The position numbers and the translations under genes are program-made. A stretch of 64,000 nucleotides of DNA from Paragordius varius. Taxonomy: Eukaryota; Animalia; Nematomorpha. The stretch is taken from assembly GCA_964247055.1 (NCBI GenBank), contig OZ176052.1:1178001-1242000 (forward strand), in the 5' to 3' direction. Under the pieces are notes generated by a model. That model saw nothing but the letters and a program-made list of their open reading frames with translations, was not told the DNA's origin and ran no database searches. Of the stretch, positions 1 to 64,000 are shown piece by piece. Position 1 is the first letter of the stretch. The number at the start of each line of letters is the position of its first letter.

Positions 1-138
1 CAGAACAAAAACTTATACACCAATCATAACAATGCATTTAACAATCATTCTTATAAAAAATATGGGGGAGCTATCGTTTTGAAAAGCTCTAATATTTGGA
101 AATGTAATCTCGTTATGAAAATCTATTTTTTTGTTATA

Positions 139-463
139 TACCATTTATATTACAATTCGAATTCACTCTTAAACAATATAATTCCTAAAAATAAATTATT
201 TGTTTTCGGGCTAATATTACTCATCATTTATATGAAATATATATATATATATATATATGGCTTATTTTATTATTTTTCAGTATTATTTTAATTGCAAAGA
301 ATAAAATTTTATTTTTTTTAGAAATATGGAAAGATATAGGTAAAATTTAATCCTAAAAACACAAACTTTATTTTAGGGTAATTTTGAATTGTTCAAGGGT
401 TAATTTTAATTGTTTAAGGGTGAATTTGAATTGTTTAAGGGTGAATTTGAAGTGTAAATGGTA
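139..463. mobile_element. MITE family A (TACCATTTAC termini, subterminal 21-bp repeats), copy 1
   Basis: Left end TA-TACCATTTA; right end GTAAATGGTA-TA; tandem GGGTGAATTTGAATTGTT(C/T)AA units; interior shared with the other copies. Confidence 0.8.
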
Positions 464-831
464 TATAATAAATTGGTAATAATAGTTAGCTTATCTGTAC
501 ATGGTCTTATAGAATATTAGAATTTTAGCTTTTTTTAATGGCCATATTCCCGGACAATGTTTCAAAATAAGGCTATCGTATTTCGGACACACCGTTAGAG
601 CATGAAACTTCTAATAATATTTAATGAATGTAAATTAAAAAAGTAAATCTTACGCAAAGCCTAAACATTTAACTCTCCTAAATTTTATATTCTCCTTAGT
701 TAATTGGCACATATTTTACCTATGAAAAAGGTATAGATTATTAACATTGATTAGCTATATAATCCATTTATTAATTTTACATATCAAAAGGCAGTTAATT
801 TATTTGGATGCATACTTATTTTTCCAAAATA

Positions 832-1044
832 TACCATTTACAATTCAATTCACCCTCAAAAAGTTATATGTTTTTTAAGATTAAAAATTACCCATATTTT
901 TATAATTTATTAAAAAATAAAAATATGTATTAAATTAAAATAATACTGAAAAAATAATAAACTGCCATTATTAGTTCGAAAATACGCAATAAATTTTAGG
1001 GTCAAGTTGAATTGTTCGAGGGTGAATTTGAACTGTAAATGGTA
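832..1044. mobile_element. MITE family A, copy 2 (short, opposite interior orientation)
   Basis: TATACCATTTACAATTC at 830 and GAACTGTAAATGGTA ending at 1044. Confidence 0.8.
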
Positions 1045-2721
1045 TGGATATATGGTAAATAGCGCATAAGATAAGATGAAGGGAAATTTTGGCAGGTGAA
1101 TAGTGTATAATACAACAAAATAAAAATTTTATTAAACTTTTAAATGCTGTAAAAAAATCAGAAACATCTCTTATCATAATGAACGTTTTAAAACTAATTA
1201 ACTCATGCTCATATCATGAACTTTTCCGTCGATTAATACAAGGTCCTATTTTTTAAAATTTGAACAACCTTTCCTCAATATATTTAGATGGTAATAATAT
1301 TGAAACTCTCTTAATAAGCCAAAAATAATATCAATTATTTTCTTTTTTTTTTGATTTTTTTAAATATCTGTGGGAATTATTATATTATAGTAATAATTAA
1401 TTCAAATTTAATGAAAAAATTTCATTTTATTATTGGGAGGACAATTCATTTATTAACATTCTGTAAAAGTAAAACCAAACCCCTAATGTTCAAAAATAAA
1501 AAGTTAACTTAATTAATTTATTTGTTCATTTCGGTTTTTAGAAAATTAGAGAGAAAAAATCAATAAAATTTATAAATATCTTATCAAAAATGTAATTTAA
1601 ATATTCAAAATTGATTAAATTTTAAACGAAAAAAAATTTTTTTTGTGAAAAAAAGTCATCACACGCGTTTCAAGGGAGTGTCCATTGCAATAACTTAAAA
1701 CTTAAAATTAAACTGGGCACTAATTAAACCTAATATAATTGATTGTGCTAAAAAAATCAGAACTTTTTTGTTTCAATATCCAAAATAAACTTAGAGATGT
1801 CCACCGACCGAATTTTAATCTAACAACTAGGATTCAAGGATAACTTATGTTAATTATATATTTCTCGACACATATCTGTCAAAAATAATTTTACTTTGTT
1901 ATAATATAATAATTACAAAAAAAATTTTTATATTAATCACCAAAATTATATAACTAATTAAATTTATTAATCATATTGTGTACAAATCATTTTTTTTGAT
2001 TAACAATAGCTTAATAATAATAGGAAAATAATTGACTTATTTTTTCCCATAATTTTTCTTATATTTAATTCCAATTATATTAAAAAATAATTATTATCGA
2101 TATACTAAATTTTTAAATAAATAAATTAAGTAAATCATATTTTAATTTTTAAATAAATTTATAATTAGAAAATTAATTTATTGAGCAAAGATCATGGGAA
2201 CATTTTCTTTTTATTGGATTTTTTATGATATCATTATTTTTTTAGGGTCTGGGTAATATAAGTGGCAAATGCACTAATAAACACAGTGTTATAACGAAAC
2301 TAATTTAAATTTCTATAATAATATTATTATAAAGAAGAAAAAGGGTAAAGAATAGAATACAATAGATATATAATATAATTTCGAAAAATTTAATCAATAT
2401 ATCCAAAATGATAATTTTATCATAATATAAAATTTTGCAGGAAAAAAAACGCCGTATTTTTTACTGATTCATTATGTCATTTCATTTTAATTTGTTTAAG
2501 TATCAAATTATTTTTTGAAAATTTTTACCATTTTATTCTATATCTTTGAATTAATATTCCTGAAAAAAAAGTGTCCTTGTTAAAAACAAATTTTACAGTT
2601 ATTATTTATTAACTCTCCCACAAAAATCCGTTATAATTCAATTTAGATTTTTACACTCTCCTCATCGATATTCCAATATAGCAATTTATCATTCGTGATT
2701 AGCAGATATATAATTACTTAG

Positions 2722-2757
<36 letters not shown>

Positions 2758-3059
2758 TGGCCACCATATATCATTTTCTGAATATATATATACTTTTTCA
2801 CATTAATATCCGAAAACAAATTAATGTTGAATAATAAAATATATAATATATCTCCTTGTCGCAATTCATTACAATTCTATTGATGAGTCCACTCTATTAA
2901 AACAAAACGTAAAAAAAACTGGACTTTTAATGTGGTATATGAATTATACTTAACAAAGTCTAATGGCAACATCAAAGGATGAGCACATATATATTTTGTA
3001 ACACAATACTAATTACAATTTTATACGACTAATATATATATATATATATGTAATATATA

Positions 3060-6000
3060 ATGAACACAAGCAAAAATAATGTTGATGATATTGGAAATGA
3101 ATATGAATATGGTGGTATTAGCGCAGAAAAATTCACAAAAGACAACAAAAATACAACTACACTTAATAATAATAATGAAAATAAAACGACAATAAAGAAA
3201 AATAACGTTGACCAAAATAATTCAGCAGCGTCTCTGGAACATTCATCAAACGCATCTCTTAAGATAGAAAATTCTAATTCAGAACAAATACGCGATAAAA
3301 ATTTGGGTAAAGATATTATTAATATGAGTAATACAAGTAATACAAGCAATCTAAACAACTCTTTTCAACAAAGGATTAGTCAACCTGCTAATCAAACCAT
3401 ATCAACAACAGCGCCACCTGGGCCAGATGGCGCCTTAAGTAAAACATCAATTTTAAATCCGGTTGGGACGAGTTTTTTTTCTGCTAGTAGGAAGTCAAGG
3501 TCCTCCATTTCTATCCTCCTGGACAAAGCTAAGAATCAACCGCCTGAGTTGATACATTTAAATGTGGGCGGTATCCATTACAATACGCTAAAGGCAACAC
3601 TCTTGGGTTATAACCTACTTTGGTACTTTGAACAAATTGAATCGGTTAATGAGGATGCCCTCACGCACCAAGGTAAAGTTTTAACTGCGCCACCCTCACT
3701 TCCAATGATAAAACCGACCGTGTTTGAGGACATATTTGCCGACATAGTTGGTTCGAGTGCTACATCTTCGCTTCTCAAAAGTTCCAATGCATCAGGAGGA
3801 AACGATACCACTAATCGTAATGTCACACCACCCTGTTACACACTTTTAAGGTCAACATCTTTATCTGGCGCTCAAGAGGGTACGGGACCACCACCCGGTG
3901 TTATATTCATTGATCGAGATGGCTTACTTTTCCGCTATATCCTAGATTATTTACGCACGGGTCAAATATCACTCCCCCTGGGCTTCCGTGATTATGGGGC
4001 GCTGTTGATGGAGGCTAAATTTTATCGGCTACCACATTTGGAAATGCAATTAGCTAAGGATATGGATGGCATAAGGCGACGAGGTAGTTCTTCAATAACA
4101 ACACCAACAGTTCCTAACCCAGGAAGCAGCATTGGTTTTAATCGAATGTCTTTAACTTCTGGGAATGAAGGTTTATTGCCAAAGTATGGCGGTATGGTTC
4201 CTAGTGATACCTCTATGCCATCTAATATGATGAACAATTCTGTCACAAATATCAATCAAGGTTTATACTACTTCTCTTATGAAATAATTATTGCTTTGGC
4301 GTTTAAGATTATTTTAGTAGTGGTTAAAATCTTTTTAAATTGGTTAATTTATTTATTGTCCATAACTAATTACATCAGAAAGATATGAAATAGCGGTAAT
4401 ATCTGCTTCTTTTTTACAAAAATTACATTTTTTTGTGCATAAACCAATTAATTAAGGACGGAACTATCATATTCTTAATATTTATATATGAAAACATTAA
4501 TAGGTTCACCCTTTATAAATTCAAAATGCGTATTATAACATTTTGAATCATAAAATGGTAAAACTTTAACCATTTACACAGACTACTTAAAGTTATATAG
4601 AAAAACACTTGATCATCTCTTATCTCCAGTCCTGGTTATGCTAAAATAAGTCTGTTTGAAGGTCAAGATATCACATAATAAATATAATAATAATAAAATA
4701 CTATAATAAAAAGTAAAAACTTTATTATAGCTAACACACAACTCTCTCTTGCATCTTGAAATTATAAAACAACCAATTTTACGCGCAAATAAATAAACGG
4801 GGAGGGAGGGATAAGGGATGACCATATTATTATACATTCGCTTAATGCATGTAAAAAATGTAATCAGATAAAATATTAATACCATTTTTATAGACATATA
4901 TATATCCATAAGATAGTTTTGATCAATAAAATATTTTATTGTACATCATAAAAAATGAACGAGAAAGGCGTCGTAAGAAAAAATATGTTGTAAAAAGCTC
5001 TTACTTTTGGTGGAATCCTTATATATAATGCCTCCTTAAACTTTAGGTTTAAGATTTACCAAGAAAAAATAGTTTAAATTTTATTAGTTTTCTTTAATTA
5101 CTTTTAGAGTCTGAAAAATGTTCTGAATATCTCTGCATATACAGTTATTTGTCATAAAAATGAATATAGCTATATCTAATAAAAATTCATTGATTAAACC
5201 GTAATTACCAACCTAAGAAAAAATGTTTTTCCAAATTAAATTTACAACTATAATAACATTAATTTTGTATTGAGAAAAAAAGTTAATTTTTATTAGTTTT
5301 ATAAAAAAATTCTATGTGCCGCACATAATAATATAAAGCCAATGTAGTAATTTAGTTTTATTCTTTGATGAGATATGTAAATTAATTAAATTAGTTATTT
5401 TACGTTTGAATCTAAATTTGTCGAAAAATTTTCTTTTTGTGTTGTTTATGCTGTTTAAGGACAGAAAGAACAAATTTCTGTTTTATGTAATAAAGGAGAT
5501 TGTAAAGTTTCAAAATAATTTGTTGTCAATCCTACCAATTTTTTGGAAAAGTTATCAATCAAGAAAAATATTATAATAACACTTAATGTTTATGAGAGAG
5601 ATATGATAAAATAAATTTAAAACAATGTAAGATTGATTGTGTTTTTTCAAAATAATAAATTTACTTTTATTTCCTTCATTATTCACGACGTACAACCCTT
5701 CGTTGTCACCCACACAATTTGAACCAATCTTTTAACCATTAAACTTCCAGACCCTCTGCAGAAATACACAACAAAAAATAAATGACCCTAAAAATAGCAA
5801 TATCAAATAGCTTAGGCCATATTTAAGGACTTAAACACAAAAATACCAGCTTTACTTTTATAACCATCAATACCTAAAATTTTAAACAATATTATTATAC
5901 ATCATTTAAATTCATTCAAATTAGGTGAATTTTTCTTTTTTAACTGGATAGGTCATTCCATTACTTCCATAGCAGACCCAGGCTATATAACAGTCGGATA

Positions 6001-9000
6001 TCGAGGAACGTTTGCTTTTGGCCGAGATGGACAAGCTGATGTTAAATTCAGAAAACTTACCAGAATTCTCGTTTGTGGGCGCGTTAGTTTATGTCGAGAG
6101 GTTTTTAATTTTTTACACAAAATTAGTTTTTTTGTTTCGCAATATTGCTTAAATTTTACAGTAAAAAGTAAAAACATAAAGGTAAGTATTATTATATTCA
6201 TAAGACAACGGGTATACTTTGGTGGTTTTTTTACACACACAACTCATTGTTTTAAATTGCAAAGCATGAAATAGAGAAATGTTAGTAACACAATCAATCA
6301 TATATTTTACAATTGTAACTAAATAGTTTAAATAGGAAACACAAAGTTTAAAAAGTACGGTTGGTTGTTTTTAAAATATTTGCCTTTAATTTATTACGTT
6401 ATGTCTGTAAAATTAAATTTTTAATGTAATTCATATATATATTTATACTTATATATATATATCTATATATATATATATGTTATCCAATAAATAACCATAT
6501 TATATGGCAAATTTTTTTATTTAATACAGTAAGTATCTCCAGTTTCAATTCTACAAGGATATCTCATTAGCAAAAGATTATCATAATTTTAAGGCTTTGT
6601 TTTAAAGAGTCAGGATATTATTTATTTTTGTCTTTTCTCTGTAAAACTTTTTTAAATTAACATAAACTAAACTAATTCTGTTTGACGTTTGGAAATATAA
6701 TGATCTTTATAAAGCGCATTAGATGTATAGTTATTATTATTGTAATTAGTATTCTTTCGAGTGTTTTTGCAAGCCTCTTGCTAAAAATATTAATTTTTTG
6801 AATATATTATTACGAAAATATTAAATTATTTTTGGTATAATAAATAAGCTTGACGATACAAACTCTTTTGATAATTTATTAACATAACTTTTTGTTCAAA
6901 AATACTCCCTTTAGCCCCCAGATGTAGGCCTGATCCTTAGAAGGAAAACCAGTTATTTTAAACATATTATTATTAGGTAATTCCAAAAGTTTTATTGAAA
7001 ATTCTTTATATTAGGAGGTTTTTGATGAATAAAATGCTTTGAAATTAATAAAATAGGTTTTATCAATTACTTTTAATATTCGTTTTTAGGCATTTTTTCT
7101 AAATTTTAAATTTAAACTTAAATGAAAAATATGAAGATAATTAATATTATTACAATAGCATAATAATTTTGCATTACAATACTATTTATATTTGAATTTC
7201 ATTATTTCAATACCATTTTTTTTGAAAATGAGATGGAAATGAAAAAAATTAATTATGGAAAATCAATAAAATTAATTATTTATTGTCAATATTAAATAGT
7301 AGGAATTTTTTGAACTTAACAATAGGATGATTTTTTTATTATATTTAGCTGGGAGTTATCGACAGGGTGTCTCTATATAATTTATTTTTATATGATAATT
7401 ATTATAATAATATATACACCAAGGAGAAATATTATTGGTTTTATAGGTTTTTTAAATTGGTGGATATAAGTAATTTAATATCAAGTAATTATATGATATA
7501 AATTTATCTAAATAGAAAGGTAATATGAACTATTTATTAATTATGGTAATAAATTTAGATTTCTTACCATTATACTGTTTTTTAACTTCTATAGTTAAAA
7601 AAGATAAAAATCACTATCAATTCTCACCGGCCTAATATTTAAACAGTTATTAATGCTCTGTTGTCGATATTTTCAAAAATTACATATAAGCTATAAACTT
7701 TGGGGGAAATTTGGGTTATATTGTTAATTCTTAGTTATTTCAAATGATTTAAAGCTTTTTTAGGTCGTGCTTCAAAATTACTCTATATATACCATATGAT
7801 ATCAAACCTAATATGTTAGAAGTTAGGTTTGATATGCTTCACGAAAATATTATTCAAATATATAATTAACTTAAGATATTGTATTTGTAAGTACTTTAAT
7901 TTCCAGTGAATGGTATATAAATTTTAATTTTAGAAAAATAGGTAATAAGCTTTTTATGGATCCTATAAAAATTACTTTAAAAAAGGATACAATCATTTTA
8001 GAAAAATGAAATGGTATATTAAGATCTTCAAATATCTGTAACATTTTCCAGGTGTGCCGATATTTATATCCATTTAAAATAGTTCTAAATTATGATTTCG
8101 AAAAAATCGCACCAGTTAACCATTTACTAAAAGCCTAACTCAAAGCCTTTTATTTAAAAACACAACCTTTTTACATTCATTTTAAATGATTTATTAATGT
8201 TCAATCATGCCTATGATTGGTTGATGAGCTTATTAGAATTTTTTAATATTGGAACGAGAAAAAAAACCTTTTAACTCAGATTATTTTGTGTGACCATGGA
8301 AATTTTTTTACATTTTTTCAACCAGCAAACAACACATTTAAATTAAATGCCTTTTTTGGCTGCCAGAAAGATGAATTTTAAATGGTATGATGTCAAAATT
8401 TTCATGTTGGTGGTGATTACTGTTAGATTTATTAAAATAATGTTGTGTGAAATCACCACAAATTATTATTATAATTAAAATAAATCTTTTCTAAGCTCCT
8501 TTCCTTCCTTCCTTTCGATATAATCCATTCCTGTCGAAAACTGTTTAAATTTATCGTTTCAATGTAAATAATCTGTATTGGACTCTTGTGTGTTTATTAT
8601 AAAGAAAAATTTTAAAATCAAAAAAAAAACGAAAGCAAAATATATATATATATATAAATATATTGAATGACCTTGTAATAAATTTTTATTTTTTACACTA
8701 ACATAATGTACATTATAGGGAGAGCTAACAAGTTAGATATATATTTTTAATTTCCAACTAACACTCAGAGTATTTACTAAAAGCTGGTAATTATCTGCAG
8801 CAGCGTTAATGGATCTCCTCTCCTTTTTTTAAAACTACATTTTATAGTAAGGCTAAGGCAATTTTATTTTGATAAGGCTGAATTCGTGTGTTATAGCGCT
8901 AATGAGGTGTGTTAATTTAATAATAAATATCGCTAATCTATGAGCAAGTATTTTCAATTAAATTGGCCATGGTATATGAGAAAAACTCCGACACTGCTTT

Positions 9001-10241
9001 ATAATAATGTTAATCCTACCATTTAATTTAATTTTGCTAAACGTAAATTTTAAAAATTTAACACAATATTTTTAACACTTCGATTCAAATTGGGGTATCT
9101 AAATACCCCAGACTAAATTTAAATTAATATTTTTAAAAAACTACTGAAGGAAACGGTCCCAATTTAAATTTATGCTTCTATCCTGATAAATATTATATAA
9201 ATGTGCCAAAATATATTGATAAAATATTGTTTTGAAAAAAAAGCTCCATCTCAAACTGCTTCGACGCCATTTTTAATTTACAAAATTTTTCCAAAATATC
9301 GTCTTTATTTAATTTTAAGGGTAAAACTAAAGCTAATTTTTTATATAAATAACATCTAACATTGATAGAAATAGAAAAAGCGGTTTAGTTTGTATAATTT
9401 TTCAATTTTACAATTTGACACATGTCACGTTGACGAAATTTTTACCTTTCAGTTTTAGCTTAAAATAAGTAATATCAAGTATTTTTGAATAAAATTTTTT
9501 ATATATTTCGGTTTATTAATGTTAGATATGTGCAAAATTTTGCCATGGTTTCGATTCCTTCTATATTTTTTAAAGAATTTAATTTTAAACAGGCCTGGGG
9601 TATTTAACTACCCCAATTTGAATCGAAGGACTAAAATGATTGAGTTGTATCCAAGTGTTAAAAAAGCTCTTGGTTATGCTATTTATATTTTCATTCAGAG
9701 TTTACTAAACAGCGTCAAAGTAGTTGGGTATGAGACTTTTTTTAAACTAAATTATATTTAGATATTACGGCTTATTTATATAATTTTTATTAGGATAGAA
9801 GCATAAATTTAAATTGGGACTGTTTCCTTCAGTAGAGTTTTTAAAAATATCATCTTTAATATAGTCTGGGGTATTTAAATACCCCGATTCGAAGTGTTAA
9901 CTAAACATAATAAAGTAAATAATTTATTTTTTCCAAATTCTTTTAACCAGGTATTTGGGGAAACTTTGAATGAAAGTCGAGATCCAGATCGAGGACATTA
10001 CGAACGGTACAGTTCCCGTTTTTTCTTGAAGCACAATTTCTTGGAACAAGCCTTTGATGACCTTCAGCGGGCTGGATTTAGGTGTGAAGCGGCTTGTGGA
10101 ACGTCAACCACGTCAACCTGTAAAGTTGATTTGGGAAAACCTTCGCAAGACACCGAAGAAAATAAGTGGAATCATTACAATGAATTCATTTTCAGTCGTC
10201 CGATTGGGTTTACCAGCCATAATTCCACTACTTTAAATTAA
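3060..10241 (+). CDS. KCTD8/12/16-like: KCTD8/12/16-family BTB/T1 + H1 domain protein (GABA-B receptor auxiliary subunit-like); join(3060..4260,5952..6100,9951..10241), 546 aa
   Basis: Exon 1 has the BTB motifs LNVGG and FIDRDGLLFRYILDYLR..EAKFY. Exon 2 reads GYITVGYRGTFAFGRDGQADVKFRKLTRILVCGRVSLCRE and exon 3 reads VFGETLNESRDPDRGHYERYSSRFFLKHNFLEQAFD, both matching the H1 domain. GT-AG sites and phases (1, 0) are consistent. Confidence 0.93.
9076..9896. mobile_element. Non-autonomous piggyBac-like element (821 bp) in KCTD intron 2
   Basis: Flanked by TTAA at 9072-9075 and 9897-9900; ends CACTTCGA...TCGAAGTG; about 115-bp imperfect terminal inverted repeats. Confidence 0.8.
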
Positions 10242-10838
10242 TTAATTATATACCACACTAAGGATCCATGGAAAATTTGCTTTTTACTTTTTTTTATTTA
10301 CTCATAAGATAACCAAGTTATCGTATGGATTTTACAGTATGCACATTAATTTCGGTCAATTCACATCATTGTTGGCTAAATTGATAGTCCAGTATCGTAT
10401 GATATAAAACAAATTTGGTCCATAATTTAATAAACAAATTAATTTTGTAAGATAGAAAAATTCTTTAATTCCCACCATTGTTGTTTTTTACCCATACGCT
10501 ACTGTAATGCCGATTGGCAAAAATTAATGTGAATTGTAGAATTATATACACAGTATGATTAAGTTTACATTGCTTGTTTTTATTAAATAATATTTCCAGA
10601 TAGCATATAAAGCAAGTAATGAATAAATCCTCTTTGCTGGACATGTTATTTGGCATGATCCGGTAAGAAACTATTAATTTACATTTAATTATACTGTTAT
10701 TATTATACTACAATAGGCTAAGCATTATTAAAATTTGGGTGCGATATTTTATAACAAGGTTTTGTAGCGTTTTTGTAATTTTATTTTATCCAAAAAAATA
10801 TTTATAAAAGAAATTTAATTAAATTTTAAAAACACAAC

Positions 10839-10842
<4 letters not shown>

Positions 10843-10894
<52 letters not shown>
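10843..10894. repeat. (TA)n microsatellite; one of many in the window (e.g. ~2728, ~19855, ~28480)
   Basis: Directly visible pure TA run. Confidence 0.95.
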
Positions 10895-10899
<5 letters not shown>

Positions 10900-10922
10900 C
10901 ACAAACATTTTGGTATAAACAG

Positions 10923-11103
10923 TATGCATTTTAATGGTTGTTTATTTTACACTATATTTGGGCAATTCGACAGTAGTTTATGGAGGACAAGATTTTAACA
11001 TAAATAATATAGAATAAAAAAAAATCTATATTTATTTATGTTAAAATCTTGTCCGTAATCTGTTTCAAATTGCCCAAAGTGTGAATTACCATTAAAATGC
11101 ATA
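10923..11103. repeat. Fold-back inverted repeat of about 180 bp (MITE-like hairpin)
   Basis: ATGCATTTTAATGG..TTTGGGCAATT..GGACAAGATTTTAACATAAATAA is mirrored by TTTATGTTAAAATCTTGTCC..AATTGCCCAAA..CCATTAAAATGCAT around a short A-rich loop. Confidence 0.8.
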
Positions 11104-11530
11104 ATATAATTATGAACTTTTGAAAATGTGATACTTTTATTTTAAATCGTTTTGGCTATCGAGCTTTTTTTACTTATCAAATTATTTTTTTAGACAGATG
11201 AATAATTTATTATTACACATTAGCTATAATCATGATTGTAACCAAATTTATTCTTTTATTGATATTCAAACTTATAATTATATTTTGATGTGCAATAAAT
11301 AAATTATAATAATATACTTAATGTGTATGAAATAAATCACTAAATACCCATATTTTCATAATCTCAAAGTTTATATATAACACAAAAAATAGCAAATATT
11401 TCTGAAACTGATCTTGAAATATAGATCAATTTGAAAAAATACGAGCAGCATCGTAGCAAAGTTACTATTCTTTTTAGAAATTTGTGATAGACAATTTTTT
11501 TGATAATAAATACATAATAAATATTTTTAC

Positions 11531-12601
11531 AGTGAATCCATTAGGTATAATCATAAATTTTACCGGTATTATAAAAAATTTTTCTACGCTTCTACATATT
11601 TTCCACCTCTTTCAGGCTATATATGAATGCCATGCCACTTATTGATTGCGGCAAACCATTTGTTAGATCATTTTCCAATTTCGTTGATGTTATCGAAGTA
11701 CTGCGCGGCGAGGGTGTGCCACATTGATGAGTTGTATTAGTCAAATGGCGCCTGGTCAGGAGACGATGCAAAAAAAGTTTCCTGTCAAAGCGATTTGTGG
11801 TGTCTTTTACGGTTCTGCTGTTTGAGACGGACCATCTTAGCCTGCTTTCTAACCCATTCTGTTGATAAATGCGTAAATTAATCATTTGTTGGCGATAACG
11901 CTATGTCTTAACGCTTTTACCCGGTTTCAAAAGCCTATAATACATAATATCGTTCTGGTGTCAGCAGACATAGATGATTTTTTGGCAACGATTTGATCTT
12001 GGCGTTGATGGACCTTGGCGAGGAAAGCCACGATTTTTTCCGCTTTGGTTCACAAAATAAAGCCATATTTCATCTCTCATGATTCGATGCAAAAATGCTC
12101 TTCGATACGTTAAAACAGGATTCCACAAGTCGATTTTCGATTTTTGATTTAAATTTTGTGCTTTTACCGAATTTTATTAATCTTACCCATTTCTCGTAGA
12201 CGTCTGTTGATTGTTATTTATATATTTAATGTCTCTGCCAATCGCCATGAGTTTCAGTTCAGTCACCATCCAAACTCTTGCATTTGATCGTTGCATTCTG
12301 TATTTTAACAAAGCCAAGTCTCTTTTTTACAATCTAAACGTAATTTTGAAACGGCGCTTCCCATGATTTTATCAATGTAGCATGTTTACATGTTTTTTCT
12401 TCTAATTCCGATAAGTTCTTTTTCACGCACAAAATTCATTGTGTTTACTGAACGGAAAAAAATATGACGCTACCTTTTGGCAGACTTGTGGGTGTTTGTC
12501 GTTTATTATTAGATGAACGAAATGGGGTTTGGATTTAATTTCTGCATACATTTCACTTACGTCCTAAAACCGTTAATAATTTTAACTACGAATTCACCTG
12601 G
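11531..12601 (-). mobile_element. Degenerate mariner (Mos1/mauritiana-like) transposon fossil
   Basis: Minus-strand fragments INRRLREMGKI, AFLHRIMRDEIWLYF, PKRKKSW, YYRLLKPG..RYRQQMINL, WHTLAAQYFD..KWFAA and WHGIH..PER follow Mos1 transposase order, with stops and frameshifts. TA-CCAGGTG terminus at 12595-12603. The other end is uncertain. Confidence 0.85.
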
Positions 12602-13538
12602 TAAACAATGACAAAACTATGTAGGGATTCTGTGATATGAGAGAGCACCTATCCTATTTGCTTTATTTAGTAAATTTTTTGGTTTACGGGAAAAAAACTT
12701 ATTTTGCCTTTATAGCGAATACATGTAAATAAAATGTATTTTATGTGTAAAATCATACTAATATATAAGTTTATGAAAATGAAATATGATCTATCTTGAT
12801 AGTTATTGTCAAAATAAATTTCTGTTTAAGGACATTTTGGATTAAATTATTATAACAGTAAAATTATTGGTCTTTTCAAGGTTATTAACAGTTATCAATC
12901 AACTAACTGAATAAAAAGTTTATTTATACAGAATTTAAATATGCATTGTGCGATCAAAAAACTTTGGCCAAATATGAAATATATTTATGTAACTCTAACA
13001 AGTTTATAGTCAAACGTATAGGTTTCATAAATTATAAATATTTAAAAGACATGTTTGACTATTTTTCTATCAATTTAATGCTTAAAAAAATATAGAAAAA
13101 ATTGGATTCAAGATTTTATCTCTCTTTTTAACATTTTTTAATAAAATTTTATGGAATCCAAGAATTACGATTTTTTCCATAGGTTTACTAAATTTATGCT
13201 GCTTACAAAAACGTTAAAAATCTGCTACTATTTTAGGATTAAGTGAAAAATAATTTTTATTCTGAAAAACTATTTTTTTTCGAATTTAAAAGGATTAATA
13301 AATTATTAAAAAACGCTTTAAAACATTTACGCTGACGAGTATATCTTGATTTTTTATAAAAAGTATGTATGACAACCTTTGGATATTGTATAAAAATAAT
13401 TTTTTTGATACAATCTGTCAATAGGTCAAATGAAATAAATATTGAATTTATCAATCAAACCATTTTTATATTTTCTTGTAAAGAGTAAACTTGTACAAAA
13501 GACGTAAAAATGAAAATCCTTTAAAGATTAATTTTAAA

Positions 13539-13569
<31 letters not shown>

Positions 13570-14559
13570 ATTTTTGTTAAACATATTAATTTTACGCCTA
13601 CTTACACGCAAAAAATTGAAAGCATTTAACTTTTATGTTTTCACACTGATTTTTAGCCATAAATAGTTTTAGTTTTTGCGTTATAACTGTAAGCCATCTT
13701 ACGAGTAATGTGAGATATATATTAGGCATTCTTATAACGTCTTAAAAAATCATATAAAACTTTTCATTTTAAAGATGAATTTTTAATATAAGACATAAAA
13801 ATATGTTTTTGACATCCTTTTAATAATTAAAAAAGCTTGTATTTTAACTAATTAAGAATACAATTTCAAGCAATTATTTAATTTGAACATTATTGGAAAT
13901 AAATAAAATATATTTTATCAGTAATATATAGTTTACAAAAACTATATAAGCTTTATAAGTAAATCATAGTTAAAATTAGACCATAAAAACCCTAACATTT
14001 GCAAAATGTTTATTTAACGATTTAGGCATCCTATGATTACCACATTTTAATTCTGATACATCTAATCTGATACCCACACAGTATGAGTAAAATACAGTGT
14101 TTGCTTTACATTAAATGTTGCCAGATAAGATATGCAGGAAAGAGCATTGTGATTTATAAATCAACAGGAGCAAAGATAGTTAGTCTTCTTAGTTGCAGGT
14201 TGGATATATTAGTATATCCTAATGCGTTTCGTTTTTTTTTGGAATCATCAATTGAATATAATGAACGCGGGTAGTTCAAGAATTGATATACATTGAGTTT
14301 TTGGATCATTTGAAACCGAATAGAGAGTCGGGTAAATGAATATTTCAAAGCTTAGAGTCCATGAACAACCGATTGTATTGGATTTCAGCCAGATATAATA
14401 ACACATTATAATCATAAATAACAAAAATAAGCTTTATAAATACGTTATCTCCTTATAAGTTATTAATCAACAGGAAAAAAAACTATGGGCTTATTATATT
14501 GCCCTTTGATTTATATGGTATCAGTTAATAAAAAAACTAGTGTATACTTACTGATACTG

Positions 14560-15010
14560 TGAATAGGCTAACTAAATTTAATCAACTTAGTGTTATCTAA
14601 ATTTATGGAGATGGCCACGAATCCTGGTTAAATATATTAAATTTTGAATGGTTAAACAACCTTAGGATTACAAAAAAATATTGGTGCGGTTTACAAAGCT
14701 TTCTATTTTCACTTTCTTTAGACGCGAGGCACCAATATTAAAATGCAGAAATATCATCAACTTATCCGCCCTTTCTGGCCAATTCCGATTATCTCAATAG
14801 TCTTGAGCGCCCGAGGATTATGGAATCCTAAAAATGAACGGTTATTTGAACCACCTAATCAAAATGAAAAGCACAGCCGAGATGAGAAAGGATATAGTTA
14901 ACGACACCAGAAAATTCTTTTCTGATAAATTTTTCGAATTTATCAGCGGTAGAAACTATACCCTCACCCGGAGCCTTCTACCTATGCACAGACCCACTAC
15001 GTTATCATAA
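14560..15010 (+). mobile_element. Fossil 3' end of an R2-superfamily (NeSL/Utopia-like, RLE-type) non-LTR retrotransposon
   Basis: Frameshifted composite KYHQL..SIVLSARGLWNPKNERLF..EMRKDIVNDTRKFFSDKFFEFISGRNY resembles the recalled NeSL/Utopia C-terminus (GSWDPxNE..MRKLMVSDT..EHxTGHRQY). Confidence 0.5.
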
Positions 15011-15291
15011 TGCAATATTCATTACTATAAAACTAACTATACATATATCTATATATATATCTATTATGTAATTTTTAGCATATGTCCTATATCTTATATT
15101 CTTATTTTTTACAAAATAAATAACACTGTAACCCAAATTTTGGGGACAAGGACAACACTTTAAAATTTAGCATGTGTCATTCAAACGTTCTGAACTTATT
15201 TTTAAAATGGTTGAAAGTGAATTTTGATTAAGTTAAATTTTGATGATTATACGAGTATATATATTTGTATGAAATTGTCTCCAAAAATATA

Positions 15292-15602
15292 TACCCTTGA
15301 ACAATTCAAATTTACCCCCGAACAATTAAAATTGACTCTTGAAAAATTCAAATACAGCCTTAAAAATAATTTATGTGTTTTCGGGCTGATATAACTCATT
15401 ATTAATAAGAAATGACTTTTGGCATAGTTTATTATTTTTTCAGTATTATATTAATTTTAGACGAAATTTTTTTAAAAATATAAAAAAATATAGGTTATTT
15501 TTAATTTTAAATAACCTTAGGGTGAATTTGAATTGTTTGAGGGTAAATTTGAATTTTCAAGGGTGGTTTGTGTTCAAGGGTGAATTCGAACTGTAAATGG
15601 AA
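15292..15602. mobile_element. MITE family A copy (predates the duplication; counterpart at 21244-21556)
   Basis: 21-bp repeat arrays at both ends; right end CTGTAAATGG. Confidence 0.75.
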
Positions 15603-17095
15603 TATATTGAATGATTCGAAAATTGTTTGAATTTTACTATACGTTTCGCAATATCTTAAAAAATGGCTGGGGAATCGTATTATGGCTTAAGAATTAATAT
15701 ATATTTTGATTTCCCGTTTTCAGAAAATAATTATATTTTTAAAAGTTTTGAATGATAAACCTATAAATAAATAAAAATTAAGGTTGTGTTCTCTCATCAT
15801 CTGCTCTATTGTTAAAAGCTGTCCACTATATTTAAACACAAATATTTATTTAGACTGAAACTTTATTTCCCTCTGTTAGCTTTAGAATTGTTAAATTGAA
15901 ACAACCTGAAAAGTTTCTATGATTTTGGGGCAAACTTATAAATTTGCATTCAATGTTTAGGCGCATTACTAAAAAACGTTTGTAAAAAACTAAATTTTTT
16001 TTACTCAAACTAGGGCACCAAATACTTTTTTGGAATTTTTAATTGGGTTAAAAACTAGCAAAAATATGGATAAAAAGTTAAATGGGTTTTTAACATAAAA
16101 TCACCTGATGAATCGAAGTGAATTTAACAGTTTGAATTTTAATATCTCCCAGCCTAAAAAAACTTAAGAAATATCCATATAAATATAATGATAAATAATA
16201 ATCATTATTTAGTTTTGAGAATTTTGTCCTGCAATATTTATATATATGCAGCTTGTCTTTGATGGTAAAATCCGGCAATAGATCAGTATCTCAACTAAAC
16301 TCTAAAATTAATTTTCCATCATAAAATGTTAATAAAATCGTTCTATATACAAGTTTAAAATTTTAAGGATTAACAAATCCAACCAGTAACAAGACGTTTC
16401 TTGCATTATATTTGGATTTTAGCTAAAAATTATGTTGTATATATTGCTTTTTTAGTAAAATGCAAAAAATAGCATACTTTGACGCCAGACATAAAAATTA
16501 ACAATCTCTATTGTTTGGTTAAAGTTGCATTTTTAATATCATTTAATGTCTATATATCTTTTTTTTACAAGACATGTTAAACTAAGGTTTTATTAGATAG
16601 ATGTTATCTCAAGATAATTTAAGCTTATCAATTCCAATTTTTTTATGGCTCAATAATTTATGCCTAAATATTAGAGTTTTTCCAGCTTCACTAAAATGTT
16701 TGTCAATCTTACCATGAAAATTTAGTAAATTCCCATTTGATGGATCAATATTATTATTATTATTATTAGTGCCTTCTTAGTAAGTTTAAAATAGGTCAGT
16801 TTTGCCAATAATGAAATTGGAGGAATTATAAATTTTTTCCAATAAACACGACCAATATTTTTTTATATCTTTATTGGTAAATTAGGATGCTAAATTTAAT
16901 ATATTTATACATTAAATTGGGGTATTTTTAACATAAAATTGAGAATTATATGTTGTCAAAAATACCTTTCCTCATGTTAATTTACTGTAAATTGGTATAT
17001 AGACAATACAATACAATAACCCTAATTTTTATTTAATAAATTAGCTCTCATATTCAATAAATATATGGATATATGCTAAATGTATATAAATCGGA

Positions 17096-19851
17096 TCAAA
17101 TAGTTGATATTACACTAACAGATGGGATGACATTTTTTTCATTCATCGCGTTTTCAGTAATTTTATTATCCATTTCAGTTGCCAATAAAGATTCATTTGA
17201 TGTTAAAAGAATATTATTTTTATTATCTCCATTAATATGTGTTGATGAATCCATTTCTGTAGACAAAATATTTCCAATGGAGTTTGAACCTTCAACCAAA
17301 ATTCTTAAGCCATCGTTGTTTTGATCACTTTTACCAACAATATTTAACCTAATAGGTTGGGGGGCAAAACATGAAACCAATATTGTGATTAAAAATGGCA
17401 TTTTCGAAACGAATGCAAAAATATTAACTTATTATACGGCTTATACAATTAAAATAAAATTATACCGACAAAATGCGAAAATTAAAAAAGAAATAAAAAA
17501 CAGCCATACTTTTTACATAAATCTATAAATTAACGTTAAAAAAATGTGGTTGTCTTTTAAATTATTACGTTTTCTCTATATAATTTTAAATTTTACTGTA
17601 AATGCAGTAATTTACAGTATTTTAATATATAATTTACAAAATTTAATTTCTCAAACAGCTATGTTGTGCATAAAATTCAAATTTTTAATCCATTGTTATT
17701 GAAAAATTTAGTTAATCAAATCCTATAAATTTAAAATATTTTGATCAATCAAAACCCAAAAAGTATAATCTATATAATATTTGGTTACTTTTTCATTTCG
17801 TCAGTCGGGTAGGAATCTACCATTGGTGACATTAATTTTTTGCTTTCTATTCATATATGTTTTAATTAAAGTAAAATTTATGTGTAATTTATCCACAATT
17901 TATCACATTCTACAAATGAATGATATAATTTTGATTAAAAAAACAATTTTTTTTGACTCTTATGATTTAAAAAGTATTTTTTTATTTCAATATTCTAATA
18001 AATCAAAAAATGCCGATGCAGTAGGTATTACGTATATAAATCGTTGACAAATAAATCATTAATACGATTAATTAATGCTAATGTAAAAAATATCTCTTTT
18101 ATTGTCATATAAAAATTCAATTTACGGTTTAAATAAAGATAAAGAAATAAAAACATTATAAAATTAGTAAAACCGATATAAATTTTTTTGAAAGTTGAAT
18201 CTTTTTAGTAAACAAAAATCCTATAGACCTTTTCCCTCAAGATTTTAAAACTTGTGTATATAAAAATAGTAAAAAACTTACTATTCGACAACGTTATCGA
18301 AGAGAGTGTCATCATCCCAGCTTTGGACTGTGATGAATCATTTAGATCGGGGAAATTTAACATGCTTGGAGAATTAGTAGTATTATTAGAATTATTAGCC
18401 TGATCAGAAGACAGCACACCAAGTTTAAAGGATTGCGGAGTTAGTAAGCCAAAACTACTTTTACAATGGTAGTATTGATTATTAGCACATTTTTGCAGTA
18501 GTACCCGTTTATGATATAAACTATCACTGGAACGTAATTCATACATGGAACACAAATTATATATGGTATCAGGGTTAGCTAAATCAGTATAGCCTGTACT
18601 ACTATTGGAATCTAACTCGGTTTCAAGCAAATCTATGGCAGATTGCAAATGTCCAGAATATAAATGCGTTAGGGCTATATTGTTAAGTGCCTATTCATTC
18701 CAGTGCAAAACAAAAATATAGTAAATAATAAACAGTAATAAAAATCGAAAAAATATGGTGTATTCTGCCTATCATATCGAATGATTTAAGACACCGAATA
18801 TTATTACAAGAAGTTTAAACATTAATTTTGCACTGCCAAATTATACACCATAAGCTGTATACGTAAGGTATAAGAAGGCAAAGTGAATCAAAGATTGTTA
18901 TCAATTTTATTAGTCAATAATAAATACCTAATGTTGTAAAACAAAGCGGATTACACGAAAAAGAAAATAAAATCTTCGCAATAACCTTTATGTATAACAA
19001 CTGACAAATAAAGTCCTATTATTGTAACCTAGTGTAGTGTTGGGTATGATAACTTCTGTTAAACGAACAATAAAAGCCAAAACTGGAGGCCGCAAAAACA
19101 ACTAATTCGCAAATAGTTGTTTTCACAAGGGGGCATACAATAAAAACTTCGCTTCAACTTTTTTTACAGCTAGTATTCAGATTATAGTAAAAGTTTGAAG
19201 ATAATGCACTCTGGTCACCACTTACTTAAACTTGAACTTTACATATTTAAAACTATCTTTTAAAAATTATTGTATTTAATATAAAGAAAACCATATTATA
19301 AAAAGATTATTTTAACAAATTAATTAGCTCATACCATGTACTACGATTCAGATTTCCCCGTAACAATTTTTTTATGATAAAACTGCGCATACTAGTTTAT
19401 TCTACAATCTACATGTGGTGTATGTTATGAGATATTAAACGGCCAAAAAAATTAAATGTCAGACAGTGGGCATAAAAAAATTTTGGTGTTTCAAAATGTT
19501 TCACAAAAATATTCCAGTTTGGTTTTTATTATATATATATATATATATATATTCCAATTCTTCAATAATTTCAAAATATTTTATTAAAGCGGGCTCTCAT
19601 TTTCCTTGTGAAACCATGACAATTAAATTAAAAAGGCATCAGTTTTAAAGGGTGATAGATTTGAATACATTAAGTATCTTTAGACGAGACAAATTTATAC
19701 ATTAGATTTGAATACAATTTTGATGACACCTTAATATATTTGAATTAAAGTATTGTATCAATTTTGTATTTAACCTGCACACGTCGTTATTTTACCTTGG
19801 TTTAACATGAAAATTTTTTATTTCACAAAATATTGTATATAAACATTGTAA

Positions 19852-19894
<43 letters not shown>

Positions 19895-20419
19895 TTTGCA
19901 ATTCAAATTGCCCTTAAACAATTCAAATACACCCTTGAACAATTTCACCCTTAAACAAATCAAATTCACCCACAAATAAAATATAAGTTTTTTAATATTA
20001 AAAATTACCATCAATATTTTTATATCTATTTTTAAAAATAAACATTTTGTTTTAAATTAAAATAATACTGAAAAAATAAAAAACCATGCCACAAAGATAT
20101 ATTTCATATTTCAAAACATAATTTGCTTTAGGGTGAATGTGAATTGTTCGACGGTCATTTTGAATTGTTCAAGGGTGAATTTGAACTGTAAATGGTATGG
20201 TTTAGTTTTCGATTTACAACAGAGGAGAAAAAACAATCGATTATTATATACATACATATATTATATATATATATATATATAATTACTTACAATGCTTTTG
20301 TATGGGGCATATTCAGTGAAAGAGTCATAGAAATAGGCTCTGGCTTCATCAAACACATTTTGAGTTAAAGCTAATAATCCCTTATGCATGGCAAACGTTG
20401 CTTTCCAATGCAACAACAT
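17096..20419 (-). CDS. Duplicated TRAPPC12 3' exons forming an open N-terminally truncated ORF; complement(join(17096..17348,17789..17846,18282..18690,20291..20419)), 282 aa
   Basis: MLLHWKATFAMHKGLLALTQNVFDEARAYF | ALNNIALTHLYSGHLQSAIDLLE..TIYNLCSMYELRSS. All splice sites and phases match the full gene. An in-frame TAA lies immediately before the ATG. Expression is not demonstrated. Confidence 0.6.
17447..17598. mobile_element. MITE family B (CAGT-type) degenerate copy; counterpart at ~23345-23562
   Basis: AAATTATACCGACAAAA left half and GGTTGTCTTTT..TTTTACTGTA right half, as in 50974-51249. Confidence 0.55.
19890..20197. mobile_element. MITE family A copy specific to duplication unit 1
   Basis: Degenerate left end TATCATTTGCAATTC after a (TA)n run; right end GAACTGTAAATGGTA. 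Confidence 0.75.
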
Positions 20420-20519
20420 TTATTTTTGGTTATTTTCTTATGATAAGCAAAAAAACTAAAATCCCTTTTATATGCTATCTGTTAACAAAAAACTAGTGTA
20501 TACTTACTGACACTGTGAA

Positions 20520-20986
20520 TAGGCTAACTAAATTTAATCAACTTAGTGTTATCTAAATTTTATGGAGATGGCCACGAATTTTGGTTAAATATTCCAAATT
20601 TTAAATGGTTAAACAACCTAAGGATTGAAAAAAATATTGGTGCGGTTGTTCAAAGCTTTCTCTTTTCACTTCTGTTTGAACGCGAGGCACTAATATTAAA
20701 ATGTAGAAATATCATCAACTTATCCACCCTTTCTGGCCAATTCGGATTATGTCAATGGTCTTGGGGGCCCGCGGATTTATGGAAACCAAAAAACGAACGG
20801 TTATTTGAACACCACCTAATCAAAATGAAAAACACAGCTGAGATGAGAAAGGAAAAGATAACGACACTAGAAAATTATTTTCTGATAAATTTTTTGAATT
20901 TATCAGCGGTAGAAACCTGCTCCTTACGAACAATTCCCTATGCACAGCCCCATTACGTTATTATAATGCAATATTCATTACTATAA
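20520..20986 (+). mobile_element. Duplicated NeSL/Utopia-like retroelement fossil (includes the 146-aa ORF 20546..20986)
   Basis: Copy of 14560-15010; DLWKPKNERLFEHHLIKMKNTAEMRK; indels differ from the other copy. Confidence 0.5.
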
Positions 20987-21243
20987 ATCTAACTATATAT
21001 ATATATATATTATATATATATCTATTATGTAATTTTTAGCATATGTCCTATATCTTATATTCTTATTTTTAACAAAATAAATAACACTGTAACCCAAATT
21101 TTGGGGACAAGGACAACACTTTAAAATTTAGCATATGACATTCAAACATTCTTTCAAAATGGCTGAGAGTGAAATTTTATTAAGTAAAATTTTGATGATT
21201 ATATGCATATATATATTTGTATGAAATTGTATCCATAAATATT

Positions 21244-21556
21244 TACCCTTGAACAATTCAAATTTACCCCCGAACAATTAAAATTGACTCTTGAAAAATT
21301 CAAATTCACCCATAAAAATAAATTATGTGTTTTCGGGCTGATATAACTTATCATTAATAAGAAATAACTTTTGGCATAGTTTATTATTTTTTCAGTATTA
21401 TATTAATTTTAGACGAAATTTCATTTAAAATATAACAAAATATCGGTAATATTTAATTTTAAATAACACACTTGGGTGAATTTGAACTGTTCGAGGGTAA
21501 ATTTTAATTTTCAAGGGTGGTTTGTGTTCAAGGGTGAATTTGAACTGTAAATGGTA
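21244..21556. mobile_element. MITE family A copy
   Basis: Counterpart of 15292-15602; ends GAACTGTAAATGGTA-TA. Confidence 0.75.
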
Positions 21557-22991
21557 TATATTCAATGATTAGAAAATTGTTTGAATATTACTACATGTTT
21601 CGCATTATATTAAAAAATGGCTGGTTAATCGTATTACGGCTTACGAATTAATATATATTTTGATTTCCAGTTTTCAGAAATTAATTATATTTTTAAAAGT
21701 TTTGAATGATAAACCTATAAATAAATAAAAATTAAGGTTGTGTTATCTCATCATCTGCTCTAATGTTACAAACTGTCCATTATATTCTTTAAACAATATT
21801 TATTAAGACTAAAATTTTATTTTCTTTTGTTAGCTTTATATAGAATTGTTAATATGAAACAAAGTGAAAAGTATCTATGATTTTGGGGCAAATTTATAAA
21901 TTTGCATTCAATGTTTAGGCGCATTACTAAAAAACGTTTGTAAAAAACTAAAATTTTTTCACTCAAACTAGGGCACCAAATACTTTTTTGGAATTTTTAA
22001 TTGGGTTAAAAACTAGCAAAAATATGGATAAAAAGTTAAATGGGTTTTTAACATAAAATCACCTGTTAAATCGAAGTGAATTTAACAGTTATTTGAATTT
22101 TAATATCACCCAGCTAAAAAAACTTAAGAAATATCCATATAAATATAATGATTATTTGAGAATTTTGTCCTGCAATATTTATATGTATGCAGCTTGTCTT
22201 TGATGGTAAAATCCGGCAATAATATGATTAGTAGCTCAACTAACTCCAAAATTAATTTTCCATCATAAGTTGATAAAATCGTTCTATATACAAGTTTAAA
22301 ATTTTAAGGATTAACAAATCCAACCAGTAACAAGACGTTTCTTGCATTATATTTGGATTTTAGCTAAAAATTATGTTGTATAATTTATATATTGCTTTTT
22401 ATAGTAAAATGAAACACAAAAAATAGCATACTTTGACGCCAGACATAAAAATTAACAATCTCTATTTGGTTAAAGTTGCATTTTAATATCATTTAATGTC
22501 TATATTTCATATTTTTTTACAAGACATGTTAAGCTATGTTTTTATTAGATAGATCTTATCTCAAGATAATTTAAGCTTATCAATTCCAATTTTTTTATGG
22601 CTCATTATAATTTATGCCTAAATATTAGAGTTTTTCCAGCTTCACTAAAATGTTTGTCAATCTTACCATGAAAATTTAGTAAATTCCCATTTGATGGATC
22701 AATATTATTATTAATAGTGCCTTCTTAGTAAGTTAAATATAGGTCAGTTTTGCCAATAATGAAATTGGAGGAATTATAAATTTTCTCTAAGTAATTTTAA
22801 GATGGTAAAAAGATTTTTATACATTAAATTGGTGTATTATTAACATAAAATTGAGAATTATAAAAAAATCTTTGTTTATGTTATACTGTAAAATGGTATA
22901 TAAACAGAATACAATAACCCTAATTTTTATTTTAAATTAGCTCTCACATTCATTAAATATATGGATATATGCTAAATGTATACAAATTGGA

Positions 22992-25900
22992 TTATATAGT
23001 TGATATTACACTAACAGATGGGATGACATTTTTTTCATTCATCATGTTTTCAGTATTTTTATCAATTTTATCCATTTCGGTTGCCAATAAAGATTCATTT
23101 GATGTTAAAAGAACATTATTTTTATTATTTCCATTAATATGTGTTGGTAAATCCATTTCTGTAGCCATAATATTTCCACTGGTAAGTGTGATAGAGTTTG
23201 AACCTTCAACCAAAATTCTTAAGCCATCGTTTTGATCAATTTTATCAACAATATTTAACCTAATAGGTGAAAAAAACTTTATTGTGATTAAAAATGGGAT
23301 TTTCGAAACGATGCAAAAATATTAACTTATTATACGGCGTATACAATAAAAATTGAAATTTTACCGAAATTAGAAAAACAAAACAAAAAGACAACCATAC
23401 CTTTTTCTTAATATCAACTTCTACATAAACTATATACTACGAATATGAAAAAAATTATTGAAGATGTCATCCAATTACACATAAATCTATAAATCTAGGT
23501 TTAAAAAATATGGTTTTCTTTTAAATTTTTACGTTTTCTCTATATAATTTTAAATTTTACTGTAAATGCAGAAATTCACAGTTTTTTAATATACATTTGC
23601 ATAATAATTTGATATAAAATTTAAAATCTCACACAACTATGTTGTGCATAAAATTCAAATTTTTGATACCATTGTTATTCAAAAATTTAGTTAATCAAAT
23701 CATATATATTTTATAATATTTGGATCAATCAAAACCCAAAAAGTATAATCTATATAATATTTGGTTACTTTTTCATTTCATCAGTCGGGTAGGGATCTAC
23801 CATTGGTGACATTGATTTTTTGCTTTCTATTCATATATTATATTTTAATTAAATTAAAATTTATGTGTAATTTATCCACAATTTATCACTTTCATCAAAT
23901 GAATGATATAATTTGATTAAAAAAACAAAATTTTCTGACTCTTATGATTTAAAAAAGTATTTTTTTTATTTCAATATTGTAATTAAACAAAAAATTCAGA
24001 GGAGTAGGTATTACGATTAATCAGTAAAAAATAAATCATTAAAACAATTAGTTAATGCTAATGTAAAAAATATCTCTTTTATTGTCATAGAAAAATTCAA
24101 TTGACGGTTTAAATAAAGATATAGATATATAAAAACATTATAAAATTAGTTAAACCGATATAAATTTTTCTCAAAAGTTGGTTCTTTTTTACAACAAAAA
24201 TCCTATAGACCTTTTCTCCTCACTGTAAAATTTAAACTATAAAAAAGTATGCAAAAAAACTTACTATTTGACAACATTATCGAAGAGATTGTTATCCCAG
24301 CCTTGGACTGTGATGAATCATTTAGATCGGGGAAATTTGACATGCTTGCAGATAAATTAGTATTAGCAGTATTATTAGAATTATTAGCCTGATCAGAAGA
24401 GAGCATACCAAGTTTAAAGGATTGCGGAGTTAGTAAGCCAAAACTACTTTTACAATGGTAGTATTGATTATTAGCACATTTTTGCAGTAGTACCCGTTTA
24501 TGATATAAACTATCACTGGAACGTAATTCATACATGGAACACAAATTATATATGGTATCAGGGTTAGCTAAATCAGTATTACCTGTATTACCAATATTGC
24601 CGCTATTGGAATCTAGCTCGGTTTCAAGCAAATCTATGGCAGATTGCAAATGTCCAGAATATAAATGCGTTAGCGCTATATTGTTAAGTGCCTATTCCAG
24701 TGTAAAACAAATATATAGTAAATAATAAACAGTAATAAAATTCGAAAAAATAAGGTGACTACCTACCATATCGAATGATTTAAAACGAAAATACAAAAAG
24801 TTTAAACATTAAATTTGCAATGCCAAATTATACACCATAAGCTGTATAAGTAAGGTATAAGAAGGCAAAGTGAATCAAAGATTGTTATAAATTTTATTAG
24901 TCAATAATATATGAGTGAATACCTAATGTTGTAAAACAAAGCGGATCACGAAAAAGACAATGAAATCTTCTCATTAACCTTTATGTATAAGAACTGGCAA
25001 ATAAAGTCATATTTCTTGGGAATACATTTGTTAATCGAACAACAAAATCCAAAACTGGTGGCCGCAAAAACATTTAACTCGCAAATAATTTTTTTCACAA
25101 GGGGGGTATAAAATCAAAAATTTCGCTACATCTTCTATTACAGCATATATTTAAAAGAATATAGTAAATTTCGAAGAACAACCCTTACTTAAACTTGAAC
25201 CTTACATATTTAAAAGTATTATTTAAAGATTATTGGATTTGATATAGAATCATCTTATAAAAAGATTAAATTAACAAAACAATTTGCCCTAACCATGTAC
25301 TATTCAGATTTTCACGTAATATTTTTATGATAAAACTGCTGCTCATACTAGTTTATTCCACAATCTACATATGGATGTTAGTAGATATCAAACGGCCAAA
25401 GATAAATTAAATGTCAGATCAATGTGCACATAAAAACTTTGATGTTTTTTAAAATGTTTCGAATAGTTTTTAATTATATATATACCAATTCTTCTAAAAT
25501 TATAAATATTTTATTAAAGCGGGCTCTCATCTTCATTGTGAAACGAACCAAAAATTAAAATTAAAAAGGCATCAGTTTTAAGGAAACAAAAAAACAATCG
25601 ATATTTGAGAAGTAATATATATACCATTTACAGTTCATTCTTGAACAATTCAACACCCTCTAACACTTCAAATTCATCCTAAAATATATTGTGTGTGTTT
25701 TAAGATTATAAACCTTTATTTTTTTATATAAGATTCTGTTTAAAATAATAATTATGATAAAAAAATAATAAACTATGTAGTAAAAATTTATTTCATATTA
25801 ATGATAAGTTACATTAGCCCAAAAACTCAATTTATCTTAAGGGTGAATTTAAATGTTTGAGGGTGAATTCGAACTTTTCAAGGGTGAATTTGAATTGTTG

Positions 25901-28134
25901 AAGGGTGAATTAGAATTTTTTGAGGGTAAATTTGAATTGTTCAAGGGTGAATTTAAATAGCAAATGGTATATATATATTACTACGTACAATGCTTTTGTA
26001 TGGGGCATATTCGGTAAAAGCGTCATAGAAATAGGCTCTGGCCTCATCAAACACATTTTGAGTTAAAGCTAACAATCCCTTATGCATGGCAAACGTTGCT
26101 TTCCAATGCAACATTTCTTTTTGGTTAACTTTTTAAATTTATATATAGTAAAAATGATATTATACGGACAAAAAGTAAAAATATAAAGACAAATATTTTT
26201 TTCTAAAAGACAACCAATCATACACACTTTTTTAAATAATCTAAATTTAATCATAAAAGCTATTTTTAATATAAAATAGTATTGTGTTACCAATATACAT
26301 CTCTCTACTAATCCATACTTTGCAATTTTTAACAATTAATTATTTTAAAAATTAGAAATTTAAAAAAGATGGTTGTCTTTTACAAAAAACATTTCTCTTT
26401 ATATTTTGACGTTTTGTACGTATTACTTTATATAAATGTTATTAAATATTGTTGCAATTAAATTATTTAATTACAAAAAGAAATAAAACTAATGTATCAA
26501 CTATTAATTGTGGTTTAAACGCCTAAATAATTAATAAATTAAAAATCATTCATAAAAATAAAATTAATAAATTAAAAATTATTTATAAAAATAATTATTA
26601 TTATCGATGTTTTACTTAGAATATTTAGAAAAGCCATTAAATTTTATTTTATTGTTCCTAAAGATACCTTCAGGATTCGGTTGATTGTTATATGAAATTT
26701 TGTATTGTTTTTCCCATTCTAATTCTAATGCAGATAATTTTGATTGCGCCAAGGTTAAGTTACCTAGCTATAAAAAAATTAAAAAATCCTTATAAATATT
26801 TAGAAAAAAGGAAAACAAAATATATCCAAATAAAGAATTATTTTGAAAAAAAAAACCTTAATTAATATTCTAATGGTGAGAAATGAACTAAATAAAATTT
26901 GTCTGACAAATAAATGCGTCGTAGTTTTATAAGTTTTATCAATTTTATTTTCATTCTCTGGTGGTGTATTGATCAAAGTTTTTCTATAACCAATTAATTC
27001 CTTCAAACATTGTATGGCATTTAAATAATCATTGGAAGCAACGTAACAAGCACATATAGCTAAATTAAGCAGAAATATTCTCTGTTCCCAAATTATAAAC
27101 ACATCGCGATTTTCGATTGGAATGTTGTCGTCCAATTCGTTATTGCGTTTAAGTACTGAAACCACCTAAAATATAAAAATAATTGTGATAAAAAAGAGGC
27201 ATGAACTTAAACCATTAATTATTATAAAAGAATTTTAAGCAGTTTAAAATAAACATCTTTACAATGTTAACCATATAATTTTTTTTCCATTTGAACACAC
27301 CAAAAAAAGTATAAATTTGGATTTTTCAATAAGGAATAGATGACATTTAATATATATATGTATGTTTCTTCATAAATTTTAGGGTTAATTTATTTATATT
27401 AAACTATTTATATCTGTTTTTAAAAATGCGAATACTCTAAATTAAAAAAATGTTAGTTTCTATCATTAACAGAAAATTTAATAAAAATGTTGATTTAATT
27501 TTAAGCCAAACCTTTTGAGTTTCCCGCAAAAGATATTGTAGCCTCTCGAGAGCAACATTTGCCGATTGACTTTTATATAATGGTAAAACAGCATATAAAT
27601 ATCGCAGGGTATAGGGTAATTGTGTAACAACCAAATTTGTTTCACGCAATTTATTGTCATTATTATAATTAAAATTATCTATGTAAATTAATACAACACG
27701 ATTAAAACTTGAAAAACTGTTTATATAATATTCGGCCGCATTGAAATCTTGTATTTTGATGTGGAGAATTATTTTCAAAGTTATCAATGGAATCAAACCT
27801 TTTGGGTCGGTATTTTCCGAAGGTGCTAAAATCATGCTATCTAACATTCTTTTAAAAAAATAAACTTAATTTGTTTATAGCTGCTATATAATTAGACGAT
27901 GAGAGTAATTGTTGAATATTTTGGTCTTTTAGATCACTTAATATTGCAAAGCGATTTCTTGCTTCGGTTTCACCCAATTCATGCCGTATAGCGTTAATTA
28001 GCAAATCCCCCTAAAAATAAGAGCTTAAAACTAACCAAATTAATTATGCTGAGGTTATTAAAATAGATTGTTGATATATCATCGGGCAGATCCCAAAGCT
28101 TCTCAAAATTTAAATCTGAACTGGTTAAAATCAT
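22992..28134 (-). CDS. TRAPPC12: Trafficking protein particle complex subunit 12 (TPR protein). Exons: 27512..~28134 (two apparent +1 frameshifts), 26857..27165, 26668..26767, 25989..26128, 24265..24691, 23769..23826, 22992..23259. 5' end uncertain.
   Basis: GDLLINAIRHELGETEARNR..QQLLSSSNYIAAI, LPYTLRYLYAVLPLY..ALERLQ, WEQRIFLLNLAICACYVASNDYLNAI, LGNLTLAQ, MHKGLLALTQNVFDEA, ALNNIALTHLYSGHL and YNLCSMYELRSS match TRAPPC12 in order. GT-AG phases were verified for all six introns. Confidence 0.88.
25622..25969. mobile_element. MITE family A copy specific to duplication unit 2
   Basis: TATACCATTTACAG left end; about five 21-bp units; CAAATGGTATA right end. Confidence 0.8.
26146..26435. mobile_element. 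MITE family B copy in a TRAPPC12 intron
   Basis: ATTATACGGACAAAA..AAAGACAAATATTTTTT..GACAACC mirrored by GGTTGTCTTTT..GTTTTGTACGTATT. Confidence 0.65.
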
Positions 28135-28469
28135 AAGATGTAATGAAGAAATGATGAATATGCCAGTAAGTGCAAAGTCGATTGGGCAAAAAAATGAATT
28201 TATATTTGTGCTATGTTTTTGATCAAATATTTCATATGAGCCATAAAAAAGGGTTATATAAATTTTATTACTTAAGCATATTAAGTGAGGCCATATCGCA
28301 TTAAAAAATTACCAATTTTTACAAATTACACATAATCTTATATATATGTTAATACATGGTTTTAATATTAAAGCTAACGAGTTTTAATTAATATTTTTTA
28401 ATTTCGTGAATTGCATATCAGAAAGTCGGAAAATTTGTGCCTAAGATTTGGTAAACGGTAAAATATGTA

Positions 28470-28502
<33 letters not shown>

Positions 28503-28869
28503 TCTATACTGGAGGGAGAAAATAAACAAAATATCCTTCTAAATTTATATATTTTTTTAAAATGTATATATATTGATTTTCGTTTTGGAGCTTATTTCAA
28601 CATTTGTGGTATTGTTCCGTATATATATATATATATATATAAGGGGCCGAGTCCGCATTATATCCTATTATCTTAATAGACTTCAAATATTTTGTCAATG
28701 TAAGAAAATCTCAAAGCAAACATATAATTTTTGGATGCCTTGAATGTATGCGACTTCATCTTTCTAAAATAAATCATATATTATTTGATTAATACCCAGA
28801 ATTTTCAAGTATTATTGGTAAACCATTGTGGAAATAATATAGAATTATTATAAGTTATAAATGACAAAA

Positions 28870-29900
28870 AATCGGGGGTCATAATAAATATGAAAATCTG
28901 TCATTTTTGATGGTTTTTATTATTTAGGGTCTTGCAAGTTTAAGAAAGTTTAGCTTTTGTGGTAAATGCTCCATATCGAAAAATCATAAATTGGCTTACA
29001 TTACACAATGCTCCAAAAATATCTTGACCAAAAATATGTTTTCTGATAGAAAAATCTCCTTATGGACCTTTCGGATTTACTTACACATGATATAAAAATA
29101 TCACTTTTGTAATAACTAGCTTTAATAATTACAAAATTATTGACCCCCCTAAAAGGGATTTTTGTAAAATCCACGCATAATCGCCGGGATTGTGCGAGAA
29201 ATTAAGTGTATGCTAATGCCATCAAAAAAGGTTTTTCTTTAAAATGGATTTTTTTGCTTAGATTAATTTATAGCATGTTTATAGCATAGTTTTGTTGAAG
29301 TCAGTTTTATAGTAGTCTGGCGCATGGTGGAAACGGTAGAGCACTTTTAGATATTGTATTACTTCTATTATTCGGCGATAAACATTTATACCTCAGATTA
29401 TTGATAAAATTGTTTATCTTTAAATTTAAGTAAAATATAGTTTTATTTTTATAAAATAATGATTAAGAGGTTGTATTCTAACATATTTTTAAATAAAATT
29501 TTCAAGGTAATATAAGTATCATTGGATTAAAGTTTTTGTATGATATCTTAAAGAGTTTTTATAACGATTTTACCATCATATTTCCTTTAACAAAATTTCT
29601 CATAAATTAAATTTTTTTAACAAAAAAATCCATTTTTGGAATTAATGTCATAAATCACATATAAATTCATATAATTTTTGGCTCTTTCCTGTTTTTTAGA
29701 AAACTAGCCCATTTTAGCTTCCCTGTCATTATGTGACTCCCCCATAAATTCCAAAGTATAATAAAGATTTTTTAATATAATTTGGAGTAAAGCATTGAGT
29801 TTCGCCAAAAAAGTTCTTTTAGCTCTAAATTTTTCTTGTTAACTCGGGTCCAAAACATAAGGCACCATGTGAACCTAGATTTATTTTTCAAAATTTAAAT
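28870..29900. mobile_element. Old non-autonomous DNA-transposon-like repeat related to 51781-52745 and 34700-34990
   Basis: Shared blocks CTTTTGTGGTAAATGCTCCATATC, ATGGTGGAAAC and ACTAGCCCAT; boundaries approximate. Confidence 0.4.
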
Positions 29901-30339
29901 ATTTTTTAAGTTTTTTGTATACTACTGACTGTAAATGTGTTTTTTCAGGTATTTTCCACTATAATATGAAAGATGGCTGTTTTATTATATTTAGATTGGC
30001 TCTACTTATAATTTATAGAATAGTAAATTTTTCGGTGAACATTTTTTATATTATGATGGACTCAACAAGAAAAAATAATTATTTAAGCGAATTTTTCATT
30101 TACATCATCATTTAATAATGTTGATTAAAATTTTTTACCTGATACGACATGTATAAATGCTATAAATTATTTCTTAGGTTGTAAAATGAATTAATAAAAA
30201 TTACATCTTTAATTTTAATTAATTAACTCGGTATAAATGTAATTTAAACAACAAGGATCCCCGAGAACATAAATCAATTTTATATTAAACATTTTATAAT
30301 CAAATAAACATAACAATCACTTTATAATTTACACAATAA

Positions 30340-32013
30340 ATGGGAAAATACTTTTGCATAATTGTTATCATGATAATATCGGGAACATTGCAAACTTTAT
30401 CAATCAAATGGGCTGACATGCTAGAAGCTCCTGGAAATCCGCAATCTTATTTACGAGCTGAATCGCATCAGTTTAATCATCCATTATTTCAGACCTTGCT
30501 AATGTTTATAGGGGAAACGTTGTGCCTCCTTGCATACCATATTAGATTGATTTGGTTTAATATATGTCGGCGCTACAATGCGAGAAAAAGGAAAAATTGT
30601 TACTTAGAGCTAGATATACAAAACGAACATATAGGGTAAAAACTCATCTTTTTTATAGAGGTGGGAGTTATATAAAAATTTGCATTTTTCAGTGGAAATT
30701 CAGCCGTTTTTTAAATATCGTATATTTCAAAAAAATAACTCTTATTAACCATACAGAGACGTAGCTTGAATTTTTGGCGCCTGGTGCACGAATCTGGGAT
30801 GCCCCCTCCGTGATATTCATGTTTTATATAAAATAATACCTTTTAGACACCTTTTCAATATAAATTAAAAAATTTAAAACCGGCGCCCTCACAAGTATGA
30901 CACCCGGTACATCAGCCCCCCTTTCCACCCACCTAGCTACGCCTCTGAACCCATAATGTTATCATTGCAACGATAACAATCTTTAATCAAAAGCCTATGG
31001 TCCATTCATAATATTCTATATTAAACGGGATTTCATATATATCATTATGTAGCTATCCCAGTTTCGATCAGATTTGCAAACTTTGGTTTCCTGCCCTATG
31101 TGATGCATTTTCGACCACTGTTATGTATTGTGCTCTAAACTGGACACACGCCGCTAGTTTCCAGATGTTACGAGGAAGTGTCATAATTTTTACGGGTTTT
31201 ATGTCAAAATATTTCCTTAATAAGTCACTCAATACTCATCAATGGGTTGGTATAGCTATCATTAGCCTTGGAACTGTATTTGTTGGTTTTAGTGATGCTA
31301 CATACAATAATAACTCAGTAAATTTTGAATCTGGTAGAATGGCGTTGTTAGCTGATGCCCTTATAATCTTAACCCAAATCATCGTAGCTTTTCAAGTGGT
31401 TTGGGAAGAAAGATATATGGCCAACACTCAAATTGTAGCACATCAACAAGACACTATAGACCATAATATTAATATAGATATTCAACGAAAATTAACTATT
31501 TCCGAATTGCTAGTTATCGGCTGGGAGGGCATATTTGGAACGGTCATTATGACATTTGTTTTAACAATTTTGGCTGCTTTAAAAGCCTTTGTAGGAAATA
31601 ATATGGACAATAATTTTATATATCCTTCTCACGTCGCAAATAATACTGTAACATTTCAAAATTTTTTGGAATTTGAAGAATTACCCGATGCCTTATATCA
31701 ACTCTTTTATTCTGATTTGCTTAAAATTGCCCTTTTCCTTATGGTATTGAGTGTTCCAATTTTTAATACTTCTGGACTCATAGTTACCAGGGACATGAGT
31801 TCGACCAATAGAATGGTTATAGATTCCCTCCGAATCTTTTTAGTGTGGGCATGTTCGTTAGCATTTAATTGGCAACGATTCAATACATTTCAATTGATTG
31901 GATGTTTGATCATTGTATGTGGCATTTTGCATTTTCAAAACACAACAACTATCAATATTAAAAAAAGTTTGGTTAGCCAAATTTCTATACAAATGTTTAC
32001 ATTAAAACGATAA
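30340..32013 (+). CDS. SLC35F6: Solute carrier family 35 member F6-like (DMT superfamily); join(30340..30635,31053..32013), 418 aa
   Basis: IKWAD..FNHPLFQTLLMFIGETLCL, PALCD..MYCALNWTHAASFQMLRGSVIIFTG, VWEE, GWEGIFG and SSTNRMVIDSLR; the phase-2 intron is consistent. Confidence 0.9.
30754..30947. mobile_element. hAT-like MITE (194 bp) in the SLC35F6 intron
   Basis: TIR CAGAGACGTAGCT / AGCTACGCCTCTG; 8-bp flanks TAACCATA and AACCCATA (6/8 match); GC-rich interior. Confidence 0.65.
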
Positions 32014-33066
32014 AGATAATCGACAACAAAAAATATCGCTTAAGACTGAAGCTATCCATCTTGGCATCTGTGATAATTGAGAATGTATTTAATTGATTTA
32101 TAATTGTGATAAATCAAATATTGATTATTATTGTGAAAAATTGTATATGAATAAATATTGTTAAAAACATCTTACCACAAAACGGTATATAAAATAATTT
32201 TAATCTAAAATAACTAATTGACTTATAACAAAGTTTGGCGTTGTGCAATATTTTGCTAGCCTTAAATTTAAATCTATTTATGGATCCCTGAACATAGCGA
32301 CTGCTTTCAAAATAACCTATGGAAAACTTACGGACACATGTGTATATTAAGTTTTAATAATAAAATCAAATGTTAAAATTTAAATATATTTTATAACTCG
32401 GTAATTTGATGTTAAGGCTAATTCTCTTTGCTTAGGAATTATATTTTAATTATTAAACAAGGTAATATCATATTGTTAGATTTAATTTATCAGTAGGTTA
32501 GGTTTTGACCAGTTAAATTATAATAAATATTCTACCGAAAATTTATAAAGATTAGCTGCTCTTACTAAACTACAAGGACTACAAAATATAAGTTGTAAGA
32601 AAATAATTAAATCGAGATGAATCAAATTGTAAAAATTATAATTTATACAAACTATGGTCCAAAATCTTATAAAATCATTTTAAAATATAATTTTCTATAT
32701 CGCCTGCACTCAGTCGCACCCAACCTCACCTGTATTAATTGAAAAAGGCGGGCGTGGCATATATCTTGTTAATTGCGGCGTTATGTAGTAATAAAACGAA
32801 TATTAGGATGAGCACCCTTTGATTATTATTAAAGTTTGCTGTCAGATTTGTGCTTAAATAAATAAACAATACTAATCAAATAAATTTTTAAAACTGGAAT
32901 TATCTGGAATAACAACCATTGGTGTCTTTATTTTATCCAAAATTGATGTATCAGCGAGTTTTAGCTATTAATTACCATTTAAGCAAACAAAAAAATGATG
33001 TATTGATACTATATAAACCAATAAAAATGATTAGTTAAAATTTATAAGCAAATTCAAATTATCAAC

Positions 33067-36000
33067 ATGTACGCTTCTTTGATTTACAATGCCATAGCCT
33101 TAATTGTTATATTCGGGTTTGGGAGTTTTAATGCCATACAAGGTAAAAAAATGTGTTTTCTCAATATTTTTTTTGATTCAGTATTTGATATATACTTATT
33201 TATTTTTTTGGTTAGTTTCAAAATATATGCTGGAAAAATATCTGAGCAGGACGACCGAATTCACGGAAAATAACCAACCAGACTCATTTTTAGATATTCA
33301 ATCTATAGCTGGTATATCTTTAAATTATTAAGCGAATATAGTAATTAAATTTATAGAAACAAAGTAATTGACAATTTTTTTTTCTAAATTGTATATTTAT
33401 TAACCCTGAACTTATTTTGAGTTGTAAAAGAAAAAACCATGAGATTTACATAAGAATTGGTGCAAAAAGATGGTCAATTTCATAACAAAAAATTTTTTAT
33501 TTCTTGAGATGGCTTATATTTTATTTATTGACGACCTAATTTTTGAAATATTGGGAAAAAATTAAAATTGGGCGAAAAGTGAAAATTAAGGATAATTTAG
33601 GATAATGAAAAAATAAATAAATTGAAATATAAAATTTAACAACATATTATTAAAAATTTACAATTAAATTTTCTAAAATCATATAATCTTTTCAAATCAA
33701 TCGTGTTTTTCCTTTAATTTATTCACATTAAAATTTGAAATTATACGGACAAAACGTATAAATATAAAGACAAATATTTTTTAAAAGACAGCCACATTTT
33801 TTAAATCTCGAATTTTTATTTATAATAAAAATTGCAAAGTACGGAATGGAGATGTATATTCGCAATCAAATCAACATTTTATAATTGTAAATAAATAATT
33901 TATATGGAATATATATATATAAAAAAGTATGGTTTCTTTTTGTCATTATATTATTAAGTTATATAATTTCAGTTTACTGTACACAAAATATTTTTTATGA
34001 AACTATAATAAAATAATTTTTTAATTGGATATCAATCAAAAATCCGTACACCCAGTAAAAATATGTATTAAACAAACCTGTTACTGGGATTTGCACGAAT
34101 TGTTGGTTGATATTCCATTACTTGTAATTCCTCTTTTGTATTAAATACACACTTTTTAATTCCCGCTCATGTAAGATCCCAAAACAAAACAGTAAATTTA
34201 TGATACATTCACATACCAGATCACAAAAAAATAAAAAATAAAATTAATACATTATTCATTTTATTTTGATATATAAGTAAGATTTTAATAGTAAGTTTGG
34301 TTGGTAAATAATAAAATAAATTTATAGTTATATAAAAATAAATATTTTAAAGGATAAATATGTAGAAAAAGTCTTTCCATAGTATACCATTTACAATTCA
34401 AATTTACCCTTGCACATTAAAATTTATTTTTTTAAAAATATAAAAAAATATAGTTAATTCTTATCTTACAAACACATTTTAGGGTGAATTTGTTGGGTGA
34501 ATTTAAAATGATGGTATATTAAAAGAGTTTCTATATCGTTTTCATCATGCCTAAAAAAGGATGATGAACGCTTCAACGAAATTTTGCTAAAAATTAAATT
34601 TTTGTAAAATGTATGCATTTAAAAAATATTTTTTTTGATATCAAAGTTTAGCATATAATTGAAAATTTTATTACATTTCGGCAGTTTTGCGATTATATTA
34701 AAGGAACTACGTTTAAGAAGAGTAAAAAACTAGGGACTTTTGGAGCCCACATCTAAAAATTAAAATCATATGTTTTGCTTTTTATAAGTAGTTTATGATA
34801 TAATTTATTTTTTTGGAATGAAGCATTTATCTTTTATTAAAAAATTTTATTACAATCAATGTGCTCAAATATCTCCATTTTTTGATATGGAACACTTAGC
34901 GCAAAAGTATAAATAACTTTATATATCACTCGTACCCAAAACTAAAAGCATCATGAAATTCCTGATACATTTTTCTATAGAATATATATTTTCTTCAACT
35001 GTGTATTGGAAATAATTGTAAAAAGTTTTTTTGTACACAGTGTAACAAATTTTACACTTCACAATCAAAATCATATTAGTTAATGTATATATGGTTTTCT
35101 TAATTTAGTATTTTATGTTTATAATTTATTTTTTATGTCATTGTTTTATAAGAGTAGAGGATAAATCATAATTATACGCAAGTTAACCTTGCTCGCATTT
35201 GGATGTGAAAAAAATTATCAGCTAAATTGTAAATACGCGAAATTATCAAAAAACGAGTGCGGATACACAAAAAATATATTGCATATAAATGATTTTGATG
35301 TCTCGTTTACACATAATAAAATTAAGATATGTTTTTGAAAGAATTCTCGTAATAAAATTTTGATCTATCTATCAAAAACGCTCTAGACAATGGTAAAATT
35401 AAAGTACGCTATATTTATAAAAAAAGGCGTGTAATATGCAAAAATCAGATTTTTAGAGAAAATCAAACATGTTTCATATTAAATTTCCCTAAGAGAGGTT
35501 TCATGCGAAATTTAATAAAGTATCATTTTATAAACGCATGGTTTTTGCACAATTCCTCAATTTTTATTAGTTATAAAAATATGAAGTTAACCAGTTCGGT
35601 GCTTGAGATTGAGAATAAATTATAAACACTTTTGGAATAAGCTTATAAAAATTATCAAAAGAATCTTTTAAATTACTAAAAGTTAATTGATATTAAAAGA
35701 CATGTTTATTAATGTCTTAGGTTCCGAACAGGTTAATTCCATGTTTTAAATACAAAAAAAGATAGTTTGTAGATACTATTAAATAGAAACTTTTCCTCTT
35801 TAAAACCTCCATAGCATATTGTTACGAAAAAAATTACTTCTAGTTTATTCTGTAATTTTAGATGCTTTACTTAATTATGTCTAAAATTATTGATGCAATA
35901 ATTAATCTAAGTATTAACCATTTCGAATTATCAATTAAAATTTTTATACCAAAACTATTTAATAACAGCAGACTGCATAAAATTAGTTATTTTATTTTCC

Positions 36001-38568
36001 TTATATGCAAAGTAATTCTCTTTTTTGGATTCTAAAAGGTGGTGTTCCCCTGAGATAAAATAATAGGAAAAACTAAATTTGCCCTAACTTTAGCACACTA
36101 ATAATATATATATACATTAATTGTGCTATTAAGGGCGAATAGAATATGTATAGTAAAAAATGCTAGATCTTTGCTTGTAGTATTTAAAATACTATCAACT
36201 TTGGCTAAATAAGCGGAGATATATTAGCAAATTATCTGGTTAAACTTTTATTCTTCAATGCAAAATTTTGTTAATAAATATCCTGAATTGTGTTTTGGAA
36301 GCTATGTAATATATTATATTATATAGTATAAGCTCCAAAAACATTTTAGAGATACATTGAAACGAGGTATTGTCCTTAAATCAAAGCCGGCGATGAAAAT
36401 AATATATAGATGCTAGGTTAAAAAATACTTTAATAATGAGATTTAACTATCAAAAGCGATTGCCATAAAATATGATATAAATTTATTAAATGTGAGCCCT
36501 ATTCTAAAGGCAAAACGACCAAAATAATATTTTATCGGCATGGTACATTTAATTCCGGTAGGTGTCATTTAAATGGCATAAAGTAAATAATTACTAGAAT
36601 ATAAAAATATAATAGTCTTTTATAAAAGTAAAATTTCTGGAAACTATATGCATCAAATTAAATTCTAATATACTTTTTCCTTTATTCGAATATTCATTGA
36701 TAAAAAATAATTTATAATGCTATAATTTTTTTCCTATTTTTAAGCCATCTATCAAAATTAAAACAAAATTTTAATTTTGGCTTTTTTGGCGAAAAAAATT
36801 TGATATTGTGAAGCCCAAAGCTAAAGCCTACTGAAAATCTATGTGCACATTTGTCTAAGCATATATTCCGCATTTTCAGCCTTATTTTGTATTCTGATAT
36901 TATAGCAGGGCATGAACCCAGTTTTATTCTTCTTTTTTTCTGTATTTTAGGAAAAGTTATATCCATATAGTATTTAAAAAATAAATAAATCTTATATCTA
37001 TATATATATATATAAATTTAGGTGTTTCATCTATCAACAATGTCTCATCCCCACTTTCTACGATAGTTTTCGATTTTGATGTCAATGGGATTAATTTAAA
37101 GAAAGTTAAAAAAGCCGAACTTGTAATTGCGTTGGAGTCAACAATGGCAGGAAATGAATTTAACATTAATGAAAAATCTTTCCAAAAATTACTAATAGCC
37201 AACGTTAAAGTTGAGATTGATCGTAATGCTTTATATGTGGGTTCGAAAGATAACTTAGGGCAAAACGTAATAATACACAAAATTAGAGATGAAGTTTTGA
37301 ATCAATGTGATAAAAAAACGTCCATGCAAGTTTCCGCCAAATGTGATAATGCCACGCATTATTTAATATTACCAATCAAAGCTTTAACGCATACATCAAT
37401 TAACAATGGAACAAAAATTACATTAAAGATTGAAACTAAAAATACCCTGATTAGACAACTTTTCCGGAATAGCATATATTTGTTTGCTTATACTTCTGAA
37501 TCCCCAGTTAAGTTAGTTTTATCTTATAGAAATTAACAAACCATGTATTGTATGTCATTTTTAACCAATTCTTACTCAATTTCATATGGATAATATTTGT
37601 TTAGAATGGAAGAGTCGTTATCGAAACCCCAATTGTTGAAAAAAAAATTAGCAAGACATGTGCAAAAACGATCAGCCGAAAGATCCAATACATTTGCAAA
37701 GTTTTGTAAAATATCAAAATATACGATTGACATTGGAGAAATTTTAACCAATTTGATTGCGCCAGCGGGTGACGTTACAATAAAACATTGTACAGGTAAT
37801 ATATATATATAAGTAGATAAAGTGAAAAAATATTTTTAACAAATTTTCTTTTGAAAACAGTATTAGTTGTATTCTTTAGCATTGCATGTTAACCGTCTAA
37901 AAAATACACGATTGAATGGTCATAGGTAGTCATCAATACAAATATAATATAATATCTGATACATAAACAAAAAATAGAGTGACCGGTTTAAATAGAGTCT
38001 ATTCTATATATATATATATATATATATCGCGCGAATTTGTTAAATTTTAAAATGCTAATAAAAACAACTGATATATAAAAACAACTGATTTATATAACAA
38101 CTGAGGTTAATAAACACAACTGATTTATATAACAAATGATTAATAAAATCAACTGATAACCTATAACAATTAATTTAAGTTTTATAACACCTTTTAAATC
38201 AAAACTATTACATGATAAACGTAATAATGAAAGTTTTTTGATCGGTTATGTTTATGACAAGTTGCATACGCATTCAATCCAACTAAAATATATATATACA
38301 TATATAAACTCATGATATTATATTTATTTTAGGTGTTTGTGGTGCCACACTGTTGGATATGCTGGGACAACATTATAATTTTGCGGCCCAATTAAAAACT
38401 CGATATTTGTTGGGACAAGGTAGAAAAAATGAAAAAATTCCAAGTACCGATCTTCAATTGGCATGTGCTCCGAAAGCTATGCAGAAAGCATCTATATTAT
38501 ATATGGAAGACAATGTTCCACAATTGCGAGTTTTTGATTTTGGTGCAACTGAATGTAGCTGTTTCTAA
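33067..38568 (+). CDS. Divergent TGF-beta-superfamily ligand; join(33067..33142,33216..33311,37022..37511,37605..37795,38333..38568), 362 aa
   Basis: Hydrophobic signal peptide; prodomain motifs SKYMLEKY and VFDFDV..VKKAELVI; basic cleavage site RHVQKR|S; mature domain FC..LIAP..HCTGVC..ACAP..SILY..ECSCF. Splice phases 1, 1, 2, 1 are all consistent. Confidence 0.88.
33730..33979. mobile_element. MITE family B copy (nested)
   Basis: TGAAATTATACGGACAAAACGT left half; TTTACTG-TA right end. Confidence 0.65.
34385..34516. mobile_element. MITE family A, internally deleted copy
   Basis: TATACCATTTACAATTCAAATTTACCC left end; GGGTGAATTT..ATGGTATA right end. Confidence 0.7.
38061..38158 (+). repeat. 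Minisatellite of 16-19 bp units built on CAACTG
   Basis: CAACTG at 38065, 38082, 38098, 38117 and 38150; CAAATG at 38133. Confidence 0.8.
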
Positions 38569-38846
38569 ATGCTGATTCATTCACATGAGCTAATTAATTA
38601 AATTTATTAGATGGTTATTAGCTTATTTAAATCACAAACTTTCGGTAATTATTATTTGTTGGAGATGGGGTATATATAATAAATTATCAGCTATTCCATA
38701 TAGTATTTTATTTTATGTTTCCAATTTATATTAGTTTGAGTTTCTTAAAAATTCTATACTTAGGATGTACTATTGTTTGATTTTAAAGTCTGGCATGGTA
38801 TTACCAAAGTAATATACTAAATTTTAATATAAAATTTATGACAATA

Positions 38847-39117
38847 TACCATTTACAAATCAAATTCACTCTAAAAATAAATTATGTATTTTTGGGCTAA
38901 CATAATTCATTATTAATATGAATATATCTTTATTGTATAATTTATTATTTTTTCAGTATTATATTATTTTTAAACAAAATTTTATTTTTAAAAAATATAA
39001 AATAATAAAGGTTATTTTAGGTCGTAAAAACACATAATTTTTTGCATATTATAAGGGTGATGAATTGTTCAAGGGTGAATTTGAATTGTTTAAGGGGGAA
39101 TTTAAAATGTAAATGTA
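38847..39117. mobile_element. MITE family A copy
   Basis: TATACCATTTACAAATC left end; 21-bp units and TGTAAATGTATA right end. Confidence 0.75.
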
Positions 39118-40012
39118 TACATTGTATACATTAATTAATATAGTCTCAATATTTTTGCTATCTATATGGCTAAAATCTTTAACTAGCTATAATATATATA
39201 TAGGCTGTTGTTTATCCTTAATATCAAAATAATCATAAATTTTAAAGTTTAGCGATGATTATAACGTCAGCTTTGCATAAAAGTGAAAACGCTTTATTTA
39301 CATATATATCAGGTCCAGTAACAAAATTTCGGTTCCATTTATTAACCTTGGGAACTGCCCAGGAACCAATTCGGTTGCGGTTCTAACGCCAAAATAAGTG
39401 GTTACCCATATGTAATTATTTTTAAAAAATAATATTCATTCTCAAATAAATTATTATTTAAAGTTAATTATGTAAAACATTTTTTCTGGTTATCTATCAA
39501 TATGGAAAAAACCATGGATATTTTATCAAATATTTTAATTTTTTAAAATATTATCATATGATAACTTTTTTCCTCGCATATACCAGGTTGACAATTTTTT
39601 CAGAAATCTACTTTATACACTTGAAGAAAACCACAGATATAATTATTTACGGATTTTATAAATTTTCAGATTAAAAACATTAACTTTATAGATTAAAACC
39701 CAAAAATTTCCTAAATTTATACAAGTTTTGCCTTTTTTCACTTTCTCTTTTAAAAATTTAAAGTATTTATTTTAAATAATCCTACAATCTAAATTTTGAC
39801 AAAACCATAAACTTTAGGCTCCACAATAAATTACTCATAAGAGAAAAAATAAGCCACTCTTTATATCAGTGGTATTTAAACCGTGGTTCAAGCTCATTTC
39901 TGGTTACACATTTTCAAAAATATTAACATTTAACATGCGAAATATTGCGGTTCACAACACGATAGTATGAAGTCACTGCCAATATGATAAACAAGAATCT
40001 AATCATTAAATA

Positions 40013-40291
40013 TACCACTTACATTTTATATTCACCCTTTAACAATTAAACTTCACCTTGGAACAATTTAAATTCACCCTAAAAATAAATTATGTGTTTT
40101 TGAAATAATATAACTTATTATTAATATGAAAATATCTTTATGACATAGTTTTTTATTTTTTCAGTATTATTTTAATTTAAAACAAAATTTTATTTTAGAA
40201 AAATATTAAATAGGGAAATTTTAAAGTTAAAAAATTTAATTTATTTGGGGGTGAATAATTGTTCCAGGGTGAATTTGATTTGTAAATGGTA
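40013..40291. mobile_element. MITE family A copy
   Basis: TATACCACTTAC left end; TTGTAAATGGTATA right end. Confidence 0.75.
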
Positions 40292-40346
40292 TATTATAAC
40301 ACACTGTCCACAAAAAATATATGGATGAAATATATATTTATATACA

Positions 40347-41511
40347 CACTGTGTGCAAAAAAATTTTAACAAATTTTTTTTTCATGAAATAGCTTATGAC
40401 CAGCGTATATTTATTTACGACCTAGTTTTTGAAATATTGACAGAAAATTGAAATCGGGAAAATAAAAATTAAGGATAATAAAGGATAATTTAAAAAATAA
40501 TGATAAAAGTCAAGATATTATGGTTTATTACTTAGGAGATATTATTAATATATAAATAGAATCATATAGTTCGGTTTTCTATAAAATTTCAGTTCAAAAG
40601 ATGGGATTATTCTTTTAACACACTTAAAAGACAAAAAAAAGATTATGCTATATTAAAATATTTTTAATTATTTATTAGATAAATTCGCTATTAATGTCTT
40701 AACTTTCAGATTTTATTCAGTAAAAAATATCAAAATAATAAAAAAAATTTTTTATATTTATTTTTTCATCTGGTTTATGATAAAAATTTTTTGTATTATT
40801 TTAAATTTCATATGAGCGGGAATTACGAAGTATATAAATTAAATCTAAATAAAATTTATATGTAGTGGAAAATCTACCTAAAATGCGTACAAATCCCAGT
40901 AAAAATAATTTGTTTTAAAACAAACTTGTTACAAAGATTTTTAAGGATTGTTGGTTGATATTCCACTACTTTTAATCTTATATTGAATAAAATATACTTT
41001 ATAACTCCCAATAATCTATTCCAATATAAAACAGTATAATTTTTTTATACACTCATAAACCAGATGATAAAAAAATGAAAAAACAATATTTTTTGATTTA
41101 TTTTGATTTTTAATTTTTTTTACTGAATAAATATGAATGTTAAGATTTTAATAGTGAGTTTATAGTATATAATTTAAAATTATTTTATGATAGTTTCATA
41201 AAAATTTTTTTGTCTTTTGAAAGTGTTAAAAGAAAAACGCCATCTTTTGAACTTAGATTCCATATAAACCCTAAGGCTATTTATATATTGAAAATACCTC
41301 CTAAAATGATAATAAACCATAATATATAAACTTTTATCATTATTTTTTAAATTATCCTTTATTATTAATTTGCACTTTTGCCCGATTTCGATTTTCTCTC
41401 AATATTTCAAAAACTATGTCGTCAGCAAATAAATGGCAAATGAATTCGCTGGTCATAAGCTATCTATAGAAAATAGAATCTAAAAATATTAACCCTTTTT
41501 TGCACACAATT
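40347..41511. mobile_element. CAC..GTG long-TIR non-autonomous element (Chapaev-like), older copy
   Basis: Starts CACTGTGTGCAAAAAAA and ends TTTTTTGCACACAATT; flanks TACA/TATA; colinear with 44403-45628. Confidence 0.75.
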
Positions 41512-41973
41512 TATATATTAGTTAGGAAATCGTATCATGATCATTGCTCTTGTTTATGGCCTTTACGAGTCATTCAAGATTATTTCACTTTTGTCAATGC
41601 TCAATTTAGGATGTAAATTAAAAATGCGCATATTTGTTTAATAAAAATTTTCAAGTAAAGCTAAATGTTTTATTCCAAAAACTACGACTAAAATATATCA
41701 ACTACATACAAAAAATAAAATATTTTTTTTAAAGTTTAATATTTTAGATGTGGGCTCTGAATGTCTCAAATTTTTGGGCCCATTCAAAATGGACAAGTTT
41801 TTTTAAAATAGGGGTGAAAGGGTCAAGATTGCGGGAAAAAAATGAATACTAAATTTTTGCATCAAAAAAGTATTTGAAAAAATGGATATTTTGCTCAAAA
41901 ATTCACATATATCAAAATTGTTTTAAGCGAGTTTTATGGTATTTTGAAGCATGTTGATGTTACTAAAAACACT

Positions 41974-44900
41974 TTGGTTGGTTGGTTATCCTAAGTCGTA
42001 AATGACTTTTTGGATATAGTTTTCCCTATTTCTTTCCACTTTCTTCTATCTTTTACCGCTACATTGAGATCGTTCAATGTCATTTTAGTCTCCTCTTTTA
42101 TCATAGCCAACCACCTCATCGGTGGTCGGCCTCGTTTCCTTTGTCCTTCTACCTTCCCAAACATTGTATCTTTCTCTAGATAATTCGATCGCATGACATG
42201 ACCAAAATATGTTAACTTTCTTTTTAGAATTATCTCCAGGATGTTTGTTTTAGGCTTTATTTCTGTAGTTAGATTTCCATTATTAATTTAATTCTTACAG
42301 GTGTATCCTAACATCCTACGCCAGCAGCTTCTTTCGAACGCCATTAGCCTTTCTTTGAGCTCTCACAACCATATGTGGTGACGGGGAGAACAAAACAGTA
42401 GCGTTATCTTTTTTTAGTTTCAACTCCTACTATTTTGTTTTCCAAATCTTTATTAGTTTGATCATCGCTTCTTTACCCAATTTCTTTTCTGATGTCAGGA
42501 GTTGAAGTCCCATCCTAGGAAATTATAGTACCCAAAAACCTTAACTGTTTACTTCTATTTTCACTCCTTCTATAATAAATAGGCTTTTCTCCAGTACATA
42601 ATATTTTGGTTTTGTTAGGGTTAAGCATAAGACCATAACTCAAATTTTCCTTTCGAATCTCTTCAATCAATTCCTTTGAATCATTTACATTTTCAGTTAT
42701 AAGAGTGGTATCGTCTGCAAACCTTATTGATTGTTCTCCCTCCTATTCTTACTTTAATATTTTTATCCAATTTTCTCATTATCATTTCTGTTCTCATATT
42801 GAACAGATAAGGGGATAAGCAACACCCTTGTCTGACTCCTCTTAAGATAGGTAGTTCTTCTGTGTCCCCCGCTGATGTTCTTATAATCGCTCTTTGTTTT
42901 ACATAGAAAGAGCTAATCAATTTAATTAAGTGGGACGATACCCCTAATAACCTTAAAGTTTCCCACAAGGAGTCATAATTAATCGAATCGAAGGCTTGTC
43001 TGTAATCAATAAAACATAATTGTTTCTGAAACTCTCTAGATGTTTCCATTATTCTTCTCATGTTTGATATATGGTCTCTTGTGCTTTTTCCCTTCATAAT
43101 CCGGCTTGATTTTCTGGTATTTCTGACTGTATAATACTGTGCATCCTGTTTTGTATTATTTTCAACAAGACCTTACTAGCCTGGCTAATAAGAGCTATGT
43201 TTCGGTAGCTTTACTGGAGTACATGACCTTTTTTGTATATTGGGAGATATACAGAAGACATCCAGTTGTTTGGCCACTCACATGTTTCCCACACCTTTTG
43301 ACATAACTTGTGTAATGTTTCACAGGAATAGCTTTTATGAACTCTATTGGGATATTGTCTAATCCCATCGCTTTGTTATTAGTAATTCGTTTTAAGGCTA
43401 ATTCAACCTCCTCTTTTAGTATATCTGGATCACGTTCTTCCTCTTTTAATTGCAAAACTTTTGCTTGAGGGGCCTGATAGAGTTTTTGGGTGTATTCCAT
43501 CCATCTTTCTCGTACTTATAATTGTTTGCACAATATGGTGCCATTCTCTTTTTAATCTTTTGGGATGTTACATAAGGTTTAAGAGTCATTTGCATCAGTT
43601 TCTGGAACATTGGTTGCATTATCCTATTTTGTTATTTAATTCCACTTTCAGACATTGTTTATTAATAAATTCTTCATAATCCTTTCTTGGAAATTTTTTG
43701 TTATATAATTTAACCATTTTATTATCCCTCTAGAATTAGCTTTTCTCCGCTTTTCTGCTATCTCTAAACTCTCTGATATCCATTTATTATCTTCTGTCTT
43801 TACCCTTTGCACTTTTTCTTTTGCCACTTCATTAATAACATTTCTTATCGTTCCCCATAATTGTTCTGAGCTACATTCATTGTCCAATCTATCTAATTTA
43901 TCTTTTGTTTCTGTTCTAAAACTATTTGGAATGTTCCGAGTGTCATACCTGTATGTCTGTTTAACCTTATTTTTAATTATTTTAAGTTTGATTTTTGTTA
44001 CTAAAAGCTCATGATCGCTAAAGTAATCGCTGCTTTTGCTTGTTTTTGTATTGAGCATAGAGCTTTTTTGTGAACATATTATGTAATCGATTTGATTCTT
44101 ATATTACAGGATGGAGAGGTCCATGTGTACAACATTCGATTTTGTTGTGGGAACAATGTGTTGGTTATCATCATCTCATTTTCTTGGCAAAAATTGATCA
44201 GTGCTTCCCCAGCCTCGTTTCGTTCTCCCAATCCATATGGCCCGACTATTTGATCTACTCTACCTCTACAAACTTTGATGTTCCAATCCCCTCCTATGAT
44301 AATCATATCTCCTTTCTTTGTTTCATTCAAAACTATTTGCAACTTTGCATAAAAATCCTCTTTGTCTTCTTTGGGAGCATTTGACGTAGGAGCATAGACT
44401 GCCACTGTGTGCAAAAAAATTTTTAACGAAAAAATTTTTTTTTCATAAGATAGCCTATGACCAGCGTATTCATTTGCCGCAATTTTTTTTATTTGTGGAC
44501 CTAGTTTTTGATATATTGAGAGAAAATCAAAATCGGGCAAAAAGTGACAATTAAGGATAATTCAAAAAAATAATGATAAAATCTGAAATATTATCGTTTA
44601 TTATCATTTTAGGAGATATTTTTAATATATAAATAGCCTAAAATCATATAGTTAGGGTTTCTATAAAATTTCAAGTCAAAAGATGCTTTTCTTTTATCAC
44701 ACTTAAAAGAGAAAAAAAATTAATGAAACTATATTAAAATAATTTTTTTAATTATTTACTACCTAAACTCACTATTAAAATCTTAATATTCATATTTTAT
44801 TCAAGAAAATAAATTTTTATATCGAAATATATTGTTTTTTATTTTTGCATTTTTTTATCATCTGGTTGAGTGTATGAATTTACACTGGGTTTCTTAAATG

Positions 44901-45955
44901 AGTGGGAATTATTAAGTATATAATTTATGCAAAATAGGATTAAAAATTAGTGGATCAACCAACAATCCGCACAAATCCCAATACAAATATTAATTTGTCA
45001 TAAAACAGACTTGTTACAGGAAATTGTAAGGATTGTTGGTTGATATTCCACTACTTTTAAATCCTATTTTGCATAAATTATATACTTAGTAATGCCTAAT
45101 CATGTAAGAATCCAAAATAAAACAGTATAAATTTTTTATACATTCATAAACCAGATGACAAAATAATGCAGAAACAAAAAACAATATATTTTGATATCGA
45201 AGTTTCCTGAATAAAATATGAATGTTAAGATTTTAATAGTGAGTTTAGGTAGTAAATAATTATAAAAAATTATTTTAATATAGTTTCATTAAATTTATTT
45301 TCTCTTTTAAGAGTGAAAGAAAAACGCCATCTTTTGACCTGAAATTTGTAGAAACCCTAACTATATGAATTTAAGCTATTTATATATTGAAAATATCTCC
45401 TAAAATGATAATAAACAATAATATTTCAGTGTCATTATTTTTTGAATTATCTTTATTTATCCTTAGTTTTCACTTTTTGCACAATTTCGATTTTCTCTCA
45501 ATATTTCAAAAACTAGGCTGTCAACAAATAAAATTTTTTGCGGCAAATGAATACCCTGGTCATAAGCTATCTCATGAAAAAAATTTTTTTTCGTTAAATC
45601 AAAATGACCCTCTTTTTTGCACACAGTGCTGCTATGTATGTAATTTAAGTGGCTTAGCATTCAGACCAATACTCATGATTCTGGGTGTATATGGTGTATA
45701 GCTAATGAGACTTTATTTATTGTTTTTTATTAATACTGCAACGCCTTCTAATTTCCGGTCATCTCTCCCCGATCTTAACAATGTAAAATTTTTGTTTTGT
45801 GCTTTCGCGCTACCTTTTTGCTTAGTTTCCGTTAGACCCAGTATATCTAAGTTCAATCCTTCCATTTCTCTTTCAATTATAACCTGTTTGGTTTCTGTTA
45901 ATGAACGTACGTTCCAGCACCCAACTTTAAAAGGGGGCGTCAATTGCATAGTGTA
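41974..45955 (-). mobile_element. RTE-clade (BovB-like) LINE, near full length, frameshifted and interrupted by a DNA transposon
   Basis: APE motifs GCWNVRSL, DILGLTET, AVYAPT, GDWN and NTLF; RT motifs FIDYRQAFDS, GVRQGCCLSPYLFN and RFADDT (after a frameshift); C-terminus FGKVEGQRKRGRPPMRWL; 3' (ACCA)n tail at 41974-41987. Confidence 0.93.
44403..45628. mobile_element. CAC..GTG long-TIR non-autonomous element (1226 bp) with 4-bp TSD, Chapaev/CMC-like
   Basis: CACTGTGTGCAAAAAA...TTTTTTGCACACAGTG; CTGC duplicated at 44399-44402 and 45629-45632; about 250-bp imperfect TIRs. Confidence 0.85.
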
Positions 45956-46433
45956 ACTATTTTTTGGCTTTACAAAAAAAAATTAAATAAATATCTAGGA
46001 TAGTAAAATAAATTCTACTTAAAAATTAACCTTTATAAATGTTGTCAATTTTTGATAAATTATGAATATTAATATTTCTCTTGGTATAGCAATCATAAAA
46101 TAATAAAAAAAGAGTTGAAAGAAAACATTGTTTCCCGTCGCATTCCCTCTCAACTACCGCTTTACTTAAAAATATATGGCTAGGATAGTAAAGAAAAAAA
46201 ATATATTAATATATAAACATTCTATAAATTTTGTCAATTTTTGATAATATATGAAATATTTTATAATAAACTCTTTATATTTACAGTGTAAGCATAAAAT
46301 TACAAAAAAATATAGCTAGGCTAGTAAAATAAAATAAAAAAAGGCACCAAGAACTAGAAATAATAATAATAATATGTATAACAATGATTTTTTATGAAAT
46401 ATGAAATATAAATGGAATTTTAATACGGGTATC

Positions 46434-46739
46434 TGGGAACGGATACATCTGGATATTGCCAGTCCTATTGATGGGTTTTATTGGTTAGTCGCTATCGATA
46501 GTAGCTCCAGATGGGTTTAAGTCGAATTGCTAATAACTGTTAATTCTGCAAACATATTACATTGGTTAGAAATTTGGTGTGTAAGGCAGGTACGGGTTTC
46601 CCGAATGATAGTTACCGATAATGCATCATATTTTGCATCAAAAGATTTTAAAGATACCTTGAAACGAGCAAATATTAAACATGTCACTAGTGCCCCCTAT
46701 CATCCACGAACAAATGGGCTAGTGGAACGGGTCATTTAA
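46434..46739 (+). pseudogene. Ty3/gypsy integrase core fragment
   Basis: WERIHLDIASPIDGFYWLVAIDSSSRWV*..IVTDNASYFASKDF..IKHVTSAPYHPRTNGLVERV; internal stop; no RT or LTR seen. Confidence 0.88.
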
Positions 46740-48546
46740 AATATTATAAAAACAGTTTTTATATATAGTTCGATGATGTTGCACATGTTAATCGCTTTGA
46801 CATTTTATTTTAAAGGTTTGTTTGATTTTGAATTTGGGTAAATTTTTGTAAAAAAACATAATTAATTTAACGAACCAATGTGCGTAATTTTGAAATTCCA
46901 AAATATCGTGTAACCGCAACTTGTATGCCCCAAAACCAAAAGCTTCATGAGAAACGTAATAGATCATTAGAATATATATGTAGTATATCAAAATATCTTT
47001 TATATCCACCCCTCGCAGTGTAAGTGAAACTTAATATAACATTTTGATGTTTCAAGTATTAGGTATGATTATATTATACGCTTCAACCATAATATAAAAA
47101 ATATTTTAAAGGGTAAAAATATTTTTGGTGAGTATTATATAATCTAAAATTGAGTAACATTGGGAGTTTTACACTTTTTAAATGATTGGGATTTAAGCGT
47201 AAAAGTTAGAAAGAATTATAAATTGCCTTTCACCTTTTTAAAAATTCAGATATGACTTGGAAAAAGTAACAAACCACCTACTATAATATAAATTATACGC
47301 TTTAGCTGTTGTTTGTGGGTCGCTTTCTTTTAAATTACCAAAGTTTACTGCATTTAAGAAATAGGCATAAACATAACATTAAATATATATTTTTATTACA
47401 AATTTTGTTTCCCTATTAAAATTATTTTATATGTGAGTGACCATATACAATAATTAAAACGATTATATCGTTTCGAGTACAACCTAAATAATTTTCCAAC
47501 AGACTTTTGTCATACTCTTAGGCATATATCATGTCAGAATAAAAGCCAAGCGTTCATTATATGAGGCGTTACCCAGATAACCAGATATAGAGACGCTTTA
47601 TAAGAGAGTAAGATATATAAGTGGTGGGACTTTTTTCTGACAAATTACTCAAGACTAACATATCTTTACAAATCGACACTTGTTTATAGAGTAACACACT
47701 ACATTAATCATTTGTTAAATATATTACTATCAATGTATAGGATAAAATTTGGATATGTGTATATAGTTGTATTTAAATATTTAGCATTGCACACATTACC
47801 TACAAACAGAATTCCATCGAAATGAACAATAGGTCACAGGTCACGCATTCTGTAAATCTAAAAAAAAAATTAAAAAAGATTTATGACAAAAAAACATTTA
47901 TGGCTTGGTCTTTGACATTTTTGTGTTAACATGAGACTTTTAGAAATTTCATTCTAGATTACTTTTTATCCTGTGAAAATAATACGAAAAGATTTACAAT
48001 ATAATATTACTGCTCTTCGCTTTTATTACAAGAGTAGGAAATTTTTCTAATATTTTTTTATATCCCTAATGATATATTAATGCCATTATTACGAGAGAGA
48101 AAAAACCCACATAAAATTACAAAATATTTATAATATTGTACACTTCTCAGTGCTTTCTTTATTAAGTTTCTACCAATTTTTGTTCGTTTCACCTCTATTA
48201 TGCAATAATAAATTTCTCATATGCAATTTATTCAATTTTAAATACTTAATAATACCACATAGACGACGTATACACATAAAAAGCATAATAATTGCTATAA
48301 TAATTGAATTTTTTAAATATGTTGTTGTATGAAAATGATGTTTTGGACTCGTCCAGGAACCACGCACAAAAATTAAAAAATTGCGATTTCCTCAGTTTAA
48401 ACCCTATACATCTAACCAAATTTTGCTCTCTTATCTCTATCTTCTGTTATTTTAACGCCATAATCATTGCTCCCTATTACTTTTTATCGTCCTTTGTCGA
48501 CAAGCCTCCTACAAACAAGAAAACGAATATAATTAAGTATGAAAAA

Positions 48547-48703
48547 ATGAATGGAAATCCGACTAAAGTCTATAGCATCCTTAATAGATCCAGCAAATTC
48601 GTTTTGATAATTACATTGATTCTGTTTAGTTACATTCCAAGCTCAAACGCCGGCCTATTGCAAAAAATTCAGTATTCTGGCGTAACTTGTGTTCAAGACC
48701 CTA
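48547..48703 (+). other. Possible first exon of a small secreted protein (unresolved)
   Basis: MNGNPTKVYSILNRSSKFVLIITLILFSYIPSSNA-GLLQKIQYSGVTCVQDP has a signal-peptide-like core, followed by a GTAAAT donor; no convincing downstream exon found. Confidence 0.25.
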
Positions 48704-49865
48704 GTAAATTATATATTTTGGTCCTCAAAAATTTAATTATTGTACCTTTTTAGCATATTGGGCATCGCTGTGACTGCTAAACCATTGATTTTTTAGACAA
48801 TCGGTAAAAATGTCTGTAAAATAATGGCATCATGAAAAATAAAATTTAATATTTTAATATTAGTTACACCGGTAAAATTTAACCATTTTGAAACTGAATT
48901 AACCTATAAAAACATGTATCCAATTTTAGGACCGTTGGCCACAGTTTGCTAGATATAGTAAGATCAGTCGTGATCCGATAAATATTTTCAGCATAAAGGT
49001 CATAAAATCAAACTACCATGCTTTGAGCAGCTGATTATAAAAAATTTCATTAGAAAACTAATTTTTTATATTATATTATATTAAAAATTATTGATTGTGT
49101 AAAATACTTAAATTAAATTTAATGTATTAAGTACCTTTGGCTTTTTAGGGGGTATGAATGGCATAAATGAAAACAAAAGCTTCAGTCAACTTATAGATTT
49201 TATTTATATTATTTTTTATGTATACTCATTGGCATATTTTTCTTTCTAACATTTTGAGAATTAAAAGGAAATTAAAATATAAATGATAAATTTGAGGATA
49301 AGTTTTAAGTTTCTCTAAGTAATTATCACGGCTAGAATTTATAGAGGGCTTTTAGTTTAAAATGTTATGCGATAACTTTTAAAATATTTTCTCAAAAACT
49401 TTTTTCGCCAATAATATTTTTTTGATACATTAACGCATCTACGGGATTTGCATATTAAATAATTATGGCGCGTAAACCCCATTTTTCAATTGTTAGCTCC
49501 ACATTATTTTATTAATAATTTAATAAAAAACAGATTAAACCCAAAATCAAATATATTATATATAAATTAAATATTTTGATTTCCAAGTTGAAGTTATTAT
49601 AGAAAACATCGAGAATATGATCAATTAAATATTAGTTGAGCGCGTTATTGACATCCATTAATCAATGCCTAGTACTTGTCGAATAAATAGACGCAAACTA
49701 ATATTTAATTAAGTGAATGGCTTTTCGTTCCCCTTAAATTGGGAACAACTCTGTATATACTATATAGATGTGGTATTTTGTTGGATAAAAATTAACAAGT
49801 TTTTAAAATAATAATTTTTCCTTTTTTGCTCAAATTTTTAAAATTTATGTTTCCCCTGTGAAATA

Positions 49866-50234
49866 TACCATTTACAATTCAATTTCACCCTTAAACAATT
49901 CAAAATCACCCTTGAACAATTCAAATTCACCCTCGAACAATATAAATTCATTCTCAAATAAAATATATGTTTTTTAAGATTAAAAAACACCTATATTTTA
50001 TATATGTTTTTAAAAAAAAATTTTGTTTTTAAAATAATACTGAAAAAATAATAAACTATACCATAAACATATATTTTATATTAATAATGAGTTATATTAG
50101 TTTCAAAACACATAATTTATTTTTAGGGTGAATTTGAATTGTTCAAAGGTGAATTTGAATTGTTCAAGGGTGAATTTGAATTGTTCAAGGGTGAATTTGA
50201 ATTGTTTAAGGGTAAATTTGAACTGTAAATGGTA
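49866..50234. mobile_element. MITE family A, best-preserved copy
   Basis: TA-TACCATTTACAATTCAATTTCACCC ... GGGTAAATTTGAACTGTAAATGGTA-TA; several 21-bp units at each end. Confidence 0.9.
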
Positions 50235-50973
50235 TATTAATCATTAAAAGTTGTTATCTTTAAATTTTAGCGGTGGTTCAACAACAGCCCTTATATCCAA
50301 GCCATAAATCCCCAGAACAATATTGTACTGAAGTGTGCCAAATAAATAAATATCTGGGCAAAAGTTGTTACCAACTTTGTAAGAAGCATTATGCCTTACG
50401 GAACAATTTGTTGAATAAATCATTTTAATTTTATGATGTATGTTTGTTCATCAATTATTTTACATCACACCCACTCACCCACACATTCATTTCATGAAAA
50501 TATATACAAAACGTTGACAATCCATCTTTATATGATTTGATAATAAAAAATAAATATGATGAAAATTGGTATTTGATAATAATCATAGGAAGCTCGTCGA
50601 AAATTATTGTTTATGTTTTATATATTGTGTTAGCTGAAAATTTCGATTTAACCATATCAATTATAATTTGAGTTCGATGGTAAAATATTATAAAAAAGTT
50701 ATTTAATTTGCCTGCAATTTTACCCAAAATCAAAAAATGGCATTTAAGCATAACCCAAATTTTATAATTTATTTACCAAAATTTTATTAATATGTTTTAG
50801 CAAGCTTTTTCAGGTCTAATAATAAAGCTAGAATCCTAAAATTACTCTTTGCTGTGAATATACTGGTTCAATAAAACTTGCGATATTTTATTATTTTAAA
50901 TTTTAATTAAAAAAGTAGAAATAAAAATAGCAATACTCATATAACACATCGCTTTCAAATTGAGCTTGGTATG

Positions 50974-51249
50974 CAGTAAAAATTGAAATTATACGGACAA
51001 AACGTGAAAATAAAAAGACAAATATTTTTTTCAAAAAGCCAACCATACTTTTTTAAGCTTGATTTTTTTAAAGTTTTAAACTACAAAGTATAATTAGAAA
51101 TGTAAATTGGTAACAAGAACAATTATATATTTACAATATCAATTAAATAGTGTATATAGGATAAGTTAACATTTAAAAATTATGGTTGTCTTCGGAAAAA
51201 AGATTTGTCTATTTTTTACATTTTGTCCGTATAATTTCAATTTTTACTG
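50974..51249. mobile_element. MITE family B (Tc1/mariner-like CAGT termini), best-preserved copy
   Basis: CAGTAAAAATTGAAATTATACGGACAAAA ... TTTTGTCCGTATAATTTCAATTTTTACTG; about 80-bp TIR. Confidence 0.85.
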
Positions 51250-51506
51250 TTTTCAAAAGACTTTAGATATTTTTATCCTAGCGGTATTGTACAAAACGCT
51301 AAATATAAAATAAACAAATATTTAACAATTCAATATAAAATGTTTTATTCAATTATTTTTATATCTTTTTGAATTTTAATAATTTTGCAATAGTCCGCCT
51401 AACACAAGCTCCTTCACAAATTGATTCAAATTTTTTTTGGAATTTTTTACCTAAATAAAATGTGTAAAAGGTTAGGCCGAAATTTACCTAATCGGGGAAT
51501 ATTATA

Positions 51507-51749
51507 CAGTAAAAATAGACAATAATTTTTCAATATACAACCATACTTAGATTTATTTATCCTTTAAAACCATTTAATTACAATCGTAAAATTAGTTGAT
51601 TGTCCAATTTACTTTCTATATTATAGTTTGTAGCTTAAAACAATTATTTATATATTTAAAAAGTCCAAATTAAAAATTTATGGTTGTCTTTTAAAAAATA
51701 TTTGTCTTTATAGTTTCACGTTTTGTCAGTATAATATCAAGTTTTACTG
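51507..51749. mobile_element. MITE family B copy
   Basis: TA-CAGTAAAAAT left end; TTTTACTG-TA right end. Confidence 0.7.
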
Positions 51750-51780
51750 TAACAAAAAAGCATATTTTGATAGGAAAATA

Positions 51781-52745
51781 TATCAGGATTCTGTACTTTT
51801 GGTTTTTTGGCATTTTTAAGAATATGACTTTTGTGGTAATTGTTCCATATCAAAAAATGGCCAAATTCATGCACATTACTTTAAATAAATACTTTTGAAA
51901 TCCTTATGCTTTGTTCCAAAAATTATCATAAAAATATATTATATACTCATTATATAAAAAGAAAAACAATATTTTATAATTTTACATTTGGCGTACCAAA
52001 GTTCCATATTTTTTCCCCCTTATGGGCTAAAAAATAAAGGCGATGCCGAGATTGCGCGCTAAAAAAATTTCCGCGTATGGATAGTTTATTGTATTTTGAA
52101 TTATGGTGGAAACAGTATTAAAATACTTCAAGATATTAATAATCATTTTCTCTATATAATTCGATGATGCTGAACATTATCACCTCAAAATATTTTAAAA
52201 GGCTAGTTTATTTAAAATTGGGGTGTTTTGTAAATAACAATACATATTTAACTGAATTTCAAGACGTATAATTTTTTAATCGAAATTCTGAGGAAAGAGA
52301 AATGTTCAGGATTATCGAGTTAGCGTTTTTATACAGTTTTATTCAAAATAACATAATATACCCTTGACAAAATCCAAAAATTAAATTATTAAACAAAATA
52401 TCCATTTTTTCAATTAAACTTTTCTAAATTCAGAATATATTTTAAATATTTATCCCGCTATTTTAAAATTTGTGTTTATTAAGAGGACTAGCCCATATTT
52501 GAGAAGGATGAAAAAATTAGGACTTAAGAAGTCTACATTTTAAAATTAAACAAATATATTGTGCTATGTAGTATTATCCACAATGATAATTTTTTATACA
52601 TAGCATTTGGCTTTCATCATTAAAAAAATATTTAACATGTGCGCAATTTTGCCATTTTCTGATATAAAGCACTTACCGCAAAAGTGTAAATAACTTCCTT
52701 AAATCACTCGTAAGGGCCAAAATAAAAAGCATCAGGGTATCCAGT
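51781..52745. mobile_element. Old element with diverged long inverted ends, related to 28870-29900
   Basis: CTTTTGTGGTAATTGTTCCATATCAAAAAATGGC is roughly mirrored by GCCATTTTCTGATATAAAGCACTTACCGCAAAAG. Confidence 0.45.
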
Positions 52746-55700
52746 TACTAGTTAATTTTATTAATATATTTTATCAGGATACTTTTTTGTGGACCTGCGA
52801 TATGATTTATCCTTTATCTTTACAAGATATGACAATATTTTAAGTATAAAAGGCTAAAGTCATTGGTACCCAAGCGGCTGACCTAAAAGTACATTTTATG
52901 GCCCTTAATTTTAAATTTAATATTTAATGTTATACTTATTTAGAATATAAATAATACGTGCATATGTGTCAACACTTGAGTTTAGAGTCAATTTCATCAG
53001 AAATAGTTTGCTATATATTCTCAAGAATAATATGTTAAAAATTCCTATAGATTAAAAAACTAAAATTGCCCCATTTCACAGGTAAGATATGATGCCACTC
53101 GTATATCACGAACCTACAAAATAGCCATTTTTCGTTTAAAAAATGGGTGCAGTAGTCAGTTTATTCCGTAATAAATGAAAAAATGCTATATATGAGCAAT
53201 AGGGAGATGCGGTAGGTCACTATTCAATTATTATGCGATGTAAAAAAACTACTAATGAAAATTTTATATTATCAAAAATTACATGTGTTTAGTATTCGAG
53301 GCTTGTGTGTCATATAAGAAGGATATTCTTTTTTAGTAATACTGGCCCGTATCTCTGAGCGCACTAAAGATAATACATTTGTGTAAGCTGATTGGATCCT
53401 TTTTTAAAAAATATAATAAACTTTATTTAAAAATCAAGATATAAACTAAATAATATTTTAATTTTATTATTTAGCTCCAAATTCCTCATATTTTGGTGAC
53501 CGTTGAAATGTGGCCCTCTTATTAAAAGCAAGAGCCGGAAGTCTATTTAATTGGCAAAAACTAGAAAAAATTGCTAAATTATTATTCCAGTTTTATGTTT
53601 AAAATCTAATTAATTCCCTATGCCCATATATATTTGAAATGTGGACGGCCAAGTTTTTTGAGTAGGCCGGCGTTTGTTGGACACCCCCTGATTTAAAATT
53701 TATATTTTGGCCAATATAAAGTCGCATTAAGATATTATAAAAACACATTTTCTAATGTTGTACATTATTATTATAGCGATTTTAATTTACGTAGATGCTT
53801 TGTATCAATATTTTATCTAACCTTTAGAACAACAAACCTTTTTATTACTCTAAGTCTAAGGTAAATATTTATAACCAATATATTACGCTGACAAAATGTT
53901 TTGATCATATCTTTAAGTAATTTTACACAATTTTTGTCATGCTTTAACACACCAAAATATGTTTTACAAAATTTTGTTAAAGTGCAGCAAGTAGAAATTA
54001 AAGGCTTGAAAATCGACGGTCTCTTGCCAACTAAGACATTATTTGAAGTATAAGGCAGACTTATATTTTGAAACTTTTAATTGCGCAACTAAATTTTTAA
54101 AAACAGTGCATTTTAGCGAAGCCCAAAAACCAGAATTGGACATGATTAAAATACTGAAGTTTTGTATTAATTAAGATGTTTTATTTTATGATTTTTTTTG
54201 GAATGAAGCATTAAGCTTTGCAAATTTTTTTATATTTCGATGGGGAAAAATACCCATAAAAGTGTTATTATTTTTAACTGTCTTGTTTAAAATCAAAAAA
54301 CACTTTTTCAAAATATATTTAAAATCATTTTTTTACGACTCCTGATTTCGCACACCGTGTTATATTATCTTGGAAAACAAAATAAGCACTACAAAGTTCC
54401 GTAAATATCTTAAAATGATTCTTATTTTATTTTAATCTCCTCTGATTAGATGATGCAAAATGACTTGTCTTTTATGATGTTCAAAAAAAATTTCACCAGA
54501 GTGTTTTATCATAATCCCCATTATTTAGATAATATTGACCAATATTTTATGGCAGAACGATTTGGGTTAAAGATCAAACATAAGATTTGTACGGCTAGAT
54601 TATGCAGGCCTGAATGTGTAATTTACAGATTCGAGGGATTTAAAAAATCAGGAAGACTTGTTGATGCTGAATATAGGGAGCAAAGATAAGATGATAATAA
54701 AGCAAACAAGTGATATTTTTATTGCAAGGAGAATTACCAAATATAAAAGGCAATGTAATGGGTAGTCTAAAGGATTCACAATACAGAAAATTTCGCAAAC
54801 CAAGATAAATGGGTCGATGAATCGTGAATTGGTTATAGCATGCTAAGTATTATTTTTGATTAAGATTTTCACCTAATGTAAAAGCTAATCCTGACAATTC
54901 CCTAAGCGTGTCCAATGGTTTCCCATTTAGGTATTTTATTGCTAGTTTTTTAACATTTGGAAAGCAGCATTATTGCAAATTTCTCCCAAAAACTCTAACC
55001 TAAACGGTATACTACTTTCATTTTAAATTAGGGTTTAAGTGTTTAAACCAGAAATTGCATTTTCCGCAAACGATGTAACGTTGCATTAGATTGGTCAATG
55101 CTAATAAAATTGATTTATTTGAGCATACTTTTAGGTATGTAATGTATATATTGTCACTTTTGATATTCCAAATATATGACGGTTCATTTGTATTATGTTT
55201 TTAGAATATGGAGCATATCTCTTACTGTTATTATTTAAATACTTTAGTAACTGTATGGAAATATATAAATGGTTATTTTGCATGGGTATAAAACTAACTA
55301 GAAGTTTAATGCAATCTTTATGTGAAGGATGATTTATTTAAAATATTTCAATTTATTATAAAATTACGGAAACACCCTAATGTAAATCCATAATATTTGG
55401 TTGTTAAATTAGGTGACCTTGAGGGCATACATATTTTTTTAATTTTTTAATTTAAGTGCTTTAATTTAAATTACTTTGTAGTCAGGTGAATAACCTAATT
55501 GATTTTTAAATCTCATAACTTTTCAACAAATGCACATAAGTATTAGCAAATAAAAGTTACTTTAATAAGCGTTAATTCACACATTTTTTTTAAATATCAA
55601 TTAGATGTCCTCTAAAATCAAAAATTCTAATTTGAACAAATACATTTTTTACGGAAATCGTTATATTTAACCTTCATCTACTTTTTTAAAAAATGTAAAT

Positions 55701-55930
55701 TTCTAATTTTTGGACAGGAAGGGCTCACACTAAAAACAATATAAAAATCCTTAGTTAATGTGTAAAATCATTCCTAATTTTTTTCGTATTTCTCAATTTT
55801 TTACTCTCAATCCAACTTATACTCCTATTAACTGTTATTGTATCAACCTACACTAATATCTCACACTTACAGTAAGTCAACGGTTCCTTTTCGATCTGAT
55901 TTCAAATTCTAATTTTAATATCCTATCATC

Positions 55931-58900
55931 ATGGTATGTACTTCGGATAACCCAACCTGTAATTGTGGATGTGGTGGAAAACGCTTTGCTAAAACTACCA
56001 CACGAAACATTAAAGGAGTAGAGAATTTGCCATGTTCTCGAAGTTCAACGGTGTCTTGTGCCACCTCGTGTCAAGACACTGAGGACAATGGGAGTAGTAC
56101 TTTTGCAGAAAACAGCGATACCATTTCCAATTCCACTTTGACTCAAGACACGAAGAAAGATCATAAAAATAAAAAGCATCATGGCGAAGAATCTGACAAT
56201 GAGGGTTAAAATTATGTTTTTTGTGCTTAATTTTATATATATACTTTAATTATTGCATTTGCCATCACTAGGCATGGGTTACTTACAACTTTCATTATCC
56301 TAATACATAATAAGTCTTTACCGCTAAAAAGGAAACATGAATTCTATATATATATATATATATATATATTATTTATCATATAGAATGTACCGAAGACAAT
56401 GTTACGGAGACGACAGTATCTCAAAATGGAAACGGTAAAGTTTTATTCTTATACATACATTTATTATGTCCTAAATAATTTTTAATTTTGATATATACAA
56501 TGATCTTCGATACACAATACACGAATAATATAAATTTTTTTATTAACATTGCGTAAAATTAGAATATCGCCCTTCATATGTTTTCCTCCCTGAAGACGAT
56601 ATATGAAATTATATCAAAAAGTTATCTGGATTTTTATTAGACGAGAGATAAATTTTATAGATTTTTTAAAAATTTTTTTTAGACGATGATGATGATGATA
56701 CATATGCGGGTGGTAATGAAGATGAGTCATCATTAAATAGTGTGAGCCAATCTTCACATAGGAGGAAAAGTTTGTCAACCATTTCCCAATCCTCCGTGGC
56801 TGAGACGACATCTAGCAGTGGTATAGCAAGTGAATCAGAATCCTTTCAAAACTTGTCAAAGAATCTTAAAACGGTCAATACGCTTTACAACAAGCTTGCC
56901 AAGGATAATGGTGGTACGCTTAGCGGAAAAGATAAATTCCTTTTGACTAAGGTTAGTAAAAGTCTTTTAAGCACAACGAGCAAAAATACGAAAAAAGTAT
57001 CCCCTAAAGATAAGGAATTCCCGAATGATGATACCAAAGCACCCACATACAAAGCATCGAAAGTAACCATTGAGATACCAGGCAGGGTCAAGAAAACAAC
57101 TATAGTTACCGGTTCAGATAAAAGTTATAAAAGCAAAGACGAAACTGTAAAACAAGCAACCCCATCGGTGGCGAAACCAAGTGGATTAGATAAATTAAAG
57201 GAACTTAAAAAGTAATTACCCTTTTTAGCTATTATTATTGCCATTAGTATAATTTTTAAGAAAGGATTGCGTTGATACTCAGCTAAATTTTTTTGTTTTT
57301 AACCTAATTAATGATTAACTAAAAGTGTAATTAAAATGCCTTTATTTACTATTTTTAGTATTTTACCAGCTATAAATGCTTTTATATAATATGAGACTGT
57401 GATCTTCAAAGAGAACATAACTATCAAAAATAATTTTGCTGTACCAGATGACATCTTTAAAAATTATAGAATTAATTATATGTCAACAACTGATTCAGCA
57501 CTAAGTTGCATCAATAACATTTCGTTATTTTATGCAAGGATGAAATAACATTGACTAATTATACACTATACTATGGCCATACTTAAATAATTTCCAACTA
57601 AGAACTAGGATATATCTTTAATCGGTAGTTAATTTGTTAACTATGCTATACTTTGTCACAGGGGTTTAGAAGGTGATCAAGCTATTGTCGATCATGGTAC
57701 CTGTCCATATTGTAAAAAGCCTATTGTTAAATCAACATTTTCCGTAGTAAAAAAGGGAGGTATGCTATTATAAATATATATATATATATATATATGAATT
57801 ATAGCTATTATTCAAAACATTGTTCTAATATCCATATATTATAGATAATACATTTGATCGAACTCACAAATACTCTTGTACTTGTAGTATGACTAACAGA
57901 GCAACTGGGAAAACTGTTACTAAAGGTACACTTATAGTAATAATATTCAATGTATCCACACACATTAATTATTGATAAATTTATGAATTAATATATTAAT
58001 TTAATATTTCTAAAATATAGATATACCAAAAGCCGCTCTGCGAGGGAAAACTCCTAAAGGTATTGATGTGGATAATGTGCTAACTACTGAAAGAACTATT
58101 AGTACGCATAAAACTACGCATTTAACTGATGCCGACATAGATGAAAGTGTCCGTGCTAATATAAGGACAACTAAAGCCATACATAAGCATTATAAGAAGG
58201 GAAAAGACTCAGGTCCTTCGTCTATAGCTCAAACACCCACAGGCGAATCGGATATTAGCGGTTCAATTTCTAGCGGTGTCCCAAGTACAGTTTCTGGCAG
58301 CCGAGATAAGACACCACTCAAAAAAACCCCAAAGACCCCCAAAAAGACTGCTGGTGGAAAGGATGGCACACCAGTTACTACACCTGGCTCAACCGTTTCC
58401 TCAAGTCTTACTAAACCAAGCGCCGGATCTGAAGTATTAAAGTTACCTTAAAAAATTATACATGATATATATATATATATCTAAAATGACAATTTTTAAA
58501 ATATATATTTATACATTGTAATTTTTCTAGACACCAAAGACAGAAACATCTATCGGAGATGAACCTACAACGCCTTCTGAGGATTCAGGAATCGATGAAA
58601 TCGAGTATGTGTTTTTGTGATCATTATTATATATCAAAATCTAATTATTATCTTTTTATAATTTAGTATTGAATCGCCGGTCCCTGTCAAATACCACAAA
58701 AGTAATTTAATTTACAATTTAATATATTTTAGGTTTATATGCACTGTTTTATATTTTGATACCATTATATTATTTTTTAGAGGAAAACTGCTTTAAGGTT
58801 CCCGTGTTAGGAGAAGGGCCACCCCAAAAAATATTGGCTCCATCAGACTTTTCTCCTGAAGGTTTTTACTTATTTACTCAATTTTATTGTTTCTAAACAT

Positions 58901-61209
58901 AATAATTGAAATTATATTTTGTTTTCAATTAATGCGTTAAAGATTTGGATCCCGATGACCCAGAAAGTTACACTGAACCAACTGTCGATTATACTCCAAA
59001 TTGGGTTACCGGATACAAAGATGTCCTCAAATTTTGTCCTCAACTACAACCCATTAATGGGAAAGAATGCGTTTATCCTGTCGGTTCTATTGTGGTCATA
59101 CATGATATAGAAAACGCTAAACAAAGGCATTATACGGAACATACACACCGTGTTACATCGTATTTCTTATTCTTCTTTTAAAACTATTTTTAAATCACAA
59201 TAAAGAGTCATATTATTGAAGGGTCTTTAGGTAGATGAAGAAAAAAATAATGTTTGGACATTTTTTTGTCTTTATTCAATGACTAAAGCTAAAAATATGG
59301 CTGTTTTAAGTAATATACGTATATAATCATACTTTGTTGTGTTTATAACCTTTTGAGAATTCCGTGATATAGCGAGATATTTGATATGAAGATAAAATTG
59401 GTGATCTGTGAAACTTCGTTGATATAAATAGCGGACTCGGGTAGGTAATTTCCGGCTTTTACCACTAATCATGCACTTGTATGCTGTAATCAAAAGCAAT
59501 GCCCTAAAATTAAACTAAAAAATAGATAATCGAAAAATCGAGGCAACGAGGAACAACTCTATGTTTTAAGGCACATTTTTAATAGGTTCTCATAGTAAAA
59601 TCTCCGTTTAGTAAAATTTTAAGCGATTTTGTTGGGAAATTTGACGAAATTATTTTTTTTTCTTGTCATGGCTTCATAGGGTAGCGGTGCACCCTTGCAA
59701 TAAATATGTGGCGTCCGCACAGACCCCGGAAGATATAGAACCTGATTCAGACGATGAGGACACGGAAACCGAAAATCCATTGAAAAATAAGGTAAATGCT
59801 TTAATAATATATTTTAAATTGTACCTATCTTAAAAATATAATAAAAATCAAACATATTTTCTCCAGGCTCATGTTAGAGTATGGGACGATCAAACCCGCA
59901 AAACTTTAAGAAAGCTTTATAGCCCGGAATTCGATTGTGGCATAATAGATATGGACTTTTCATTTGTAATCACCTAACAATAAAACTATTTATTAGATGT
60001 TTAACTATTTTGTTAAATATAAATAATTTTTTATCCACAAATATGGCCACACAATATTTTTATTTTATTATTTAAAATTTGATTTAGGATGGGACATATG
60101 TTGTAATTTTTGATATGTTGACCAAATTTCACCTTTGGAAATGGGAAACCGATGATGATATCCTCACTTTCCCGGTAAATATTCTATTTTAGTACACCCT
60201 TCTATTTTGTTCAGACAATCAGTATCAATAATTATCTATTTATTTTTGTTCAATACTAGCTTCCTGAGGATAAAAAGGTAAATTTGAAGTTGGGACCACA
60301 ACCTTGGAGCCCTTGGTGCAACACTTTAGCTCAATTTGCGTTTTGTGCATATGCTTCCAAAGATACTATAGTTGAGGATGATCCCTTAGATTGGGTCCAA
60401 CCCACAACTGTTTTAACGGCGCCATCGGCGACTGACACATTCGAACCAAAGGTCTTTTTGATTAAATAATTTTAATAATCCTTAGGCTAACCACATGTAA
60501 CTATAACCCCTGTTAATAATTATTTAAGTAGTAACCGTATGGTGATCAAAGATTTTCAATGACCCTACAAATTTTCGGTTTCGCGTCCCAATTTTCGGGA
60601 AACAATCCGGTTTCAACCATAAACCCCTTTTGTTCTGCTCCTATAATTAAAATTTTTTTCCACATCTATGTTAATTATATCTTTCAATATCGATAAAAAT
60701 AAGTCAGGAAATGCTAAAAGGCTCCTGTATTTTTATTAAATTGGCTATGACTTTTGAATTCTTAGATAACATTTGATTACACCACCATTACAAGCATAAA
60801 TTTTGTCAACAAGCATATTGTGACAGGAGACATTAATGGAAATTTGATTTTATGGGATAAAGGTTAGTTTTACTTGATCTATTTAAAACCTTTTCAACAA
60901 AACAAAGCGACAAAATTTGGATAAGATATTAGGGAAAACCTTATTAAAAATAAATAATCGACAATTAATGTTAATATAATGTCATATCTAATATCTATCC
61001 AGATAAAAATCAAAAAGTTAAGGTGGACAAAGCACATGCATCCAGTATCACTACTATAATGGTTTACGATGATTATGGTTTAAGTAAGCCTATTATGCCT
61101 CCACCTCTAGATGATCCTGGTAAGGCAAAACATATGCTTCATAAATATTTATAAAACATATTTATGAAAGAGTTATTTTTTCCTTAAAAGGTTTTTAGAT
61201 AATAATCAC

Positions 61210-61247
<38 letters not shown>

Positions 61248-64000
61248 CGAAACATTATATGTTTTAGACGTTTTTAAAATTTTTGAAAACAGATTACACT
61301 GATGATTCTGACGATTCGGAATCTTCATCGGGAGGGTCTACACCTGGAAGTGGTATATATTTATATCTTTATACAATATATTTAATACCTCTATAACAAG
61401 AAGGCCATTTAATGTAAAATTTTGTCCAATATCATCTAGGAAAGATTAAACCCTCAATTTATTGATATCGAATGGGATTGCTCACCTTATGCCATATATA
61501 TATATATATATATATAACGTTTTTCTTTTTATATAAAACTTCATTTTTTTATTTTAACCATGTGCTTAAATTTCCATTTAGACTATTGCTGTTTCACAAA
61601 TAACTTATGAGGCAATTGAATGATGTATCATTCAAATTTGTCAATAACTATTTTTTGAAAAAGTTCTCGTTTATCCTATAGCTTCAAGTTCAGGAAAGGG
61701 GAGTCCGTTATCTACTCCGGCAAGTTCAGTTACGACTCCAAGTACACCAAACTCACCTACAACGTTGGATTCTGAGATTTCAGAAAGTACGACTAATAAC
61801 ACAACAACAACGACCACAACAACGACCACAACTATTGACGATTCTAGTAATACGACTGTCACGTCATCTTCTACCACTACCATAGATGAATCTACCACAA
61901 ACGCCGCCTCGTCTGGCTCAACAAGCGAATCAGGTGATGAGGATACTGATGATGATGTGCATGTATGCATAATCTTGACCACAGGAGCAGACGGTATGAT
62001 TAAATCATGGAAGGGGGATACGCTTGAACCATTGTGTCACACGATTAAGGTAATACTCTGATAACAATTACCTTATATTTTATGTTGCATATGGTTGTAA
62101 TACACTGATTGCTAGTTTGTTTATCAAAAATTTATTTATAAGCTAAATAGAGAGAACCTTGTAGGGGATTTTGTTATTTTTATAGATAAATTAGGCTCTT
62201 TTACAACGGTGTTAAATTAGTGATAAACATATATACATACTTTATAAACGAATTTGATTTAGGTACCAGAGAGTTGTGCTGTAAATGGAATCATTCCAGG
62301 TATCAATTGGGTAACTTCGCGTACAAAAAAATCGTCAGACCCATCAAAGCATACAACCTTAGCGCATTGTGAAGAGGTTCTTTCCGAAGCTGAGGGAAGC
62401 TTTATCGTAGCAACCGATACTAACAAAATTTATCATGGAAATTTTAAAGATGGTCTTACAATTGCTACTGAAGTAAAGTTCATTTATACTTAATATTCAT
62501 GTCTATTCACTACTCAATGAGACTTATGAGTGCCAGAATTTATACCGTATGTTATATAAAAATGTATAGGCACTTAAATTTTCCGCAACTGCAATCATAG
62601 CAGATACTAATTCTGATGTCTTACATATCACGTCTAACAAACAATTGTTAACATGGGATGTAAAGGGTTCAACCATTTCCTACAAATACAAACTTCCGGT
62701 ATTTGTATAAAAAATTAGTTTTATTTAAATATTTTGTTTCCGCTTTTCATTTTAGTTAATACAGATAATCGTCCATAAAGTTAGTTTTTATTATAAAAAC
62801 TTAATATGATAAATTATACGGTTACTTAAGGAATCAGTCACCTGCATAGGGCATCACCCAAAACATAACATATGTGTGGTTGGTAATGATAAAGGTCAAA
62901 TCAATATTTTGGATAGTTTAACTTACATTTCCTACGGCCTTAAAACCGCAAAAAATGGCATAACGATAAATTGCTTGGAATATTCACCCGGTTTTACAAT
63001 TTCATTTTTTGTTTTTATGTGTTTTATTCCAAAAATATCTAATCTGTTATTTTACACGCATTGTACATTTAGATGGTGAATATCTTGCTGCAGGATTAGC
63101 CGATTGTATTATATACGTTTTCAAGGTAACGGGAGACGGGAAAGCCCTAGAAGAATACGTACATTTCAAGGTATTTTTACAACAGTAGGAACCAAAATTT
63201 TCACTACATTCTTAAAATAAAGTTTTATCGTATTTATCCTGTTAACTCCTCTCCATATTAATTCATAAAAATTATATTTCCTAGCAACATTACACCGAAA
63301 TAATAGGCCTGGATTGGTCAGTAGGCTATCCTGCATTGGATGACGAGGAGGATATTGACACAGAAGCAAACAGTGATGTCATAACAGGTTCCGAAAAAGC
63401 TTCTGAAGAAAATGTATCTTCCAACGGTTCTGATGCTAACTTTGAATCTCACACTGATGGGCATGGATGGATCCATGGTAAGGGTAAAGGTAATTCATAT
63501 AATAATAATAATAATAATATAAATATTTGATTTAAAGCATATTATATTTGTGCTTAGATGATGAAATATCTATATATGATTGTTTAAAGGTTTTGATTGA
63601 TTCTAACATTCTAATACTTGCTTCTTAAAATTATTTTGATTTACATAAGGCAAATAAATTAATTTTATATCTGGAAAATAATAGATGTCTGCCTCCTCAA
63701 ATGCTTATTATATCGTATCTCATAAGTAAGTATTAAAAATCTAAAAATAGTAATTTTTTTATCATAGGTGATCACGGTGGAAGAGGTCGCGGTGGTCATT
63801 GTGGAGGTGGCAATTTCGGTAATATTTATTAATATTCATTTAAATGCCAAATTTAAATTGTTAATTCACTTATGAATGCACCAAAATTATTTATAAAATA
63901 CTATATCTATTAAGGTCTAAAAAGTACCCTCAATTATTTCGGTATATTATATTTAATAAAAATTCTATTTTTTAATCAACAGGTTTCGGGTTTTCTGGAA
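55931..64000 (+). CDS. EML-like: Echinoderm microtubule-associated protein-like (EML/EMAP; HELP + WD40) gene, >20 exons, 3' partial, with a long low-complexity N-terminal region
   Basis: NWVTGY..CVYPVGSIVVIHDIENAKQRHYTEHT, AHVRVWD, IVTGDINGNLILWD, ILTTGADGMIKSW, CLEYSPDGEYLAAG and HYTEIIGLDWS match EML order. Phase-consistent splicing links the 55931 exon through to the HELP/WD40 exons. Confidence 0.85.

Follow-up and report, generated by a model that had tools for sequence, protein, structure and literature searches.

A 5'-truncated tandem duplicate of the TRAPPC12 gene in Paragordius varius and its intact reading frame

A segment of ~5.9 kb is present as two tandem units in a 64,000-nt window of the Paragordius varius assembly (GCA_964247055.1 OZ176052.1:1178001-1242000; all positions are counted from the first letter of this window), each unit consisting of ~2.6 kb of 3' flank and the four 3'-terminal exons of a TRAPPC12 orthologue encoded on the minus strand. 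One unit forms the end of the parent gene, and the other carries a copy with an intact frame, which is best explained as a 5'-truncated gene fragment without a promoter of its own. The reading that we favour, with a little more confidence than doubt, is that of a real, possibly polymorphic partial duplication, the units of which descend from divergent working alleles or still exchange sequence with them. To explain the clean frame, it is simpler to suppose that the copy descends from a working allele than that it has gained a new function.

Tandem units and their junction

The units were delimited by self-BLAST of the window and global alignment at 14510-20432 (unit 1, with the truncated copy) and 20467-26127 (unit 2, with the last four exons of the parent and the same 3' flank), and showed 85–93% BLAST identity, gaps counted, to each other. 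A search of the whole 110.6-Mb assembly found two copies, both at this locus, and the window contains no N. All three introns are present in the copy and alignable to those of the parent, which rules out a processed pseudogene or retrocopy.

The 34 nt between the units (20433-20466) were shown by local alignments to match, with gaps, the flank right outside unit 1 (14509-14452), and the breakpoint adjoins 20432 at a 5-nt microhomology (ATAAC/TTAAC). The junction couples non-homologous positions, the end of the flank and the edge of exon A, without any N, and has diverged from its counterpart. Since the joined ends are non-homologous, meet at a microhomology and are diverged from the counterpart, the duplication was taken as real in the assembled haplotype, and an assembly artefact, in which two divergent haplotypes of one locus were placed in series, is very unlikely; stitching of haplotypes would not give a junction of this kind.

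In Drosophila, partial duplicates of genes in tandem have been catalogued, among them young genes that are chimeric or 5'-truncated. In the present case, likewise, the unit is a few kb long, the breakpoints lie within a gene and in its flank and are joined at a microhomology, and the truncated copy keeps its introns and 3' end; the case differs in being known here from sequence alone, and in that the divergence of the units may predate the duplication. A 5'-truncated partial duplicate lying behind its parent is of a known kind, and what is new is that it concerns TRAPPC12, in a gene whose C-terminal tail is unusual. The 5.9-kb unit, with its readable microhomology junction, could serve as a handle on how such copies arise.

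Parent gene and truncated copy

The parent was compared with P0001, a 409-aa protein of the horsehair worm Gordionus sp. with the NCBI name 'trafficking protein particle complex subunit 12-like'. An exhaustive search with a 142-aa upstream exon gave two matches, one of them P0001 at 36% identity, and tblastn of P0001 on the window matched residues 36-83, 95-193, 209-242 and 330-394 in order, from 28010 down to 24473, with residues 330-394 matching exon B of both units. The upstream TPR exons of the parent (26615-28010, minus strand), collinear with residues 36-242, are missing from the copy. Its last four exons, A-D, lie within 22992-26129 on the minus strand (26129 or 26117 to 25989; 24691-24265; 23826-23769; 23259-22992), the portion of exon A that matches the copy frame being 26114-25989. 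For the copy, exon B' matched residues 330-408, the last ~80 residues of the protein, at E = 1e-18 and 43% identity, and exon A' matched residues 297-321 at E = 1e-4. Because of these ordered matches along a named TRAPPC12-like protein, the parent is, as judged by sequence similarity, the orthologue of TRAPPC12 (TTC15/TRAMM), the TPR subunit located at the vertex of TRAPPIII in metazoans, and the copy corresponds to its last TPRs. Overall, collinearity with P0001 extends over residues 36-408 for the parent and over residues 297-408 (last TPRs and C-terminus) for copy exons A' and B'; everything before these, roughly 290 residues of P0001, is missing from the copy. With two units found and the parent collinear with a TRAPPC12-like protein, the partial tandem duplication of TRAPPC12 proposed in the initial annotation was borne out.

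In both units, the frame continues for ~155 codons past the P0001 stop, across the remainder of exon B and then exons C and D, producing a tail of ~155 aa after the canonical C-terminus that is rich in Asn, Ser and Thr; P0001 has no such tail. The exons, searched singly against Pfam, gave no significant match, P0001 itself matches TPR families, and the look-alikes of exon B in the protein atlas are eukaryotic TPR fragments. No match was obtained in a word search with the exon B' ORF, nor in Rfam over 13.5-29 kb. A PDB sequence search with exon B and one upstream exon was likewise blank, which fits the cryo-EM map of TRAPPIII (PMC8204870): TRAPPC12, which together with TRAPPC13 is at the vertex where the arms of TRAPPC8 and TRAPPC11 meet, was not modelled in it.

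The copy consists of four minus-strand exons, and there is nothing upstream of exon A' in unit 1. Exon A' (20291-20419) contains 43 codons from the ATG, including one TTG codon more than the parent, and ends in a GTAAGT donor. Exon B' (18282-18690) encodes the last TPR, the canonical C-terminus (..NLCSMYEL..FKL) and the start of the tail, exon C' (17789-17846) is 58 nt long and free of indels, and exon D' (17096-17348) ends in a TGA stop, the equivalent stop of the parent being TAA. Joined, these exons give 849 nt (282 codons and TGA), beginning at a Met codon internal to the parent, so that the intact 282-codon frame described in the initial annotation was recovered in full. The annotation was also right that all splice sites are kept, as 6 of 6 internal sites are intact in both copy and parent, and a poly(A)-like signal follows at 17037-17029. 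The frame sits in DNA in which a stop is expected every ~12 codons; for exon D alone, 85 open codons have a chance of 5e-4.

At the 5' edge, alignment of the exons confirmed that a TAA codon (20420-20422, minus strand), GAA in the parent, directly precedes the ATG of the copy. The parent has two phase-compatible acceptor candidates for exon A, 12 nt apart; in the copy, the first lies outside the breakpoint, and the second is lost (AG to AT). Both the TAA and the loss of the second acceptor candidate result from one change, G>T at 20422, which bars in-frame use of the copy by upstream exons, whichever acceptor the parent uses.

A different route to expression would make the copy a live, junction-born gene, with a transcript starting in the flank, a short 5' exon spliced from 20508 to 20436, and a selected 282-aa product. 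This product would comprise the last one to two TPRs and the tail, might act at the TRAPPC12/TRAPPC13 vertex of TRAPPIII as a modulator or as a competitor of TRAPPC12, and may belong to a gene still segregating, that is, a new gene caught at birth. If expressed, it would be a dated, junction-resolved case, from an animal lineage that has been little studied, of gene birth through partial duplication in tandem. The intact frame where stops are frequent, and the retention of all splice sites and of the poly(A) signal, argue for such a gene, which we nevertheless regard as unlikely. The 71-nt interval proposed as its first intron (20437-20507, minus strand; GTAAGT at 20507-20502, AG at 20438-20437) is present as annotated, but did not originate at the junction: the flank of unit 1, where it is not duplicated, contains this GTAAGT..ATAAG pair as well, 100 nt apart at 14551..14452, and both ends of the 71-nt pair are on the flank side of the breakpoint. 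The proposed intron is thus plain inherited flank sequence and not a product of the junction. The region proposed as promoter showed no recognisable element in Pfam and repeat comparisons. The label of 'retroelement fossil' given to the sequence holding the donor found no support, as the opposite-strand ORF (20546-20983, plus strand) matched no Pfam family; part of this ORF is ~70% like a unit of undefined nature that is repeated every ~20 kb on contig C7. In addition, one and a half TPRs without the remaining solenoid would be unlikely to fold stably.

Indels, substitutions and coding constraint

Between the exons of copy and parent there are seven indels: 3 nt in A', 12, 9 and 3 nt in B', and 3, 12 and 6 nt in D'. 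All seven are multiples of three, compared with 20 of the 74 non-coding indels in the same alignment (Fisher p = 2.6e-4), in agreement with the earlier observation that exonic indels keep the frame while those of introns are arbitrary. At least three of the seven are slips of doubled triplets (TTG TTG, ATG ATG, AAC AAC), and such slips tilt the lengths towards multiples of three even without selection.

Pairwise dN/dS between copy and parent was computed from Nei-Gojobori counts. Over the whole frame, 24 non-synonymous and 16 synonymous differences give a dN/dS of 0.37 (dS 0.10), composed of 3 and 8 in the TPR part (dN/dS 0.09) and 21 and 8 in the tail (dN/dS 0.67). Non-coding divergence between the units is 6–9% in the flank and 10–15% in well-aligned introns; an intron figure of 18% was rejected, as it was inflated by the poorly alignable, repeat-filled stretch 19101-20290.

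These counts were evaluated under a model of full constraint on the parent and neutral evolution of the copy. The TPR part is too clean for this model (p = 0.003–0.01), and seven in-frame indels have p = 0.0025–0.04, depending on the share of events assigned to each branch, whereas the tail counts are consistent with a neutral copy, and 24 versus 16 over the whole frame does not reject one (p = 0.08–0.27). The coding-constraint signal is therefore real yet modest, and belongs to the pair, not to the copy alone. No close outgroup was present in the searched databases, a word search with P0001 having found P0001 alone, so the changes between the copies are not polarised. Accordingly, of the frame constraint ascribed to the copy in the initial annotation, the pairwise signal in the TPR part stands; it is not assignable to the copy's own branch after the duplication, and the tail looks neutral.

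The same numbers bear on a second reading, an old, fixed partial duplicate that is now a slowly decaying pseudogene, with the apparent constraint arising from the parent branch, triplet slippage and small numbers. The neutral divergence of 6–15% between the units suggests age, the triplet slips and the whole-frame counts are as this reading would have them, equal branch shares still leave a 4% chance of seven in-frame indels, and the stop codon or lost acceptor at the copy's 5' edge is in keeping with decay. It is contradicted by the TPR part, which rejects a neutral copy, by 282 AT-rich codons without a frameshift or stop, and by the mosaic haplotypes and depth pattern described below, which point to ongoing exchange or polymorphism; we consider a fixed pseudogene improbable. 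The live gene, for its part, gains from the seven in-frame indels, from the low TPR dN/dS, and from four changes that neither the parent nor the other haplotypes share with the copy, all of which are silent (p = 0.002 if neutral), but a unit that was until recently a working allele would be expected to show each of these constraint signals just as well.

Further haplotypes and origin of the copy

Short read contigs from four runs were compared with the locus: X1, probably from the source sample, X4 and X5, from a second individual of the same study, and X3, a run of low depth labelled as another organism. As the depth of a contig does not measure copy number, depth figures were treated as weak evidence. 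X1 contained three types of exon A at similar contig depth, that of the copy at 221 and a third type, differing at 20336A, 20345C, 20363G and 20375C, at 175; an X1 contig at depth 379 fits the parent and third types together. These depths suggest, weakly, three copies in the diploid source animal. The presence of three types in X1 again argues against haplotypes assembled in series, as two haplotypes would give two. In X4 and X5, contigs share the indel states of the copy: the extra TTG in exon A and, in exon B, neither the 12-nt nor the 9-nt insert, along with the 3-nt state. Their match stops exactly at 20432, followed by 45 letters unlike the junction, so that copy-type exons seem to occur outside the junction context.

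Differences among the haplotypes affect 2–4% of exon positions, compared with 4.6% (39 of 840) between the units. Those in the TPR part, at seven distinct sites, are all synonymous, and the three non-synonymous differences are all in the tail. That the other haplotypes are about as different from one another as the two units are, with silent changes only in the TPR part, was counted in favour of an allelic origin, as was the lack of clear constraint on the copy's own branch, seen in the neutral-looking tail and in the stop or lost acceptor caused by G>T at 20422.

In X1, unit-specific contigs of both units have depths near 200–220, and some contigs in the same stretch 415–466; the read contigs total 170 Mb, compared with the 110-Mb assembly. 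Taken at face value, the first contrast is the half depth that the initial annotation had set beforehand as evidence for an artefact, and the second, which marks a very heterozygous genome, was likewise counted for it; half depth is, however, expected for any haplotype-specific word in a genome of this kind. The pattern fits haplotype-specific depth in a very heterozygous animal, and, on the same weak evidence, would also fit a duplication on one haplotype only. The copy may thus be missing from one haplotype of the sequenced animal, which would weigh against a live gene.

The tandem segmental duplication of ~5.9 kb, its ends joined at the 5-nt microhomology, took in the 3' flank and the four final exons. 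Under the favoured reading of divergent working alleles, the units would come from two alleles of a very polymorphic species that both worked and had already diverged; by an alternative route, unequal crossing-over or gene conversion would have kept up their exchange with working alleles. Working alleles would differ at about one in ten silent sites, and a duplication between homologues would start with differences that had already passed selection. The open frame, the splice sites, the in-frame indels and the mostly silent TPR changes would then be inherited, and, because of their inheritance from working alleles, the differences between the units would have been screened in the full-length gene and not in the fragment. 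Such an origin would explain both the mosaic third haplotypes and the copy-type exons off the junction, and the only change that would be disabling to a full-length gene sits at the 5' edge of the copy, as would fit the start of decay. We infer the allelic origin of the units, the heterozygous state of the duplication and the lack of function of the copy from this combination of features.

Several observations were counted against the allelic origin. The structure of the second haplotype was not directly seen, and no listed contig was shown to span 20432/20467. The seven in-frame indels and the 3 versus 8 changes in the TPR part are also expected of a functional copy. Finally, intron divergence (10–15%) exceeds the exon differences among haplotypes, so the duplication may be old. 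Where the two units of a duplicate were working alleles, the duplicate seems constrained from the start, and caution is advisable in a very polymorphic genome, in which a duplicate may look 'constrained' from its first day.

None of the runs found to contain the locus is recorded as RNA; presumed RNA runs of the species contained next to no words of the locus, those shared with the parent included, and were uninformative either way. The ending of several contig matches at 20294, considered as a possible sequence difference, was rejected as the edge of a masked (TA)n repeat (20245-20293). A very abundant repeat with a 21-nt period was seen among the read contigs.

C-terminal tail of the two TRAPPC12 copies

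In the truncated TRAPPC12 copy and in its parent alike, the minus-strand reading frame extends past the canonical TRAPPC12 C-terminus (..FKL) by a tail of ~155 codons, which is encoded by the end of exon B together with two further small exons (tail-coding stretches 17096-18420 in the copy and 22992-24420 in the parent). The tail is rich in Asn, Ser and Thr, and comparison of copy and parent across it gave a dN/dS of 0.67. Both window copies carry the tail, whereas the closest named homologue, a 409-aa TRAPPC12-like protein from the horsehair worm Gordionus sp. (P0001), lacks it.

Repeats and mobile-element-like sequence

A GGGTGAATTTGAATTGTTCAA-like motif with a period of 21 nt forms arrays at 15491-15587, 19900-20198, 21250-21560 and 25832-25970. 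Words of this motif reach a depth of 10^5-10^6 in the read contigs, which marks it as a satellite or MITE family of extremely high abundance, and it swamps the joint listing derived from those contigs. Part of the duplicated 3' flank (20684-20916) is ~70% similar to a segment that recurs every ~20 kb in a tandem array on another contig of the 110.6-Mb assembly (G000:C7:8516541-8735333), the array unit containing ORFs of 128-220 aa; searches of the window segment against Rfam and Pfam gave no match. By eye inspection only, two minus-strand ORFs at 11592-12128 resemble fragments of a transposase of the mariner type.

Contigs assembled from sequencing reads

Contigs from X3, a low-depth run under another organism label, matched the intron of the copy and the flanking sequence without any difference (18345-19237, 22293-22938) at a depth of 3-5, and differed at 4-11 positions in other places. 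These matches reflect either library-to-library carry-over or the presence of the same species within the X3 sample. Full-depth contigs from the probable source sample, X1, contradicted the assembly at 22605, 22702 and 22735-22738 (2 nt missing, TATTAT inserted, and two substitutions), which may be minor errors in the assembly's consensus where the DNA is of low complexity.

Follow-up and report, generated by a model that had tools for sequence, protein, structure and literature searches.

A Probable TGF-β-Like Preproprotein Gene of Paragordius varius, with Three Paralogues, That Lacks the Interchain Cysteine and Both Finger-1 Tryptophans

Can a ligand of the TGF-β superfamily dispense both with the cysteine that links its two chains and with the pair of tryptophans on finger 1? 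This question is raised by a locus, termed M1, in a 64,000-nucleotide stretch of the Paragordius varius genome (C3:1178001-1242000 of the 110.6-Mb assembly), referred to below as the window, in which the DNA is AT-rich (~25% G+C throughout). The original prediction was that window positions 37605-38568 (+) encode a TGF-β ligand having the six cysteines of the cystine knot, but neither the interchain cysteine nor the two tryptophans. The tryptophan pair forms the hole that accepts a phenylalanine knob of the type I receptor, i.e., the role that the prediction had assigned to it, and AMH is reported as the only human family member without it (PMC8256043). Absence of the interchain cysteine is confined to a rare subset of ligands (PMC11210861). 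Our overall account, to which we attach a probability of roughly 0.6, is that M1 is an intact gene for a preproprotein of the TGF-β superfamily, that it belongs to a lineage-specific family, and that its product is a non-covalent ligand.

The region initially noticed comprises exons 4 and 5, the final two, of an intact five-exon gene (window 33067-38568, + strand; 362 codons, 1086 coding bases). The three upstream exons were located by comparison with a paralogue that emerged from a whole-genome Pfam scan, and the statement that no single open reading frame reveals the gene was right. Exon 1 (33067-33142, +) starts with the ATG at 33067, encodes a hydrophobic signal peptide (assigned by eye), and contains 25 codons plus one base, ending in phase 1 at the donor G|gtaaaa. 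It can be aligned to exon 1 of one paralogue, M2, an IVIFG core being common to both. Exon 2 (33216-33311, +; acceptor ggttag|, donor G|gtatat) covers the N-terminal helix region of the prodomain (KYMLEKYL...), and was matched by exon 2 of M2 (tblastn E 0.005; 32% identity) with identical phases. Exon 3 (37022-37511, +) corresponds to the prodomain arm and carries an F.F...AEL motif, two conserved cysteines and a CDNATHYLI motif. It is open for 163 codons; by our own arithmetic, stops make up ~9% of random codons at 25% G+C, so that an open exon of this length would be expected by chance with a probability of ~1e-7. Exon 4 (37605-37795, +) contains the end of the prodomain, the processing site RHVQKR|S, the first knot cysteine, finger 1 (DIGEILTNLIAP) and the second knot cysteine. 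Exon 5 (38333-38568, +) contains the third knot cysteine, the wrist-helix region, an ACAP motif with the fourth knot cysteine, finger 2, and a terminal CSCF followed by the stop codon.

All four junctions (33142|33216, 33311|37022, 37511|37605 and 37795|38333) are of the GT-AG type, all five exons are open, and the four intron positions and their phases are identical in M1 and M2 and recur in the other two paralogues. At the last junction, the donor G|gtaata follows 37795 and the acceptor ttttag|GT precedes 38333. Because exon 4 stops at HCTG and exon 5 opens with VCG, the CxGxC motif of the knot (CTG|VCG across the intron) is divided within its glycine codon, as G|GT. The exon 4/5 boundary has accordingly been corrected to 37795|38333, with this divided glycine codon, leaving the encoded protein unchanged. 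A last exon of a different kind, restoring CC or a tryptophan, had been named as the result that would overturn the assignment; genome Pfam and profile scans revealed no alternative TGF-β-like exon near M1. Within exon 3, M1 has a stretch of 13 extra residues that is specific to it. A micro-intron in this stretch was considered but rejected; since there is no GT..AG of 21-26 bases inside, we regard the extra residues as loop-length variation.

Scans of the same genome with profiles of exons 3, 4 and 5 returned the same four intact loci each time: M1 itself, M2 (C4:12.562-12.565 Mb), M3 (C5:12.035-12.037 Mb) and M4 (C5:12.098-12.104 Mb). M3 and M4 are 62 kb apart, and the family is spread over three chromosomes. 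The original prediction had overlooked that M1 is one of four conserved paralogues. When compared exon by exon, M2, M3 and M4 exhibit 28-52% identity to M1. In exon 3 the values are 37-41% for the three paralogues, and in exon 4 they are 52%, 40% and 35% for M2, M4 and M3, respectively; exon-wise tblastn searches yielded E values against the paralogues of 1.4e-24, 4.6e-18 and 6.6e-16. Invariant in all four members are QKRS at the processing site, the six knot cysteines, C-A-P at the fourth knot cysteine and P.G behind finger 1, as well as, in the prodomain, two cysteines followed by CDNATHYLI (with Q in place of the Y in M4). In a tree based on exon 5, M1-M4 formed a single clade (support 100/100) on a long branch apart from all other ligands. 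Phylogeny, one of the checks originally proposed, thus delivered the clade, but did not resolve its sister ligand. On the basis of these comparisons, M1-M4 constitute a four-gene family, found so far in one genome only, and the idea that M1 is a one-off is excluded.

Nei-Gojobori estimates for M1 versus M2, obtained exon by exon and then summed, were dN 0.52 and dS 1.67. The resulting ratio of ~0.3, which is rough because dS is saturated, points to long-standing purifying selection. The genome also provides an example of an unconstrained family member, i.e., a decayed fifth copy at C6:3024192-3024311 (-). This copy has kept ACVP, but it has lost the reading frame and three of the four exon-5 cysteines, VCG having become VYG and the terminal CxC having disappeared.

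The case that M1 is homologous to TGF-β ligands comes mainly from the finger-2 half of the domain, and is thin for the finger-1 half. HMMER comparisons with the Pfam model TGF_beta (PF00019; gathering cut-off 27 bits) were made on half-domains, exon by exon. Exon 5 of M1 matched profile positions 58-104 of 104 in the correct register (E 9.7e-4), although its score of 20.3 bits was below the cut-off and exon 4 was silent. Exon 5 of M1, M2 and M4 gave E values of 5e-4 to 1e-3 and 20-21 bits, each reaching position 104 of 104. A four-member exon-5 profile was aligned by hhalign, with a probability of 77.7% and an E value of 1.9e-5, to a mixed set of finger-2 halves made up of the other ligands of the same genome plus BMP2 of three phyla. 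Against the PDB, all of its matches were BMPs (BMP6, BMP7, BMP10, BMP3 and BMP2), the best being BMP6 with an E value of 0.027. The family exon-5 HMM detected the finger-2 exon, in the correct register, in five out of five other ligands of the genome. The look-alikes of exon 5 found with a language model were all TGF_beta clusters, with a weak score (0.82). An AlphaFold model of exon 5 alone (pLDDT 49.8), which was too uncertain for a fold search, had a helix at residues 16-31 and then a β hairpin, a layout consistent, at very low confidence, with a wrist helix and finger 2.

For exon 4, i.e., the finger-1 half, there was no match in Pfam or in the Atlas search, and searches of the PDB, with a single sequence or a profile, gave chance matches only. 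Alignment by hhalign to BMP2/4 and to other first halves was weak (E 0.083 and 0.037). Both alignments were anchored on Cys 1 and on (I/V)(A/V)P, with two one-residue gaps within GW..W, and both placed the M2 tryptophan and an M1 leucine opposite the first canonical tryptophan; the second canonical tryptophan was opposite a gap in one alignment and an asparagine in the other. The exon 3 prodomain had no Pfam match, TGFb_propeptide included, in any of the four members; this model often misses the prodomains of divergent ligands. When exon 3 was compared with BMP2/4 prodomains using hhalign, the E value of 0.21 was not significant, with F.F..AEL falling on the same motif. From the signal peptide, through a prodomain with F.F...AEL and a dibasic site, to a C-terminal domain closing in CxCx-stop, M1 is built like a member of the family. 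Its signal goes beyond chance, because the exons are open at 25% G+C, the paralogues keep the cysteines and introns, and there are matches both to Pfam and with the exon-5 profile. We consider it highly probable that M1 is a real, functional gene and a TGF-β homologue.

Two other views of the locus have to be weighed against this conclusion. One is that M1 is a pseudogene, or a decaying relic with a leftover open frame, and the marked divergence of its sequence would suit that view, as would the fact that an N-glycosylation sequon present in finger 1 of M2 and M4 has been lost from M1 alone. A relic would, however, hardly be expected to have five open exons at 25% G+C with canonical splice sites, to retain all of the family-invariant residues, and to show a dN/dS of ~0.3 over saturated divergence, whereas the copy on C6 illustrates what true decay has done to the frame and to three of the four exon-5 cysteines; we therefore regard relic status as very improbable. 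Less probable still is the view that M1 is a cystine-knot protein of another class (DAN/CTCK or glycoprotein hormone), with CxGxC and the CxC at the end in common with TGF-β ligands. The lack of a significant match for the finger-1 half and the Pfam scores below cut-off leave some room for it, but TGF_beta was the sole family matched, in the correct register up to the extreme C-terminus, and there were zero matches to DAN, CTCK or Cys_knot at E values up to 10. The arrangement, in which a prodomain and a dibasic site are followed by a domain of ~115 residues closing in CxCx-stop, is also that of a TGF-β ligand.

Taking M1 to be a TGF-β homologue, its mature domain (read from the translation of 37606-37794 plus 38335-38565) has 119 residues, with exactly six cysteines and no tryptophan. 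The cysteines occupy mature positions 12, 40, 44, 86, 116 and 118, their counterparts in BMP-2 being 14, 43, 47, 79, 111 and 113; the translation, the TGF-β spacing and the invariance across M1-M4 bear out the six cystine-knot cysteines originally described. The first of them (37705-37707, +) is preceded by 11 residues that follow the processing site RHVQKR (37654-37671, +), behind which there is a serine. At this site P1, P2 and P6 are basic, and P4 is other than arginine. The ACAP motif is at 38461-38472 (+), and the domain terminates in CSCF-stop (38554-38568, +), directly preceded by a glutamate. In PDB alignments to BMP9 and BMP6, the alanine of ACAP aligned with the first cysteine of CC, i.e., the interchain cysteine, confirming that ACAP takes the place of CCxP and that this cysteine is gone. 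The same position is occupied in VCAP of M2 and M4 and in TCAP of M3, and thus is never a cysteine.

The finger-1 sequences are DIGEILTNLIAP in M1 (37729-37764, +), NLQDIWHDLIAP in M2, DLQEIMTSVVAP in M3 and KLSEYIPDVIVP in M4. That DIGEILTNLIAP replaces D.GW..WI.AP with the loss of both tryptophans, as had been proposed, is upheld by a mature domain that is free of tryptophan, the finger-1 alignments themselves being weak (E 0.04-0.08). Finger 1 is also devoid of tryptophan in M3 and M4, while M2 has a single one, aligned to the first canonical position; the second tryptophan is therefore gone in all four members, and the first in three, including M1. Between Cys 1 and the Ile-Ala-Pro motif, finger 1 of M1 (fingertip 1/2) has two residues fewer than in BMP2/4. 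The Ile-Ala-Pro motif is part of the knuckle site for the type II receptor (PMC8256043), and reads LIAP in M1 and M2, VVAP in M3 and VIVP in M4.

Searches beyond this genome were made in two ways. A word-index protein search, which is length-limited so that full-length proteins are invisible to it, gave zero candidates with exon 5 and, using the four-member exon-3 profile, 1255 candidates of which none scored. When 1.84 billion representatives were searched exhaustively with HMMER, using a two-member exon-5 profile, the sole match was a spurious one to a repeat protein of bacteria; at that database size, a relative no closer than M3 (28 bits) would have stayed below significance. The closest database homologues of the genome's own BMP2/4 orthologue are ~50-52% identical to it. 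Because the lineage is barely in the databases, and because M3-like relatives would fall below significance, these results provide weak evidence for restriction of the M1-M4 family to its lineage.

The same genome contains receptor genes, with ectodomains encoded at C6:9.893 Mb and C1:12.509 Mb, and five other ligands, i.e., a BMP2/4-type ligand on C6, a BMP5-8-type ligand on C2, a myostatin-type ligand at C3:10.28 Mb, a further ligand at C5:1.74 Mb, and one at C3:9.483-9.485 Mb with the sequence HCVP at the fourth knot cysteine. Like M1-M4, the HCVP ligand is without the interchain cysteine, and it has an intron at the same position and in the same phase within the glycine codon of CxGxC. It was also the top scorer among the canonical ligands with the family exon-5 HMM (17.8 bits). 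It differs from M1 in that it retains GWVEW and scores 44 and 35 bits with Pfam TGF_beta. The exon-5 tree did not resolve it as the sister of M1-M4, and a scheme in which the interchain cysteine was lost before the tryptophan pair is parsimonious but unproven.

How might such a protein work? The proprotein would be cut after QKR by a convertase of the furin/PC type, and the mature chain would then form, by homology, the disulfides C12-C86, C40-C116 and C44-C118. The chain would pair non-covalently, as a homodimer or together with a paralogue, and such a dimer would still dock on a type II receptor of the activin/BMP type via the Ile-Ala-Pro knuckle, and meet the type I receptor without the contact between phenylalanine knob and tryptophan hole, as is thought to occur with AMH. 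If that contact is missing, then a lower affinity or a different receptor would follow. A non-covalent dimer with altered use of the type I receptor, as originally proposed, is a reasonable expectation. We think it probable that M1 acts as a non-covalent dimer, and rate as about even the chance that it is a signalling ligand, as AMH is, rather than an inhibitor.

If M1 does not signal, it could be a competitive antagonist that has kept the type II knuckle but lost recruitment of type I receptors, and that damps BMP or activin signalling by blocking type II receptors or poisoning heterodimers. The retention of LIAP alongside the loss of the tryptophan pair is what such a protein would look like, and the knob-in-hole contact requires both tryptophans (PMC8256043). 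Nevertheless, AMH lacks the same pair and is an agonist, which is why we do not prefer an antagonist role, and four conserved paralogues with conserved processing sites would suit ligands at least equally; the antagonist view is possible, but clearly the less likely. More doubtful again is that M1 is an obligate heterodimer subunit, inactive alone, with a paralogue or a canonical ligand as its non-covalent partner, on the model of GDF9:BMP15 and of the proposed TIG-2:TIG-3. The interchain cysteine is missing from every member of the family, two members are only 62 kb apart on C5, and modelling of the C. elegans proteins prefers a TIG-2/TIG-3 heterodimer to a TIG-3 homodimer (PMC11210861), but the dispersal of the family over three chromosomes tells against it, and we consider it unlikely. 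On a par with it, and hence tentative, is a broader proposal that M1-M4 may be the ligands of a rewired, lineage-specific branch of the TGF-β system, forming non-covalent dimers, engaging a type I receptor without knob-in-hole contact, and having co-evolved with the receptors of this genome. For M1 itself, we continue to favor an intact gene encoding a non-covalent ligand.

Genes like M1 escape standard annotation and domain scans. Because each of its exons falls short of the Pfam cut-off, and because the finger-1 half of the mature domain goes unrecognised, TGF-β ligands have probably been undercounted in poorly sampled phyla. Where the lineage is parasitic, additional secreted proteins resembling growth factors are also candidates for interaction with the host.

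Among known ligands, those of the BMP5-8 and BMP2/4 class have CAP, LY and the register at the C-terminus in common with M1, and they are the top solved-structure matches for finger 2 of M1-M4 (BMP6, E 0.027). Over finger 2, the identity to this class is no more than 23% (hhalign). M1 differs in having no CC and no tryptophan pair, in a prodomain that is unrecognisable to Pfam, and in a segment between Cys 3 and Cys 4 that is longer by ~10 residues.

A second comparison is with the six-cysteine ligands. In GDF9, BMP15, GDF3, Lefty, TIG-2 and TIG-3, as in M1, the interchain cysteine is missing, and their dimers are therefore non-covalent. Its loss from GDF3, GDF9, BMP15 and the C. elegans proteins TIG-2 and TIG-3 has been described, in agreement with the original prediction for the first three, and ligands of this kind form, or are modelled as forming, homo- and heterodimers that are stable without a covalent bond (PMC11210861). 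In the published alignment, TIG-2 and TIG-3 have KCAP where M1-M4 have A/V/T-CAP. Unlike M1, however, GDF9, BMP15, TIG-2 and TIG-3 all keep the finger-1 W..W in that alignment.

The third comparison is with AMH. AMH is known from vertebrates only, has a very large two-domain prodomain, and retains the interchain cysteine, which in M1 is also absent. No sequence affinity of M1 to AMH was seen, the PDB matches being BMPs. Both nevertheless lack the two finger-1 tryptophans and have a shortened fingertip 1/2 loop; Hart et al. noted that AMH is without a conserved pair of tryptophans "present in all other ligands" (PMC8256043). Their loss truncates fingertip 1/2 of AMH, so that binding of the type I receptor must differ, and AMH signals despite the missing pair (PMC8256043). 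The loss of the tryptophan pair in M1 and in AMH is most likely convergent. We found no report in the literature of a ligand in which the interchain cysteine and the tryptophan pair are both missing, and what is novel about the M1 family is this rare double loss, each loss being known singly. As a conserved invertebrate family, M1-M4 represent a second, independent natural case in which to ask how a TGF-β ligand might dimerise without a disulfide and recruit the type I receptor without a knob in a hole.

All four members of the family (M1, the divergent ligand gene, and its intact paralogues M2-M4) share two cysteines in the prodomain, with a spacing of 8-13 residues (window 37303-37380 in M1, and the equivalent positions in the paralogue loci L012, L017 and L021). 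C-terminal to these cysteines lies a near-invariant motif, CDNATHYLI, which contains an N-glycosylation sequon. No Pfam family was found to span the prodomain region made up of the two cysteines and this motif. A decayed copy of the family exon 5 is present on the reverse strand of C6 (G000:C6:3024192-3024311; L016), which retains ACVP, reads VYG in place of VCG, has a disrupted frame and no longer carries the terminal CxC.

The upstream neighbour of M1 on the forward strand (window 30340-32013) encodes a multi-pass membrane protein with similarity to EamA/nucleotide-sugar transporters (E = 1.6e-8). On the reverse strand, at 42693-44540, are fragments of a non-LTR retrotransposon, split among several ORFs, with matches to RVT_1 (E = 6.6e-14) and to an endonuclease-reverse transcriptase (E = 6.6e-5). 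Within M1 itself, intron 2 (3.7 kb) carries a short repeated element (34025-34141), probably a MITE or transposon relic, of which several copies, in both orientations, are present near M2 (L012 2019-2084 and 8477-8772). In intron 4, between (TA)n runs, a unit roughly 20 bases long (ACAACTGAT.TATATAA) is repeated imperfectly head to tail (38055-38150).

Six-frame scans of the whole genome revealed only two loci for the Activin_recp ectodomain (G000:C6:9892813-9893075 and C1:12508572-12508835) and one for TGF_beta_GS (C1:11924518-11924574); because such scans match exon by exon, these counts are lower bounds, i.e., at least two and at least one, respectively.

Changes at the interchain cysteine or the finger-1 tryptophans were also observed in other ligands. 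The HCVP ligand (G000:C3:9483663-9485117, reverse strand; L004 and L007) lacks the interchain cysteine and keeps GWVEW, and its mature domain is interrupted within the CxGxC Gly codon by an intron that matches that of M1-M4 in both position and phase. In two further ligands, canonical in other respects, a single tryptophan of the pair is missing: a myostatin-like ligand (C3:10.2836-10.2837 Mb; L005) reads KWDF-IIAP, the second being replaced by Phe, and a ligand on C5 (1.7361-1.7362 Mb; L006) reads NFLDPDYW-IIAP, with Phe for the first and three additional residues. The type I receptor pocket of the ligands may be altered across the whole genome.
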